In this document: one piece after another, positions 1 to 64,000 of the stretch
How the letters are laid out: every line of letters starts with the position of its first letter
How positions within the stretch are numbered: the first letter of the stretch is position 1
Assembly: GCA_963836755.1 (NCBI GenBank)
Contig: CAWIKF010000002.1
Span: 1,984,001-2,048,000 of the forward strand
Direction: 5' to 3'
DNA length: 64,000 nt
Source of the DNA: an uncultured Verrucomicrobiae bacterium
GTDB taxonomy: Bacteria; Verrucomicrobiota; Verrucomicrobiia; Chthoniobacterales; Chthoniobacteraceae
Notes under the pieces: model-generated
Told to the model about the DNA's origin: nothing
Databases searched by the model: none
Seen by the model: the letters and a program-made list of their open reading frames with translations, nothing else
Program-made: the position numbers and the translations under genes

Positions 1-1497
1 CGCATCGGCCGCAAGGTTTTCGAACAAATTTTCGAGCGTCGCGCGCTGCGGCGCGGCGAGTTTGTCCTGACGCAAATCCTCGAGCCGTTCCTCGCTTAAA
101 ATTTTCGCGGAGCGTTCGTTGTCCATGACGAGGAATTCGTCGCCCGCATTTGGCAATCCGGCGAAGCCAAGAATTTTCGCCGGCGTGGATGGCGGCGCTT
201 CTTTGACGACTTTGCCTTTGTCGTCGACCAGTGATTTTACTTTGCCGGAATAATTACCGCAGATGAACGGCTGCCCGACTTTCAACGTGCCCATTCGCAC
301 GATGACCGTGGCGGTTGGTCCGCGACCCGGCTCGATTTGCGCTTCGATGACGGTGCCGCGCGGCAGTGCGCTTGGGCTCGCTTTGAGCTCGAGCACTTCG
401 GCTTGCAGCAAAATCATCTCGAGCAGCTTGTCGATGCCGGTGCCTTTGATTGCCGAAACCGGACAACAAATCGTCTCGCCGCCCCAATCTTCGGGCGTGA
501 GGCCTTTTTCCTGAAGCTGGCCCTTAACTTTGTCCACATTCGCACTGACGAGATCGATTTTGTTGATCGCGACAACGATCGGCACTTTCGCGGCTTTCGC
601 GTGGCTGATCGCTTCAAGCGTCTGCGGCATCAAACCGTCATCGGCGGCGACGACGAGCACGACAATGTCAGTGACGTTCGCGCCCCGCGCGCGCATCGCC
701 GTGAAAGCCTCGTGCCCCGGCGTGTCGAGGAAAGTGATCGGGCTGCCGTTGTGCTCCACCGAGTAGGCGCCGATATGCTGCGTGATTCCGCCCGCTTCGC
801 CCGCGGCGACGCTCGCCTTGCGGATGAAATCCATCAGCGAAGTTTTGCCGTGATCGACGTGGCCCATGAAAGTGACGATTGGCGCGCGCAACGCGAGCTC
901 TTCCTTCTTCGGCGCGGGCGGCAATTTCGGCGCCTCGACAACCGCTTCGATTTTGTGAACGCCACCGCCGCGCTCGCGTTTTTCACGCTCAAAAATGAAG
1001 CCGTGTTTCTTGCAAACCGCAGTCGCGATGTCCGGCTCGATCGTCTGGTTCGGATTGGCGAAAATTCCGAGCTCCATCAAATCTTTCGTGATCTGAAAAG
1101 ACTTCAGCCCGAGCTGCGTCGCCAGATCTTTCACGATGATCGGAGGCTTGATGTGAATGATTTTTTCCTCGCCCTTTTCCGCGCCTTCATGCGTCGCAAC
1201 TTCCGCCACGGCAGGCGCAGCCGGCGTTGGCTCAGCCGCCGGCGGAGGCGTCTCCGCTGGCTTTAAGAGCGATATCGGCGGGAGAGAACTGGATTTTTTT
1301 TCGCCGTCGGCCGTGACCGGTTTGCGGACCCGTTTTTCTTTCGGCTCGATGAGGGAAACGGTTTCCTTCGGCGCTTTCGGCTCGGGTGGAGGAGTCGCTT
1401 TTTCCTTCGCGGCAGGCGCGGCTTTGTGCCCTGTTATCTTTGCAGGTGCCGTGAACTTTTTCGCAGTCGGTTTGGAAGGTGTCGCTCTCGTGGCCAT
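1..1497 (-). CDS. infB: Translation initiation factor IF-2 (runs off the left edge, 3' end missing)
   Basis: Manual translation of the minus strand from ATG 1497 gives a Pro/Lys-rich N-terminus, then [28 protein letters not shown] and NKID G-domain motifs; lies directly downstream of nusA. Not in the ORF track because it has no stop in the window. Confidence 0.97.
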
Positions 1498-1523
1498 GGG
1501 AAAATTTTTACCGGATTCATCGG

Positions 1524-2792
1524 TCAACCCTGGTGGATTGATGCCGCTTTTTCGTTCTCTCGCTGCGCCGCTTCGTGAATGGCGGTCGCTTTTTCCAGAT
1601 CGATGCTGAGGATGTCAGCGATGTCCTGCGGCTCCGCGCCGACGATGACTTCGATGCTGTTCATACCGGCGCTAATGAGTTCGCGAGTGCTTGCGTCCTC
1701 GAGGCCGAGCACTGAGGAAAGCGCCTGCGCAGCTTTGTTGATATTTTGCTCGAAAATTTCCTTAGCGCTTTCGTCTTTCTCGATGTTGATGTCCCAGCCG
1801 AGTAAACGCGATGTTAAACGCGCGTTTTGACCGCGTTTCCCGATCGCGAGCGAAAGCTGATCCTCGTCAACCTTGATTTGAATTGCCTTTTTTTCCGGGC
1901 TGAGCGTGACGCTTTTGATTTTGGCGGGCTTGAGCGCCTCGAGCACAAATTCCTTCGGGTCTGCACTCCATCGGATGATGTCGACTTTTTCGTTGTTCAA
2001 CTCGCGCACGATATTTTTGACGCGCGAGCCGCGCATGCCGACGCACGCGCCGACCGGATCGACTTTTTCGTTGCTGCTGTGCACCGCGATCTTCGTGCGG
2101 AATCCCGCTTCGCGCGCGATGCCGCGGATCTCGACCGTGCGGTCATTGATCTCGCTGACCTCGACTTCGAAAAGACGCCGGACGAAATTCGGATGGCTCC
2201 GCGAAAGGATGATCTCCGGGCCGCGCGGGCCGTTTTGCACTTCCAACACATAGGCGCGCAGTCGGTCGCCGATGTTGTAATCCTCCGTTTGCACGCGCTC
2301 GCGCGATGGCATGGTTGCCTCGAATTTTCCAAGGTCGATGATGACGTCCGAGCGCTCGAAACGCCGCACCGTTCCGCTGACAATCTCGCCGGCGCGGTCC
2401 TTGAACTCGTCGTAAATCATCTCCTTTTCCGCCTGCCGGATCCGCTGCATCATCGCCTGCTTTGCGGTCTGCGCAGCGATGCGGCCAAAGTTCCGCGGCG
2501 TCACCTCCACCTCGATCACTTCGCCCGGCTGCACGTCGGGCTTGATCTTTTGCGCCTTTGGCATCGCGATCTCGTCGTATTCATTTTTCACCCACTCCAC
2601 AGCCGTCAGCTTCGCAATCGCCTTGATCTCGCCGCTTTTCGGATTGATCTCGATGCGCAAATCATTCGCGGCACCGACCGATTTCTTGGACGCCGACAAC
2701 AGCGCTGTCTGCACGGCCTCTATCAGGATCTCGCGCTTGATGCCTTTCTCGCGCTCCAGATAATCCAACATTGCAATAAATTCGCTGTTCAT
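1524..2792 (-). CDS. nusA: Transcription termination/antitermination factor NusA
   Basis: FGRIAAQTAKQ, S1 domain, AREAGFRTKIAV, DPVGACVGMRGSRV and LSLAIGKRGQNARL motifs. Confidence 0.98.
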   Translation of the reverse strand: MNSEFIAMLDYLEREKGIKREILIEAVQTALLSASKKSVGAANDLRIEINPKSGEIKAIAKLTAVEWVKNEYDEIAMPKAQKIKPDVQPGEVIEVEVTPRNFGRIAAQTAKQAMMQRIRQAEKEMIYDEFKDRAGEIVSGTVRRFERSDVIIDLGKFEATMPSRERVQTEDYNIGDRLRAYVLEVQNGPRGPEIILSRSHPNFVRRLFEVEVSEINDRTVEIRGIAREAGFRTKIAVHSSNEKVDPVGACVGMRGSRVKNIVRELNNEKVDIIRWSADPKEFVLEALKPAKIKSVTLSPEKKAIQIKVDEDQLSLAIGKRGQNARLTSRLLGWDINIEKDESAKEIFEQNINKAAQALSSVLGLEDASTRELISAGMNSIEVIVGAEPQDIADILSIDLEKATAIHEAAQRENEKAASIHQG

Positions 2793-2812
2793 AAATTCGT
2801 AGGGCCGGGGAC

Positions 2813-2840
2813 AAAAAAAAGTGGGGGATTAAGCCCACTC
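2813..2840 (-). promoter_or_regulatory. Leader terminator/attenuator hairpin of the nusA-infB operon
   Basis: Minus strand GAGTGGGCTTAATCCCCCACTTTTTTTT: AGTGGG/CCCACT stem plus U-tract about 20 nt upstream of nusA; resembles the widespread rimP-nusA leader. Confidence 0.7.
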
Positions 2841-2922
2841 ACATTGGCACCGGCAGAAAGGGGAATATAGAAGCAACCGCCGATGCGTCAAGAATTCCTC
2901 CGCATCCGTCTCGAATGCGAGG

Positions 2923-4005
2923 CTACGAGCCGGTGCGGCTCTTGATCCTCGCTATCGCTTCCTCCACAAACTTTCGCTGCTCGGTCGATAGGTCGTTCGC
3001 TGCGGCAGCCTTCTGGAATTCATCCAGCGACGGCTGCGCCTGGCCGTCCGTCGCGTAAGCTTGCCCGAGGTAAATGCGATAGCCCGAAGTGGGCGCGCCG
3101 CACTTTTCCGCGAGCTCCAGCAGCGCGCGCATCGTCTTGATCTCGCTTTGAAACGCGTGCGCGGCGTGCGCGATTTTCGCGTTCAGGAAAAGTGCAGCCG
3201 GGTCCTGGGGATCTGCGTCGGCGATGCGCTGGGAAATCTCCAGCGCTTCGTCGAAACGCCCTTGGCCTAAAAGAATTTGCGCCTTCGCATTCAGCGCAGG
3301 GCTGAAGTTCGGATCAATCGCGAGCGCTCGGTTGCAACCGTCCAGCGCCCCTTGCCATTGGCCGATCTGCGCGTGATACAACGCGAGCTGAGTGCGCGCA
3401 TCCGCCGATTTTCCATCCAGCGCGATCGCCTGATCGAGCAAACTTTTCGCGAGCTGCGTTTGCCCCAGCGCGAGAACTTTGTTCGCAACTCCCACCAGAA
3501 ACAGCGCGCGATCCGCGCCAGCGAACTTTTTTTCCAACGCCGACAAATCATCCGGCGTCCAAGCCGTCGCGGGCCGGCGTTTCCAGATCATGCTCGTCTG
3601 GTCGAGGTAAGTGAGCACCCAATCATGCGTTTCGAGCAAATGCTGCAACAGCGGCCGATACACATTCGCGTCGCCGCTCAGCAGCAGCGCATCGAAATGC
3701 AGCCGATGATCGAGCTGCCGCCACAAAACCGGATTCTGCGCCGCGAGGCCGAACGCTTTTTCCTCCGCCGGATTGAGCAGTCCCGGCCGCTTCGTGCTCA
3801 AAGTTTCGCGAGCCAGAGGCGTGTAAAAAAGCGTGCGCGCATTCAACGCATCCACGGCGAACGCTGGAGTGGTCAGGTTGGCAGAAGGCGGATGCGCCGC
3901 CCGGCGTGTCATGAAATAGGCGCCGACGATCAGGTTGATCGCCACGAGCATGAACGTGGCGGTGATGAAATTCTGCTTCCTCAAAGTAAACCGAAAGTAG
4001 CGCAA
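2923..4005 (-). CDS. Membrane-anchored tetratricopeptide repeat protein
   Basis: N-terminal hydrophobic segment and several TPR-like repeats (ALAIDPNFSPALNAKAQILL, YLGQAYA); start codon uncertain. Confidence 0.8.
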   Translation of the reverse strand: MRYFRFTLRKQNFITATFMLVAINLIVGAYFMTRRAAHPPSANLTTPAFAVDALNARTLFYTPLARETLSTKRPGLLNPAEEKAFGLAAQNPVLWRQLDHRLHFDALLLSGDANVYRPLLQHLLETHDWVLTYLDQTSMIWKRRPATAWTPDDLSALEKKFAGADRALFLVGVANKVLALGQTQLAKSLLDQAIALDGKSADARTQLALYHAQIGQWQGALDGCNRALAIDPNFSPALNAKAQILLGQGRFDEALEISQRIADADPQDPAALFLNAKIAHAAHAFQSEIKTMRALLELAEKCGAPTSGYRIYLGQAYATDGQAQPSLDEFQKAAAANDLSTEQRKFVEEAIARIKSRTGS

Positions 4006-4108
4006 AAGTTCGCGCGTTCCAAAACCTCAAATATTTTTGGCGAACCCGGACAATCATCCTTGCGTCCTGCAAACGCCCGCAGTAAATAGAGCACCCGTTT
4101 TCGCATTC

Positions 4109-4180
4109 GGGTTGGTAGCTCAATGGTAGAGCAGCGCCCTTTTAAGGCGTTGGTTGAGGGTTCGAGTCCCTCCCAACCCA
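4109..4180 (+). tRNA. tRNA-Lys(UUU), CCA not encoded
   Basis: Acceptor stem GGGTTGG/CCAACCC, D-arm AGCTCAATGGTAGAGC, anticodon loop CTTTTAA, T-loop GGTTCGAGTCC. Confidence 0.95.
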
Positions 4181-4193
4181 CACCAGCGCTCGC

Positions 4194-4384
4194 GGCGGAG
4201 CCTGTCTGGAGCTAATCAGAGCCGAATCCGCCGGCGGCAACGACGAGTAGCTCACACTACAGCGCAAAACGCGGCCGGGAGACCGACTCAAAGCCAATCA
4301 CACCCGCATCCTCCGGTGCCGACCCTGATTAGCTCGGGATCGCGCCTCCGCCGACAGCGCGCGCCTTGATTAGCTCCGACCAGG
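4194..4384. repeat. Inverted-repeat (REP/MITE-like) element just downstream of tRNA-Lys
   Basis: GAGCTAATCA in CCTGTCTGGAGCTAATCA (4201-4218) with inverted copies CTGATTAGCTC (4325-4335) and TGATTAGCTCCGACCAGG (4367-4384); GGCGGAG/CTCCGCC flanks also pair. Confidence 0.55.
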
Positions 4385-4657
4385 TCGTCCGGAGATACTT
4401 TTTCCCATAGCGCAGCCCACGCAGCGCGGCCCGCACCGCCGCGCCTGATTTCCTGTCTCACCACCTCGCAAGCTTCTTCAGCTTGCTGTATGTCTTGCCA
4501 GAAGTTCGATTGGAATGCGAACAATGTAGTTCCTAGCTGGGGAGACATTCAAATAGCGAGAGCTGGTTCTGAGCGCCGGAAATAGATTGGCGGAGATCGA
4601 ATCGCTTGCGAATTTTCCACGCTGGACAAGCAGGCCGATTTCTCCAAGAACCACGGG

Positions 4658-6259
4658 ATGAAATGCAAAACCCCGCTGACTATCATTGTCCTGTTCTCGT
4701 TTCTGCTGAGCCCGCCTGTCGCTTACACGCATACGATTTCATGGGGCTTTGAAAATGCGGGGCCGGGCGCGATTACCGTTTGGGCCGGCTCATATCACGA
4801 CCCCTCGGAGTTGCCCACCAATCAAGGAAACGTCTTGCTCACGCCGCAAGGGGGCGGCGCGGGAATCAGCGCGCCTTTTAACATTGCGACCGGCGTGAAG
4901 CCGGCGGGACTGATCGATGGGGTGACGAACTTTTACGCCGGCGGCTTGACCTTAATCAGTGTCGACCAGGTCGCCACGGTGAATAGCTGGCAAGGCGCGC
5001 ACGTCGTCGGCCTCGCTCCCGGCTATTACACGATTCAATACGATCCCGCCTTTACCATTCCATCGACCAAATGGAGGCCGTGGGATCGATCGATACAAGG
5101 CGGCAACGTTGTCTTCATTTCCGCCGCAGTGGTTGGCGTGGTAGTGGTCGAGCACGTTGACGGCGAGGTGATTTTCTCCACCGTCAATTCCTCGCTGCCA
5201 ATGGCGGTGGCGCAGCGGGAAGTGGTGCTCTCGGGAATCGAAACCTCTCTGCGCGACGTGGACGGCCGGCTCTTTCGTCTGCGCTCCCGGACCGACGATG
5301 AAGACCCGGCGATGCCTGCCGTGGGTGAGCGCCTCGTCTCCTACGATGACAAAGGCAAGACGCAGGTGAACCAGGAACTCGCGCCGCAGCCCCGGCGTTT
5401 CGAAGTTTTCGCCTCCGGCGATTACGGCAATACCGACCGCGAAAATATCGCGGAGACTCCCGGCTTCACCGAGGATGTCTACGCGGGCACGGTCGGCATC
5501 GAGTTACGGCTCACGAAGCTCTTCACTGCCGGTTTTGCCGCGACGATCCTCGATAGCCAGAGCCACCTCGGTCGCGGCCTCGGCGATGTCGATCTCTCCG
5601 GCTTCTCACTTTCACCCTATCTTTCCTTCTTTTGGAAAAACTTTTACGCCGATGCGCTTTACAGCTTTGGCCGGTTCGAGCACGACATCCATCGCGACAC
5701 GATCTTCGGCGCCACCGCCAAGGCCGACCCCGATAGCAACAACCACGTTCTGCAATTCAACATCGGTTATAACTTCCGCCTCTCCGGCTTCGTCACCGGA
5801 CCGTTTGCCGGAGTCAACTACACCACAGGCGAAGTGAGCGGTTACACCGAGAACAACGCCGGCCGCTTCAACACCCACGTCGATGGACAAAACTATAACT
5901 CCATCCGCACCGAAATCGGCTGGCAGGTTTCGTATCCGATTCACACCAGCTTTGGCGGCATCACGCCGCAGCTCCGCGCGAGTTGGTGGCACGAGGAAAG
6001 CAACGGCGATGAAAGCGTCAGCGCCAGTCTAGTTCAGTCGCCCTTTGTCCTGACCGACGCCACGGGCTCCCATCGCATCGGCAGCTTCAGCACCAGCGGC
6101 GACACCCACGCACCGGGACGCGACGCGCTTACCGTCGGTGGAGGGATCTCCGCTGATTTCGGCAGCCGCTTCACGCTCCTCGCCGACTACCAAATCGACC
6201 TCCTGCAAAGCAACAACCTGCAGCAGTTCGTGAGCATCCGAGCCTCGCTCGGCCTTTAA
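4658..6259 (+). CDS. Autotransporter beta-barrel domain protein with a short passenger
   Basis: Signal peptide, ~140 aa beta-rich passenger, helical linker (VDGRLFRLRS), alternating amphipathic beta strands (YADALYSFG, ITPQLRASWWHE). Confidence 0.85.
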   Translation: MKCKTPLTIIVLFSFLLSPPVAYTHTISWGFENAGPGAITVWAGSYHDPSELPTNQGNVLLTPQGGGAGISAPFNIATGVKPAGLIDGVTNFYAGGLTLISVDQVATVNSWQGAHVVGLAPGYYTIQYDPAFTIPSTKWRPWDRSIQGGNVVFISAAVVGVVVVEHVDGEVIFSTVNSSLPMAVAQREVVLSGIETSLRDVDGRLFRLRSRTDDEDPAMPAVGERLVSYDDKGKTQVNQELAPQPRRFEVFASGDYGNTDRENIAETPGFTEDVYAGTVGIELRLTKLFTAGFAATILDSQSHLGRGLGDVDLSGFSLSPYLSFFWKNFYADALYSFGRFEHDIHRDTIFGATAKADPDSNNHVLQFNIGYNFRLSGFVTGPFAGVNYTTGEVSGYTENNAGRFNTHVDGQNYNSIRTEIGWQVSYPIHTSFGGITPQLRASWWHEESNGDESVSASLVQSPFVLTDATGSHRIGSFSTSGDTHAPGRDALTVGGGISADFGSRFTLLADYQIDLLQSNNLQQFVSIRASLGL

Positions 6260-6261
6260 AA

Positions 6262-7314
6262 GTGGAGCTATCCGCCCGTAAATATCAGAGCGTCGTGCGC
6301 GAGGAGTTTCCTTTCGCCGCGGCGTATCTGGAGCATGGCCACATCTATCATCAGACGGATGCGTTGATCGAGGCGGGTGCGCGGCTCGAGTGGGTCTACG
6401 ATCCCGATTCGGCGAAGGTCGATGCGTTTCGAAAAAAGTATCCGCAGGCAAAGGCGGCAAGAAGCTTTGACGAGATCCTCGACGACCCGCAGATCCGTCT
6501 CGTGGCAGCGGCGGCGGTGCCTTGTGAGCGTGGCGCGATTGGTTGCCGCACGATGGAAGCTGGCAAGGATTACTTTACCGACAAAGCTCCATTTACCGCG
6601 CTCGAACAACTGGAGCAAGCGCGCAAAACGGCCGCGCGCACTGGCCGCAAATACATGGTCTACTACGGCGAGCGTTTGCACGTGGAATGCGCGGTCTTTG
6701 CAGGCGAGTTGATTGCTCGGGGAGCGATCGGCCGCGTCGTGCAAGTGCTCGGCCTCGGACCTCATCGTCTCAATGCTCCGAGCAGGCCAGGTTGGTTTTT
6801 TGAAAAACAAAAATACGGCGGCATCGTTTGCGACATCGGGAGCCATCAAGTCGAGCAATTCCTTTCGTTCGCATCAGCAAAGGACGCGAAGGTTTTGCAT
6901 TCGGCGGTGGCAAACTATGACAACCCATCGCATCCGGAACTGGAAGACTTTGGCGAAGTTTCCATGGTCAGCGACAATGGAACTTCAGGCTATTTCCGCG
7001 TCGACTGGCTTACTCCGGATGGCCTGCGCACATGGGGCGACGGGCGCACTTTCATTCTTGGGACGAACGGCTACATCGAAATGCGGAAGTGCATTGAAAT
7101 CGCGGCGGATGATCCCGCAGGCGAACAACTGCTGCTGGTGAATGATGAAGGCGAGAAACGCTTCAGCGTCGCGGGAAAGATCGGTTTCCCATTTTTCGGG
7201 CAGCTCATACAGGACTGTCTGGATAGGACAGAAACGGCGATGACGCAGGAGCATGCTTTCAAAGCCGCAGAGCTCAGCCTGGTCGCCCAAGCGCAGGCAG
7301 TGCGGTTGGCTTGA
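6262..7314 (+). CDS. Gfo/Idh/MocA family oxidoreductase
   Basis: HGHIY N-terminus, GKDYFTDKAP, GGIVCDIGSHQ and RVDWLTPDGLRTWGDGR motifs. Confidence 0.9.
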   Translation: MELSARKYQSVVREEFPFAAAYLEHGHIYHQTDALIEAGARLEWVYDPDSAKVDAFRKKYPQAKAARSFDEILDDPQIRLVAAAAVPCERGAIGCRTMEAGKDYFTDKAPFTALEQLEQARKTAARTGRKYMVYYGERLHVECAVFAGELIARGAIGRVVQVLGLGPHRLNAPSRPGWFFEKQKYGGIVCDIGSHQVEQFLSFASAKDAKVLHSAVANYDNPSHPELEDFGEVSMVSDNGTSGYFRVDWLTPDGLRTWGDGRTFILGTNGYIEMRKCIEIAADDPAGEQLLLVNDEGEKRFSVAGKIGFPFFGQLIQDCLDRTETAMTQEHAFKAAELSLVAQAQAVRLA

Positions 7315-7448
7315 ATCTGGCGGATATGCGCACGATTCCGGCGCGTTATTTCCCAGTTGCCTTTTGTGCGGGAAAATGAGAATCCTCGGATGAACTTCAG
7401 GGGTTTCTTCTCAACCTGCGGTAACTCCCCAAATCGAAATCCTGCTCA

Positions 7449-9569
7449 ATGTTCGGACTCCATCCTGCTGACCTCTTCGTAGTTCTCTGCTGTCTCGCAG
7501 GAGTCATAGGTCTTGGCTGGTGGGCTTCGCGAGGCGTCAAAGAAGAAAAGGACTTTTACCTCGGCGGACGCAAGCTCGGCCGCACTCTCCAGTTTTTTCT
7601 GAGCTTTGGAAACATGACCGATTCTTCCGGCGCACCGACGACCGCCGGGGAGGTGTTCCGGCAAGGCGCCGGAGGTGCATGGATCAGCATGCAGACTTTA
7701 TTCATCACGCCATTCTATTGGTTTTCTACGACGTGGTTCCGCCGGGTCCGGCTAGTCACGATGGCAGACCTTTTTACCGAGCGGCTGAATAGCAAGTCCC
7801 TCGCTACAGCTTATGTCACTTTTAATATCTACATCAGCCTGCTGTTGCTCGGGTTTGGCAATGTCGCTTCTTACAAAGTAGCAGCCGCGATGATGGTGAA
7901 GTCAGCGCATGACTACACTCCAAAGGAGCGCGTCATGGTGCAGAACTACAATGAATACTCCGCGCTAAAGACTGCCTACTCGGCAAACAACCTTCGCCCT
8001 GAACAGAAGGAACGCTACGAGGAACTTGATAGCATGGCGAAGCACGGTGAGTTGAACTCCTTTGTCTCCTATGTGAAACCTTCCGCATTCTACATTAGCT
8101 ATTCCATCGTAGTTGCCATCTACATCACTCTTGGCGGATTGAAGGCGGCGGCGGTTACGGACGCATTGCAAGGCTTGTTGATCCTTGCCTTCACGGTTCT
8201 CACGATACCTTTGGGACTCATGAAGATCGGCGGCTTCCATGGTCTGCACCAGGCAGTGCCGGCCTTTATGTTCAGACTTTTCGGGACGGTCGCCGCGAGC
8301 GATTACGCATGGTATTCAATCATGGCTATCACCTTTACCAGCATGATCCAAATCTTCGGCCTGATGCAAAACATGGCATTGGCTGGTTCTGCGACTAACG
8401 AAAACGCCGCGCGCTTCGGACAGATCACTGGCGCGTTCACCAAGCGCATAGTGATCATCGCGTGGATGCTCTGCGGCCTCATCGCGGTGGCGATGTTCTC
8501 GGGTGGCCTGGCTGATCCAGAGAATGCGTGGGGAGTGATGGCCAGGTCTCTGCTCGGGCCAGGTCTCATGGGCCTGATGCTATCCGGAATGCTGCTAGGA
8601 CACATGCCAGCGGTGGGCAACACTGCCATCGCGGTTGCGGCATTGATCGCGCGCAATATCTATGAGCCGCTCGTCCAGGGGCGATCCGAAAAGCACTACC
8701 TCAAGGTCGGCCAGGCGCTCGTCATTCTAACACTTGCAGCCAGCGTCATATCCTCACTCCTATTTTCCGGGGCGGTCAAGCTCATCACTACAATCATTAC
8801 CTTTAATGTCTTCTTTGGCGCAGTGGTGCTTCTCATCTTTTTTTGGCGAAAACTCAGCGCTGCGGCAGTCTGGATTTCGCTGCTCATCTGGATCATCGTT
8901 ATAGGTATCCTCCCAGCCGTGGTTCCTCGGATGGAAGCGGCGCGACGCGACCCGGCGATGTTGCAAAAGACTTATCCTAGAACTGTAAGCGCACTAGTAG
9001 GTGCCACGAGCGAGGATGTAGCGAAAGGCCTTGCGCCAAAGGTCGGTGAGGCTGTCAAAAAACCTTTCACCATCCCGCCAGTCGCGCTCTACTTTGAAGC
9101 CGTTGCTCGCGCGAACCCGCAGGATTCGCAATCGCCGCTCGAAGGCGTTGGGCGTTTTCAAGTCGAAGCCTACATCCTTCACCTCATTGGCTTCCCGGTG
9201 CGAGACTTCCCGAAAGCGGGACTGCTGGCCGCACGGTGGCTCGTCGATGGCCTTCTACCTTTCATCATGCTCATTGGATTTAGTTTGCTGTTCCCCAGTC
9301 GGCCGCCTTCGACTGAGGACAAGCTTCGAGTCGATGTTTTCTTTGCAAAGCTTAAGACTCCAGTCGCCGCGACTCCCGAGGACGACGACCGCGAAGTTGC
9401 GGAGAACTACAAGGCCCCGCACCGCTTCGACTCCAAGAAACTTTTTCCCGGTTCCGATTGGGAATTCACCAAATGGACGCGCGCGGACTGGCAGGGTTTT
9501 CTTGGCTGCTGGGGAGTCGTGATCCTGATCCTCGGTTTTCTTTGGGGGATCCTCCATATTGGAGCTTGA
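7449..9569 (+). CDS. Sodium:solute symporter (SSS) family protein
   Basis: DFYLGGRKLG, YITLGGLKAAAVTDALQG, many transmembrane helices; more T/A-ending codons than the core genes. Confidence 0.9.
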   Translation: MFGLHPADLFVVLCCLAGVIGLGWWASRGVKEEKDFYLGGRKLGRTLQFFLSFGNMTDSSGAPTTAGEVFRQGAGGAWISMQTLFITPFYWFSTTWFRRVRLVTMADLFTERLNSKSLATAYVTFNIYISLLLLGFGNVASYKVAAAMMVKSAHDYTPKERVMVQNYNEYSALKTAYSANNLRPEQKERYEELDSMAKHGELNSFVSYVKPSAFYISYSIVVAIYITLGGLKAAAVTDALQGLLILAFTVLTIPLGLMKIGGFHGLHQAVPAFMFRLFGTVAASDYAWYSIMAITFTSMIQIFGLMQNMALAGSATNENAARFGQITGAFTKRIVIIAWMLCGLIAVAMFSGGLADPENAWGVMARSLLGPGLMGLMLSGMLLGHMPAVGNTAIAVAALIARNIYEPLVQGRSEKHYLKVGQALVILTLAASVISSLLFSGAVKLITTIITFNVFFGAVVLLIFFWRKLSAAAVWISLLIWIIVIGILPAVVPRMEAARRDPAMLQKTYPRTVSALVGATSEDVAKGLAPKVGEAVKKPFTIPPVALYFEAVARANPQDSQSPLEGVGRFQVEAYILHLIGFPVRDFPKAGLLAARWLVDGLLPFIMLIGFSLLFPSRPPSTEDKLRVDVFFAKLKTPVAATPEDDDREVAENYKAPHRFDSKKLFPGSDWEFTKWTRADWQGFLGCWGVVILILGFLWGILHIGA

Positions 9570-9678
9570 TCGGATTTACAAAAGGGCGGCTCCCGCAGAC
9601 GCTTGAGAAAGTAGCTGAGGCTTTTTGCAAGCGGGTGGGTCGAATCGGCAGGCGATTGTGCTACGTTGATCTGCTGGT

Positions 9679-10308
9679 TTGAAAAACATTGGCTTATCTC
9701 CGATCCCACTGCCGCAAGAAGCGCCGGTAATGGCGCTGCCGCATGCGGTGCTTTTGCCGAACACGCTTTTACCGCTGCACATCTTCGAGCTGCGCTATCA
9801 GCAGATGCTCGAGCATTGTTTGGAACGCGAGCGGATGTTTTGCCTCGCAATGATGCGGCCGGGCGTGACCGAAGCGTATAGCGTCGACGACCTTTACGCG
9901 ATCGCGGGACTCGGACTGGTGCGAGCGAGTGTGGCAGCGGAGGACGGAACGTCGAACCTTGTTCTGCGCGGATTGGCGCGAGTGGAGTTGCTCGAATTCG
10001 TGCAAGAGGAACCATTCCGCATTGCGCGGCTGCGGGAGGTGAAATCAGAAATGCCGAACGTGGTCGAGGCCGAGGCGCTTGGGACAAAAGTGCTGGAACT
10101 TTGCAGCCAACTCGAGGCGCGCGGCCTGGAGCTGCCGGCGGCGCTGAAAGGTCCGGCCCCGCATCTCTCGCAACCGGATGCGCTCGCGGACATTGTCGCC
10201 GGAGCGTGCTTGCGTGATCCTTATCAGCGCCAGCAGTTGCTGGAATGCGGCGCGGTGAGCGAGCGGCTGCGTTTGCTGATCAAATATCTGCGCGGTGTGA
10301 TGGAGTAA
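9679..10308 (+). CDS. Stand-alone Lon peptidase substrate-binding (LON-N) domain protein
   Basis: PVMALPHAVLLPNTLLPLHIFELRYQQM and QRQQLLE...RLRLL motifs. Confidence 0.88.
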   Translation: MKNIGLSPIPLPQEAPVMALPHAVLLPNTLLPLHIFELRYQQMLEHCLERERMFCLAMMRPGVTEAYSVDDLYAIAGLGLVRASVAAEDGTSNLVLRGLARVELLEFVQEEPFRIARLREVKSEMPNVVEAEALGTKVLELCSQLEARGLELPAALKGPAPHLSQPDALADIVAGACLRDPYQRQQLLECGAVSERLRLLIKYLRGVME

Positions 10309-10325
10309 AACCGCGGGAGGCCGCA

Positions 10326-11525
10326 CTATTCCTTGATCCGAGTCAGAACGAACCCCGCTTTCCGCAGCGCCGGCTGCATTCCGTCGCGCAAAAACAAGCG
10401 TTCATGTTCGTCCAGCAGATAGCGATCGGTCATGCCGGAGAGATAATCACAAACCGTTCGGTGCAATCCGTCTCTCTTCATGCGATTTGACGTCGCGACG
10501 CCAAGTAGTTTTGGATCTTTGATGTAAGCCCCGAAAACGTTGCGCAGCATCGCGCACGCGTGCTGGTTCACGCCGGCGACGCGCGGGTGCAGGTAGAGAT
10601 TTTTGTAGAGAAATTTCCGCAGTTTGCGGTTCGCCTGCAGCAGCCGCGAACTGTAGCGGATGAGCGGTTTTTTTTGCCGCCGCACCGCATCGACGCTCTG
10701 CGCGCCGGAGTCGTCAATCAGCTCGGCGCTGGTCGTGATCACGTCCTGCACCTGTCGGTCGATGATGCAGCGAATGACATAGGTCGTGAGCGCGCGGCCC
10801 TTGAGCTTTGGAAAATCTCTGCGCACCTGCTCGTAACTTTCACGCCATGCCTCGAGCTCTGCGAGCTGCTTCGGGTGGATCAAGTCAAACTCGAGCCCGT
10901 CATCGAGATCGTGCGAGTAATAAGTGATCTCGTCCGCGAGATTCGCAATCTGCGCCTCGAGCGAAGGACTCGAATATTTCTCGGCCGAATTTTTCGCGGG
11001 AACTTCGTAAAACTTGTCGTGCTTTTTCAAGCCCTCGAGCACTTCGTGCGAAAGATTCAGCCCCGCAAATTTCGGATACTTTGTTTCGATCACCTCGACG
11101 ATCCGCACGCTCTGCGTGTTGTGCTCAAAGCCGCCATGCGTCTCCATCAGCGCGTTGAGTTCATCCTCGCCGGAATGGCCGAACGGCGCATGACCGAGGT
11201 CATGCGCGAGCGCGATCGTCTCCGCGAGATCCTCATTTAAGGCCAGCGCGCGGGCGATCGTGCGCGAGATCGACGCGACCTCGATCGTGTGCGTGAGCCG
11301 CGTGCGCAGATGATCGCCGGTGCCGTTGAGAAAGACCTGCGTTTTGTATTCGAGCCGCCGGAAGGCGCGCGAATGGATGATCCGCGCCTTGTCGCGCTGA
11401 TATTCGGTGCGGAAAGGATGCCTCGGCTCGTGGTGCAGTCGGCCTGCGGAGTCGGCCGACTTTTGCGCGTAAGGCGCCAGCATCGCCTGCTCCTGCCGCT
11501 CGATGTCCTCTCGCGTTTTTAGCAT
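10326..11525 (-). CDS. dgt: Deoxyguanosinetriphosphate triphosphohydrolase (HD superfamily)
   Basis: RTEYQRDKARIIHSRAFRRLEYKTQV, RTRLTHTIEV, AHDLGHAPFGHSGE, DYLSGMTDRY; start taken at MLKTREDIE. Confidence 0.95.
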   Translation of the reverse strand: MLKTREDIERQEQAMLAPYAQKSADSAGRLHHEPRHPFRTEYQRDKARIIHSRAFRRLEYKTQVFLNGTGDHLRTRLTHTIEVASISRTIARALALNEDLAETIALAHDLGHAPFGHSGEDELNALMETHGGFEHNTQSVRIVEVIETKYPKFAGLNLSHEVLEGLKKHDKFYEVPAKNSAEKYSSPSLEAQIANLADEITYYSHDLDDGLEFDLIHPKQLAELEAWRESYEQVRRDFPKLKGRALTTYVIRCIIDRQVQDVITTSAELIDDSGAQSVDAVRRQKKPLIRYSSRLLQANRKLRKFLYKNLYLHPRVAGVNQHACAMLRNVFGAYIKDPKLLGVATSNRMKRDGLHRTVCDYLSGMTDRYLLDEHERLFLRDGMQPALRKAGFVLTRIKE

Positions 11526-11535
11526 GCGCGCATGA

Positions 11536-11850
11536 CTAGACATCATCGCCATCCGGGGCGCCAAGAATTTCCGATTTTAAGCGTCGCCGTTCGCGCGCGG
11601 CTTGCGTGCGCACTGCAAGCAAATCGTAAATCGCGAGCAGCACCGCGCAGAGCGTGAGCCATCCGCAGACCGCCCAATAACAGACAAAGACGAACGGATG
11701 ATCCATGAGCGTGCTGTTCAAAAAAGTAGCGCCGCAAAAAAGGAGGACCAGCGCGATGACGAGCCCGAAAAACATCAACGAGCGCCTCGTCTGCTGGCTG
11801 CGGATCGCGCCGCGCGTGACCGCGATGACGAGAGGAGCCTGATCGCGCAT
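11536..11850 (-). CDS. Small two-TM hypothetical membrane protein
   Basis: Two hydrophobic helices and a basic tail; co-oriented upstream of dgt. Confidence 0.7.
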   Translation of the reverse strand: MRDQAPLVIAVTRGAIRSQQTRRSLMFFGLVIALVLLFCGATFLNSTLMDHPFVFVCYWAVCGWLTLCAVLLAIYDLLAVRTQAARERRRLKSEILGAPDGDDV

Positions 11851-11925
11851 GCAGGCACTTTACAAAGCGAGCGAGGAAATGCCATCCGCGCAGCAAACTT
11901 TTCCAGAACGGAGTCATGCTCGAAA

Positions 11926-11944
11926 TGCGCGATACAGTTCGAAC
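11926..11944 (+). repeat. att-like duplicate of the tRNA-Val 3' end (2-nt deletion)
   Basis: 19 of 21 nt identical to 17032-17052, same orientation. Confidence 0.8.
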
Positions 11945-12240
11945 GTATAGACAAATCGAGTATTCATCAGGGTTTGCGGGTAGGGGTGTCACTGAGAGCG
12001 TCACACGCCGAGGAGTTTTCTCAAGACGTGCGAGAAGTCATTGCGCTTTGGCAATGTCTTCTCCCTGAAATAAAGGCGGCGGTCTTGACGGTGGCGCGGA
12101 CTGGATTCGACCTCGCAAGTGCGTCCCGAACCATAGCGCTGGCCCGGTTCCGCGCTTGGTGAAAACGGCACACCGAAAGATTTCGACTCGGGGCAATTCC
12201 GCGCCGCGCCGGAAAACAAAGTAAAAAAGAAAGAAAAAAT

Positions 12241-12513
12241 ATGAAATTCCATGTTCAAGTTCGCGCGGACGTGCCGAACACGTTTGCCAAGAAAAACGGG
12301 GACAAGGTGCAAGAGCGATTGCTCACCTGCATCGACCGCACGCCTGATGCAATGGTGGCCGATACCTTCGAGGTCCTGGCCGCGAATCTCCCGTTCAGCG
12401 AAGCGGGGTCACTCGTCGGCAAAACCGCCGAGCTGCACGTCACGCAGATGACGCCGCGCAATGTCGGTGTCCGGCTTCACGCGAAGGTGTTCGCTAATCC
12501 CGCGAGCAAGTAA
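12241..12513 (+). CDS. Small beta-rich protein, putative ssDNA-binding (inovirus pV-like OB fold)
   Basis: 90 aa, alternating beta-strand pattern, A-rich leader; precedes a Rep-like fragment. Function is inference. Confidence 0.5.
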   Translation: MKFHVQVRADVPNTFAKKNGDKVQERLLTCIDRTPDAMVADTFEVLAANLPFSEAGSLVGKTAELHVTQMTPRNVGVRLHAKVFANPASK

Positions 12514-12533
12514 TCGAAACGCTTTAATCTCAA

Positions 12534-12644
12534 ATGAAACATCCGGAGTCGTGGGCGGTCGGCCAGATACCATGGCAATTCTTCTGCACGTTGACCTGGG
12601 CCAATGAGGGGTCGTTTAAGCGGCCATTCAGCCCGTGCCGCTGA
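12534..12644 (+). pseudogene. Truncated N-terminus of a putative rolling-circle (HUH) replication initiator
   Basis: MKHPESWAVGQIPWQFFCTLTW contains an F-x-T-L-T motif I-like sequence; the frame ends after 36 codons at an apparent deletion junction. Confidence 0.45.
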
Positions 12645-12664
12645 AGTTCGAGATCGAGAAGTAG
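12620..12664 (+). pseudogene. 3'-terminal 15 codons of an SGNH-hydrolase paralog
   Basis: Encodes AAIQPVPLKFEIEK*, near-identical to AAIQPIPLKFDIEK* at the end of the pseudogene at 41238. Confidence 0.7.
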
Positions 12665-12694
12665 GCGCGCGGGCCGGCTGCCGTCGGCTAACTT

Positions 12695-13846
12695 TTACGC
12701 TAACGAAACGGTAACTCTTTTACTGCCCTGGCTGGCCGACGCATAGATGCCTTCCAGGATGCGGATGTCGCGCAGACCCATCTCGCCGGGACAGGCAAAG
12801 GGCTGCTTGGTCCGAATCGCCTCGGCGAAATGATCGTGGAGCACGGCGAGTTGCATGGTGCCGGCCAGATCGGGACTGGTGCCGTCCGGTAGTGTCAGCT
12901 TCATTGGAGCAGGTTTCGCATGGGCGCTCTGCGAGAAGGATGTGCAGGAAAAAGTTCCGTGTTCCGCATGCACTGCGAATTCTCCTTTGCCACCAGCGTA
13001 GCTAGCGCGGCCTTCATGAGTCACGCCGCCCGGGTATTCAAAGTTTACCTTCATCGTTTCCTCGATGTCTGCCGAGTATCCCGGATCAGTAGAGCTAGGA
13101 AAGGCTGTGACTGCGACGGGTGTCGAACCAGTGATATAACAACCGGCCTGGATGCTATAGACGCCGGTATCAAACATAGCCCCGCCTCCTGCCAGTTTCT
13201 TATCCCACAGCCATGGCTTACCATTCCCGCGATGCCATGAGAACTCCGTCGAGAGGGACCTGACAGCGCCATAGACCTTGTCGTGGGATAGTCGCATCAT
13301 CTCCAAATGGTGCGGCTCGAAGTGGAGGCGGTAATCCACCGCAAGGTATCGGTCGGCCTTTCGCGCCGCATCGATCATGCTCTGGCATTCCTTGCTGCTG
13401 ATCGCCATCGGCTTCTCACACATGACATGCTTGCCCGCGTTTAGTGCGGCAATGGTGTGCGCTGCGTGAAGACCATTCGGAGTTACCACGTGGACGATAT
13501 CGATGTCCTTGTTGTCCGCCATGCGCGGCATCTGATCGTAGGTAAAGATGTTCGCCTCAGGGAAGCCATACTGCGCGGCGTAGCGGCGTCCTTTGCCCGC
13601 GGGATCGCCGGTGACAACTCCGGCAAAGTAGACATTCTGTGACAAAGCGAGTTCCGGTGCGATGCTGGCCCCGCTGAATCCGCCGAGACCTACTAACACC
13701 ACACCTAGCTTCCCTTTGCGTCGCTGCTCCGCAAAGGGTTCCGGTGCCGAAAAAGTTCTTCGTGGAAATCCTAAAAGTGTCGTTGCCGATAAAGTCAGCG
13801 CACCTTTGATGAAAGTGCGCCGGGTAGAAGAGGGGAGTGGTTTCAT
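12695..13846 (-). CDS. Glucose-fructose oxidoreductase-like Gfo/Idh/MocA protein with Tat signal
   Basis: TRRTFIK twin-arginine signal, LVGLGGFS, AGKHVMCEKPM, GGGAMFDTGVY. Confidence 0.9.
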   Translation of the reverse strand: MKPLPSSTRRTFIKGALTLSATTLLGFPRRTFSAPEPFAEQRRKGKLGVVLVGLGGFSGASIAPELALSQNVYFAGVVTGDPAGKGRRYAAQYGFPEANIFTYDQMPRMADNKDIDIVHVVTPNGLHAAHTIAALNAGKHVMCEKPMAISSKECQSMIDAARKADRYLAVDYRLHFEPHHLEMMRLSHDKVYGAVRSLSTEFSWHRGNGKPWLWDKKLAGGGAMFDTGVYSIQAGCYITGSTPVAVTAFPSSTDPGYSADIEETMKVNFEYPGGVTHEGRASYAGGKGEFAVHAEHGTFSCTSFSQSAHAKPAPMKLTLPDGTSPDLAGTMQLAVLHDHFAEAIRTKQPFACPGEMGLRDIRILEGIYASASQGSKRVTVSLA

Positions 13847-13921
13847 AGATGGTAAGGCCGCAAGTGAAGTATTCCCTATATCAAGCCGATACATCTCAAC
13901 GATCTTTTTCGAAAGCTCCTT

Positions 13922-15019
13922 CTACTTCGTCTCCGCCTTGTAGCCGTGCCACAGCCATTCCAAGGCTTCCGGCAAAGTCTCACGCTTCACACCTTGATCC
14001 ACATGCCCGGCGTTTTGCGCGAAGACAAATTGGTAATGGTAACCTTTCGCCGCCAGCACCCGCGCCATGTCTTCATTGGCGCCGACCCAGTCATGCATCC
14101 CATCGCGCATGATGTTTGGATTCAGTAAATCGCGGTCGCCCACTTCCATCCAGATGCGCAGCGGCTTTGCGGGGCTGTTAGGAATCAAGTGCTCGTGAAA
14201 TTCCCACGCGCCGTGCGGTGTCTCCGCGCTCGGCGGCCATTGCTGGTTCACGAAAGTGCCGGAGTAAGTCAGCACGCGGCGAAAAAGTTCCGGATGATAC
14301 CACGCCATGATCAGCGCGCACGAGCCGCCGGAGCTGCCGCCCATCGTCGCGCGCCCTTCCGGGTCTTTGGTCAGCTTCACGCCGCAATTCTTCTCCACCA
14401 ACGGCAGCACCTCACTCTCCACGAACTCCGCATACTTGCCCGACATCGTGTCGTATTCCAATCCGCGCTCGCTGCCCTGCGCGTCGCCGCTGCCATTACC
14501 GATGGAGATCGCAATCATCACCGGCACGCGCTTCTCACCAATCAAGTGATCTAGCGCCGCGAATGAAAGACGGTCCGGCCCATCCGCCCCCACGATGAAA
14601 GGCGCGGCCGTGCCGGCGACATATTGACTGGGAATGTAAACCGCCACGCGGCGCGTGTAAGGAGCCGGATGGCTCGTCGTCACCACCAGCTTCGCCGGAT
14701 CGGCGGGGTCGGGCGCGCCAAACGTCTTAGGATCGCGCGCGATGCCGGGAAAAATTTTGCTGTCCGCCGAGCTCATCGTGAACTCCACGACCTTTCCCTG
14801 CGTAATGGCGGTTCCCGTCAATTCCGGCGCTGGCGGATGCGTCGGGCCGAGGATGAAATTCCCATCCACATCGGCAGGCGGCACCGTGCCATCCGGCAGC
14901 ACCTTCGCAGGCACGCTCCCCGGCGCGTGCGGATCGCGCGTGGGCGCGGCGGGACGCGCAGTCGTCGTAATGGCGAGACTGGCGATGCCAGCGAGAATCA
15001 AAAATGGACGCAGATGCAT
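13922..15019 (-). CDS. Secreted Fes/enterochelin-esterase-like alpha/beta hydrolase
   Basis: Signal peptide, GGSSGG nucleophile elbow, AKGYHYQFVF...GH catalytic His region. Confidence 0.88.
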   Translation of the reverse strand: MHLRPFLILAGIASLAITTTARPAAPTRDPHAPGSVPAKVLPDGTVPPADVDGNFILGPTHPPAPELTGTAITQGKVVEFTMSSADSKIFPGIARDPKTFGAPDPADPAKLVVTTSHPAPYTRRVAVYIPSQYVAGTAAPFIVGADGPDRLSFAALDHLIGEKRVPVMIAISIGNGSGDAQGSERGLEYDTMSGKYAEFVESEVLPLVEKNCGVKLTKDPEGRATMGGSSGGSCALIMAWYHPELFRRVLTYSGTFVNQQWPPSAETPHGAWEFHEHLIPNSPAKPLRIWMEVGDRDLLNPNIMRDGMHDWVGANEDMARVLAAKGYHYQFVFAQNAGHVDQGVKRETLPEALEWLWHGYKAETK

Positions 15020-15026
15020 CGGGCGC

Positions 15027-15113
15027 GGCACCTGCCGGCGGGTGTAAAGGGGACGGTGGTCTGTCGCAGGTGCCCTGACTGCGGAGCCTGCTAGCTGCAT
15101 CGCATGGTTAGGT
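15027..15113 (-). other. Truncated attC site (integron cassette recombination site)
   Basis: Minus strand starts ACCTAACCATGCGATGCAGC like the two complete sites and keeps an internal GGCACCTGC/GCAGGTGCC hairpin, but lacks the closing GTTRRRY. Confidence 0.6.
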
Positions 15114-15129
15114 GCATTGGTGGAATTGC

Positions 15130-15339
15130 TCACTCGGCGAAACAGTCGCTGTCGATCTTCTTGATCTCGTATGTGGATACAATGGAGACTCCCAAACTAA
15201 AGTCGATCATCATCTCCGCAAGCTGAGTGCCGTCGATGAGAACAATCTTGCTTCCGATAGTAGAAACGTAGTCGCGGGCGTTGTCCGTGAAGGTGGACGT
15301 AGTAATGTAAATCCCTTTGTTGGCTCGTTGGCCTTGCAC
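15130..15339 (-). pseudogene. mrr: C-terminal fragment of Mrr-type restriction endonuclease (gene cassette)
   Basis: KGIYITTSTFT...IVLIDGTQLAEMMIDFSLGVS...YEIKKIDSDCF is the typical Mrr C-terminus; the N-terminal and catalytic parts are absent. Confidence 0.85.
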
Positions 15340-15348
15340 GGCTTATGC

Positions 15349-15472
15349 GCCTAACGACCCCAAGCTCAGCGACTGCGGAGGCTGGCGCGCTGGCTGCATG
15401 GGGGCGGAAAGGCGGAGGCTGCAAGCAGCCAGCGTGACAGCCGGAGCAGTTCGCTGCAGCGCATGGTTAGGC
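15349..15472 (-). other. attC site (124 bp)
   Basis: Minus strand GCCTAAC ... GTTAGGC with an imperfect internal palindrome (GCAGCGAAC / GTCGCTGAGC); the HNH stop codon lies inside the RYYYAAC box. Confidence 0.9.
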
Positions 15473-16324
15473 CATTTGCTCGAATTCATGGAATCGTCGG
15501 TGCCATTGCAGGTATGCACGTGTGGGCTGTGGTAAGTCGGACAGCTTGGCCGCGGATGGGATGCCGATTGCGTTGCGGTCAGCGAGGGAAAAGTGCGGCG
15601 AAAAGATCATCTCGCCGATGTCCGAGAACGAAATAAGTCCGTGCTCGAACGCAAGGTCGATGTGTCCCGCGAGGATTATGCCATTGTTGGCGTCAAGGCG
15701 TTCGGCGGTGCTAGACTGTGACACACGCTTGATGTGGGCCGCACGCAGAAGGCGTCTATCTCGGCAGCCAGTGACGACGCAAGCAGGGCCACACCGATCC
15801 TCGACCCGTTTTCGCCAGTGTTGTTGCCAGAAACGACGCGAGGAAACCGTTCCAAACGTGGTAATGCTATCGTCTGCTTTCTGAATCTCTTCCGGCGTGA
15901 GTTCTTGCCATGAACGATTTGAATCGGTCTCGCTATCCTCCCAAGGCACCAATGTCCCATCCTGTGCTTTGCGGAACAAACATCCAATGACGTCTGCTAG
16001 GAGGGCGTAATGTTCTTTGTTTGGCTGTTTGACGACGCCATTCTTTTCATCAACGAGAATTGGGAAGCGATTCCGTAAGCCGGTTTTCCTGTCTTCGGTC
16101 CATTCTAGTATTCCGGGAGCCGCCTCAGACGGATCGAACTCTGAAGCCAAGCTCCGCCTAGCAAGTGAAGCAGCGTATGTGAGAGATTCGCGAAGGTATT
16201 TGTCGATTCGCGATCGACCATCGCCCTGAAAAGCCCGGAAATGTCGCTGACACTTGCCAACGGGATCGGTCAAATACGCACCTCGGGCTCCCAACTCTTC
16301 GCATACGTCGTGATACGTGCTCAT
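15467..16324 (-). CDS. HNH endonuclease gene cassette
   Basis: C-terminal CVVTG...LRAAHIK...ERLDANNGIILAGHIDLAFEHGLISF HNH signature; flanked by attC sites; ATG 10 nt after the upstream attC. Confidence 0.88.
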   Translation of the reverse strand: MSTYHDVCEELGARGAYLTDPVGKCQRHFRAFQGDGRSRIDKYLRESLTYAASLARRSLASEFDPSEAAPGILEWTEDRKTGLRNRFPILVDEKNGVVKQPNKEHYALLADVIGCLFRKAQDGTLVPWEDSETDSNRSWQELTPEEIQKADDSITTFGTVSSRRFWQQHWRKRVEDRCGPACVVTGCRDRRLLRAAHIKRVSQSSTAERLDANNGIILAGHIDLAFEHGLISFSDIGEMIFSPHFSLADRNAIGIPSAAKLSDLPQPTRAYLQWHRRFHEFEQMA

Positions 16325-16333
16325 CGGTTATTG

Positions 16334-16435
16334 GCCTAACGAATCCAAGCTCAGCGACGGAGGCTGGCGACGCAAGACGAAACCACGAAAGAGACCCCAC
16401 CGCCAGCCTCTGTTCGCTGGAGCGCGTGGTTAGGT
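16334..16435 (-). other. attC site (102 bp)
   Basis: Minus strand ACCTAAC ... GTTAGGC, internal GAGGCTGGCG/CGCCAGCCTC stem, ends shared with the 15349-15472 site. Confidence 0.9.
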
Positions 16436-16524
16436 GCCGTGGGCTTCGATTGGAGCGTGAAGATAGAACTCATTAAATCGTTCAATTTGGCTTGGACGCT
16501 ATCAAACCCAGATTCTCTCGTTGA

Positions 16525-16822
16525 CCCGACTCCGCTCGCGTCGCGCTACCGCTTCCGCATGAAGCTGGTGGGTGTGCAAAGCGAATACCAGCTCGCGGCG
16601 AGTTCTCCCGCGCCGATGGCGGCGATCGCCGGCGTGCTGCCGGGGCAGACGGTGGAGATCATCGTGCAGGCGGTGAATGGTTCGCTGCAAAGCGTGCCGA
16701 GCGCGAGTGTGACTTTCACCGTGCTTTTGCCGGTGAAGGCGGCGGAAGCGCCGGCTGCAAAAGTGGCGCTGGAGCTGCCTGCGCTGGCGACGAATGGGAA
16801 CGGGAAGCACAGCAGGGTTTAG
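16525..16822 (+). pseudogene. 5'-truncated fibronectin-type-III-like protein fragment
   Basis: GVLPGQTVEIIVQAVNGSLQSVPSASVTF FN3-like strands; composition changes abruptly near 16525; followed by a terminator. Left boundary approximate. Confidence 0.5.
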
Positions 16823-16859
16823 GCTTCGACATTAGGATTCACGCAGTTTTTTCCAATGG

Positions 16860-16897
16860 AAGGGGCGGCCGCGCATGATGGCGCTGCCGCCCCTTTT
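16860..16897 (+). terminator. Rho-independent terminator
   Basis: AAGGGGCGGC ... GCCGCCCCTTTT stem-loop with U-tract. Confidence 0.65.
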
Positions 16898-17028
16898 CCT
16901 TGTCCAGACGTGTCCCTCCAGCTCACGGAAATTGCACGGATGGGATCCATGGATCCGAAGGGGATCGCCGATCAAGCTTTGACTTGGAAAAACTATTTGC
17001 GCGAGGGGCGCGGCGTGGGGCGGGGGGA

Positions 17029-17103
17029 TGGTGCGCGATACAGGGTTCGAACCTGTGACCCCCTCCGTGTCAGGGAGGTGCTCTACCACTGAGCTAACCG
17101 CGC
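17029..17103 (-). tRNA. tRNA-Val(GAC)
   Basis: GCGCGGT/ATCGCGC acceptor stem, anticodon loop CTGACAC, GGTTCGAACCC T-arm, encoded CCA. Confidence 0.97.
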
Positions 17104-17222
17104 GTTTGTCCGGCCATTCCATCCGCGACTGGGCGAATGGAGCAGCGGAAAATAGTGGGTGCGCCGACGGCTTGCAAGCCTGCTTTTCACACAACGTGAA
17201 TGGCGGATGCGGGCGAAATGGC

Positions 17223-18002
17223 TTACGACTTTGCTTCGCCGTGGCGCTTTAGAAATTCATCCGCGAGATCGCGGTAAGCAGTCGCGCCGAGGCCGTTAGG
17301 ATCGTATTCCATGATGGTTTTGCCAAAGCTCGGCGCTTCGCCGAGGCGCACCGTGCGCGGGATCATCGTCTGATAAACGGTTTCGCCAAAATGCTTGCGC
17401 ACTTCGGCGACGACTTGCTGGCTGAGGTTTGTGCGGCTGTCGTGCATGGTCATGACGATGCCGTGAAGAGTGAGGGCGGAATTCGCGCCGGACGCTCGAA
17501 TTTGCTCGATGACTTGCACGATTTTTGAAAGGCCCTCGAGCGCGAAGTATTCGCACTGGAGCGGGACGAGGAGCTCGTCGGCGGCGGCGAGCGCATTGGT
17601 CATGAGGATGCCAAGCGACGGCGGGCAATCGAATAGCACATAGTCAAACGCCGCATCCTCGCGCAGCGGCCAGAGGACTTCGCGCAGCCGCGTGAGGTGA
17701 TGGTCGCCGCGCGCGACTTCGATTTCTGCTCCGGCGAGGTCGAGATCGGCGGGGACGATGGAAAGCGTCTCGAAGCGCGTGGGGAGAATTTGTTTCGCGA
17801 CGGGGCCCTGGTCGACGAGCGGCTTGTAAATGCTGTGCCCGTCCACGCCCTCGACGCCGAGCGCGCTGGTGGCGTTGCCCTGCGGGTCGAGGTCGATGAG
17901 GAGGACGAATTGCCCCTTGAGCGCGAGGCAGGCGGCGAGGTTGACGGCGGTCGTGGTCTTGCCGACGCCTCCTTTTTGATTGGCCACGGCGATGGTTTTC
18001 AT
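17223..18002 (-). CDS. parA: ParA/Soj family ATPase
   Basis: NQKGGVGKTTT deviant Walker A, IDLDPQGNAT, DCPPSLG, PLQCEYFALEGL, EAPSFG. Confidence 0.95.
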   Translation of the reverse strand: MKTIAVANQKGGVGKTTTAVNLAACLALKGQFVLLIDLDPQGNATSALGVEGVDGHSIYKPLVDQGPVAKQILPTRFETLSIVPADLDLAGAEIEVARGDHHLTRLREVLWPLREDAAFDYVLFDCPPSLGILMTNALAAADELLVPLQCEYFALEGLSKIVQVIEQIRASGANSALTLHGIVMTMHDSRTNLSQQVVAEVRKHFGETVYQTMIPRTVRLGEAPSFGKTIMEYDPNGLGATAYRDLADEFLKRHGEAKS

Positions 18003-18048
18003 TTCTGGAAAGTCTGCGAAACTAGTCGTTCGAAAAATATTGTCCAAC

Positions 18049-20920
18049 ATGAGTGGAGTCGAGCTGAGCGAAAAATTGCTGATGGATGCGGGCGGCTGGC
18101 AGGCGATGAAGCTGGCGCGCGCCCTCTGCGACGCCGGCCGCGTGCTGAGCGCGCATTATGCGCCGCCGGTATTGAAGGGCGTGGTGCAGGACGCGGGCGC
18201 GGAGTTTCGCTCGGGGCTCAAAATCGTGACGCGGACGAATGTGGAAAATATCTGCGGCTGCCGCGCGTCGCGCGAATGGGGGACGATCTGCGCGCATTCG
18301 CTGGCGGTGGGATTGAAGGTGTTGCGGCCAAAGTTGGAGAGAGCGGGGGAGCCTACGGTCTCCGCGCCGAAAGCTGCGGCGGTGATGAGCGGGCCGTTTT
18401 TTTCAACGACGGAAGCCGGCGAGCCGATCGCGCTGCACGTGATTTTGTCGCCGAATTTCCAGGCGGCATGGGAGAAGGATCAGGTGATGGTCGGCGCGGA
18501 AGTCGAGCAGGACGGCGGGCGGATTTTGATTCACGCGCTCGATGCGAAGAAAACTTTTCGCGCGGCGCCGGAAGATTTGCGGGTGATCGAAAAACTGCGC
18601 GAACTCAATGGCGGCGCGCTTTCCGGCATGATGATTCTGCCGCGCGAAAAAGTTCTCGAGCTGCTCGAAAGTCTTGCGCGGGCACCCACGCGTGACTTTT
18701 GGAAAAACTGCGCCAGCCGATGTGGAAGCGCTGCTGAAATCGCTGCGGCCAATCAAAGAGGACCCGCGAATTCCAGACCCCCATGTGGACGCGGAACCGG
18801 CTGCGCCGGAATTTTCGCTTACGCTGGAAGGTTCGCTCAATCATCTGACGGGGCGGCTGCAGGCGACTTACGGCCAGCGGGTCGTCACCGTCGGTCTCAC
18901 GCCGGATGCTGACACTTTCACATTTCCCGATCCCAAAAATGCATCGCGCCGCCTTTCGCGAAATCTCGCTGCCGAGCACGCGGCATTGGAGCGGCTCACT
19001 CGCCACGGCTTCGCAGGCCCGGATACGACCGGGAATTTTACGCTCAAGCGCGAACATTCGATCCTGACATTTCTCGCACAGGAGCTGCCGCAATTAGAGC
19101 GGGAGTGGGCAGTTACGATCGGCGCGCGTTTTACAAACGTGACGCGCGACATCGAGCGCATCACGCCGCGCTTCGACATTCAGCGGTCGGGCCAGGATTG
19201 GTTCGAAATGAGCGTGCATTTGGAAGCGCCGGGCGGGCAAACCTTTTCTGCCGCTGACATCCAGCGCCTACTGCAATCGGGGCAAAATCATGTTCGCCTA
19301 AAAAATAATCGGCTGGCCGTTTTTGATGCGAAGATGCTCGATGAATTCCAAAACGTCCTCGTCGATTGCGCGCCGGAACAGCGGCAGCCCGGCCTCTATC
19401 GCGTGAACCGAATCCATGCCGGCTACATCGACGCGGTGATTGGCGATACGCGCGTCACCGGTGCGGCCGAGTGGAAGGAATGGGCGGCGACGCAACGGCA
19501 GATGAAGGCGCCGCAGCCGATCCCGCTCGGCCAGCTCGACGAGGTGCTGCGCCCTTATCAGAAGCAGGGCGTTTACTGGATGAACTTTCTCGCCGAGAAT
19601 GGATCGGGCGGAATCCTCGCCGACGAAATGGGGCTTGGGAAAACTTTGCAAGCGCTTGCTTTTTTGACGACGCGTGGCCGACCGTCGCTGATCGTCTGCC
19701 CATCTTCGCTCGTTTACAATTGGCAGCGAGAGGCGGAACGTTTTACGCCGGAGCTGCGAACTTTGGCGATCGCCGGGGCAAGTCGCAGCGCTCTCTACGG
19801 AAAGATCAACGAGTCAGATCTCGTGATCACAAGCTACCCGCTGCTTCGCCGAGATTCGGACCGCTACAGAACCTTTGAATTTGCGGCCGTTATTTTGGAC
19901 GAAGCACAGCACATCAAAAATCCTGAGACGCAAAACGCGCAAGCTGCCACGAGCCTGCGCGCAGAAACTCGCTTCGTGCTCACGGGCACGCCGATGGAGA
20001 ATTCGGTCCGTGATTTGTGGTCGATCATGCATTTTGTGAGGCCGGGCTATCTCGGCTCGCATGAAGATTTTCGCGAGCGATATGAGAAACCGATTTCCGG
20101 AAGGGATCGAGAAGCCCAAAACCGGCTGGCGAAACGGATCAAGCCATTTTTGTTGCGCAGATTGAAGAAAATGGTTGCCACGGAATTGCCGGACAAGATT
20201 GAGCAAGTTACTTATTGCGAGCTGACTAACGCTCAGTTGGATATCTACAACCAGATCCTGAAGGAGAGCCGTGCCCAAATCGAAGTCGCGAGCGGAGAGA
20301 AGAATGAAGGCCGACTGAAAATGGTGATGCTGACGGCATTATTGCGCCTCAGGCAGGCCTGCTGCGATCTTCGGCTCTTAAAGCTGGCAACAGATCCCGC
20401 CAACTACTCGGCGAAGCTCGAGTTACTCGACGAACTGCTGCGTGAAGCGATCGACGGCGGACATCGGGTCCTGATTTTTAGCCAGTTCGTTACCATGCTC
20501 CAGCTTCTCCGCAAACATCTTGAGAAGAGTGACACTTCATATTGTTACCTCGACGGCTCAACGAAAAACCGCGGTGAAGAGGTGGACCGATTCCAGAACA
20601 ATCCTGAAATTCCCGTTTTTCTGATCAGCCTCAAAGCCGGCGGCGTCGGCCTCAACCTTACGGGCGCCGACACGGTGATTCATTTCGATCCATGGTGGAA
20701 TCCCGCGGTGGAATCGCAGGCTACCGATCGCGCGCACCGACTCGGCCAAAAAAACATCGTGACGTCATTTAAGCTCATCACGAAAGGCACCGTCGAAGAA
20801 AAGATTCTCAATCTGCAGCAAAAGAAGCGAGACATCATAAACTCGACTATGGGCGATGAACTGGAGATGTCGGCGCTATCACCGGCGGAAATTGCATCAC
20901 TACTCGACGTAGAAGATTGA
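18049..20920 (+). pseudogene. SWIM zinc-finger/SNF2 family helicase with a single frameshift near 18675 (real lesion or sequencing error)
   Basis: Frame 1 holds a SWIM motif (CGC...CAH); frame 2 continues RGHPRVTFG to LADEMGLGKT, DEAQ, LTGTPMEN and QATDRAHRLGQ. Removing one base joins them. Confidence 0.8.
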
Positions 20921-20979
20921 TCCGCGGAGCGGGCACAGTCATTGAAAGATCGTCATCCAAACGGCACCAACACCCCACT

Positions 20980-21007
20980 AGTTTATATTACATATAGTCA
21001 AACGATT
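20980..21007 (-). other. Left dif-like site (XerD arm and spacer intact, XerC arm degenerate)
   Basis: Minus strand AATCGTTTGAC-TATATG-TAATATAAACT. Confidence 0.6.
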
Positions 21008-21404
21008 TATACGAGTTATAGGTAGATAAAGGCTATAAAAAACGTTCGCAAGGTGCTGGAGATAAGAGAGATAAACGACGCGAAAAAAAATCGAAGTTAT
21101 AGGAAAATAAGGCCGGATTAGAAGCCCTTTTAGAAGCACTTTTCGCGCCTCGATTTTCCACGCCGACTTGCTCACAAACCGGTAGCTCTGGCTTGGCGCC
21201 AGCGCGCGAGCTGATCCGCTTCGCGGCTCGCGCTGCCGCTACCTTCGCTCCGCTCGCAGACTCGCTCCGACGATTTGAGAACAAGCCTTCCAACGTGAGA
21301 AAGAAAGGCTCTGGCACGATCGAAAAGAAGAGTGGGAGAGAAGTCCGCGCAGCTGCGCGCGAGAGAGTCAGACCGAGACCCACGGCAGAGCAGGCGAGAG
21401 AGAA

Positions 21405-21452
21405 AGAGCCAGGACGAAAGATGACCGTCGCAACGAGAGCCAGGACGAAAGA
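21405..21452 (+). repeat. 17-bp direct repeat pair in a purine-rich tract
   Basis: AGAGCCAGGACGAAAGA at 21405-21421 and 21436-21452. Confidence 0.8.
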
Positions 21453-21575
21453 GAAGACGGTCGCGCGGCACGAAAGAAAAGAATGACCCCAGCCCGCCGA
21501 CGGCCTACGGCAACGGGACGGGCTGGGGAACCTTTAGAACACATTTCACGCACGACGACATGTCACACACCATGC

Positions 21576-21716
21576 TCATGCAGTCCCCGTGTTCTCGGTG
21601 ATTGGACGACCACCCTTGGCACCGTTCGAACGGGCAGAGAGACGCTTTTTGGCTGACTTGGCCTTGCCGCCACGCTTACCGATTTGCCTCAGGTATTCGC
21701 GTGTTGCGGGGTGCAT
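21576..21716 (-). CDS. 46-aa basic protein with KGG/GGRP motifs
   Basis: MHPATREYLRQIGKRGGKAKSAKKRLSARSNGAKGGRPITENTGTA; below the ORF-track size cutoff. Confidence 0.65.
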   Translation of the reverse strand: MHPATREYLRQIGKRGGKAKSAKKRLSARSNGAKGGRPITENTGTA

Positions 21717-22030
21717 AAAAGGCGAGTCTGGCCGCTTCGGTTTTCCAACCGACTCAGCTTAAATAGTTTACAAAATGCGAATGCGACGATTTTGGCCAAT
21801 TTTGGGATTTTGCTAAAAGTTCGGTGCAGTTGTTCACATATAGACAAGGAACAGCGTGCGCTATCGCGCTCGCTGGAAACCGCGTAAAAACGCGGGCCGG
21901 AACCCTCTGCGCCGGCCAAAGCTGGCTCCGCGCCGCTCGCCGCTAGCGCGGACTTCGGGACGACGATCGCCAGCGCGAAGCGGCTCCGCAGGGCTCCAAG
22001 GCCACTAGAACGCGGTTTTGCGGAACTCAT
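21689..22030 (-). CDS. Hypothetical protein translationally coupled to the RHH gene (possible decayed rep 5' region)
   Basis: ATGA start/stop overlap with the RHH gene; no recognisable motif. Confidence 0.35.
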   Translation of the reverse strand: MSSAKPRSSGLGALRSRFALAIVVPKSALAASGAEPALAGAEGSGPRFYAVSSERDSARCSLSICEQLHRTFSKIPKLAKIVAFAFCKLFKLSRLENRSGQTRLLCTPQHANT

Positions 22031-22356
22031 GACGCTTCGCCGTGACCTTCGAGCCACAGGCGGATAATCTGCCGCAGAAGCACGGACCGAGTCGGCGGGC
22101 AGAACTGGCGACGGCGGAAATCATCCAGCGCACCGGCCTCGGCCTCAGTCAGCGCAGAGGAGACAATGACCGAGACCTTTTCGAGCTGGGGATTGGCCTT
22201 GGGGCCGCGCTTTTGATCAGGCGGATAGCTGAGAACGGGACTGGAGGTGCCGTTAACGTGCTTGCGAGCGGCGTTTTTGGCACGGATATCGGCGCGGATT
22301 TCCTCAAAGAGCTTGCGCTCCGCAGGAGTATGGAGATTGACGCCACGCCGTCTCAT
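22027..22356 (-). CDS. Ribbon-helix-helix (CopG-like) DNA-binding protein
   Basis: C-terminal VIVSSALTEAEAGALDDFRRRQFCPPTRSVLLRQIIRLWLE fits the strand-helix-turn(RS)-helix pattern. Confidence 0.6.
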   Translation of the reverse strand: MRRRGVNLHTPAERKLFEEIRADIRAKNAARKHVNGTSSPVLSYPPDQKRGPKANPQLEKVSVIVSSALTEAEAGALDDFRRRQFCPPTRSVLLRQIIRLWLEGHGEAS

Positions 22357-22485
22357 TTGAACAAGACGTTGGTGCCGTATACAAACCGGCAAAGAAAAAC
22401 TTTGCTGATTTGCAGAATGTAGACAATTGGCCCGTGGTTGCTGGCTTGGCGGGCGAGTTGGTGGACGGACATGCCACCAATCTGG

Positions 22486-22513
22486 ATTTTATATTACATA
22501 TATTGTATGATGT
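22486..22513 (-). other. Right dif-like site (near-complete Xer site)
   Basis: Minus strand ACATCATACAA-TATATG-TAATATAAAAT, 11-6-11 layout resembling canonical dif. Confidence 0.7.
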
Positions 22514-22589
22514 TATTGTTATGTGCTAATGGCACCGCGGCTTACCGTTTTGTGAATAACTAGTGAATGAAACCCTGTGCAGGTTCGCG

Positions 22590-23051
22590 CTAGAGTTTCA
22601 TCTCCCACTCCGCGAGCAAATCCAGAAACCCTGTGGAGGTGCTCGCGGTGCGCAATGCGGATTCCGCGGCGCTCTCTTTGAAGATTCGAGCCAAAGCTCC
22701 GATGATGCGCAGATAATCTGCAGCCATCGCGACTGGCACGCCGATCACAAAAATGTAGTGAATGTTGTTCTTCGTATTCGGGAATGCGATTCCACGCACC
22801 GATCGGCCGACACTAACGACCATGCTCGTTACAAAATTGGTGCGGGCATGCGGGATGCAAATCTCAAACTCGTCGCCGGCAGCGACGCATGGATTCTTGC
22901 TCTTCAGGCTGTTGTAAAATGCGTTCCAGTCACGCACGCGTTCATCTTCTTTTAAAAGCGAGGCGACTTTGAAAATCGCCTCCTCCTGATTCGTCTCCTT
23001 CAAATCGATATCGATGTGCCGGGGCTGAAGAATGCTGGAAATCGTGATCAT
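22590..23051 (-). CDS. PTS sugar transporter subunit IIA domain protein (PtsN-like)
   Basis: ICIPHAR phospho-His motif, YLRIIGALARIF. Confidence 0.88.
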   Translation of the reverse strand: MITISSILQPRHIDIDLKETNQEEAIFKVASLLKEDERVRDWNAFYNSLKSKNPCVAAGDEFEICIPHARTNFVTSMVVSVGRSVRGIAFPNTKNNIHYIFVIGVPVAMAADYLRIIGALARIFKESAAESALRTASTSTGFLDLLAEWEMKL

Positions 23052-23914
23052 ATGGCAGTGCCGCTCCACTTCAGTTTCTGCCGGAGCACTTCGGAAAAAG
23101 TGAGATCCGGTAGCATGGCGAGCGGCAGCGTATGCTTTGCTTTGGTGATCCGGATGATGTCGCCGCCTTTTATTTTGAGCAGCTCCTGACCATCGACGGT
23201 CAAAAAAACATCCTGCTGTCCGGTGCATGGACGAACGGAAATCCGCGATTGGTCGCTGACGATGACCGAGCGGTTTGTCAGCACATGAGGGCAGATCGGT
23301 GTGATGACAAATACGCCGCAGTCCGGCATCAAGATCGGTCCGCCTGCTGACAAAGAATAAGCTGTGGAGCCGGTCGGCGTGGAAATCACCAATCCATCGG
23401 CGTTGTATTCGGTAAGCACATTTCCGTCGATCCGCGTTTCGAGCCGGATCAAGCGCGACATCTCGCCGCGGCTGATGACAGCGTCATTCAATCCAATGCG
23501 CCGGCCTGTAATGCGGCCACCGCTTTCGATCTCCACTTCGAGCAATGTCCGCTGGCTCAGGATGAAATTTCCCGCGACGATGCAGTCGACCGCGAGCGCG
23601 TGCGAGGAGGAGCTGACGCAGGTCAAAAATCCCAGCGAGCCGAGATTGATGCCGAAGATCGGTTTCAGCCTCTCGCCCAAATCATGAAGCACTTGCAAAA
23701 TCGTCCCGTCCCCGCCCAGCACGACAAGAATTTCGCACGCTGCACCGAGATCATGCGAGGAGCCGGCAGATTTCTCGCCGATCAATTCCGCCGTTTTCGT
23801 TTCGAAAAAAATCGTTGCGTTGTGGCGATGAAATTCGGCCTGCAACTTTTTCACCAACTCCGCTGCACCCGGCTTCCCCGCATGCGCGATGATCCCAATC
23901 AATGGCGCAGACAT
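23048..23914 (-). CDS. nadK: NAD(+) kinase
   Basis: GGDGT, GINLGSLGFL, LND, DGLVISTPTGSTAYSLSAGGP. Confidence 0.96.
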   Translation of the reverse strand: MSAPLIGIIAHAGKPGAAELVKKLQAEFHRHNATIFFETKTAELIGEKSAGSSHDLGAACEILVVLGGDGTILQVLHDLGERLKPIFGINLGSLGFLTCVSSSSHALAVDCIVAGNFILSQRTLLEVEIESGGRITGRRIGLNDAVISRGEMSRLIRLETRIDGNVLTEYNADGLVISTPTGSTAYSLSAGGPILMPDCGVFVITPICPHVLTNRSVIVSDQSRISVRPCTGQQDVFLTVDGQELLKIKGGDIIRITKAKHTLPLAMLPDLTFSEVLRQKLKWSGTAI

Positions 23915-24642
23915 GCGAGAAATTCCTGGTTTCCCTCCGCGCCGAGAATCGGCGACGCGATCACCCCAGCCCATGTTTTGCCAAGCGCGCCGGTCACAAA
24001 ATCGTGCACACGGTTGACCACCCGCTCGCGGTCCGCCACGTCGCGCACGATACCGCCTTTGCCCACCTCGTCTTTGCCCAGCTCGAACTGCGGCTTGATG
24101 AGCGCGACAATCACGCCCGTTGGAATCAGCAATTTGAATGCGGCTGGCAAGATCAAACTCAGCGAGATGAAGGAGACGTCGATCACGCAAAGTGCGATCG
24201 CGTCCGGCACATCCTCTTTACCTAAATAGCGCGCGTTTAATTTTTCACGCACGACCACGCGGGAATCGCTGCGGATCTTCCAATGAAGCTGCCTGTGGCC
24301 GACATCGATCGCGTGCACTTTCGCGGCGCCGTGTTGCAAAAGACAATCGGTAAAGCCGCCGGTCGAAGCGCCGATATCCAGGCAAGTTTGACCCGCCGGA
24401 TTGATGTCAAAGTGCGCCAGCGCCGCTTCGAGTTTCAAGCCGCCGCGACCGACATAACGGCTCGCGCTTTTGACAAAAATTTCCGCGTCCTCGACGATCC
24501 GCGTCCCCGCTTTGTCCACAGTCGCATCCCCTACTCGCACCTCGCCGGCCATGATTGCGCGCTGCGCTTTTTCGCGGCTCTCAAACAAACCGCGCGCGAC
24601 CAGCAGTTGGTCCAGACGTTGCGAGGCAGGTTTTTGAGCCAT
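23899..24642 (-). CDS. tlyA: TlyA family RNA methyltransferase
   Basis: S4 domain RLDQLLV, DIGASTGGFTDCLLQ, DVSFISL, LIKPQFE. Confidence 0.95.
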   Translation of the reverse strand: MAQKPASQRLDQLLVARGLFESREKAQRAIMAGEVRVGDATVDKAGTRIVEDAEIFVKSASRYVGRGGLKLEAALAHFDINPAGQTCLDIGASTGGFTDCLLQHGAAKVHAIDVGHRQLHWKIRSDSRVVVREKLNARYLGKEDVPDAIALCVIDVSFISLSLILPAAFKLLIPTGVIVALIKPQFELGKDEVGKGGIVRDVADRERVVNRVHDFVTGALGKTWAGVIASPILGAEGNQEFLACLRH

Positions 24643-24714
24643 TGAGTGCGACGGCGCGCGATGAAATAATTGCTTGAACCTGCACGGCTTTCAAACGATT
24701 AACCGAACCCCCGA

Positions 24715-24975
24715 ATGGCTCCTGAAATTTTGAAAGATTCCATCAAGGAAATGATGGTCGAAAATTTGATGCTCAAAACGCCGAAGGAAGAAATCGGCGA
24801 CGACCTGCCGCTTTTTGGCGCCGAAGGTCTCGGGCTGGATTCGATTGACGCGCTCGAGCTCGTCGTCTCGCTCGAGAAAAATTACGGCGTCAGCGTGCCA
24901 AACTCCGATGTTGCGAAAAACGCGCTCGCGACGGTCAATACTATTGCAGCTTACATCGAAGCGAACCGGAAGTAG
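24715..24975 (+). CDS. Acyl carrier protein
   Basis: GLGLDSIDALELVV phosphopantetheine attachment motif. Confidence 0.92.
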   Translation: MAPEILKDSIKEMMVENLMLKTPKEEIGDDLPLFGAEGLGLDSIDALELVVSLEKNYGVSVPNSDVAKNALATVNTIAAYIEANRK

Positions 24976-25071
24976 CGCGCTACGCGGATGATCTGGCCGC
25001 TGCGACGGTCGCGCCTTGAAACACGCAAGAAAAAATTGCACGCGGCGAATTGAGCCGCCACAATCCAGCAC

Positions 25072-26106
25072 GTGCTGCATGCCTTGACCCCGTCCGGCAA
25101 TTTGAAATTACCATCCCTCGACCGCGAAAAATATCGTCAGGCTTATCGCTGGATGCTGCTTGCGCGCCTGGCTGAAGAAAAGTTGGCGAATCTTTACCGC
25201 GGCGGCAAAATTCAGGGCGGCGTCTTCACGGGCAAAGGCCAGGAAGCGCTCTCAGTTTCACTCGGAATGTCACTGCGCAAAGGCGACATTTTCGCGCCGC
25301 TCATTCGCGACCAGGCAGGCCGACTGGCCTTTGGCGAAAGCCTTCTCGATGCCACGCGCACTTACATGGGCTCGCGCCTCGGGCCGATGCGCGGTCGCGA
25401 CGGCAATGTGCATCGCGGCCGCCCGCGCGACGGACTTTTCGCGATGATCAGTCATCTGGGCGCGATGATCCCAGCGGTCGCGGGCGCGCTTTTGGCGAAG
25501 CGGCGAAAAGGCGAAACCGATTTCGTCGGCGCGACATGTCTCGGCGATGGCGGCACTTCGACGGGCGCTTTTCACGAAGGCCTCAATCTCGCGGCCGTGG
25601 AAAAATTGCCGCTCGTCCTCATCGTCGCGAACAATCAATACGCCTACTCCACACCGACGTGCCGGCAATTCGCATGCGCCGATCTCGTGGACAAAGCGGC
25701 AGGCTACGGCGTCACAGGCCTGAGCGTCGACGGGACCGATTTAAAAGCCTGCATGGAAGTCGTTGGCAATGCCGTGCAAAGTGCGCGCGACGGGCGCGGG
25801 CCGCAGCTCATCGTCGCGTCGCTGCTCCGGCTCGGCGGCCATGGCGAGCACGACGATGCGCATTATGTAGATCAAAAGTTAAAGAATGCGGATGTGGGGC
25901 GCGACTGCATCAAGCTCGCCGAGAATTTCCTGCGCGAAAACGATTGGGTCGAGTCCGGGGAGCTGGAGCGCTGGCGTGCCGAAGCCCTTCAACAAATCGA
26001 GGAGACCGTCGCGACCGTGCAGCGCGAGCCCGCGCCCGATCCGGATCTCGATGATTGGCGCGCGCTGGCCACGCAGCATTTGTGCGAGGGCTTTTGCGAG
26101 CCATGA
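25072..26106 (+). CDS. 2-oxoacid dehydrogenase E1 alpha subunit
   Basis: GQEA, TPP-binding GDG...NNQY, RLGGHGEHD. Confidence 0.92.
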   Translation: MLHALTPSGNLKLPSLDREKYRQAYRWMLLARLAEEKLANLYRGGKIQGGVFTGKGQEALSVSLGMSLRKGDIFAPLIRDQAGRLAFGESLLDATRTYMGSRLGPMRGRDGNVHRGRPRDGLFAMISHLGAMIPAVAGALLAKRRKGETDFVGATCLGDGGTSTGAFHEGLNLAAVEKLPLVLIVANNQYAYSTPTCRQFACADLVDKAAGYGVTGLSVDGTDLKACMEVVGNAVQSARDGRGPQLIVASLLRLGGHGEHDDAHYVDQKLKNADVGRDCIKLAENFLRENDWVESGELERWRAEALQQIEETVATVQREPAPDPDLDDWRALATQHLCEGFCEP

Positions 26107-27068
26107 GCATCACGTATCTCGAGGCGATCCGCGAGGCTCAGGCAAAGGCGCTCACCGACGATCCGCGCGTTTATATTTACGGCCAGGATGTCGGAGAATT
26201 CGGCGGCGCATTCAAGGCGACGAAAAATCTTGCGAAAGAATTTCCCGGCCGCGTGCTCGACGCGCCCTTGAGCGAAGACGCGATTATCGGCAGCGCGATT
26301 GGCGCGGCGATTGAAGGAATGCGTCCGATCATCGAGATGCAATACGCGGATTTTTCGACATGCGGCCTTAATCAGATTGTTAACCATGCGGCAACACTGT
26401 TTTGGCGCACGCAAGTCCCCTGCCCGATCACGATTCGCCTGCCAAGCGGCGGCACCGCGGGCAGCGGGCCGTTTCACAGCCAGAGCATGGAAGCGCTCTA
26501 CGCCACGTATCCCGGCCTCATCGTGATGACTCCCGCGACGGTCGAGGATGTTTACAGCATGCTGCTCGAAGCGGTCGCAATCGATGACCCGGTAATTTTT
26601 TGCGAGCACAAGTATTTGTATTACCATCTCAAGGCTGACGGCTTGCCGACCGAAGCGCTGCCGACTGGCAAAGCCCGCATCGCGCGCGCGGGACGCGACG
26701 TCACGGTCGTCACTTACAGCGCGATGGTGCACGAAGCGCTTGCGATGGCCGAGGAACTCGCGACCGAAGGCACGGAGGTCGAAGTCGTCGATTTACGCTC
26801 TGTTAAACCTTTGGATACAGACACCGTGCTCGCATCAGTCGCGCGCACCGGCCGTTTGCTCGCGGTCGGCGAAGCGTGGCCGTGGGGCGGCGTTACCGCC
26901 GAAGTGGTCGCGCGCGTCGCGTGCGAAGGCTTTGGCTTGCTCGACGCACCACCGCAGCGCCTGAACGCGCGCGAAACTCCTGTCCCCTTTCATCCAAACT
27001 TGTGGGGAACGCATCGCCCCACCGCGCGCAGCATTGCGATCGCCGTGCGCGACCTGCTTCGCCACTAA
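26103..27068 (+). CDS. 2-oxoacid dehydrogenase E1 beta subunit
   Basis: GQDVG.FGGAF, DAPLSE, PIIEMQYADF, GPFHSQS, EVVDLRSVKPLD. Confidence 0.93.
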   Translation: MSITYLEAIREAQAKALTDDPRVYIYGQDVGEFGGAFKATKNLAKEFPGRVLDAPLSEDAIIGSAIGAAIEGMRPIIEMQYADFSTCGLNQIVNHAATLFWRTQVPCPITIRLPSGGTAGSGPFHSQSMEALYATYPGLIVMTPATVEDVYSMLLEAVAIDDPVIFCEHKYLYYHLKADGLPTEALPTGKARIARAGRDVTVVTYSAMVHEALAMAEELATEGTEVEVVDLRSVKPLDTDTVLASVARTGRLLAVGEAWPWGGVTAEVVARVACEGFGLLDAPPQRLNARETPVPFHPNLWGTHRPTARSIAIAVRDLLRH

Positions 27069-27074
27069 GATTAT

Positions 27075-28280
27075 ATGCCCCAAATTCCCATCATTATGCC
27101 GCAGCTCGGCGAATCAATCGCCGAGGCCACGATCGTGAGCATCGCCGTCAAAGTTGGCGACAAAGTCGAGGCAGACCAGGACGTGATGGAAGTGGAAACG
27201 AACAAGGCCGTGATGGGCGTGACAAGCCCATGCGCGGGCGTGGTCAAACAGCTGGTGGTTGAATTGCAAGAAAGTTATCCCGTCGGAACAGTGCTCGGCT
27301 ACCTTGACGCGACCGCCGCGGAATTGGCGCGAGTCGGTCTAGACACTGCGCCGCCTGCGCCTGCCGTCGGTGAATCTGACACCACCGCGGATGAAAGTTC
27401 CGCATCCCCTGCCCCGAAAAAATCCGGCGTGCAACCGACGGTGCGCGGCTTGCCAGTGCCGGCGCACGCGGCGGGCGCGAGCTACATGTCGCCACGCATG
27501 AAAGCGCGCATGAACGAGCTTGGATTGCATGCCGCAGATCTTGCGGGCATCGCCGGCAGCGGCGCGGCGGGCCGAGTCACCATTGAAGATTTCGAGAAAT
27601 TTCTCACGCAGCTGGAGAAAAATAAAATGAACCCGGCGTCGACGATGCGCGTCGCCGTTGCCGATGCGATGCGCCGCAGTTGGACGCGACCGCTCGCGAC
27701 CGTGGCATTGCCGGTGAACATTGATGCGCTGCTCGCGCATCGAAAAACATCCGACCCGAAACCGGGCCCAGCGCTTTATGCGTTGCGTGCGCTGGCTCTC
27801 GCGCTCGGTGAAAACAGCACGCCTGCCGGCCGCTTGGTTGGCGATCGCATCGTGCATCCGGCGGCGATCGATGTCGGGTTTGCCGTCGAGGCCGAAGACG
27901 GAGTGCTGGTGCCTGTTTTACGCAACGTTGATAAAACAGCGTTAAAAGAACTGGTTTCGCGTTACAATGAATTGGTCGAGCTTGCGCGCCAGCGGCGTTT
28001 GCCGCCGAGCGCGACGGGCGGGTCCATCGCGACGGTGACAAACTTCGGCACGTTCGGGCTCACTTGGGCGACGCCGATTCCGCTGCCGGAGCAAACGATC
28101 GTGCTCGGCATGGGCGCGGGGCGGATTCAGCCGCATTGGGACGCGATGAAGAAACAATTTCTTCCCGTGACCGAGGCAAATCTCACGCTGAGTTTTGATC
28201 ACCGCGTTCTCGATGGAGGAGCCGCTGGCCGTCTGCTGGCGCGGATCGCCGAGCTTTTGGCGGAGCCGGAATCTTTGTAG
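27075..28280 (+). CDS. 2-oxoacid dehydrogenase E2 (dihydrolipoamide acyltransferase)
   Basis: MPQLGESI lipoyl domain with ETNKA, subunit-binding GSGAAGRVT, catalytic DHRVLDG. Confidence 0.92.
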   Translation: MPQIPIIMPQLGESIAEATIVSIAVKVGDKVEADQDVMEVETNKAVMGVTSPCAGVVKQLVVELQESYPVGTVLGYLDATAAELARVGLDTAPPAPAVGESDTTADESSASPAPKKSGVQPTVRGLPVPAHAAGASYMSPRMKARMNELGLHAADLAGIAGSGAAGRVTIEDFEKFLTQLEKNKMNPASTMRVAVADAMRRSWTRPLATVALPVNIDALLAHRKTSDPKPGPALYALRALALALGENSTPAGRLVGDRIVHPAAIDVGFAVEAEDGVLVPVLRNVDKTALKELVSRYNELVELARQRRLPPSATGGSIATVTNFGTFGLTWATPIPLPEQTIVLGMGAGRIQPHWDAMKKQFLPVTEANLTLSFDHRVLDGGAAGRLLARIAELLAEPESL

Positions 28281-28286
28281 CGGCCG

Positions 28287-28424
28287 CTACTTTGACGCCG
28301 AAAAAGTCGCAGCCGAATTTTGCTGCGGCGGCGCAGGCGGCGAACTGCGCCACGCGATGAACCACCCGATCAGCGCGCACCACACCAGCACCGCGAAGGC
28401 GCAAACAATTTTCCGACGCGTCAC
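28287..28424 (-). CDS. Putative 45-aa single-TM protein
   Basis: MTRRKIVCAFAVLVWCALIGWFIAWRSSPPAPP...; GTG start overlaps the stop of the dehydratase gene and the ORF fills the gap. Confidence 0.45.
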   Translation of the reverse strand: MTRRKIVCAFAVLVWCALIGWFIAWRSSPPAPPQQNSAATFSASK

Positions 28425-28705
28425 TCAGCCAGCGTATCGATCCGCTCGGCCATGTTGAAATCGTTTTCCGTCAAGCCGCCTTCGCTGTGCGTGGAAAGAA
28501 TGATGCGCACTTTATTATAGCGCACGTCGATGTCCGGATGATGCTCCTCCTCCTCCGCGATCTCGGCGACCTGGTTCAGAAAATCGATTGCCTGCGTGAA
28601 GTCGTCGAATTCAAAAGTCCGCTCGATCGTTTTTTTCTCGAGCTCCCACTCGGGGATCTTTTTGAGGGCTTCCTTGATTTCAGATGAGTCGAAAAGTTCT
28701 GACAT
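28421..28705 (-). CDS. phhB: Pterin-4-alpha-carbinolamine dehydratase
   Basis: AEEEEHHPDI and LSTHSEGGLTENDF motifs. Confidence 0.92.
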   Translation of the reverse strand: MSELFDSSEIKEALKKIPEWELEKKTIERTFEFDDFTQAIDFLNQVAEIAEEEEHHPDIDVRYNKVRIILSTHSEGGLTENDFNMAERIDTLAE

Positions 28706-28841
28706 GGCTTGGGTAAAAAGTTTTTTCAAAAATGCGCAGTCTCCTCCGCGTTGACAATGCAAATAAAGCGGCGGCGGCAATGGAGTTATCGCCCTTGAAC
28801 ATAACGGCGCGCGTGTATAAAAAGCGATTCCTCTTAAAGCT

Positions 28842-29825
28842 ATGGGAAGAATCTTTAACAACATCGTCGAAACCGTCGGCCGCACGCCGCTCGTCAAGCT
28901 GAACCATGTCACCGCGGGCGTTCCTGCGACAATCGCGCTCAAGTGCGAATACTTTAATCCGCTCGGCTCAGTGAAAGATCGCATCGGCATGGCGATGATT
29001 GCGGCCGCGGAAACCGCGGGAACTTTGACGAAAGAAACTGTCATCGTGGAACCGACGAGCGGCAACACCGGCATCGCGCTCGCATTTGTCGCGGCGGCGA
29101 AAGGTTATAAAATCGTCCTGACAATGCCTGAAACGATGAGCCTCGAGCGGCGAACGCTGCTCGCGATGCTCGGCGCGAAGCTTGTGCTGACGCCGGGCGC
29201 CGAGGGAATGAAAGGCGCGATTTCGCGCGCGGAGGAGATCGTGAAAAATACGCCGAACGCGTGGATGCCGCATCAGTTTAACAATCCAGCGAATCCAAAA
29301 GTTCATTTCGAAACGACGGCACCGGAAATTTGGGACGACACGAATGGCGAAGTGGACATCGTCGTCTCGGCCGTCGGCACCGGCGGCACGATCACCGGCT
29401 GCGCGGAATACATGAAGCCGCGCAAAGCTTCATTCCAAGCCATCGCCGTCGAGCCGAAAGATTCGCCAGTCATTTCTCAAACGCTCGCGGGCCAACCGAT
29501 CAAACCCGGCCCGCATAAAATCCAAGGCACCGGCGCGGGATTCGTCCCTGAAAATTTACACCTCAAAGATTCAAGCGGAAATCCGCTCATCACCGAGTGC
29601 GTGCAGGTCACGAACGACGATGCTTTCGCGATGACGCGCCGCCTCGCGAAAGAGGAAGGCATCCTCGCCGGCATCAGCAGCGGCGCGAATGTCTGGGCCG
29701 CGATCGAGGTGGCGAAACGGCCCGAAAACAAAGGTAAACTGATCGTTACATTCGCCTGCTCGACCGGTGAGCGCTATCTCTCCACCGCACTCGCGGCAGA
29801 TGCGCGCGCTGAAGTCGGAGGTTAA
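28842..29825 (+). CDS. cysK: Cysteine synthase A
   Basis: [10 protein letters not shown] (PLP Lys), [27 protein letters not shown]. Confidence 0.97.
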
Positions 29826-29831
29826 AAAAAA

Positions 29832-30284
29832 ATGCGCGTGGCAATCGGCGCGGATCACGGTGGCGTGCCGCTCAATGAGCTCGTGATCGCCGAGCTGAAG
29901 CGACTCGGTCACGACGTGATTGACTTCGGCACGCACGATGCTGCCGCGCCCGATGACTATCCCGACTATGCACGCGCCGTTAGCGGAAGTTTGACATCCG
30001 GCCATGCAGACCGCGGCATCATCATCTGCGGCAGCGGCGTTGGCGCGTGCGTCGCCGCGAACAAGTTTGACGGCATTCGCGCCTGCGTCTGTCACGACAC
30101 CTATTCAGCGCGGCAGGGAGTCGAGCACGACGACATGAATGTGCTTTGCCTCGGCGCACGCATCATTGGCTTTGAGCTGGCGCTGGTATTGGTGCGGGCT
30201 TTTCTAGACGCGAACTTTTCAAACGAAGAACGGCATCGCCGCCGGCTCGCGAAGATCGCGCAAATCGAGAGCGGCGAAAACTAG
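29832..30284 (+). CDS. rpiB: Ribose-5-phosphate isomerase B
   Basis: GADHGG, DYPD, CGSGVG, ANK, NVLCLGAR, ERHRRR. Confidence 0.95.
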   Translation: MRVAIGADHGGVPLNELVIAELKRLGHDVIDFGTHDAAAPDDYPDYARAVSGSLTSGHADRGIIICGSGVGACVAANKFDGIRACVCHDTYSARQGVEHDDMNVLCLGARIIGFELALVLVRAFLDANFSNEERHRRRLAKIAQIESGEN

Positions 30285-31309
30285 CGCTCGCGCAAAAGCT
30301 GCGAGATCAATGCAGGCGCTTCCTCGTGCGCGTTCAATGTGCGCAGCCTGCCCGCGCGGTCGAGGATCCAAAGTGTCGGCAGCGTATTGATTCCGAGCGA
30401 GCGCACGAGAGGGCTGAGCCAACCTTTGCCATCGCAAAAAACCGGCCAGTTGATGCTGCGCGTGCGCAAAGCCGCATCGACGGCGAAGCGATTGGCGTCA
30501 AGGTTGATGCCGAGCGCTTGCACACTTCCCGCCGGATAAGCTGCCGATAGATCGCGCACCACATCGAGCTCTTCCATCGAGGGCGGCGACCAGCTCGCAA
30601 AAAAATAAACGAACACCACTTTGCCGCGAAAATTTTTCACATCAATCGCCGTTCCGCTTGTGGAAGTGAATGCAAGCGGAACTGGATTTCCGAGGAAGGC
30701 GATGCGTTTCAAATCGTCCTCGATTCGTTGCTTCAGATCCGCATTTTTCGCGCTGGCAAGCGCAGTTTCGAGTAGCTCTTTTTTCTGCTCGGGCTTCGAA
30801 TCGTAAAGCGTCGCAACCTCCGCGAACAGCGCTGCGATCCGGCGGTCGGCGGGAAACTTTTCTGCGAAGGCTTTTGTTTTGTTTAACAAAATGGCACGCG
30901 CGTTTTCGTCCGCCCGAGACATCTGACGCATGAAAAGGGAAATGCGCGCGAATTCTACATCGGCAACTTTTTCCGGAGGCGCTTCCTTCTCGAGGCGGTT
31001 GAGAAGATCCATCGCTTCGACTCGCGGCTTTGCGCTATTTTGCAGATCGCCGAGGGTCCCGAGCAAATGGACGAGCCGCAGCCGCGCCTCAAAAGTGTGC
31101 GGATCCGTCGGATATTTTGCGACGAAATCGCGGAGCGCTTTTTCCTGGCGCTCGAGAAACGCCAATGTCGTCGCACGCGCCTCTTCACGCGTTTTCCACG
31201 TCGCCTTTGGGCCGGCGTCAAGATTGACGATCTGCTGCCAATCCTCCTCCACGCTGGCGAGCGCACCGCTGGTGAGCAATGCGAAAAGGAACAACGTGCA
31301 CCAGTTCAT
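30281..31309 (-). CDS. Secreted helical-repeat plus TlpA/redoxin-fold protein (SxxS in place of CxxC)
   Basis: Signal peptide; C-terminal RGKVVFVYFFASWSPPS ... GINTLPTLWILDRAG. Confidence 0.8.
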   Translation of the reverse strand: MNWCTLFLFALLTSGALASVEEDWQQIVNLDAGPKATWKTREEARATTLAFLERQEKALRDFVAKYPTDPHTFEARLRLVHLLGTLGDLQNSAKPRVEAMDLLNRLEKEAPPEKVADVEFARISLFMRQMSRADENARAILLNKTKAFAEKFPADRRIAALFAEVATLYDSKPEQKKELLETALASAKNADLKQRIEDDLKRIAFLGNPVPLAFTSTSGTAIDVKNFRGKVVFVYFFASWSPPSMEELDVVRDLSAAYPAGSVQALGINLDANRFAVDAALRTRSINWPVFCDGKGWLSPLVRSLGINTLPTLWILDRAGRLRTLNAHEEAPALISQLLRER

Positions 31310-32172
31310 TCGGTGCGGATCGTGGCGATGATCGGCCGGTGATCGCTGGCATCGTTCCACGTTGCGCCGCGATAAACACTCGACTTCGCATGTTCAACGT
31401 TTTGGGAAAGCAGACGGTTCACGAAAATGTAGTCGATGCGCGAGTAAAGCCCCGCGACCTGCCAATACTGAGTCCATCGGTCGCCGAGCTCATCTTTCAG
31501 TGGCAGGTCGGTCAATCGCTGCACCGAACTCCGCGGACCGGCGATTTCCATAATGGCCGGCTCATTTCGAAGCTCGTTAAAATCTCCGTAGACGAGCAGA
31601 CGAACGTCGCTGTTAGTCAAAATTTCATCGACGTGCTGCCGAAGAAGATGCGCTTCGTTGCGCCGCACCAGCGCTTCATTTTCCGGCACTTCACGCTTGG
31701 ATTTGAGATGCACGCCGATCAGCCGCAGCGTGAACTTTGGCGCGATTTGCACCGTCACGTCGAGAAAGCCTCGTTTCACTTTTTGCTGATGACCATCGAG
31801 CTGATACGGCACATCGGTCATCGACTGGTGCGACGAAATCGGGAACCGGCTGAAAAGCGCGAGATGCCGGTCGGGATCGGCGGCCTCGACGTATTCAGAA
31901 TCGGTGTAGCCGAGACCGGCCTTTTGCAGGCGCGCTTTGAAGTCCTCAAAATCCGAGCGCACTCCCAGCTCGCAGACGCCGAGAATATCGGGATGAATCG
32001 CCTGAATGATTGATACTTCCGCCGCAATCGCATGCTCCGCTTTTGGCGCGCTGCCTTCATGCTGGCCGAGCAAATAGTTTTCCAGATTGTAGCTGGTGAA
32101 AACGATCTCGCCTGCGCGCAGCGAGCCCAGCGCCAGACCAAACTCAAAGACGAAAAGTAGAACGCGCTTCAA
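31306..32172 (-). CDS. Endonuclease/exonuclease/phosphatase family protein
   Basis: SYNLEN, VHLKS, GDFN, RIDYI, ASDHRP. Confidence 0.9.
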   Translation of the reverse strand: MKRVLLFVFEFGLALGSLRAGEIVFTSYNLENYLLGQHEGSAPKAEHAIAAEVSIIQAIHPDILGVCELGVRSDFEDFKARLQKAGLGYTDSEYVEAADPDRHLALFSRFPISSHQSMTDVPYQLDGHQQKVKRGFLDVTVQIAPKFTLRLIGVHLKSKREVPENEALVRRNEAHLLRQHVDEILTNSDVRLLVYGDFNELRNEPAIMEIAGPRSSVQRLTDLPLKDELGDRWTQYWQVAGLYSRIDYIFVNRLLSQNVEHAKSSVYRGATWNDASDHRPIIATIRTE

Positions 32173-32193
32173 AATCGCGTCCGCCGCCGAAAG

Positions 32194-32544
32194 TTACGAA
32201 GGGTGATTTTCGCTGCCGTTGATCACGGTCGTCGCAGGTGCGGGCGCGGTTGCCACGGCAGTCTGAGCCGGTGCAATGGTTTCCGCCGCTTGCGCCGTGG
32301 CTACCGGCTCGGAGGCCTTGTGCTCGAGAGCTCCCGGCGCGGGCTGCACGACCACTTCTGTCGTCACAGGCCTGGTCAGCTCATGCTCAAACTCGTCCTT
32401 CGCCTTGCTAAATTCGCGAACAGCCTGGCCCATTCCACGCGCCAGCTCGGGCAACTTCTTTGCGCCGAAGAGCAGCAGCACAATCAACAGAATGACCAAA
32501 AGGTCGGGGCCCGCGAGATTAAAGAGACTGGCGATGATGTTCAT
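32194..32544 (-). CDS. tatA: Twin-arginine translocase TatA/TatE
   Basis: LLLFGAKKLPELARGMGQAVREFSKA. Confidence 0.93.
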   Translation of the reverse strand: MNIIASLFNLAGPDLLVILLIVLLLFGAKKLPELARGMGQAVREFSKAKDEFEHELTRPVTTEVVVQPAPGALEHKASEPVATAQAAETIAPAQTAVATAPAPATTVINGSENHPS

Positions 32545-32607
32545 GGCTATCCATTTAACTAGCATCGGTGGCCAGTGGTTGCAAAGAAAACTGCCCCGCC
32601 CGCGGCG

Positions 32608-33363
32608 CTACGGCATGAGCGCCTTCACGGCCTCGATCGGCGGCAGGCTCCATGCGGTCTGCTTGCGCTGATATTGGCTCCACGGAAGCAGCACATATTC
32701 CGGATGCGCATCGGCACGCAGCCAGCGGATCATTTTCAAAAGATCCGCCTCCGCCATGCTCGTGCAGCCGGAGGTCGGTCGCGCGACGCCGCGGCGAATG
32801 TGGAAAAAAATCGCGCTGCCCGCGCCCGGCACTGCGGGGTTTTCGTTGTGCTGGATGTCGATAAGCCAGTGATACGCAAAGTCGCCCGGGCGCATCTGCT
32901 CCTTGCTAAACCATGCCGGCGGATTCTTCGGATCGATCTCGACATGCTGGTTGTATTGCGGCGAGCGCGGATCATCGATCCACGCGTCGCGATCCGTCAC
33001 TTGATGGAAAGGATAATCCGCGCCCGCGGGCAGCTTCGGCTCGTAGCCGTAGATTTTTCCGAGCTGGAAAATCCCCGCCGGCGCGCGCTTGTCGTGCTCC
33101 GTTTTTTTCGTGCCGGCTTCATCCTGTCCCTTCACGCCGCGTCCCCACGCGAGACCGTTCCGGCCGTAAAGCACCGGCCACGCATCCGATGCCGGCAGCC
33201 ATTGACCACCCGGCTTGTCGCGTTGAAAAAGCTGCAGCTTGCCGTGATTGGAATTCCAGTCTGGCGCGATGCTCACGATCAACTGCCGCACTTGCGCATC
33301 CACTCCATCCGCGCGGGCGAACTGCGGCAGCAAAAGCAAGAAAAGGAACGCAAGATTTCGCAT
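32608..33363 (-). CDS. L,D-transpeptidase family protein
   Basis: Signal peptide, EHDKRAPAG, GSAIFFH...PTSGC. Confidence 0.85.
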   Translation of the reverse strand: MRNLAFLFLLLLPQFARADGVDAQVRQLIVSIAPDWNSNHGKLQLFQRDKPGGQWLPASDAWPVLYGRNGLAWGRGVKGQDEAGTKKTEHDKRAPAGIFQLGKIYGYEPKLPAGADYPFHQVTDRDAWIDDPRSPQYNQHVEIDPKNPPAWFSKEQMRPGDFAYHWLIDIQHNENPAVPGAGSAIFFHIRRGVARPTSGCTSMAEADLLKMIRWLRADAHPEYVLLPWSQYQRKQTAWSLPPIEAVKALMP

Positions 33364-33433
33364 CGCGTCAAAGTGCAATCCCGAAGACACGAGCGCAACA
33401 GCCAACCCGCTCGGAAAATCCGGTACCGCACTC

Positions 33434-33784
33434 GTGCGCACCATCCTACTCCTTTGCTGCTCAAACGTCTTCATGACCTTCGCTTGGTATGGCCACCTCA
33501 AATACGGCCACGCTTGGCCTCTCTGGAAAGCGATCGTCATCTCCTGGCTCATCGCCGGCGCGGAATATTGCTTCGCCGTCCCCGCCAATCGCCTCGGCTA
33601 CGGCGAGTTGAACGGCTTTCAGCTCAAGATCATCCAGGAATGCGTCACGCTGATCGTCTTCATCGTTTTCGCGATCACATTCCTCAATGAAAAAATTGCG
33701 TGGAACTATCTCGTCTCATTCACGCTCATCGCGCTCGCGGCGTTCTTCGCGTTTGCGTTCAAAAGCGGTCCGGCAGCTGGATAG
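33434..33784 (+). CDS. DMT family small membrane protein (DUF486-like)
   Basis: SNVFMTFAWYGHLK, EYCFAVPANRLG, QLKIIQE. Confidence 0.88.
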   Translation: MRTILLLCCSNVFMTFAWYGHLKYGHAWPLWKAIVISWLIAGAEYCFAVPANRLGYGELNGFQLKIIQECVTLIVFIVFAITFLNEKIAWNYLVSFTLIALAAFFAFAFKSGPAAG

Positions 33785-33788
33785 CCAA

Positions 33789-34445
33789 TCAGCGCGTCGT
33801 CGCGAACCAGATGGCGATGTAATGGCACGCGCTGCCGAGCATGACAAAAAAATGCCAGAGCGGATGCAGCGCGAACCTTTTCCGCGAGGCGAGATAGACC
33901 GGCACGCCCGCAGTGTATGCCGCGCCGCCGATCATCAGCCATTCGATCGCCGACCATGAAGTGGCGCAAAAAATTGCATGCAACGAAACGAGCGGAAACC
34001 AGCCCAGCACGAGATAGCTCAGGATCGAAATCCGCGGATGCCGCAGACCGCAGATGAGTTTGAACGCGATGCCGCCGGCTGCCAGCAACCACGCCAAAAC
34101 CAAAAGCGCCACCCCTTGCGTTCCGCCGAGCCGGACCAGAAATGGCGTAAAAGTTCCCGCGATGAGCAAATAAATCGTCGAATGGTCGAGCACCTCGAGA
34201 CGGAGCCGCAGCCGATGCGCGCTTCCGATGTGCAGGCAAGTCGAGGCAGCGTAAACCGCGGCAAGCGTGATCCCATAAATCAGGCTGCTCGCAAAGTCCG
34301 CCGGAGTTCTCGTATGGCGCAGGAGCAGAAAAATGGCCGGCACACACAGCGCGAGGCCAGTGCCGTGCGTGATGACGTTACCGACTTCGTTTGCCGGGGG
34401 ATAAAACCGGCCGGTGCTTTGCAGCGGCAAGCTTTGCTCCTGCAC
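33789..34445 (-). CDS. Hemolysin III / PAQR family membrane protein
   Basis: LDHSTIYLLIAGTFTP, HPLWHFFVMLGSACH. Confidence 0.9.
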   Translation of the reverse strand: MQEQSLPLQSTGRFYPPANEVGNVITHGTGLALCVPAIFLLLRHTRTPADFASSLIYGITLAAVYAASTCLHIGSAHRLRLRLEVLDHSTIYLLIAGTFTPFLVRLGGTQGVALLVLAWLLAAGGIAFKLICGLRHPRISILSYLVLGWFPLVSLHAIFCATSWSAIEWLMIGGAAYTAGVPVYLASRKRFALHPLWHFFVMLGSACHYIAIWFATTR

Positions 34446-34467
34446 TAACGGAAAAAAATTACCGCCG

Positions 34468-35835
34468 TCATTTCAATTCCTCGACCACGATTCGCGCGCC
34501 TTCCACCGCGAGCACGCGGAGCGGCGAGCTGCGCTCCACAAATTCGCCACGCGTGACGACATCGACGAGGAAATCGCCGAATTGCGCGTTGCCACTCGGC
34601 CGCAGCATCGACTTCGCAATCCCCTCCGCGCCGATCGGCACGCGAGTAGGTGAAGCGACGGTCGCCGGCGAAAAAGAAGGTCCGCTCGGATTTGATCGAG
34701 CGAGAACCAGGCGATTGTAAAACATGCTGCGCGGCAACATTTTCCCGAGCATGATGATGACGATGATCGCCGCGGCGAGCGCACCGCCCAGCTTTGCAAG
34801 CGGGACGTAAAGCATCGGCGCGGTCGGCCAAAACGGCTGGCCGGGATAACGGTCGATCATCGCCCAAAGCAGTGCGCCGATCATCAGCATCACGCCGGTT
34901 ACGCCGGGAATCACGGTCCCTGGATGCAGCAGCAATTCGCTGAGCACCAGCGCGACGCCAACTACAAAAACGGCGACAACCTCCCAGCCCGCGAGTCCCG
35001 CGAGATAATGCCCGCCGAAGAAAATCAGAAACGCAATCGCCGCCATCGTGCCCGGAATCATCGTGCCGTGCATTTTGAATTCGAGATACGCGCCGACGAT
35101 TCCGATCAGCAAAAAAATCGGCGAAAATTCTGTCACCCAAAATGCGAGCCGCTCAAAGCCGCTCGCCTCGACGCGATGCAAAGTTCCAGGGTGATGCGAT
35201 TTGTTTAACACCTCTTCAAGCGATGCCGCCATGCCGCTGGCCAGCACCGGTTTCCCATTAATCACACGCGTCGCCTCCTGCGCGCTGAGCGTGAGCAACG
35301 TCCCTTTCGGGTGCACGACCACGTCGCCGATCTTCACTTCGGCATCTTTTGAAATAAAAGCCTCGGCGATGTCTGGATTGTAGCCGTTGCGCTGCGCGGC
35401 GCTGCGGAAATAGCCGGAAAAATAGGAGACAATTTTGTCGTTCATCGTCGTCGGCAGATTTTGGCCGCCGCTCATCACCGGCGCAGCCGCGCCGATCGCG
35501 CTCACCGGCGCCATGTAAATTTGCTGCGTGCACAGCGCGACCAGCGCGCCCGCCGAGCCGGCATTCGTGTCGATGTAAGTCAGCGTTGGCACGCGCATTT
35601 TGAAAAGCGCGTCGTGCATCTTCGTGGCCGCATCGAGCGCGCCGCCGTAGGTATCCATGTCGAGAATGACAGCGCTCGCGTGGCTTTCCTCCGCCTCTTT
35701 TAATGCGCGCCGGACGAACATGAATTGCGCGTCCGAGATTTCACCGTGCAGTGGAATGACGAAAACTTCATCAGCGAAAACGCCGCTCGCCAGCAGCGAG
35801 AGCAGCATGACCGCGCATAGCAGACAGCGTTTCAT
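34468..35835 (-). CDS. Long-form NfeD membrane-bound serine protease
   Basis: DTYGG, AGSAGAL, IGAAAPV ClpP-like domain, TM region, C-terminal OB domain LRPSG...VDVV. Confidence 0.9.
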   Translation of the reverse strand: MKRCLLCAVMLLSLLASGVFADEVFVIPLHGEISDAQFMFVRRALKEAEESHASAVILDMDTYGGALDAATKMHDALFKMRVPTLTYIDTNAGSAGALVALCTQQIYMAPVSAIGAAAPVMSGGQNLPTTMNDKIVSYFSGYFRSAAQRNGYNPDIAEAFISKDAEVKIGDVVVHPKGTLLTLSAQEATRVINGKPVLASGMAASLEEVLNKSHHPGTLHRVEASGFERLAFWVTEFSPIFLLIGIVGAYLEFKMHGTMIPGTMAAIAFLIFFGGHYLAGLAGWEVVAVFVVGVALVLSELLLHPGTVIPGVTGVMLMIGALLWAMIDRYPGQPFWPTAPMLYVPLAKLGGALAAAIIVIIMLGKMLPRSMFYNRLVLARSNPSGPSFSPATVASPTRVPIGAEGIAKSMLRPSGNAQFGDFLVDVVTRGEFVERSSPLRVLAVEGARIVVEELK

Positions 35836-35867
35836 TGCAATCAATTTCAGCTCGCGCAGCGGCAATC

Positions 35868-36503
35868 TCAAGTCAAACCGATGTTAAACACGCAGCGATA
35901 CAGGCCGGACACCGCGCTTTCCTCGCGCGTGACGCTCATCCGCAGCACGCGCTGAAACATTTCGCTCTCGAGCCGCGCGACGATCGGAAACGCGCGCAGC
36001 AAATCGAGGATCGGCGAATGATGTTCGATGATGCGCAGCGCGCCCTCGTCCGAAAAATCCGCCATGTAGCCTTCGTTGTCGCGCAGGCGAGCGAGCCATT
36101 TTGCGCGAGCGGCCGGCGAATCGCCTTTCAACTTTGACGCGTAATGCGCTGCTTTGTTTTGAAAAATCGTAAAAAGCAATTTCTCCGCGGAGCTTGGCCC
36201 ATAAAGCCTCTTCGCCGATTCGAGCAGCTCGATCGTGATCGCGTTGCTCTCGTGCGGAAAAAGTTCGTGCGCGCGATGCGTGAGCCGGTAGAGCATTTCC
36301 GGGCGGCCAATCGGCTTCGGCCGCCGCCACGTGTCGAGATAGCCATCCTTGTGCAGGTCGACGCAGTGCTGCTTTACGCCCATATAACTCATGTTTAACG
36401 CATCGGCGAGTTCGCTGACCGCCAGGCCCTGCGTCCGCTTCAGTTTGTTGACGATCTGCAGCCGCTGGCTTTTGCCGATCTCGGAGATGAGTTTCTGGTT
36501 CAC
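35868..36503 (-). CDS. SufR-like winged HTH transcriptional regulator
   Basis: ELADALNMSYMGVKQH, GRP...YRLT, ARLRDNEGYMA, IIEHHSP. Confidence 0.8.
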   Translation of the reverse strand: MNQKLISEIGKSQRLQIVNKLKRTQGLAVSELADALNMSYMGVKQHCVDLHKDGYLDTWRRPKPIGRPEMLYRLTHRAHELFPHESNAITIELLESAKRLYGPSSAEKLLFTIFQNKAAHYASKLKGDSPAARAKWLARLRDNEGYMADFSDEGALRIIEHHSPILDLLRAFPIVARLESEMFQRVLRMSVTREESAVSGLYRCVFNIGLT

Positions 36504-36512
36504 GCGCGACGC

Positions 36513-37868
36513 TCAATCTTTGACAGCGCGGGCGCGCAGAGGCAAGGCCAGGCCGACCGCGAACACGGCGACGAGCGCGACGTCCATCATCAAGCGCGGC
36601 AGCGATGACGTGACGTGATAGCGATAATTTGGCCACGCGCTGAAAATGTAGATGCCGCCGTAAAGCGCGACCGGCATCAGGATCGCAGCGACTAAAATCA
36701 GCGCCTGCTGCTCACGGCCGCGCCGCGAAAGATCAGCAAGCGCGAACGCAGCGATGATCCAAAGCACGCTCCAGCGGCTCCAGTTCACGATCTCGCCGGC
36801 GGCAAATTTCGCGACGAGCAGGATGCGCAGCCAGTTTTGAAGAAAAATGACGCGCGTGAATGGCAAAAAGTCCGTCTGCGGCGGCGCTTTCATCAGCACG
36901 AGAAAAAGTTTCCAGCCGCAAAAGATCAACATCGCCGGAATTGCCGCGGCCAGCATCCATCGAGCTTCACGCCGTTTCGCCGCAACGACAAAGCCGATCA
37001 AAAACAGGCATCCCGCGAGAATCACGCCTTCCTGTTTCACCCACGGCAAAATCGCCGCGCAACATGCAAACAATCGCAGCGAACCGAGCGCGCCGCCGCG
37101 TGCGTAATCGAGCAGATAGATGACGGCGGCGAGATAGACCGTCGCGAGCGGAAAATCCGCCCAGCCCGAGCTTGCGCTGCCGGGCCCGATGACGAGGCAC
37201 GGCACGAAAAACGGGAGCAGCGTTCCGGCGATCGCGAGCCGCGCGTCTCGAGTCAGCTTAAAAATTCCGCCGCTTAAAAGCATTGCCGCCGCAAGATAAA
37301 CGAATGGGAACAAAACTTTCGCCCAACCTTGATGCGGCTCGCCGATCCAGCTGTAGAGCCATTCTTCGAGCATTGGCAGGCCGGCCGGATATTGCGGATG
37401 GCTCCAGAGTCGCTCGATGTCCGTGAAGGTGGAACTCGGGATTCGTCCGCCGTTGAGCGCGGCAATGTGCGCCTTGATTTCCCAGCAGAAGAGGCCGTCC
37501 CAACGCAGCGTTTGCGCAATCGATTGCCACGCGACGAACGCGATTTGCACGCCAAAAATGGCGAGAAAAATCACCCCGAGCAGTCCGATCTCGCGCGGCC
37601 ATTCCAACTCAAAATCATTTCGCGCGCGGAAAAAGCCGAAGGCGCCGAACGCAATCGCCAATGCCGCGACGATCCAGTGCAAGAGCGGATCGGGTGCGAC
37701 CAAACCGACGATGAAAAGTGCGAGTGAAATGATCGCGCCGCCAAAAAGCACCGCGACGCCGAGCAGTTCCGCGACATTTGCGCCGCGTCGCGGCATCGTC
37801 AAAATCGCCGCGCCTTTGCCTGCGCATGCGATGAGCGCCAGCGCGAAAGTGACTCGCGCGCAAATCAC
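36513..37868 (-). CDS. Polytopic membrane protein, GT-C glycosyltransferase-like
   Basis: WD...W..KA, HPQYP, ADFPL, KQEG motifs with about 11 TM segments. Confidence 0.7.
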   Translation of the reverse strand: MICARVTFALALIACAGKGAAILTMPRRGANVAELLGVAVLFGGAIISLALFIVGLVAPDPLLHWIVAALAIAFGAFGFFRARNDFELEWPREIGLLGVIFLAIFGVQIAFVAWQSIAQTLRWDGLFCWEIKAHIAALNGGRIPSSTFTDIERLWSHPQYPAGLPMLEEWLYSWIGEPHQGWAKVLFPFVYLAAAMLLSGGIFKLTRDARLAIAGTLLPFFVPCLVIGPGSASSGWADFPLATVYLAAVIYLLDYARGGALGSLRLFACCAAILPWVKQEGVILAGCLFLIGFVVAAKRREARWMLAAAIPAMLIFCGWKLFLVLMKAPPQTDFLPFTRVIFLQNWLRILLVAKFAAGEIVNWSRWSVLWIIAAFALADLSRRGREQQALILVAAILMPVALYGGIYIFSAWPNYRYHVTSSLPRLMMDVALVAVFAVGLALPLRARAVKD

Positions 37869-38335
37869 GGTGCTTTGTCCGGAAGCGGCACCAGCACAAG
37901 GTTCGGGCCGAGATTATGTGCGCGCGCGACGAGCTCTGGCGGCGGCGGCACGAGATAGAAAAGCATCGCGGCCACGTCGACTCGGCTGCGCGGCAGATCG
38001 TTGTAATCAGAAACTTTGTCGCCATTCATTTGCCCCAGCGCCCAGACCGGACGCGGCCACGCAATGTAGCTGAGCAAATAATGGATCTCAGGAAAGTGCC
38101 AGTTGTCGCCGGGACCGATAACCATCAAAGCGCGGTCGCGCGGGATGCCGTCGAGCGCGACGTCGAGGAGGCGCGTGCCGTCGCCCAGTTGCAAAAGCGA
38201 AAGCGACATTTCATCGGTGGTCGCGTCCGGTTCGCGGACGAGCGGGGCGCGCCATTCGATGTGCGGGACGATGCCGCGGATGCCCGCCGCAACAAAGGCG
38301 GCGAGCACCAAAATCCAAATCGAGAGGCGCAGCAT
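37865..38335 (-). CDS. Hypothetical exported protein
   Basis: N-terminal hydrophobic anchor; overlaps the start of the next gene. Confidence 0.65.
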   Translation of the reverse strand: MLRLSIWILVLAAFVAAGIRGIVPHIEWRAPLVREPDATTDEMSLSLLQLGDGTRLLDVALDGIPRDRALMVIGPGDNWHFPEIHYLLSYIAWPRPVWALGQMNGDKVSDYNDLPRSRVDVAAMLFYLVPPPPELVARAHNLGPNLVLVPLPDKAP

Positions 38336-38371
38336 GCGGGGGGATTAACGGAAATTCCGTGCCTTTACTGC

Positions 38372-38407
38372 AAAAAAAACGGCCGATGCCTGCAAAGGCA
38401 TCGGCCG
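38372..38407 (-). terminator. Rho-independent terminator of degP
   Basis: CGGCCGATGCC/GGCATCGGCCG stem followed by T8 on the minus strand. Confidence 0.85.
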
Positions 38408-38422
38408 CCCAACCAAGGAAAT

Positions 38423-39871
38423 TTACTGGTGTGTCTGCAGAACCGCGTAGGTCTTTTGGCCACCGCGTTCGATAAACAAGAGCACACGCTTGTTTGGATC
38501 GTGATTTTTCAGCGCGGCGCGGAAATCGGCGCTGTTGGTCACCGGTTTTTGATCGACCTCGGTGATCACGTCTTTCGCCTCGAGACCCGCTTCATCAGCG
38601 GGGCTGCCGGGCGCGACGGCATCGACTGCAACTCCGCCACCGGACTTTGTTTTCATTTTTTCGGCGAGCTCTTTGCTCAAGTCGGAAACTTTCAACCCAT
38701 AGAAATCCTCTTTCGCTGCGCCGTTGGCTTTTGGCGCGGAGACGTTGGCGACTTTCGTGAAATCGTTCGGAAGCTCGCCAGTCGTAACCGCGACTTTGAC
38801 GCTTTTGCCGTCGCGCCAGACGGAAAGTTCCAGCGGCTGGCCGACCTTCTTTTTGAGCACTTCTTTTTGCAGGTCATGCGCATTCGTCACGGCGACGCCG
38901 TCGACTTGCGTGATTACGTCGGCGGGCCGCAAATCGCTTTTGTAGGCGGGCGCGTTCGGCTCGATCGTGTCCACGACGACGCCTTTGTCGATGCCTTTGA
39001 TGTGCTCGGCGAGCGAAGGATTGTCGCCGAGCGTTTCAATGCGAATGCCGAGCCAAGGGCGGATGATTTTGCCGGTGCTGATGAGTTGGTTGCCGACCTC
39101 GGCGAGCATGTTCGACGGGATCGCAAAGGCGAGGCCGCGGCCGATGCCGTTGATGAGGGTGTTCATGCCGATGATGCGGCCGTCCACGTCGATGAGCGGG
39201 CCGCCGCTGTTGCCCGGATTGATGAACGCGTCGGTCTGGATGTAATCCTCGTATTTCGGGTGGGTCTGGTCGCCGGTGAGGTTCGTGCGGCTTTTCGCGC
39301 TGATGATGCCGCTGCTGAAGGAGTAGTCGAGATTGAATGGAATGCCGATGGCGAAGCAGAGCTCGCCGACTTTGACGGCATCGCTATCGGCGAGCGTCGC
39401 GACCGGCAGATTTTTCGCGTCGATTTTTAGAACGGCGATGTCGGTCTTGTCGTCGGAGCCGACGACTTTTGCGGCGAAATGCCGGCCGTCCTTGAGGCGA
39501 ACCTGGACATTGTCCGCGTCTTCAATGACGTGAAAGTTTGTAAAAATGTAACCCTCGGGCCGCACGATGAATCCCGAGCCTTCGCTGCGCGTCGGTGGCG
39601 GCGGCATCTGGAGTTGGCGGCGATGGCCGTTGCCGCCGCCCGGGTTGCCAAAGAAAAAGTCCATCCCCGTCTCCGCATCATCGTCCGTCGCTTTTTTGTC
39701 AGCCTCGATCACCACGACCGATGGCGCGACTTTGTCGAATACGCCGACAAAAGAATCGTTAAGCTGATGGATGACATCCTTCGCCGGCGACCCGGAAGAA
39801 TCGGCGGCGAGCGCGACCGAGCCGGAAATTACGATGCAACCAAGAAAAGAAGCTAAACGATTAATTGTCAT
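38423..39871 (-). CDS. degP: HtrA/DegP serine protease with two PDZ domains
   Basis: GSGFIV, TNFHV, TDIAVLK, QTDAFINPGNSGGPL. Confidence 0.93.
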   Translation of the reverse strand: MTINRLASFLGCIVISGSVALAADSSGSPAKDVIHQLNDSFVGVFDKVAPSVVVIEADKKATDDDAETGMDFFFGNPGGGNGHRRQLQMPPPPTRSEGSGFIVRPEGYIFTNFHVIEDADNVQVRLKDGRHFAAKVVGSDDKTDIAVLKIDAKNLPVATLADSDAVKVGELCFAIGIPFNLDYSFSSGIISAKSRTNLTGDQTHPKYEDYIQTDAFINPGNSGGPLIDVDGRIIGMNTLINGIGRGLAFAIPSNMLAEVGNQLISTGKIIRPWLGIRIETLGDNPSLAEHIKGIDKGVVVDTIEPNAPAYKSDLRPADVITQVDGVAVTNAHDLQKEVLKKKVGQPLELSVWRDGKSVKVAVTTGELPNDFTKVANVSAPKANGAAKEDFYGLKVSDLSKELAEKMKTKSGGGVAVDAVAPGSPADEAGLEAKDVITEVDQKPVTNSADFRAALKNHDPNKRVLLFIERGGQKTYAVLQTHQ

Positions 39872-39998
39872 ACCGAAGTGGATGCTTTGACACGCACACT
39901 CCAAATTTCGTTCAAAGCCAGCGCAGCGTGGTCGGAGCTTGCATTGCGCCTGTTTGACATCGTCTCGATTCAGCCTTAGCTCTGCGCCCAAGCACTTC

Positions 39999-41204
39999 AT
40001 GGAACTCACCGCCGTCCGCTCGGAAAAGGCCTTCATCTCACACGCTCCCGGTTATTGGCCGGACGTTGATCCCGTCCAATGGAACGATTGGAAATGGCAG
40101 CTCAAAAACCGCGTCACCTCGCTGCGCCAGCTCGAGGAGCATCTCGTCCTTTCCAACGAAGAGCGCACGGGTGTTTTACTTTCTGGGAACAAACTCGCGC
40201 TCGCCGTCACGCCTCATTTTTTCAACCTCATCGAGCGCGATAATCCCGATTGCCCGATCCGCCGGCAGGTTATCCCGCGCATCGAGGAATCGTGGACTTC
40301 GCCTCATGAAATGGCCGATCCATGCGGCGAAGATTCGCACATGCCGGTGCCGGGCCTGGTCCATCGCTACCCCGATCGCGTCCTCTTTCTCGTCACCGAC
40401 CGGTGCGCGAGCTATTGCCGGTATTGCACGCGCAGCCGCGTCGTCAGCGGCGCTGGCGAGCAGGAATTGCATACCGATTTTGAGCAAATCTATCGCTACC
40501 TCGATGAGCACACCGAAGTCCGCGACGTGCTGCTCTCGGGCGGCGATGCGCTTCTTTTTTCCGACGACAAACTCGAGTCGATCCTGAAACGGCTGCGCGA
40601 CATTCCGCACATCGAGTTCCTGCGCATCGGCTCGCGTGTCCCGATCTTTCTCCCGCAGCGAATCACGCCCGCGCTGTGCGCCATGCTCGGGAAATATCAT
40701 CCGCTCTGGATGAGCGTCCACGTGAACCATCCGCGCGAGTTGACGACCGAGGTGAAACAAGGTCTCGAGCGCCTCGCCAATGCCGGCATCCCGCTCGGCA
40801 ACCAAAGCGTCCTGCTCCGCGGCGTCAATGACAACGCCGACACGATGCGCGACCTCGTGCACAAACTCCTCATGTGCCGCGTCCGCCCGTATTATCTCTA
40901 CCAGCTCGACCTCATCACCGGCTCGTCGCACCTCAAAGTGCCCGTGAGCAAAGGCGTCGAAATCATCGAAGCCCTGCGCGGCCACACCAGCGGCTACGCC
41001 ATTCCGCAATACGTGATCGACGCGCCCGGCGGTGGCGGCAAAGTCCCGATCAATCCCGGCTACACCCTTTCCCACGACTCCGAAAAAGTCGTGATCCGCA
41101 ACTACGAGGGGCGCACCTTCGAATATCCGGAGCAGGGCGCCGCGAAGCCTGTGGAAAAGCCGAAAGTTCCGAAAGTCGATCTCGACTACTTTTACTCCGA
41201 GTAA
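39999..41204 (+). CDS. kamA: KamA family radical SAM protein (lysine 2,3-aminomutase-like)
   Basis: HRYPDRVL, CASYCRYCTR, LLSGGD, NQSVLLRGVND, APGGGGKVP. Confidence 0.9.
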   Translation: MELTAVRSEKAFISHAPGYWPDVDPVQWNDWKWQLKNRVTSLRQLEEHLVLSNEERTGVLLSGNKLALAVTPHFFNLIERDNPDCPIRRQVIPRIEESWTSPHEMADPCGEDSHMPVPGLVHRYPDRVLFLVTDRCASYCRYCTRSRVVSGAGEQELHTDFEQIYRYLDEHTEVRDVLLSGGDALLFSDDKLESILKRLRDIPHIEFLRIGSRVPIFLPQRITPALCAMLGKYHPLWMSVHVNHPRELTTEVKQGLERLANAGIPLGNQSVLLRGVNDNADTMRDLVHKLLMCRVRPYYLYQLDLITGSSHLKVPVSKGVEIIEALRGHTSGYAIPQYVIDAPGGGGKVPINPGYTLSHDSEKVVIRNYEGRTFEYPEQGAAKPVEKPKVPKVDLDYFYSE

Positions 41205-41237
41205 CGGCGACGCGCGGCGTTGGCCACCTGACTCCCG

Positions 41238-42395
41238 TCATTTTTCGATGTCGAACTTCAACGGGATGGGCTGAATAGCGGCCTGGATCTGCGCTTCCAA
41301 CTTCTCGATGGCCGCTTGCGCCTCCGCAACTTTTGCGGCGTCGCCGGCCTTGCTCGCGGCGCGCCAATTCTTGATGAGCTGCCCCTGCGGTCCCTGCAAT
41401 TGTCCGATGAGACGATAGATGTTTTGCCCGCGGTCTTTGAGCACTCCTTCGTTCACCGTGGTCGTGTTCCAACCCGTGGCCAGCTCCGCGGCAGTCACGG
41501 TCGCGGCCAGTTTGCCGTTGATGCTGACGCGATATTCTCCATCCGGCAGTCCGGTGACCCGCAGAAGATACTGGGAAAGCTGCAGCGTATCCGGCAGGAG
41601 TTTGAGAGCACTTGCGGAATCGGGAGGAATCGACCACGGCCCCGCTTCATCGAGGCGGGTGAAAGTCAGCTTGCCGTCCGTCGCGCTGACGTCAGTGATC
41701 TTTCACTGCCGTTGCTCCGCGACGTGGCCGTCCGCGCTGAGCGTGGCGGAGCTCACGGCACCGCGTTCACATCGAGCCCATTCAGGATCGTGGCCGCCAT
41801 CGTGTAATGGCCGACGTTGCTGACGTGGACGGTGTCTCCGCTCAGCGGTATGACCGACGGAGGAAGGACCGCCCGGGCGGGCTTCGGAGGCGGGATCACT
41901 CCGTCCGGGCCGGGCGTGGGCGCGGGAAGAACGCGCGGCTCCAGTCGCCCATCATGCTGCCATGGTCCATCGGGCTGGAGGAGATGAGCACGGGCAGAGC
42001 CGGATAGCGCGGATTTTGGCCACGAGTTCCTTCATGCCTTTCAGATAAACCTCCACCGAGCCGTCCACATCGTTCATCCCGAGTTCTACGGAGACGATCG
42101 TAGGCTTCCACGCGGCAACGTCGTAGTCGAATCGCCTCAGCACGTTGCCGACCCGGTTGCCGGGAACGCCGGAGTCACGGAAATGGAGATGCAATTCGGG
42201 AGGCCGGACGCGGTAAAATTCCTCGATGAAATTGGTGTGCTTGCACTGCGTCGTGATGCTGTCGCCAGCCATCACCCAGACATCGTTCTCCTTGAGATGA
42301 ATCTTCGGCTCCTCCGCGCGCGCCGGGCCGGAAGGGAGTGCGCAGGCAAGCAGGCCAGCAACGAGGAGCGAGGAAAGCGGCTTGATACGATCCAT
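41238..42395 (-). pseudogene. SGNH/GDSL hydrolase pseudogene
   Basis: Signal peptide, GDSIT, GMND and DTVH motifs spread over shifting frames; in-frame TGA at 41703-41705; intact C-terminus ...PLKFDIEK*. Confidence 0.8.
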
Positions 42396-42572
42396 CTAAC
42401 TTTCACGATTGCAGTCCTATGCCTTCGGCGGCGTCGGCGCAGGAGTGGCGGGATGCGGTTGCAGCTGGACCTGCGGGTTGCGGGACGTTTCCACGGGAGC
42501 CGTCCATGCGGACTGCCCGGCGGGGCTGGATGAGGCAATTTCTTTCTTTTCTTTCCTCGTTACCGATCGCTC

Positions 42573-42693
42573 CCTCGTTACCAAGCTCGAGCTTGGTAAT
42601 GCACTTGTCCGCGAAGCTTTGCTTCGTCATGCCCGCGGAAAGCCGGAGATTCCAAGAGCACCGGCGTTACCAAGCTGGAGCTTGGTGACGAGG
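42573..42693. repeat. REP/BIME-like palindromic doublet
   Basis: CCTCGTTACCAAGCTCGAGCTTGGTAATG ... CGAAGCTTTGCTTCG ... GCGTTACCAAGCTGGAGCTTGGTGACGAGG: two palindromic units in inverted arrangement. Confidence 0.8.
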
Positions 42694-42746
42694 AGATAAG
42701 GAAATTGTCCGCCGTGTCCAACGGCGCTGCCGGCCTCTCCAGCGGG

Positions 42747-42783
42747 AAAAGCAAATCGCCGCTCCCTTTCGAGAGCGGCGATT
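42747..42783 (-). terminator. Terminator of pnp
   Basis: AATCGCCGCTC/GAGCGGCGATT stem followed by TGCTTTT on the minus strand. Confidence 0.75.
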
Positions 42784-42800
42784 GCAAGACTTAGAACTCT

Positions 42801-45080
42801 TTAGTCGCGGAAGCGGCGGCGGTCGTCGCCACCACGGCCTCGGCCACCACCACGGTCGCCCCGGTCGCTGCGGGGCGGTCGGTCGTCGCCGCTGCGCTCG
42901 AAGCGGTCGCCTCCGCCTTCGGTGCCGTAGCCGCTGCCGGCTGCGAGGGCGGCTTCGGTGGGGCCGGCGGCTTCGTCGCGGTCTTTCATCGCAGCTTTGC
43001 GTGAAAGTTTGACGCGGCCTTTGTCGTCGATGCCGATGCATTTGACCCAGATTTGATCGCCGTTGCGGACGACGTCTTCGGTTTTATTGACGCGCAGGTC
43101 TGCGAGCTCGCTGATGTGGACGAGGCCTTCCTTGCCGGGCATGACTTCGACGAATGCGCCGAACTCTTTGGTGCTGACGACGCGGCCTTGGTAGACGGCG
43201 TCGATCTCAATTTCCTTGAACATGCCAGCGATGATTTGTTTGGCGCGGTCGAGCGCGTCGCCGCTGCTCGAGTAGATGTGGACGGCGCCGGTGTCTTCGA
43301 TATTGATCTCTGCGCCGGTCTCGGCGGTGATGCCTTTGATGGTTTTGCCGCCAGGGCCGATGAGCATGCCGATTTTATCGACAGGGATCTGGATGGTCTC
43401 AATGCGCGGGGCGTATTGGCTGAGCTCCTGGCGCGGTGCGGCGAGCGCGGCGTTCATGACGTCGAGCACTTTCATACGGGCGTCGCGGGCGCGATAGACG
43501 GCTTCGGTCATGATGCTGAGCGGGAGGCCGGGCAATTTGAGATCGAGCTGGAAGCCGGTGAGGCCGGTGTCGGTGCCGCAGAGTTTCCAGTCCATGTCGC
43601 CAAAGTGGTCTTCGCTGCCGATGATGTCGGTGAGCATGACGTAGCGTTCGAGGCGGCCGTCGTCGCTGTATTCGGTGACGAGCCCGGCGCTGATGCCTGC
43701 GACGGGTTTTTTGATCGGCACGCCTGCGTCCATCAATGCGAGGACGCCGGAGCAGACGCTGGCCATGGAGGTGGAGCCGTTGCTTTCCATGACTTCGCTG
43801 CTGACGCGGATGGCGTAGGGGAATTTATCCTCGGGCGGGATGACTGCGAGGATGCTCCGCTCGGCGAGTGCGCCGTGGCCGATCTCGCGGCGGTTCAGGC
43901 CGCCGGTGCGTCCGGTTTCGCCGACGCTGAACGGCGGGAAGTTATAGTGTAGGATGAAGCGCTTTTCGCGCTCGCCGCCGGTGTAGGCGTCGAGCATTTG
44001 GCCTTCATCGGCGGGCGCGAGCGTCGCGAGAGCGACTGCCTGCGTCTCGCCGCGCTGGAAAAGCGCGGAGCCGTGGGAGCGCGGGAGGATGCCGACCTCG
44101 GCACTGAGCTGCCGGATATCGTCGGTGCCGCGGCCGTCGCAGCGGGTCTTGCGGTCGAGGATGGAAATGCGGAAGGCTTTCTTCTGCAGGTAGTCGAACG
44201 CGGAGGAAATCTCGAAGCCGGTGGCTTCGGGGAATTTCGCGAGGATCGCCGCTTTCACTTCGGTCTTCAAGGCGTCCACGGCTTTGTGCCGCGCGGATTT
44301 TCCGGTGGTGTAAAGTGCGGCTTCGATGCGGTCGCCGGCGACTTGATACGCGACTTCGAGCAGCTCGTCTTTGACGACGAAGAGCGGCGGCGTGCGCTTG
44401 GCTTTATTGACGCGCTGCGCGAGTTCTTTTTGTGCGGCGACCATCGTTTTCGCGTGGCCGTGGGCAAAGTCGAGCGCTTTGACAAACTCGTCTTCCGGCA
44501 GCTCGAGCGCGCTGCCTTCGATCATGATCACGTCGTTCTCCGTGCCGACGTAGACAAGGTCGAGGTCGCTGTCAGCCATCTGCGCGTGCGTCGGGTTGGC
44601 GACAAATTCGCCGCCGATGCGTCCGACGCGCACCGCGCCGATCGGTCCGGCGAACGGGATGTCGCTGACCATGAGCGCGGCGCTCGCGCCATTGATGAAG
44701 AGGATGTCGGGATCGTTCTCGCCGTCGGCGCTCAGGAGCACGCCCATGATTTGCGTGTCGTAAAGGTAGCCTTTCGGGAACAGCGGGCGCAGCGGACGGT
44801 CAGTCATGCGCGCGGTGAGGATTTCCTTTTCGCTCGGTCGGCCTTCGCGCTTGAAGTAGCCGCCGGGGATTTTGCCGACAGCGGCCGCTTTCTCGCGGTA
44901 GTCGACGGTGAGCGGGAACCAGTCCTGCCCTTCCTTGGTGGTCGTCGCGGAAACCGCGGAGACGAGGATGATGGTGTCGCCGCAGCGGACTGTGACGGCG
45001 CCGTCGGCGAGCTTCGCGAGCTTGCCGGTTTCGATGATGATTTCAGTGGAGCCGATCTGGCTCGTTACGTTGTGTTGCAT
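42801..45080 (-). CDS. pnp: Polyribonucleotide nucleotidyltransferase
   Basis: [34 protein letters not shown] and S1 domains. Confidence 0.98.
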
Positions 45081-45098
45081 TTTATTTAGCTAATGCGA

Positions 45099-45205
45099 CA
45101 CCCGCGGTGAAATTAAGAGTTATGAATTAGGAATGAAAAAGTCTGCGCACGCGGCAGGCTTCTTGATTCGTAATTCTTAACTTTTAATTATGATGCCGCG
45201 GGGTG
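45099..45205 (-). promoter_or_regulatory. Long stem-loop in the rpsO-pnp intergenic leader
   Basis: AATTAAGAGTTATGAATTAGGAATGAA pairs with TTGATTCGTAATTCTTAACTTTTAATT; closed by CACCCGCGG/CCGCGGGGTG. Confidence 0.7.
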
Positions 45206-45293
45206 CCGGCTTTGTTTTTGGTTTTGCCGCAACGGCGGAATTGCCGCGCGGCGGGTTGAATGACCCCGGAAACCTCCGGGGCCAAAATCCGTG

Positions 45294-45554
45294 TTACCTG
45301 CGCAGGTTGAGCTTCTCGAGCACCGACTTGTAGCGGTCGGCAGCGGTGCTCTTGAGATAGTCGAGAAGCGTGCGGCGCTTGGCCACCATCATCAGCAGAC
45401 CGCGGCGCGAGCTATGGTCTTTCGAGTGGGATTTGAGGTGGTCGGTGAGTTGATTGATGCGTTGCGTCAAAAGGGCGACTTGCACGTCGGCGCTGCCGGT
45501 GTCTTTCTCGTGCATTTGGAACCCTTGTAGGTCTTTGATCTCTGCGATTGCCAT
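45294..45554 (-). CDS. rpsO: 30S ribosomal protein S15
   Basis: [26 protein letters not shown]. Confidence 0.97.
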
Positions 45555-45678
45555 AAATTGAGCACGCACTATTGGCGAGCCTGGCGGGCTTGGCAAGCAG
45601 TAGTTTCAAAAGCGGCGCGGACCTTTCCTCCATACGATGAAGCAGCCGCCGGCTGATGGCATCAGACGTGCTATCCAG

Positions 45679-46905
45679 ATGACTGCCATGCTCTCTTTCG
45701 CCTATCAAGCCCGTGACTCTGCCGGAAAAACCATCGCCGGCGTGCAGGATGCGATCAACGAAGACAACGCCATCAATACTTTGATGACGCGCGGCCTGAT
45801 GGTGCTCTCCATCCAGCAAAAAGCAGCCGCCCGCGCCACGCGCCGCATGGGCAGCGTCAGCGAGACGGACATTGTTTTGTTCACGCGCCAGCTCGCCACG
45901 ATGATTGATGCGGGTTTGCCGTTGGTCACCGCGATGACCGCGCTTTACGAGCAGTGCGATCCGAAAAAACAGGCCGGCCTCAAGCGCGTCATCGGCGATC
46001 TCAGCGCCCGCGTCCAAGGCGGCGATTCCTTTCACGACGCGATCTACAAGCATCCGAAAGTTTTCAGCCGCCTCTACACGAGCATGGTGAAAGCGGGTGA
46101 AACCGGCGGTATGATCGCGGAAATTCTCGACCGGCTCGCCGGCTTTCTCGAGGCAGCCGCGCGGCTGAAAAAGAAAGTGAAATCCGCGATGACGTATCCT
46201 GTCATCGTCGTCTGCATTGCGCTGGCGATCACCACCTTTTTGATCGTGCGCGTCGTCCCGGTTTTCGGCCAGATCTTTGGCGACTTCGGAGCAAAGTTGC
46301 CAGCGCCCACGCAATTCCTCATCGACATCAGCGACTTCATCCGCGGCAACTGGTATTACCTCGTCGTCGTCATCGGCGGAACGATTTTTGGCCTGCGCTA
46401 TTACGTCAGCACGAAGCAAGGCCGAGAAATTTGGGACCGCTGGAAATTGAAGCTGCCAGTCTTCGGCCCACTCGTTTTGAAGATCTGCATGACCCGCTTT
46501 GCGCGCACGTTTGCGCAGCTCATCCGCTCAGGCGTGCCGATTTTGGAAGTCATGGAAATCGTCGGCCAAACCTCCGGCAACACCGTCATCGAGCGAGCCA
46601 TCAAAAACGTGGCCGGCGATGTAGAAAAAGGCGATCAGCTCACCGCGGCAATGACGAAGGAGCCGATCTTTCCGCCGATGCTGCTGCGCATGATCGCCGC
46701 CGGCGAAGCGACCGGCAAGATTGACACGATGCTCGAAAAGATGTCCGACTTTTGGGATGAGGAAATCGAGGCACTGCTCGACGCGCTGACTTCCCTCATC
46801 GAACCTTTGCTCATCGTCGTCCTCGGCGTGATCGTTGGCGGCATCGTCATCGCGATGTTCCTGCCGATCTTCAAGCTCAACGATATTGTGTCAGGGAGCA
46901 AATAA
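45679..46905 (+). CDS. pilC: Type II secretion/type IV pilus inner membrane platform protein (GspF/PilC)
   Basis: FTRQLATMIDAGLPL, KVKSAMTYP, GEATG, IEPLL...AMFLPIF. Confidence 0.93.
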   Translation: MTAMLSFAYQARDSAGKTIAGVQDAINEDNAINTLMTRGLMVLSIQQKAAARATRRMGSVSETDIVLFTRQLATMIDAGLPLVTAMTALYEQCDPKKQAGLKRVIGDLSARVQGGDSFHDAIYKHPKVFSRLYTSMVKAGETGGMIAEILDRLAGFLEAAARLKKKVKSAMTYPVIVVCIALAITTFLIVRVVPVFGQIFGDFGAKLPAPTQFLIDISDFIRGNWYYLVVVIGGTIFGLRYYVSTKQGREIWDRWKLKLPVFGPLVLKICMTRFARTFAQLIRSGVPILEVMEIVGQTSGNTVIERAIKNVAGDVEKGDQLTAAMTKEPIFPPMLLRMIAAGEATGKIDTMLEKMSDFWDEEIEALLDALTSLIEPLLIVVLGVIVGGIVIAMFLPIFKLNDIVSGSK

Positions 46906-47434
46906 GCACGACCGCGCCATAAGCGAGCCCGAGCGCCGACGCCGCCTTCCACCGCGTCTCGGTTTTCTCCAGCCACAAAATTTGGTCTCGCATCCAATAC
47001 GGAACGGCTACGTAAAAAAGTCCGAGCACGATCCAGACGTAAGCGAGCACCACGACGAAAAGCCGGCTCTCCTCCGGGCGTAAAAACGCCGCCTCCAGCA
47101 ACGGCTCCGCCGCAAGCAGCAGCAGCATCCCGAGTGCGCGCACCGCGAGAAATTCGTCCACGTATTTTAAAGTCAGCAACGCCGCGATCGGGATCAGCAC
47201 CAGCATGATCGTGCGGAAATTGCTGAACTCGCCCAAGTCCATATTTGCGACCATCACAAAGGCCCAGATCGCATCGATCGCGACCAACGCAAGTCCCGCC
47301 GCTTTCGCCCGCGGAAAAGCGCGCGCCCAGCTCCGCGCGGTGCGGCTGTGCAAAATCGCAATCCCGTGCAGCACGATGAGCATCGTGCCGACGACGAGGC
47401 CCGCCGCGCGCAAATCGACCAACGAATAAATCAT
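46877..47434 (-). CDS. Hypothetical multi-TM membrane protein
   Basis: About 6 hydrophobic segments; co-oriented downstream of miaB. Confidence 0.75.
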   Translation of the reverse strand: MIYSLVDLRAAGLVVGTMLIVLHGIAILHSRTARSWARAFPRAKAAGLALVAIDAIWAFVMVANMDLGEFSNFRTIMLVLIPIAALLTLKYVDEFLAVRALGMLLLLAAEPLLEAAFLRPEESRLFVVVLAYVWIVLGLFYVAVPYWMRDQILWLEKTETRWKAASALGLAYGAVVLICSLTQYR

Positions 47435-47477
47435 GGAGAGCGCAGTTTATGCAGCGCAGCAAGCTTGCCAAGCGCGT

Positions 47478-48839
47478 TCAATTCAAAACCGCTGCGTCGC
47501 CATAGAGCGTGAAACCGTTCGCGCGAATAACTTTGACGTCAAACACCTTGCCGATGTGGCGTTCGCTTCCGTCGAAAATCACAATTTTGTTCGTGCGCGT
47601 CCTGCCCATCAATCTGCTGGCGTTCGTTTTACTCGGGCCTTCGCATAAAATTTCCGCGCGCGTTCCAATGAGCGCCTCGTTTTTTTTCTTCGCGCTCTCG
47701 TCAATCACCGCGAGCAAATCCTGGTTGCGCGCCTCTTTTACGCTCTCGTCGAGCTGCCCCGGCAAAGCTGCAGCGGGCGTGTCGCGACGTTGCGAGTAGC
47801 GAAAAATGAATGCGTTGTCGAACTCGACACGCTCCACAAATTTGCGCGTCGCCGCGTAGTCTTCATCGGTCTCGCCGGGGAAGCCGACGATCACATCCGT
47901 CGTGATCGCGATGCCCGGTCGCGCCGCACGAATTTTTTCGACGAGCGCGAAATATTTCTCCGCCGTGTAAGTCCGGTGCATTGCTTTCAAAATGCGGTTC
48001 GAGCCCGATTGCAGCGGCAGATGCACATGCTCGACGAGCTTCGGCAGATAGGTGAATGCCGCGATCAAGTCGTCGCGATACCCGATCGGGTGCGGCGATG
48101 TGAATCGCAGCCTCGCCAGCCCTTTCACCTCATGCACCGCCTCGAGTAATTGCACGAATGGGCTTTTGCCGCCGCGCACCGGAAATTCGTGTCTGCCGTA
48201 AAGATTCACGATCTGGCCGAGCAGCGTCACCTCGCGCACGCCGCGCGCCACCAGCCCGCGCACCTCCGTCACGACCTCCTCGATGCGCCGCGAGCGCTCG
48301 GCGCCGCGTGTAAACGGAACGATGCAAAATGTGCAATGCATGTTACACCCTTGCATGATCGAAACAAACGCCGTCGCTTGTTTATCAGTCAGCAGATGGT
48401 CCCGAATCGTCTCCTGCGAATCCGCCTCATTGTCAATGTCCACAATCGAAAACCGCGGATCATCAAATCGCATGTGCCGTTTTTTCTCCAAAATCTCCGC
48501 GACGTAATCCGCCACTCGATGGAACTTTTGCGTGCCGACGACGAGATCGACGTGCGGCACGTCGCGCACCAGCTCCGCTCCCCTGCTCTGCGCCATGCAG
48601 CCGAGAAATCCGAAAACCAGCTCCGGCCTTTGTTTGCGCAGGTTCGCGAGCATTCCCATCTTCCCGAGCGCCTTTTGCTCCGCCATATCGCGCACACTGC
48701 AGGTGTTCAACAAGATGACATCAGCCTGCCGCTCATCGCGCGTCAGCTCAAAGCCGCGCGCGAGCAGCGATTGCGCGACTTGCTCGGAGTCGCGCTCGTT
48801 CATCTGGCAGCCATATGTCTTGATGAAAACCTTCGGCAT
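47478..48839 (-). CDS. miaB: tRNA-2-methylthio-N6-dimethylallyladenosine synthase MiaB
   Basis: TYGCQMNERDSE, GCNMHCTFCIVP, HLPLQSGS, TRAM domain. Confidence 0.96.
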   Translation of the reverse strand: MPKVFIKTYGCQMNERDSEQVAQSLLARGFELTRDERQADVILLNTCSVRDMAEQKALGKMGMLANLRKQRPELVFGFLGCMAQSRGAELVRDVPHVDLVVGTQKFHRVADYVAEILEKKRHMRFDDPRFSIVDIDNEADSQETIRDHLLTDKQATAFVSIMQGCNMHCTFCIVPFTRGAERSRRIEEVVTEVRGLVARGVREVTLLGQIVNLYGRHEFPVRGGKSPFVQLLEAVHEVKGLARLRFTSPHPIGYRDDLIAAFTYLPKLVEHVHLPLQSGSNRILKAMHRTYTAEKYFALVEKIRAARPGIAITTDVIVGFPGETDEDYAATRKFVERVEFDNAFIFRYSQRRDTPAAALPGQLDESVKEARNQDLLAVIDESAKKKNEALIGTRAEILCEGPSKTNASRLMGRTRTNKIVIFDGSERHIGKVFDVKVIRANGFTLYGDAAVLN

Positions 48840-48903
48840 CGCGCGCGAAGCTACTCCATTCCCGCGCCGAGTCGAAATGAAACTGCCGATCCGACCGCTC
48901 TTA

Positions 48904-49284
48904 TTAATGGAGGAAAAATCCGCCGACTTTGCCGTCCTTCATGCTCAGCGTCGCGAGCACGTCATCGCCGCCGTCCTTGAAAACCAGCCGCCACAAATAA
49001 ACCTCGTAGCCGTGCTGCCGCAATTCCCCGAGATACTGCGCGTCGTATCCCTTTTTCGCGTGCGGCGCGATCTGCTCACTCACGCCCGCGAGCATCGGCT
49101 TCGTCAGCGCCGCCTTCATCTGCGCGTCGCAATCGGCCAAAAATCCTTCGTAATCATCGGACACCGTCGCCGCGATTAGATTTTTGAAAATTGTCTGCGT
49201 TGCCTGCGCGGGTTCGCCGATGACGGAGCCGCACATCAAAAGGAAAGCTGCCGCGCCGACGATGAGTTTTACGTGAATTTTCAT
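48904..49284 (-). CDS. Hypothetical exported protein
   Basis: Signal peptide; small alpha+beta domain ending DGKVGGFFLH. Confidence 0.7.
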   Translation of the reverse strand: MKIHVKLIVGAAAFLLMCGSVIGEPAQATQTIFKNLIAATVSDDYEGFLADCDAQMKAALTKPMLAGVSEQIAPHAKKGYDAQYLGELRQHGYEVYLWRLVFKDGGDDVLATLSMKDGKVGGFFLH

Positions 49285-49393
49285 GACGAGTGGATGTAAA
49301 CTTTGACGCGAGGCTATCTCTCCCATGCGCCGAAGCAAGCCGCGCCGCTGTCACTCTTTTCTTATGCGGCGGACATGCTAGGTTTTTCGCCTC

Positions 49394-50722
49394 ATGAAAA
49401 AGCGTCTCTTCTTTTCCGCGCTGGCTCTGGCGGGAATCTTCACTTTCCTCACCGGCCGCGCCTTCGAAGCGATGGCCGATAGTTCCGACAGCGACGATTC
49501 CGCGTTCACGAATATTTCCATCTTCACGCGCGCGCTCCAGTTCATCCGGCAGGACTATGTCGACGAGAAAAAAATCAGCTACCACGCGCTGACTTACGCC
49601 GCGATGAAAGGCATGCTGAACTCGCTCGATCCGCACAGCCAGTTCATGGACGTCGATGATTTCAAAGGGATGCAGGACGACACCAAGAGCCAGTTCGGCG
49701 GCCTCGGCGTCATTGTTTCGCAAAAGGACGGCAACCTCGTCATCGTCTCGCCGATGGAGGATACGCCTGGCTTCAAGGCGGGCCTCATGCCGGACGATCA
49801 GATTTTGAAAATTAACGGCGCGCCGACGGAGAAAATGGAGCTGAACGACGCGATTGCGAAGCTGCGCGGTCAGCCCGGCGAAAAAGTGACGCTCACGATT
49901 TTGCGGCCCGCGACGAAGGAGATCAAAGATTTCACGCTCGAGCGCGAGATCATCAAAGTCGCGAGCGTGAAGGATGCGAAAATCCTGAATGGCGACCAGA
50001 CGGGCAATTTCAAGATCGGCTACGTTCGTATCACACAGTTTAACGAACCGACAGCCGCCGATCTCGGCAAAAAACTCGATGAACTCGAAGCGAAAGGCAT
50101 GCAGGCGCTCGTGCTTGACCTGCGCTACAACCCCGGCGGCCTGCTAAACAGCGCCGTCGATGTCTGCGGCCAATTCCTGCCGCCACACACGCTCGTCGTT
50201 TCTACGGAGGGCCGTCCCGATTCGCAAAAGCATCTCTACGCGACTTCGGACACCGCAAAATCGCGCCCGCCCTACCCGATCGCGGTGCTCATTAATGGCG
50301 GCAGCGCCAGCGGCGCGGAAATCGTCGCCGGTGCGCTCAAGGACTTGAACCGCGCGATCCTTGTCGGCGAAACCACCTTTGGAAAAGGTTCCGTGCAAAG
50401 CGTCATCGCGCTGCCCGACGGCTCAGCGCTCCGTTTGACAACCGCAAAATATTACACGCCGAGCCATCAGGTGATTCACGAGCACGGCGTGGCGCCAAAC
50501 ATTGCCGCCACGCTCACGCCCGAACAGGAGCGCGAGCTGCTTGTCGCCCGCCGCGACGATGTGCCAAGTGATGAAGACAAACGCGAGCTAGCGAACTTTC
50601 ACGATCCGCAACTCGAACGTGCAGTTGATGCGCTCAAAGGCGCGATGATCTACGCCGAAAGAATTGCGCCGGCTGGAAGTGTGAAAACCGTAAAAAAAGA
50701 AACTCCGGCGGGTAAAAGTTGA
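49394..50722 (+). CDS. ctpA: S41 family carboxyl-terminal processing protease
   Basis: LDPHS, PDZ, DLRYNPGGLL, SASGAEIVAGAL, GETTFGKGSVQ. Confidence 0.95.
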   Translation: MKKRLFFSALALAGIFTFLTGRAFEAMADSSDSDDSAFTNISIFTRALQFIRQDYVDEKKISYHALTYAAMKGMLNSLDPHSQFMDVDDFKGMQDDTKSQFGGLGVIVSQKDGNLVIVSPMEDTPGFKAGLMPDDQILKINGAPTEKMELNDAIAKLRGQPGEKVTLTILRPATKEIKDFTLEREIIKVASVKDAKILNGDQTGNFKIGYVRITQFNEPTAADLGKKLDELEAKGMQALVLDLRYNPGGLLNSAVDVCGQFLPPHTLVVSTEGRPDSQKHLYATSDTAKSRPPYPIAVLINGGSASGAEIVAGALKDLNRAILVGETTFGKGSVQSVIALPDGSALRLTTAKYYTPSHQVIHEHGVAPNIAATLTPEQERELLVARRDDVPSDEDKRELANFHDPQLERAVDALKGAMIYAERIAPAGSVKTVKKETPAGKS

Positions 50723-51726
50723 TCCCATTAAACGGCCGCGAGTGCGTGCTCGCGCTGGAAACTTCCTGCGACGAAACCGCGGTCGCGATTCTGCGCGGCG
50801 AAGGCGACTTGCTCGCGAGCGAAGTTGCCTCGCAAGTGGCGCTGCATCAGGCTTTCGGCGGCGTCGTGCCGGAAGTCGCATCGCGAAATCATCTCACGCA
50901 GCTCCGGCCGTTGCTCGATCTCGCACTGAAGCACGCGCAGATTTCCTTGCACGAAATCTCGGCCTTCGCCGCAACAGCCGGGCCCGGCCTTGCCACTTCG
51001 TTGATGATCGGCGCATCCGCCGCCAAAGGCCTCGCGCTCGCATCGGGCAAACCTTTCCTCGCCGTCAACCACCTCGAGGGACATTTGCTCTCGCCTTTTT
51101 TCGGCGGGCAAATTGAGCCGTGCATCGCGCTCGTCGTTAGCGGCGGACACACGCTGCTCGTTGCCGTCGAGAGCTTTGGCGCTTACAAATTGCTCGGCCA
51201 AACACGCGATGACGCGGCTGGCGAGGCGTTCGATAAAGTCGCAAAACTTTTGCAGTTGCCGTATCCAGGCGGGCCGGAAATCGATCTTCGCGCACGATCC
51301 GGTGATGCAACGCGGTTCGACTTTCCGCGCAGCATGCTGCATTCGGGCGATTTCAATTTTTCGTTCAGCGGCCTCAAAACTTCCGTCCGATACCTGCTGC
51401 CGAAGCTGTCCGGCAACTTTTTAAACGACGTTTGCGCCTCGTTTCAGGAAGCAGTCGTAGATGTGCTCGTGGCGAAAACAGTCGCCGCCGCTAAAGCGAG
51501 CGCATCGCGAACGATCGCAGTGAGCGGCGGCGTGAGCCGCAACTCTCGACTGCGGCAAAAGTTTCGCGAGGCGTGCGATCAAAATGGATTCGCCTTGCGC
51601 CTGGCCGAGCCAAAACTTTGCGTCGATAACGCAGCGATGATCGCTTTTGCCGCCGCGCAAAAATTCAAGCGCGGCGAGTTTTCGTCAGTCACCGCCGACA
51701 TCGATCCGAATCTCCGCCTCGCTTGA
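50719..51726 (+). CDS. tsaD: tRNA N6-adenosine threonylcarbamoyltransferase
   Basis: ETSCDET, GGVVPE, HLEGH, VSGGHT, DDAAGEAFDK, DNAAMIA. Confidence 0.97.
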   Translation: MIPLNGRECVLALETSCDETAVAILRGEGDLLASEVASQVALHQAFGGVVPEVASRNHLTQLRPLLDLALKHAQISLHEISAFAATAGPGLATSLMIGASAAKGLALASGKPFLAVNHLEGHLLSPFFGGQIEPCIALVVSGGHTLLVAVESFGAYKLLGQTRDDAAGEAFDKVAKLLQLPYPGGPEIDLRARSGDATRFDFPRSMLHSGDFNFSFSGLKTSVRYLLPKLSGNFLNDVCASFQEAVVDVLVAKTVAAAKASASRTIAVSGGVSRNSRLRQKFREACDQNGFALRLAEPKLCVDNAAMIAFAAAQKFKRGEFSSVTADIDPNLRLA

Positions 51727-51727
51727 A

Positions 51728-52171
51728 TCAAGCGGCTTCGGGACTGGTCGCTCCGGCGCGGCCGTGCGGGAAAACCCAAAAATGGTAGAGCAAAAATTTC
51801 ACGCCGCCGGTGATGCTGAGCACGCTCGCGATGATGAGAAATCTCGACAGCGATTTCTCCGCGCCAAGCCTTTTGATGGCGCTGAAAGCGATCAATAAAT
51901 TCAGCCCGTAGCAAACCGCGACCGAACCGAGGTAGCGCCAGATGCAATCATGCCACACGACCGACGTGCGGAAATTAATGAAGTAATTCCAGCCGAAAAA
52001 AAACACGGTCATGATGGCAAAACTGGCCGCGAGCGATGGCCCGGTGCGCCAGTGCAGAAAGTGATCGAAGAGCTGCGTGAGCACCGTGTTCATGCCGGCG
52101 CTGCCGACGCCGCCGACGACGAACCAGATCATTCGTTCGACGAGCGGCTGTTTTGCTTTTTCTGTTTTCAA
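51728..52171 (-). CDS. GtrA family flippase-like protein
   Basis: Four TM segments, FVVGG...N, KFLLYHFWVF. Confidence 0.75.
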   Translation of the reverse strand: MKTEKAKQPLVERMIWFVVGGVGSAGMNTVLTQLFDHFLHWRTGPSLAASFAIMTVFFFGWNYFINFRTSVVWHDCIWRYLGSVAVCYGLNLLIAFSAIKRLGAEKSLSRFLIIASVLSITGGVKFLLYHFWVFPHGRAGATSPEAA

Positions 52172-52234
52172 GCCGGTCTCAGTAGTGGATTTCGCGCGAC
52201 TGAGCGAGGGAGAAAATCGGCGCGCGAAAAAGCG

Positions 52235-53077
52235 TCACGGCTTGTGTCCGACGAAAATCCCGTAGCGCATCGAGCCCACGTTATAGGCAAGCCAGATGCG
52301 GAAAATCGTGATGGCGAAAAGGCGATTGCGCGCGTGCCGATTGATGAGGAATTTGGCGTAACGCGGCTGTCGGCAAAGTTCAACGAGGAAGCGGCCCGCG
52401 CAGATCGGCCACGTTTTTTTGACCTTCGTCGTCACATCCTCAAACGAATCAAAGACGAAACCGGCGTCGTCGTAGAAGCGCTTATAATCAAGCTCCGTGC
52501 CCATACTCGGCATGCGGCCCTCGCGGCAAATCGGTTCGAGCAGAAAACTATTTTCCATGCGCGAAGCATGCTCGCGCGCGAGCCACGCGCAGATCACGAG
52601 CCGGCCGCCGGAACGCAGGACGCGATGCGCTTCCGTGAAAAACGCGGACTTGTCAGTCATGTGCTCCGAACTTTCGATCGCGATCGCCACGTCAAAGTTT
52701 TCCGCCGGCAAATCGTTGCGCAGCCAATCGCCGAGCAAATACTGGACGTCTTCGCCATCGGCCGCGCCTTGCGCGAAACGATATTGCGCTGGCGAGACCG
52801 TCATCGCTGTCACTGCCGCGCCAAAGTTCCGCGCGAGCATCCGGGCGGTCGCGCCGTAGCCGCAACCAATGTCACACACACGTTTGCCACATTCGATTTC
52901 TCCGCGCGATGCGACGAGCTCAACGAGCTGCAAAGTGGCTTCCCAGCTTGATTCGCGACCGGTGCGCCAAAAACCGTGATGCACATGCTCGCCCCAGATT
53001 TCGCGGTAAAAGTGATCGAGCTCATCGTAATGCCCGGCCACCGCTTCACTGTTGAGCGCTGTCTTCGATGCGATCAA
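52235..53077 (-). CDS. SAM-dependent methyltransferase (tocopherol/sterol MT-like)
   Basis: WGEHVHHGFW, DIGCGYG, AIESSEHM. Confidence 0.88.
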   Translation of the reverse strand: MIASKTALNSEAVAGHYDELDHFYREIWGEHVHHGFWRTGRESSWEATLQLVELVASRGEIECGKRVCDIGCGYGATARMLARNFGAAVTAMTVSPAQYRFAQGAADGEDVQYLLGDWLRNDLPAENFDVAIAIESSEHMTDKSAFFTEAHRVLRSGGRLVICAWLAREHASRMENSFLLEPICREGRMPSMGTELDYKRFYDDAGFVFDSFEDVTTKVKKTWPICAGRFLVELCRQPRYAKFLINRHARNRLFAITIFRIWLAYNVGSMRYGIFVGHKP

Positions 53078-54084
53078 TCGGCGTGCGGGAAACGGAAAAC
53101 AATCTCGACGCGTCGGTTTCTCGCCTGGCGTATTTTTTCCGCATCGATCGAAGCCTGAGAATGCGAATCGTAAGCGGCGGGCGTAACAACGAGCCGCGTT
53201 TTTCCAAAGCCCTGCGTCTGGATGTGCGAGGGATCGACATCCGCGTTTTGAACGAGCCAGGTTTTGACCGCTTCGGCGCGTTGCAAGCTGATCGCATGGT
53301 TCGCGGCGTCATCGCCGAAGGAATCGCTGTGGCCCTCGATGCTGAAAAGAACGCGCGGATTTTTTTTGATCAGCTCGCCTAGTTTTCGGAGCTGCGAGAT
53401 GGACTCAAGTTTCAGCTCCGAACTATTGAATTCGAAGAGCGCGCCGCCGGGCAGCGATAGCGGCGCATCGCCATTGTGCAAGCCGCGGCCGAGCAGTTTG
53501 TTGAGCTGGTCGGAAGCTGCGGCCATGCCGGCAGCATCGGAATCGCCGCCGGTTTTTCCCGAGCCTTCGGAATATTTTAAAAGCGCCTGCGCCGAGACTT
53601 TGGGAGAATCCCGCAGCAGCGATTTGTTTAACGACGTTTTCAGATCGCTCTCCATTTCCCGGCTCGCACTTCGTTGCAGGTCGCTTACCGCACTGAGGTT
53701 CGCGGCTTCGACACGCGGCTTGTCGAGCGCGATCGGCTTGGTGAGCTCCGGCGCGATCGGAGTCACGCGCGTGTTGTCCGCGAGCTTGTCGTCCGACGGC
53801 CTTTCCTCGGGAAGATCAATGGGCTTGATCGCAGGAGTTTTCGCGGCTGCAAGCGGTTCATCTTCGTCTTTCTGCAGCAGCTTCGGATCAATATCGAGCC
53901 GCTGCACGGAGAAGGCGCGCGGGACCAAACGGTCAGTTAACATGCTGAAGTGCTCCAGTTTTTTCGTGCGAAAGAAAACGAAAAGTGCGGCGTGGAGGCA
54001 CAGCGAGAGCATGAGCGCGCGGAACAGCCATTTCCGCAGGACGGGTTCCGGCGCGGTGTTCGTCTGGAAGTTCAGGTAGGCCAT
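53074..54084 (-). CDS. OmpA/MotB C-terminal domain protein with N-terminal membrane anchor
   Basis: LFEFNSSEL, IEGHSD, SLQRAEAVK, NRRVEI; start uncertain (54084 or 54102). Confidence 0.88.
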   Translation of the reverse strand: MAYLNFQTNTAPEPVLRKWLFRALMLSLCLHAALFVFFRTKKLEHFSMLTDRLVPRAFSVQRLDIDPKLLQKDEDEPLAAAKTPAIKPIDLPEERPSDDKLADNTRVTPIAPELTKPIALDKPRVEAANLSAVSDLQRSASREMESDLKTSLNKSLLRDSPKVSAQALLKYSEGSGKTGGDSDAAGMAAASDQLNKLLGRGLHNGDAPLSLPGGALFEFNSSELKLESISQLRKLGELIKKNPRVLFSIEGHSDSFGDDAANHAISLQRAEAVKTWLVQNADVDPSHIQTQGFGKTRLVVTPAAYDSHSQASIDAEKIRQARNRRVEIVFRFPHAD

Positions 54085-54178
54085 CGGTTGCACACGATAC
54101 ATGACGCGCGGAAGGACTCAACCGCACGCAAATACTGGCTCGCAATCAAAATGGCGTTAGGTTTTATCCGCACCGCCA

Positions 54179-54697
54179 ATGATGCAAAAACTGCGCGCAT
54201 GGATCTCGAGGCATTATCACGCCTTGATGCAAATCCGCGATACGCCGCACGCGATCGCGGGCGGTCTTGCGGCAGGCATCTTCATCGGTTTTCTGCCGCT
54301 CGTTCTTCCCTTCGTGCCGGTGAAAACATTGCTCGCGATCCTGCTGGCGTGGCTGTTCCGCTGCAGCAAACTTTCCGCGGCGGTCGGCGTGACCTGCCAC
54401 GATGTGGTGCTGCCGATCTGGCCGCTGGTTTTGCGCTGGCAGTATCAAATCGGCTACTGGCTTCTTTCGCGGCCGCATCAATTTCCGCCGAAGATTCCAA
54501 AGCTGAAACATTTCAGCATGGAGCACTGGCTGCACTGGCGGACCTTGAAAGAACTCAGAGTTCTTTGGCCGCCAACGTTTCTCGGCGCGCTCGTTCTGGC
54601 GATTCCGCTCGCGCTGATTTTTTACTTCGTCGCGCTGCAAATCATCACGCGATACCAGGCGCGCAGGAAACAGCACGAGCCGCAGACTTACAGTTAG
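54179..54697 (+). CDS. DUF2062 domain membrane protein
   Basis: DTPHAIAGGLAAGIFIGFLP signature. Confidence 0.85.
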   Translation: MMQKLRAWISRHYHALMQIRDTPHAIAGGLAAGIFIGFLPLVLPFVPVKTLLAILLAWLFRCSKLSAAVGVTCHDVVLPIWPLVLRWQYQIGYWLLSRPHQFPPKIPKLKHFSMEHWLHWRTLKELRVLWPPTFLGALVLAIPLALIFYFVALQIITRYQARRKQHEPQTYS

Positions 54698-57262
54698 TCA
54701 CTCTTTGTTTTCGCGCGGTCGGTAGTCGTAGCAAATGCGGTAATAAAAATGGCGAACCGGTTGGCCATTCTGCGTGATCGTGCCTTCCTTCGTTTCCGTG
54801 ACCTTCGCGAAATGGCGGCGCACCGAGTCGCTCGTCAGCTGCGAACGCTCCAGCCCGACCAACACCGCATTTTTTCCTGCGACCGATTGCGGTGAGCACC
54901 AACGCTCGAACATCAAACTGCGCTGGCCGAAAAGGTGCGATCCGGCAGCCTCAGCCACGGCATCTTTTTGATCGGGATCATAGTAAGTGAGCTCGCTGAC
55001 AATCTGGTAGCGATCCATGCCGACGATCACCGGCTTCGCCTTTGAATCGCGCTCGAGCTTCTCTTCCAGACCTTCCACCTGCGCCGCGAGATTCGACCAG
55101 CCGACGGGAAAAAGTTCGATGTGGGTCGGATATGGCAGGCCCGGCCAACCGAGCACGAGATGATACAGCGCCGCGCCGTAAAGCAGGATGAGCGCAGCGA
55201 AACATGGCGGCCACCACCGCTGCATTCGTCCGCGATGCATCGTCGCGGCGATGACGGGAAGCACGATCAACCAAAGCGGAGTCGTCCAATTGAACTCAAC
55301 GCGGTGTTTAACGCTGTAGTATGCGAAAACCGCGAGCGGAACGAACGCAAAAGTTTTGACGAAAGTTCCGAGCCGTCCCTCAGCTCCTGTTTTTACTCCG
55401 CGCAAAAACAAGATGCGAAATGCCGCTGTGAAACCGAGCGGCGTCAGCAAAATGAAGATCGACGCGAGAAGTTCGTGCACCGAAAAGCGGCGCGCGGCTG
55501 CCCAGCGGCGTGGACCTTGAAATACGAACGATGCCCATTCGTTCTGTGAGTTCCAGATAATCACCGGTGAAAAAAGGACGATGGAAAGAACTGCCGCGAG
55601 ATACGGCGCAGGATGCAGAAACCAGCGCCGCGAATTTTTGTCGAAAATCATGAACGCGATCGCGGCGATGCCGACGAGCGCGATCGTGTATTTCGAATCC
55701 ATGCCAAGTCCAATGCACGCGCCCGCGCCGAACCACGCCGCTGTCGACCCCGCAAAAAAGACGCGCTCGAAAAAATAAAGCGCGCCGGCCCAGCAGGCGA
55801 CGAGCGGCGCGTCCGGCGTCATCACGGTGCCGACACCGAAAAACGCCGGCAGAATCGCCATCAACATCACCGCCCGAAGTGCGGTTGTTTTGTCGAAAAC
55901 ATTTCGAGCGAGCCGAAAGACGAAAATCGCCGCGATCCCCCAGCACAAAATCGCGCCGAGCCGCACGCCCGCAGCATCATGCCCGAGCAGCGCCGTCCCC
56001 GCCGCGATCAACCACGCGACCATCGGCGGATGATCGAGATAGCCGAGCGCCGGGTGCTGCGCATAGTTCCAATAGTATGCTTCCTCCGGCAACAGCTGCA
56101 CCGTCGCCAGATACGTCAGGCGCAGCGCGAGAAAAAAAGCGGTGATGCCGAGTGCCACCACGCGCCAGCGCACGCCGCGGCCGTATTGGCTGCGATCCGG
56201 CCAGACGAAAAGTGCGTAGCCTAAAAAGTTCACGCCCGTTGTGATCAAAATCGCTGGCAAAATCGCAAGCCATCCCGGCCACCGAAAAAGCTGCACGCCA
56301 AGTGCGAGCACACCGCTGCGTAGAAAAAATCCCATTGCCGCCATCATCGCGGATCGCGAGAAAAACTTTACGTCGACGTGACTGCGGTCGGGAAGCTGAC
56401 GAGTTTTTAGAAATAAATTCAGAATTGCTGCGCAGGCGAAACTCGAGATCTGCGCCGCGCTTAAACCAAGGCCCAGAGCAGTTCCCGAGATGAATGCACC
56501 AAAATCGACAAGCATCACCGCGAGAGTTTTTGTCAGCGCCGCGCCCGCTCGATCGGTCGATTCCCGCCAACCGGAAAGCGCCAGTAAACGTCGGAAATAA
56601 GTGAGAACAATGGATGGTCCCATTTTCGACGAGCCGCGCGCGCGGTCGCGAAAGGCGATTGGGATTTCTGTGACCCGCAATTTGTCGCCGCCGCGCACAA
56701 GCACCTCGAGGGCAATTTTGAACCCAGTCGCATCTGTCGGGATTTGCCTCAAAAGCTCGCGCCGCACTGCGAAAAAGCCGGACAACGAATCATGAACATC
56801 CGTTAACGGCGCGGCGCAAGCCGAGGCCATTCGCGACATCCAGCGGCGCGTGCGAGGCCAACCAGGCGTCGTCCCGCCGCGCATGTAACGACTGCCGATG
56901 ACCATGTCGCAACGGCCGGCGAGCACCGGCCGCACAAGGTCCGGCACGCGGTCGGGCGGATGACTCAGGTCGGCGTCCATGACGACCACAACCTCATGTC
57001 GCGCCGCCGCCGCGCCCGCCAGAACCGCGCCCGCAAGGCCGCCCGCAGGGTTACTTCTTTCAATCAAAGTCACCGGAGCAAGATCGGAAAGAACGCGAAC
57101 CTTTTCGATCGTGCCGTCCGTGGAAGCATCATCGACCACGAGAATTTCGAGATCAAAGTCCGCCGCGCTTTCACGCACGCGCGCGATCACGGCCTCGATA
57201 TTTTCGACCTCGTTGAGCGTGGGAATAATGACCGAAATACTTTCGCGGGGCGCGTTGAACAT
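54698..57262 (-). CDS. Fused polyprenol-phosphate glycosyltransferase (GT2) + GtrA-like + GT39/ArnT-like protein
   Basis: IIPTLNE, VDDAS.DGT, MDADLSH, GSRY; four-TM GtrA-like middle; EEAYYW, GYLDHPPM, TPDAPL, SKYT. Confidence 0.88.
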   Translation of the reverse strand: MFNAPRESISVIIPTLNEVENIEAVIARVRESAADFDLEILVVDDASTDGTIEKVRVLSDLAPVTLIERSNPAGGLAGAVLAGAAAARHEVVVVMDADLSHPPDRVPDLVRPVLAGRCDMVIGSRYMRGGTTPGWPRTRRWMSRMASACAAPLTDVHDSLSGFFAVRRELLRQIPTDATGFKIALEVLVRGGDKLRVTEIPIAFRDRARGSSKMGPSIVLTYFRRLLALSGWRESTDRAGAALTKTLAVMLVDFGAFISGTALGLGLSAAQISSFACAAILNLFLKTRQLPDRSHVDVKFFSRSAMMAAMGFFLRSGVLALGVQLFRWPGWLAILPAILITTGVNFLGYALFVWPDRSQYGRGVRWRVVALGITAFFLALRLTYLATVQLLPEEAYYWNYAQHPALGYLDHPPMVAWLIAAGTALLGHDAAGVRLGAILCWGIAAIFVFRLARNVFDKTTALRAVMLMAILPAFFGVGTVMTPDAPLVACWAGALYFFERVFFAGSTAAWFGAGACIGLGMDSKYTIALVGIAAIAFMIFDKNSRRWFLHPAPYLAAVLSIVLFSPVIIWNSQNEWASFVFQGPRRWAAARRFSVHELLASIFILLTPLGFTAAFRILFLRGVKTGAEGRLGTFVKTFAFVPLAVFAYYSVKHRVEFNWTTPLWLIVLPVIAATMHRGRMQRWWPPCFAALILLYGAALYHLVLGWPGLPYPTHIELFPVGWSNLAAQVEGLEEKLERDSKAKPVIVGMDRYQIVSELTYYDPDQKDAVAEAAGSHLFGQRSLMFERWCSPQSVAGKNAVLVGLERSQLTSDSVRRHFAKVTETKEGTITQNGQPVRHFYYRICYDYRPRENKE

Positions 57263-57346
57263 CTGCGGCGATGCTTCGTGCGGACTTCATTCTAGGCAAG
57301 TGGAAATATGGAGACTCGCCACGGCCGTGCGAGATACGAATGAAAG

Positions 57347-58396
57347 GTGATGAATAGAATCAACGTTGGAATCGTAGGCCTCGGCTGGCCTGGAGAGCGG
57401 CATGCCGAAGCCATTCTCGGAAGCCGAAACGGGACGCTCTTTGCGTGCGCGGATTTGCACGAAAAGCGGCGTGAGGCTTTCGTGGCGCGCTACCAACCGC
57501 GCAAAAGTTTTGCTTCCCTGGATGAGATGCTGGCCAACCCGGATCTCGATGCGGTCGTAGTTTGCCTGCCGAATTTTTTGCATTTCCCCGCAGCGCTTGC
57601 GGTGCTGGGCGCTAACAAGCACGTGTTGTGTGAAAAGCCGCCGACCATGAACGCGCCGGAGATGCGCGTGCTGCGCGATGAGGCGGAGAAGCGGAGCCTA
57701 GTTTATTTTTTCGGCAGGCAGGCGCGATTTTCTCCGTCGCTGCTCGCTGCGCGCGAATTGATCGCCGACGGCCGGCTCGGGAAAATCTATTTTGGCAAAA
57801 CTGTCTACCTCCGTTCGCGAGGCATCCCGGTTGGCGTCGACGGGTGGTTTACGGAAAAGGCTCGCTCCGGCGGCGGCGCACTAATCGACCTCGGCGTCCA
57901 TGCGCTCGACTCGGCGTGGTATTTAATGGGCACGCCGAAACCGCTCACTGTCTCTGCGCAGGTTTTTCAAAATTTTTCCCATCATGTTTCCGTGCCGGTG
58001 AATGATGTGGAGGACGGCGCCTACGGCATGGTCAGGTTTGCGAATGGCGCGGTGGTGCATTTCGAAATCGCGTGGGCGGGTCATCAACCAGACGAGATCC
58101 CGGTCAGTTCCATGTTTGGGCGCGAGCTCTCGAACACGACTTTGCACGGCTCGCAGGCAACGATCCGGCTCGAGCCATCGGCTTTATTCGAGGAGAAAAA
58201 TGGCGTGCCGGTGAAACTGGAAATCGCGGCTGCGGCAGAGGACCGACGCTTTATTTTGCAGATGGAAAACTTTCTCGACGCAGTCGCCGGTAATTCGCGG
58301 CCGGTGAACAATGCAGAACAGGCTGTTAACTTAATGGAAATGCTCGACGCGATTTACAAATCGAGTGCGACCGGACACGAAGTGAGCCTCGAGTGA
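57347..58396 (+). CDS. Gfo/Idh/MocA family oxidoreductase
   Basis: GIVGLGWPG, KHVLCEKPP, GGGALIDLGVH. Confidence 0.92.
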   Translation: MMNRINVGIVGLGWPGERHAEAILGSRNGTLFACADLHEKRREAFVARYQPRKSFASLDEMLANPDLDAVVVCLPNFLHFPAALAVLGANKHVLCEKPPTMNAPEMRVLRDEAEKRSLVYFFGRQARFSPSLLAARELIADGRLGKIYFGKTVYLRSRGIPVGVDGWFTEKARSGGGALIDLGVHALDSAWYLMGTPKPLTVSAQVFQNFSHHVSVPVNDVEDGAYGMVRFANGAVVHFEIAWAGHQPDEIPVSSMFGRELSNTTLHGSQATIRLEPSALFEEKNGVPVKLEIAAAAEDRRFILQMENFLDAVAGNSRPVNNAEQAVNLMEMLDAIYKSSATGHEVSLE

Positions 58397-58402
58397 CCGC
58401 CA

Positions 58403-59194
58403 TCACTGCAGCGGAATAATTTCGCGGCCCACTCGCCGGCGCTCCACCACCCACGCCAGCCAGATGCAAAGCTCGTAGAGCAGGCACATCGGCGCGCCGA
58501 GCGAAAGGAAAGTCACCACATCCGGAGTCGGCGCAATGACAACCGCCAGGCAAAGAATGATGACGATCGCAAACGGCCGGGTGCGGTGCAAAAAGGCAAA
58601 GGTGAGAACGCGCAAATACACCAGCACCAGCACGACGACGGGCAGCTCGAACGCGAGCCCGAACGCGAGCGTGATCTGCGTTACAAATGAAAAATAATCG
58701 CGCACCGTCCACGTCGGCGTCCATTCCAGGGACTTTGCGAAGCCAAAGAAAAATCCGAGCGTCTGCGGCAAAACAAAATAATAGCAGAACGCCACGCCGG
58801 TGAGGAAAAGTCCAAAACCGGTCGCGATTCCTGGCAGCACGTATTTTCTTTCCTGCCGAGTCAGCGCGGGCAAAACAAACTGCGCGAGGAAGAAAAGCAG
58901 AAACGGAAACGTGAGGACGATGCCGGCATAAAACGCGAGCTGAAACGCGATCGTCAGCGGATCCGTCACGCCCAGCACCTGCAACTTTGTCACCAATCCC
59001 GGATCGATTTTCCGCAGTGGCTGCTGAATGATTTGGACAAGATTATTCCGGAAAGCAAACGACAGACCCATGCCCAAGGCGAGCGTCACGCCCATCCGCA
59101 CGAGCGTCCAGCGCAGCTCCTCGAGATGATCGAGGAAAGGTTTGACCACCTCGGGATCATTCTCGCGAAACTTGAACCAGCGCTCCGGACCCAT
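58403..59194 (-). CDS. tatC: Twin-arginine translocase TatC
   Basis: PFLDHLEELR, FVLPAL, FGLAFELP, APTPD, LLYE. Confidence 0.95.
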   Translation of the reverse strand: MGPERWFKFRENDPEVVKPFLDHLEELRWTLVRMGVTLALGMGLSFAFRNNLVQIIQQPLRKIDPGLVTKLQVLGVTDPLTIAFQLAFYAGIVLTFPFLLFFLAQFVLPALTRQERKYVLPGIATGFGLFLTGVAFCYYFVLPQTLGFFFGFAKSLEWTPTWTVRDYFSFVTQITLAFGLAFELPVVVLVLVYLRVLTFAFLHRTRPFAIVIILCLAVVIAPTPDVVTFLSLGAPMCLLYELCIWLAWVVERRRVGREIIPLQ

Positions 59195-59198
59195 TGCG

Positions 59199-59795
59199 CT
59201 AAAATAAATCGAGCGCGCACATCCGCGCGAAGGCGCTGAGCGTATTTGCGTCCACAATTTCGTTGTCCGCAATCATCGCGCGAAACTCTTCGCGGGAAAA
59301 TGCGCGGCATTCGGTGATCACTTCATTCTCATCGTGCGAATGCCCGGCAGCGCTCGCAACCACTGCATTCGCGAGAAATAGATACGAATGCTCATCGGTA
59401 AATCCCGCCGATGGAAAAAAGTGTCCGAGCGCGATGAGTTCGCCTTCCGGGGCGAGTTCGTGGCCCGTTTCCTCGCGCAGTTCGCGCAGCGCAGTCGCGC
59501 GAATCGCGGACGCATCGTGTCCGACTTTTTCATCAATCTGCCCAGCGGGAAATTCCCAGATCGCCTCGCGAATCGGAATGCGCTCCTGCCGCACGAGCAA
59601 ATATTTTCCGTCGAGCGTCCGCGGTGCGACGACGCATGCGCCTTTGCGATGCACCACCGTCCACGAGCGCGTCGCGGGAGAATTCGGCGTCCGCGTTTCG
59701 GTCGCGTAAACTTCCACGAACGGATTCGAAAATTCGAGCTCGCTGCGGAGCGTCTGCCAACCGGCGGTGTCCTTGATGAAGTCGTGAAAACTCAT
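59199..59795 (-). CDS. NUDIX hydrolase (ADP-ribose pyrophosphatase-like)
   Basis: WEFPAGQID...ALRELREETG Nudix box. Confidence 0.92.
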   Translation of the reverse strand: MSFHDFIKDTAGWQTLRSELEFSNPFVEVYATETRTPNSPATRSWTVVHRKGACVVAPRTLDGKYLLVRQERIPIREAIWEFPAGQIDEKVGHDASAIRATALRELREETGHELAPEGELIALGHFFPSAGFTDEHSYLFLANAVVASAAGHSHDENEVITECRAFSREEFRAMIADNEIVDANTLSAFARMCALDLF

Positions 59796-61159
59796 GCGCC
59801 CAATAGTTCGTTCCAGCGTCGCAATTGCGCGTTGACGTTCCGCGTGGACGGCGCGCCGATCGCCTGGCGCGAATCGATCGATTTACGGACGTCTAACAGC
59901 CCGAAAACGTCCGCATCGAACGCGGGTGAAAGTTTTTGAAAATCTTCCAGCGACAATTCCCGGAAAGTCGCGCCGCGCTTCACGCAGAGCGCGACGGATT
60001 TTCCAATGACTTCGTGCGCCTGCCGAAACCGCACACCGCGCAGGACGAGATAATCGGCGAGATCCGTGGCGAGAAGCAGCGGATCGCTGACAGCTTCGGC
60101 CGCGCGGTCCGCGTGAACTTTTATTTCCGGCAACATCGCGGCGCAGACAGTGAGCGCGGCTTTGATCGAATCGACCGAATCGAAAACGGGTTCCTTGTCT
60201 TCCTGCATGTCGCGATTATAGGTCATCGGCAGACCTTTCATCGTCGTCAAAAGTGCGACGAGATTGCCGATGAGGCGGCCAGTTTTGCCGCGCGTCAGTT
60301 CGGCGACGTCTGGGTTTTTTTTCTGCGGCATCAAACTAGACCCGGTCGTAAAGGCGTCGCTGATCGTGATGAATTTGAATTCCGTCGTCGCCCACAAAAT
60401 CAAATCCTCGCTCAGCCGCGAAAGATGCACGCCGATGAGCGCGATTGCGCCGAGCAATTCGCACGCGAAATCGCGGTCGCTGACGGCATCCATGCTGTTC
60501 TGGCTGAGCGCCGGAAAATCGAGCAACTGCGCGATCAATTCGCGGTCGAGCGTGATGGTCGAACCGGCGATCGCGCCGGAGCCGAGCGGCAAAACGTTGA
60601 TGCGTTTGCGCGCGTCGGCGAGTCGCTCGGCATCGCGCTGCAGCATTTCAACGTAAGCGAGAAGATGATGCGAAAAAAGCACGGGCTGCGCGCGCTGCAT
60701 ATGCGTGTAGCCGGGAATGATCACGTCGACATTCCGATCCGCGAGAGTGAGCAGGCTGCGCTGCAACTGTTTAATACACTGCGAAATGGCGTCCGTCTCC
60801 TCGCGGAGATAAAGGCGCAGATCGAGTGCGACCTGGTCGTTGCGGCTGCGCGCGGTGTGGAGCTTTGCGCCGGCGTCGCCGATTCGCTGCGTGAGCGCCG
60901 ACTCGATGTTCATGTGGATGTCCTCGAGGTCGCGTTGAAATTTAAAATTTCCCGCCGCGATTTCGTCGCCGATTTCATGCAGCCCGCGCTCAATGCTCCC
61001 CTGCTCTTCCGCGGAAATCAGGCCGGCCGCGAGCAGCGCGCGCGAGTGCGCGATCGATCCTTCGATGTCATGCCGATACAACCGCCAGTCGAACGAAATC
61101 GACTCGCTGTAAGCTTTCAGCAACTCCGCGGTTTCCGTTTGAAAACGACCTTTCCACAT
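59792..61159 (-). CDS. argH: Argininosuccinate lyase
   Basis: MWKGRF, HTARSRNDQ, PGYTHMQRAQP, TGSSLMPQKKNPD. Confidence 0.98.
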   Translation of the reverse strand: MWKGRFQTETAELLKAYSESISFDWRLYRHDIEGSIAHSRALLAAGLISAEEQGSIERGLHEIGDEIAAGNFKFQRDLEDIHMNIESALTQRIGDAGAKLHTARSRNDQVALDLRLYLREETDAISQCIKQLQRSLLTLADRNVDVIIPGYTHMQRAQPVLFSHHLLAYVEMLQRDAERLADARKRINVLPLGSGAIAGSTITLDRELIAQLLDFPALSQNSMDAVSDRDFACELLGAIALIGVHLSRLSEDLILWATTEFKFITISDAFTTGSSLMPQKKNPDVAELTRGKTGRLIGNLVALLTTMKGLPMTYNRDMQEDKEPVFDSVDSIKAALTVCAAMLPEIKVHADRAAEAVSDPLLLATDLADYLVLRGVRFRQAHEVIGKSVALCVKRGATFRELSLEDFQKLSPAFDADVFGLLDVRKSIDSRQAIGAPSTRNVNAQLRRWNELLGA

Positions 61160-61226
61160 GGCGCTTGGTTATCGGCGGCGCGCCGCGGTTTGGCAAATGA
61201 CAATCGCGCCCGCGCGACCGGCCGGG

Positions 61227-61694
61227 CTATTCACACCGGCCGCGGTTGCGGCATGCGCCGCTCGATTTCAACTCGTCGCACGTCGCCTCGATGCGGATGA
61301 TTTTTGACGCGGGTGAAAACCCGAGCCGTTTCGTGATGCAGTTTTCCAGCGTCTCGATGTTCCGATCCTCGAACTCGACGATGCGGTCGCAATCGACGCA
61401 AATGAGATGGTTGTGGTGCGGATGCTCGACGAAATTCGGATCGTAAAATTTGTGTTCGCGCCCGAAATCCATCTCTTTCAAAACGCCACACTCCACAAGC
61501 AGCGGCAGCGTCCGGTAAACCGTGGCGCGCGAAACGGATGGCTCGATTTTTTTCGACATCCGGAGCAAATCTTCGGCGTTGTAATGCTCGCTCGTGCTGA
61601 ACGCGGCCTCGATGATCGCGTCGCGCGGCGCCGTTTTCCGCAGGCCTTTCGCCTCGATGAAGTCGTAAATCTGTTTGCGGATCGCGTCGTCCAT
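61227..61694 (-). CDS. fur: Fur family transcriptional regulator
   Basis: SRATVYRTL, HHNHLICVDCDRIVEF. Confidence 0.92.
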   Translation of the reverse strand: MDDAIRKQIYDFIEAKGLRKTAPRDAIIEAAFSTSEHYNAEDLLRMSKKIEPSVSRATVYRTLPLLVECGVLKEMDFGREHKFYDPNFVEHPHHNHLICVDCDRIVEFEDRNIETLENCITKRLGFSPASKIIRIEATCDELKSSGACRNRGRCE

Positions 61695-61746
61695 CCGCTG
61701 GAACTATAAAAGCTGCGCCGGGTGAGTCAACCCGTTCGGGCCGCAC

Positions 61747-64000
61747 TCACGGCTGCCGCTCTTGAGAAAAAAGCCACGGCAGAAGCTCCGGTTCGCTGAA
61801 ACTTTTTGTCCCGATATCATGGCCCGCGCCGGCGTATTCGGTGTAGCGCGGCTTCGCGTTTTCGGCACGAAGCGCTGCGATCATTTCGCGCGCGCGCGCG
61901 ACCGGGACGTTCGGATCCGCGGAGCCGTGGAACTCCCAAAGCGGGAGCCGCAAGACACTCGCAACTTTGTCGGGCTCGCCGCCGCCGCAGATTGGAATGG
62001 CCGCAGCAAACTTGTCGGGATAGCGCGTGATCAAATCCCACACGCCGTATCCGCCCATCGAAACCCCGGCCACGTAGATCCGATTTTTGTCGACGTTGAA
62101 TTCCTTTTCCACCGCGTCGACGATTTCCATCGCCAGCTTCTCCGGCTCCGCGACTTCGGGTCCCGTGTGATAAGGCATGTGCTCGGGCGTCGCGCCCGCC
62201 CAGCCAAACGGCTCGGTTTTTGATTGCGACGGACATTGCGGCACCACGACGAAGCATGGAAATTTTTCGCGATTTTCCGGCTGCGCCAAAACCTCAACGC
62301 CGTTTTTGAGCTGTCGTTCGTTGTCGCTGCCGCGCTCCCATGAGCCGTGCAAAAAGAGGACGAGCGGATACGATTTTTCCGGATCGTAAAATTCCGGTTT
62401 CAACAACCGATACGGCATCGTCTGTCCATCGCCGCCGTGAAAAACGCGCCCCTCGAAAATGTCGGTCAGCTTTTCGCCCGGCTTCGGCGCGAGCGGCGGT
62501 GACAGCGGATCGTGCAGCGCCACGCCGACCGCGCTCCTGTAGTCGCCGCTTTTCGCGTAAAGCCACGCGGCCTTGTCGACAAACCACGGCGGCGCATTTT
62601 TTTGCACGGCGATGGCGTCAATGATTTTGCTGCTGCGTTCGGCATCGCCTCGCAGCGCGTAATCGGCCGCCAGCGCCTGCGCGTTGACGACATCGGACGG
62701 ATGCGCAAACCAATTCGCCTCGAGCGCCTCTGTATGCGGGCGATTTTGCGAGGGCGGAAAGGCCGGCTCTTGGATGCGTGCGGCGAGCACGCGCCACGCA
62801 GCCGCGTCATTTTTCCAATGATGCAGCAGCTCCGCCCAAACTTCAAAGTCGCTCGCGGCGAGATCCGGATGCGCTTTCATCCATGCCTCGAGCTGCGCGG
62901 CGGTGCCCCATTTCGCAGCCGTGGAGTAAAAGTAGCGCACTTCAAATGGCGCGAGATTTTGCGCGGCGCCGCGAATTTTCCACCACTCCTCATAAGCCGC
63001 ACGAGCTTCCGTGGGATCGGAAACGGACTCGGAATAAATTCCTAGAAACTCTGGATGCTCGCGCGCAAAAGTTGCCCAAAATTTTGGCGAAGTCGCCGCG
63101 GTTCGTTGGTAGGCGATTGGGAAAATTTCCTGCGCACGATGTCCCGCGCGCTCAAGCGCGAGAGCCCAGAAATGCAGTGAAATGCCGGGCGAATATTGGC
63201 CGCCGATCCACGCCTGCGTCGCCGGAAGCTGCCATGAAATCGGATCAAGTTTGTCGGCAATACGGAATTCATCCCAGCCTCGCGAAGTCTGCCCATGCGT
63301 CAGGAAACGAAGGCCCAGCGCCTGATGCAAATTCGCGTCCAGCGGAAAATAGCGGATCTCGTTCTCGAGCTCATCGGCCGAAACAAGCGTCGGCGTCGTC
63401 GCGCTCGCGTGCAGGATTTTGTCGAGCGAAACCGGCGACCATGCTGGCACAACGGTCAGGATCGGCAGCAGCCAAAAACCGCCGATGGCGAATGGAAGAA
63501 AACATGCGCTCCTCGCGAGCGGACGCGGTTCGGTGCGCGCGCGCAACGGACACGCGATCGCGAGCAGTGCGAGGCCGAATCCGGCAGTCGCCCAATGATG
63601 CGCGGGCACGTCGTAAATCGAATGGCAAAGCAGCGCAGCGAATCCGGCGAATGCACCTGCGCGAACGAAAAATCCACCGTCGCTGGAAAAAAGTTCGCGC
63701 AGATTTTTTCCCAAAAAATAAATGAGCGCGATCGTCGCGATTGCGACGGGCAGCGCGCCGAGCTCGACGAGCCAAAGCAGCCAGCTGCTTTCCGGATGCA
63801 GGACGATCGCGTCGTCGAGCCGGACGGTTGCGAAGAATTGAAAAACTTGCGTGAAAGTATCGAGGCCGAATCCGCACAGCGGCGCGCTTTTCCACATCGC
63901 GATCGTGTCCTGCCAGATGTGCCAGCGAATGTTTGTCGGCAAATTTCCGTCCGCTGGATTGTTGAAACGCGCGAGCAGATTTGAACCGAATGCGAAGAGC
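61747..64000 (-). CDS. O-antigen ligase-like membrane protein fused to a C-terminal alpha/beta-hydrolase (5' end beyond the window)
   Basis: R..IWQDT, GFGLDTF, HPESSWL...ELG (Wzy_C/WaaL-like), helical repeats, then PLVLFLHG, GVSMGG, HGSAD, GH; the frame stays open to the window edge. Confidence 0.8.
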   Translation of the reverse strand, partial: LFAFGSNLLARFNNPADGNLPTNIRWHIWQDTIAMWKSAPLCGFGLDTFTQVFQFFATVRLDDAIVLHPESSWLLWLVELGALPVAIATIALIYFLGKNLRELFSSDGGFFVRAGAFAGFAALLCHSIYDVPAHHWATAGFGLALLAIACPLRARTEPRPLARSACFLPFAIGGFWLLPILTVVPAWSPVSLDKILHASATTPTLVSADELENEIRYFPLDANLHQALGLRFLTHGQTSRGWDEFRIADKLDPISWQLPATQAWIGGQYSPGISLHFWALALERAGHRAQEIFPIAYQRTAATSPKFWATFAREHPEFLGIYSESVSDPTEARAAYEEWWKIRGAAQNLAPFEVRYFYSTAAKWGTAAQLEAWMKAHPDLAASDFEVWAELLHHWKNDAAAWRVLAARIQEPAFPPSQNRPHTEALEANWFAHPSDVVNAQALAADYALRGDAERSSKIIDAIAVQKNAPPWFVDKAAWLYAKSGDYRSAVGVALHDPLSPPLAPKPGEKLTDIFEGRVFHGGDGQTMPYRLLKPEFYDPEKSYPLVLFLHGSWERGSDNERQLKNGVEVLAQPENREKFPCFVVVPQCPSQSKTEPFGWAGATPEHMPYHTGPEVAEPEKLAMEIVDAVEKEFNVDKNRIYVAGVSMGGYGVWDLITRYPDKFAAAIPICGGGEPDKVASVLRLPLWEFHGSADPNVPVARAREMIAALRAENAKPRYTEYAGAGHDIGTKSFSEPELLPWLFSQERQP

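Follow-up and report, generated by a model that had tools for sequence, protein, structure and literature searches.

Organization of the locus

The window, that is, the whole 64,000-nt stretch of DNA that was analysed, corresponds to C2:1,984,001-2,048,000 of a 3,183,637-bp genome, and its features of interest lie in and around a 1,506-bp unit between an SNF2 helicase gene and a PTS EIIA gene:

18674-20920, plus strand: SNF2 helicase gene, left host flank, outside the element (Pfam PF00176, 1.2e-71; the orthologue in G002 is 74% identical)
20980-21007, minus strand: left site, attL, comprising the host XerD arm (20980-20990), a 6-bp spacer (20991-20996) and an element-derived arm (20997-21007) (matrix scores)
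21161-21301, no strand assigned: conserved non-coding motif of about 140 nt, candidate rolling-circle origin acting in cis (homology; position before Rep genes)
21487-21528, minus strand: stable hairpin followed by a T-rich run, terminator-like (z -4.66)
21576-21716, minus strand: 46-aa basic open reading frame (ORF present)
21689-22030, minus strand: 113-aa ORF ('coupled ORF') overlapping the stop codon of the ribbon-helix-helix gene (ORF list)
22027-22356, minus strand: 109-aa ribbon-helix-helix (RHH) protein bearing a KRGPK arm and a helix at its N terminus, the marker of the element family (profile and structure)
22486-22513, minus strand: right site, attR, a putative regenerated dif comprising the element-side XerD arm (22486-22496), the spacer (22497-22502) and the host XerC arm (22503-22513) (26 of 28 positions identical to the empty site of G002)
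22590-23060, minus strand: PTS EIIA gene, right host flank, outside the element (Pfam PF00359, 2.3e-19; the orthologue in G002 is 72% identical and follows the empty dif)

The original prediction held that an exact 15-bp direct repeat brackets an integrase-free insert between two genes, and all of this was borne out. A scan of the whole genome found the repeat only at 20982 and 22488, 1,506 bp apart, and the rest of the genome contains no place within 8 mismatches of either 28-bp site; the left and right copies differ at one of the 17 positions that make up the XerD arm and the spacer. Pfam identified the two flanking genes as those for an SNF2 helicase and PTS EIIA, and none of the insert ORFs matched an integrase in Pfam, NCBIfam or PHROG. 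Rfam gave no match, and in the phylum sample 2 of 401 gave a match, namely the genome itself and one weak, unrelated case. Farther to the left, beyond a tRNA-Val gene (about 17030-17100), one ORF resembling HNH proteins and a second, truncated one resembling restriction endonucleases occupy window positions 15130-16900; together they may form a small island linked to the tRNA gene, 4 kb from dif.

The right-hand site and the chromosomal dif

The right site is canonical by position weight matrix. The predicted match of the joined outer flanks to the Bacillus subtilis dif, at 22 of 28 positions, was confirmed by a hand count against the sequence printed in PMC3025954. The supplement of the same paper predicts a dif for Methylacidiphilum, to which the right site is identical at 23 of 28 positions with an identical spacer, and this match therefore fixes which arm belongs to XerD and which to XerC. 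Of 401 genomes of the order, 115 contained the pattern of XerD arm plus spacer, in most cases once (7 matches for the reversed control), and 150 contained that of spacer plus XerC arm (control, 0); four named MAGs with relatives belong to the Chthoniobacterales.

The location of the site in the chromosome agrees with its sequence. Cumulative GC skew has its maximum at 1.972 Mb, on a plateau, and octamers that we take to be KOPS-like change strand between C2 positions 1,995,978 and 2,010,425, an interval that includes the site at 2,006,486; dnaA lies 1.66 Mb from it in the 3.18-Mb genome. A better dif elsewhere at the skew switch would have spoken against the original prediction, and none was found in the genome. 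The host XerD and XerC frames are intact and an FtsK gene is present; each recombinase scored best with its own NCBIfam model, below the equivalog cut-offs (XerD, 328.7 against 329.6; XerC, 311.5 against 335.15). By its sequence and position, we assign the right site (22486-22513) as the chromosomal dif.

Because a conserved DnaA-box-like word lies beyond the site and a parA gene is nearby, a relation to oriC was also considered, and it was ruled out by the position of dnaA and by the KOPS-like polarity. The word itself (10 bp, window 22551-22560, about 37 bp past the dif XerC arm), which resembles a DnaA box, is conserved in many families of the order; in G028, it occurs several times past the XerC arm. 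The parA/soj gene (window 17223-18050) is 3 kb from dif, so that it lies at the terminus and not close to the origin. In another genome (G003, L023), dif has the opposite orientation relative to the SNF2 and PTS EIIA genes, with about 1.5 kb of other DNA between it and the latter gene.

The empty site and the anatomy of the junctions

An empty site in relatives had been proposed as a check, and one was found in a genome of the same genus (G002), where the SNF2 gene, a single dif and the PTS EIIA gene follow one another in a row. The SNF2 stop codon and the XerD arm are 62 bp apart at this empty site; here, 59 bp separate the stop codon from the left site. The sequence on the far side of the XerC arm aligns between the two genomes as well. 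Therefore, the left site consists of the host XerD arm, the spacer and a foreign arm, and the right site of the element's XerD arm, the spacer and the host XerC arm. In attL, XerD arm plus spacer scored 30.2 with the matrix and the XerC arm -31.7; the element-derived arm (20997-21007) has no likeness to an XerC site. On this comparison we regard the 1,506-bp unit as an insertion into dif.

The host flank motif before attL also precedes dif in three other genomes (G001, G014 and G018). In G001, the other genome of the genus, a half-site of the same kind at the SNF2 junction is followed by a gene for an HUH Rep (PF23343, 2.7e-7) and then by the end of the contig, from which we conclude that this genome carries a different, evidently Rep-bearing element at the same junction.

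The RHH protein and the remaining cargo

The cargo had been described as an RHH protein, a coupled ORF, a 46-aa basic protein and several hairpins. The first of these is well backed by the predicted structure and by structural matches. The 109-aa protein had no match in Pfam, NCBIfam or PHROG, a word-based protein search with the single sequence returned only itself and Foldseek found nothing; its AlphaFold model (pLDDT 84.5) does contain the predicted strand-helix-helix fold, and residues 59-109 align with NikR (Z 5.7, rmsd 1.6, 46 residues) and also with PutA (Z 5.5), AmrZ, Arc and others. These structural matches have Z values below 8, yet nearly all of the 50 matches listed are RHH proteins, and the Atlas lead for the protein was RHH_7 (0.90). 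A profile built from four RHH sequences gave 33 matches among 1.84 billion proteins (a 50% cluster library), of which 27 were kept after six repeat proteins, with 4-9 matched stretches, had been dropped before alignment. The 10 family proteins that were looked up are singletons, named 'hypothetical' at most, and several contigs of other family members are 0.8-1.4 kb long. Homologues are encoded in three other dif inserts. Operators for the RHH protein that repeat the att core inside the units were considered and found no support, the best word ranking only 71st of 512.

The other two predicted genes fared less well, as neither has a homologue. For the 113-aa ORF there was none at E 0.1 and no PHROG match, and the elements of relatives have a zinc-finger ORF or a Rep gene at its position; it is probably not a gene. 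For the 46-aa basic ORF, the searches made returned no homologue or family, and its status as a gene is unsupported by sequence comparison.

Two of the predicted hairpins hold. None of 200 shuffles folded as well as the hairpin at 21487-21528, which the terminator scan missed, and the hairpin adjoining attR has a z of -2.2 against shuffles. Neither of the two GC-rich stretches (21161-21301 and 21895-22010) folds better than its shuffles.

Relatives of the element at dif

As anticipated, relatives of the RHH gene were found beside similar sites, among them a circle-like contig and a Rep-bearing form. The 401 genomes of the order contain six strong matches and one weak match to the RHH family; all six strong ones lie on the XerD side of dif and are oriented away from it, unlike the weak one. 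In two further genomes and one metagenome contig, the RHH gene is likewise beside a dif-type site. Thus all nine strong homologues with DNA context adjoin such sites, where three of the nine come from loci fetched for their dif, one is the genome studied here, and five were found by protein search alone.

The contig L122 (MWVZ01014533.1) is 1,354 bp long with a 127-nt terminal repeat and can therefore be read as a 1,227-bp circle, although the repeat could also, less readily, come from a tandem array. It contains an RHH gene, a small zinc-finger ORF and a single XerD-arm-plus-spacer site, with no Rep-like ORF, and its half-dif is about 130 bp upstream of the RHH gene, the same geometry as in the insert here. 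L125 is a Rep-less unit of 1,380 bp at an SNF2-dif junction with the layout of L122. In L126 the RHH gene is immediately followed by an HUH Rep gene, and the DNA is 74% identical to L125 over 507 bp; thus, Rep-plus and Rep-minus forms of one module exist. Rep-less units of 1.2-1.5 kb recur independently, in G000, G217, G242, L125 and G400. In G196 (L121:7569-8610), an RHH homologue lies 109 bp from dif without a second site and is followed by a two-gene, toxin-antitoxin-like pair.

Two members of the RHH family had no match in PLSDB or INPHARED, and viral contigs gave no match to the RHH protein, two Rep queries or the 140-nt motif. The att pattern was found in viral contigs at 116 loci, mostly AT-rich chance matches (two have a G+C of at least 44%), and none of the 116 showed likeness to RHH or Rep. 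In sequencing runs, pieces of the insert, identical or diverged, were present in two soil runs of one study, the best of which is possibly the source sample. The four runs had low cover, leaving the RHH gene and the right junction uncovered; they yielded no junction-spanning contig and are uninformative on excision. None of the runs listed with the insert was of RNA.

The 140-nt motif

The motif at 21161-21301 occurs in 22 of 151 genomes of the family, with one copy in the genome itself, and also in L125 (E 5.8e-8); it is absent from L122 at E 0.1. Among 29 copies that were fetched, seven precede an HUH Rep homologue (four of these seven were the source of the Rep queries, and two of the other three carry kin of the L126 Rep), and one is in another dif insert (G400, 1,230 bp). 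The remaining fetched copies have neither a Rep gene nor a dif insert within 1.5 kb, so that 22 of the 29 are without a Rep homologue. Homologues of the L126 Rep adjoin the motif in two other genomes, and in several genomes the motif precedes a Rep gene within small elements, some with tRNA-like ends. Eight of 32 predicted pairs covary, and the fold energy is no better than that of shuffles. An interpretation as a MITE was rejected, as homology passes the inverted repeat in 5 of 10 aligned copies and the genome itself has only one copy. A replication origin is the likeliest of the candidate functions suggested by these comparisons. No Rep, Zot or XafT-like gene was found in the genome, which is 96% complete, so no helper is in sight.

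Four small HUH-Rep elements with tRNA-like ends (L024, L026, L028 and L249) have the motif in common with the dif elements. For L024, the Rep family is shared as well (32-37% identity with its counterparts in G001 and G351), so one kind of replicon uses two integration routes.

One-sided sites and arrays across the order

Of the 115 genomes with the XerD-arm pattern, 10 have tandem repeats of that arm on the same strand; among the 150 with the XerC-arm pattern, 0 have tandem repeats of the XerC arm (Fisher p 2e-4, which is overstated, kin not being independent). A matrix scan of the 68 loci, out of 76 fetched, that have one canonical dif found 30 same-strand XerD-arm repeats in 16 loci. All 30 are on the XerD side of dif, none is on the XerC side, and no repeat of spacer plus XerC arm was seen; the loci had been picked from XerD-arm matches, 20 of them for having several, which favours the XerD-arm class. 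In 28 of the 30 inner sites, all 6 bp of the spacer agree with the host dif, family-specific variants included; the way the scan was set up accounts for part of this agreement. Adjacent to the spacer, canonical sites have a T in 64 of 64 cases and inner sites in 5 of 41. From these patterns we conclude that the class of XerD-arm half-sites is apparently the rule in the Chthoniobacterales.

Arrays can extend to about 10 sites in 15 kb (G216). Those of L048 (G216), L041 (G175), L042 (G095), L046 (G351) and L057/L058 (G037) contain between 3 and about 10 half-dif sites on the XerD side of dif, with spacings of 0.2-8 kb; the XerD arms of the inner sites are often partly changed, and the outermost and the last site are canonical. 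The cargo of these loci, which are similar to cassette arrays, includes IS1-like transposase units, kelch-like repeat proteins, small zinc-finger ORFs and HUH Reps. In the dif arrays of six genomes (L043, L046, L048, L052, L055 and L078), an IS1-family transposase gene is accompanied by a small CcdA-like/RHH gene and a small basic ORF. Split sites were observed at L034:5192 and 5924 (G028) and at L049:6622 (G055), where XerD arm plus spacer and a near-perfect XerC arm are separated by 36 nt; the 36 nt hold an inverted repeat, and looping out of the hairpin could form a site. About 2.3 kb from dif on its XerC side, G090 (L081) has a perfect XerC arm without a spacer or XerD arm, the sole candidate seen for a classical XerC-arm element.

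A more far-reaching reading is that of an order-wide, one-sided dif cassette system, in which circles of 0.7-5 kb, many without Rep, would carry att sites without XerC recognition and form arrays of up to about 10 sites, and in which the dif-restricted RHH protein would be a mirror-image counterpart of XafT that helps XerC on the unreadable arm or sets the direction. Taken as a whole, we consider this reading doubtful.

Nature of the insert and alternative explanations

The original prediction interpreted the insert as a tiny Xer-exploiting element, a satellite or a relic of one, and the empty site, the identity of dif and the RHH kin at dif support this. We consider it probable that the insert is a non-autonomous mobile circle (a satellite) integrated at dif by the host XerC/XerD, with XerD acting first; its best reading is that of a rolling-circle satellite or a Rep-deleted derivative. 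As an IMEX, it targets dif, has no recombinase of its own, would rely on the host XerC/XerD and regenerates dif at attR, with a circle known from the L122 homologue only.

From Xer biochemistry, XerD would be expected to bind the good arm of attP and to make the first strand exchange, in the FtsK-activated pathway at the terminus. A good XerD arm and full spacer homology would let the element enter this XerD-first pathway, as can be gathered from PMC9226527, PMC6744903 and PMC5357621. XerC could be held on the foreign arm by protein contacts or cooperation, or replication could finish the junction. The poor XerC arm at attL would then hinder excision, as at the gonococcal island, and attR would keep dimer resolution. 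For the RHH protein, the most probable role is that of an autorepressor or copy-control protein inherited from a Rep-carrying ancestor, and the 140-nt motif is most likely the origin at which a Rep supplied in trans would copy the circle.

The same integration route could instead have left a dead relic, an autonomous RHH-plus-Rep mini-element that lost its Rep after integrating and is no longer mobilised, which is possible, though we think it rather unlikely. Such a relic would explain why no Rep directly follows the motif, where relatives have one, why a helper was not found in the genome and why the ORFs other than RHH are without homologues, and the RHH gene beside dif in G196, which lacks a second site, would represent a decayed state. 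It accords poorly with the intact state of both att sites and of the RHH frame, with the independent recurrence of Rep-less 1.2-1.5-kb units, one of them a Rep-less circle, and with the diverged pieces in another soil sample.

Improbable, in our judgement, is that recombination does not depend on the XerC/XerD pair, and that XerD alone (acting on both arms, or making one exchange followed by replication) or a helper tyrosine recombinase acts on the half-site. The 41 inner sites were also scored for an XerC arm displaced by 1-4 bp and did no better than shuffles, so such a shift is not supported; this failure of the inner arms against the XerC matrix (offsets -1 to 4) is what an XerD-only route would predict, and the genome has seven further integrase-family matches. 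The inner arms also slightly beat shuffles against the inverted XerD arm (5 of 300 shuffles, offset 1), but this signal is weak and comes from one of 12 tests; moreover, the RHH units are without an integrase, and the identity of 28 of 30 inner spacers to the host dif spacer would be expected with two exchanges. That there is no mobile element, and that part of dif was locally duplicated with unrelated DNA between, is very improbable, as the G+C of the insert (55.5%) is near that of the genome (58%) but the empty site of G002, the homologous units at dif in other families and the circular form with one attP all speak against it.

Relation to known dif elements

Among known systems, a satellite integrated through the XerD arm can be compared with several elements that use dif, as they are described in the papers cited here. 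Like the insert, the TLC-phi satellite of Vibrio cholerae is small and sits at dif, has full spacer homology and one bad arm, regenerates dif and comes first in arrays (PMC6744903, PMC9226527, PMC5357621). In TLC-phi, however, the XerC arm is kept, the XerD arm is lost and XafT (DUF3653) is encoded, whereas the arms are reversed here; DUF3653/XafT (PF12375) had no match in the insert ORFs or in the genome. TLC also carries its own replication gene. The gonococcal genetic island is likewise flanked by dif and a half-degenerate copy, and its stability is attributed to FtsK not stopping at the bad site (PMC5357621); it is 57 kb long, encodes a T4SS and is degenerate on the XerD side, in contrast to the XerC side in the 1.5-kb insert. 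Prophages of Enterogokushovirus and of Bacteroidetes microviruses are small rolling-circle elements without an integrase that use dif via XerCD (PMC7062461, PMC3091885), but unlike the insert they span 4-6 kb and have capsid and Rep genes. The gokushovirus dif varies in the spacer and XerD arm, and deletion of the XerC half blocked integration in E. coli (PMC7062461); the Bacteroidetes microvirus prophages have 13-bp repeats (PMC3091885). A CTX-type inverted second att site was not seen: neither site has an inverted partner in the insert, and the folds on the junction side leave the arms unpaired. Context for dif arrays is given in PMC9765430 and in the 2026 preprint 10.64898/2026.06.12.731946.

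The original prediction had stressed that the degenerate arm is that of XerC, opposite to the TLC and gonococcal island sites. The degeneracy itself stands, but it is not unique, as PMC12715192 reports dif-type double-jelly-roll prophages (PM2, Cr39582) with a 17-bp 'left-armed' attP. Read from the dif formula of that paper and the 17-mer of PM2, 'left-armed' would mean XerD arm plus spacer. Because such 17-bp attP sites have been reported for PM2-like phages, an att design without an XerC arm was already known. The PM2-like prophages share with the insert the lack of an integrase, an attP of one 11-bp arm plus spacer, a small regulator gene beside attP and tandem arrays at dif; they differ from it in being phages of gamma-proteobacteria, 13 kb long, that carry capsid genes together with an RstR/XafT module, compared with 1.5 kb and one RHH gene in Verrucomicrobiota. 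The insert ORFs tested had no PHROG or Pfam match to a double-jelly-roll virion or P15/P16 module, and no Rep or XafT was among them.

In the full-text literature searched, subscription papers being outside its scope, we found neither a description of dif elements from Verrucomicrobiota nor one of the RHH family. What stands out is the size, the phylum, the one-sidedness of the att sites throughout the order, and a marker protein that has so far been seen at dif alone; our results would extend Xer hijacking to Verrucomicrobiota in about the smallest form thinkable, with 1.2-1.5 kb, a single gene and one half of a dif. Among IMEXs with a bad arm, those studied biochemically (TLC and the gonococcal island) lose the XerD arm, and recombination without an XerC arm is not worked out in the literature examined. 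Dozens of natural site variants, together with the empty site, a circular form and pairs of units with and without Rep, make this question directly testable. In addition, the arrays mark dif as a point of gene entry in an abundant soil lineage. Finally, two viral contigs of moderate G+C (L145 and L159) have an XerD-arm-plus-spacer match without an XerC arm, in one of them near the contig end, and are possible phages of the XerD-arm att class.
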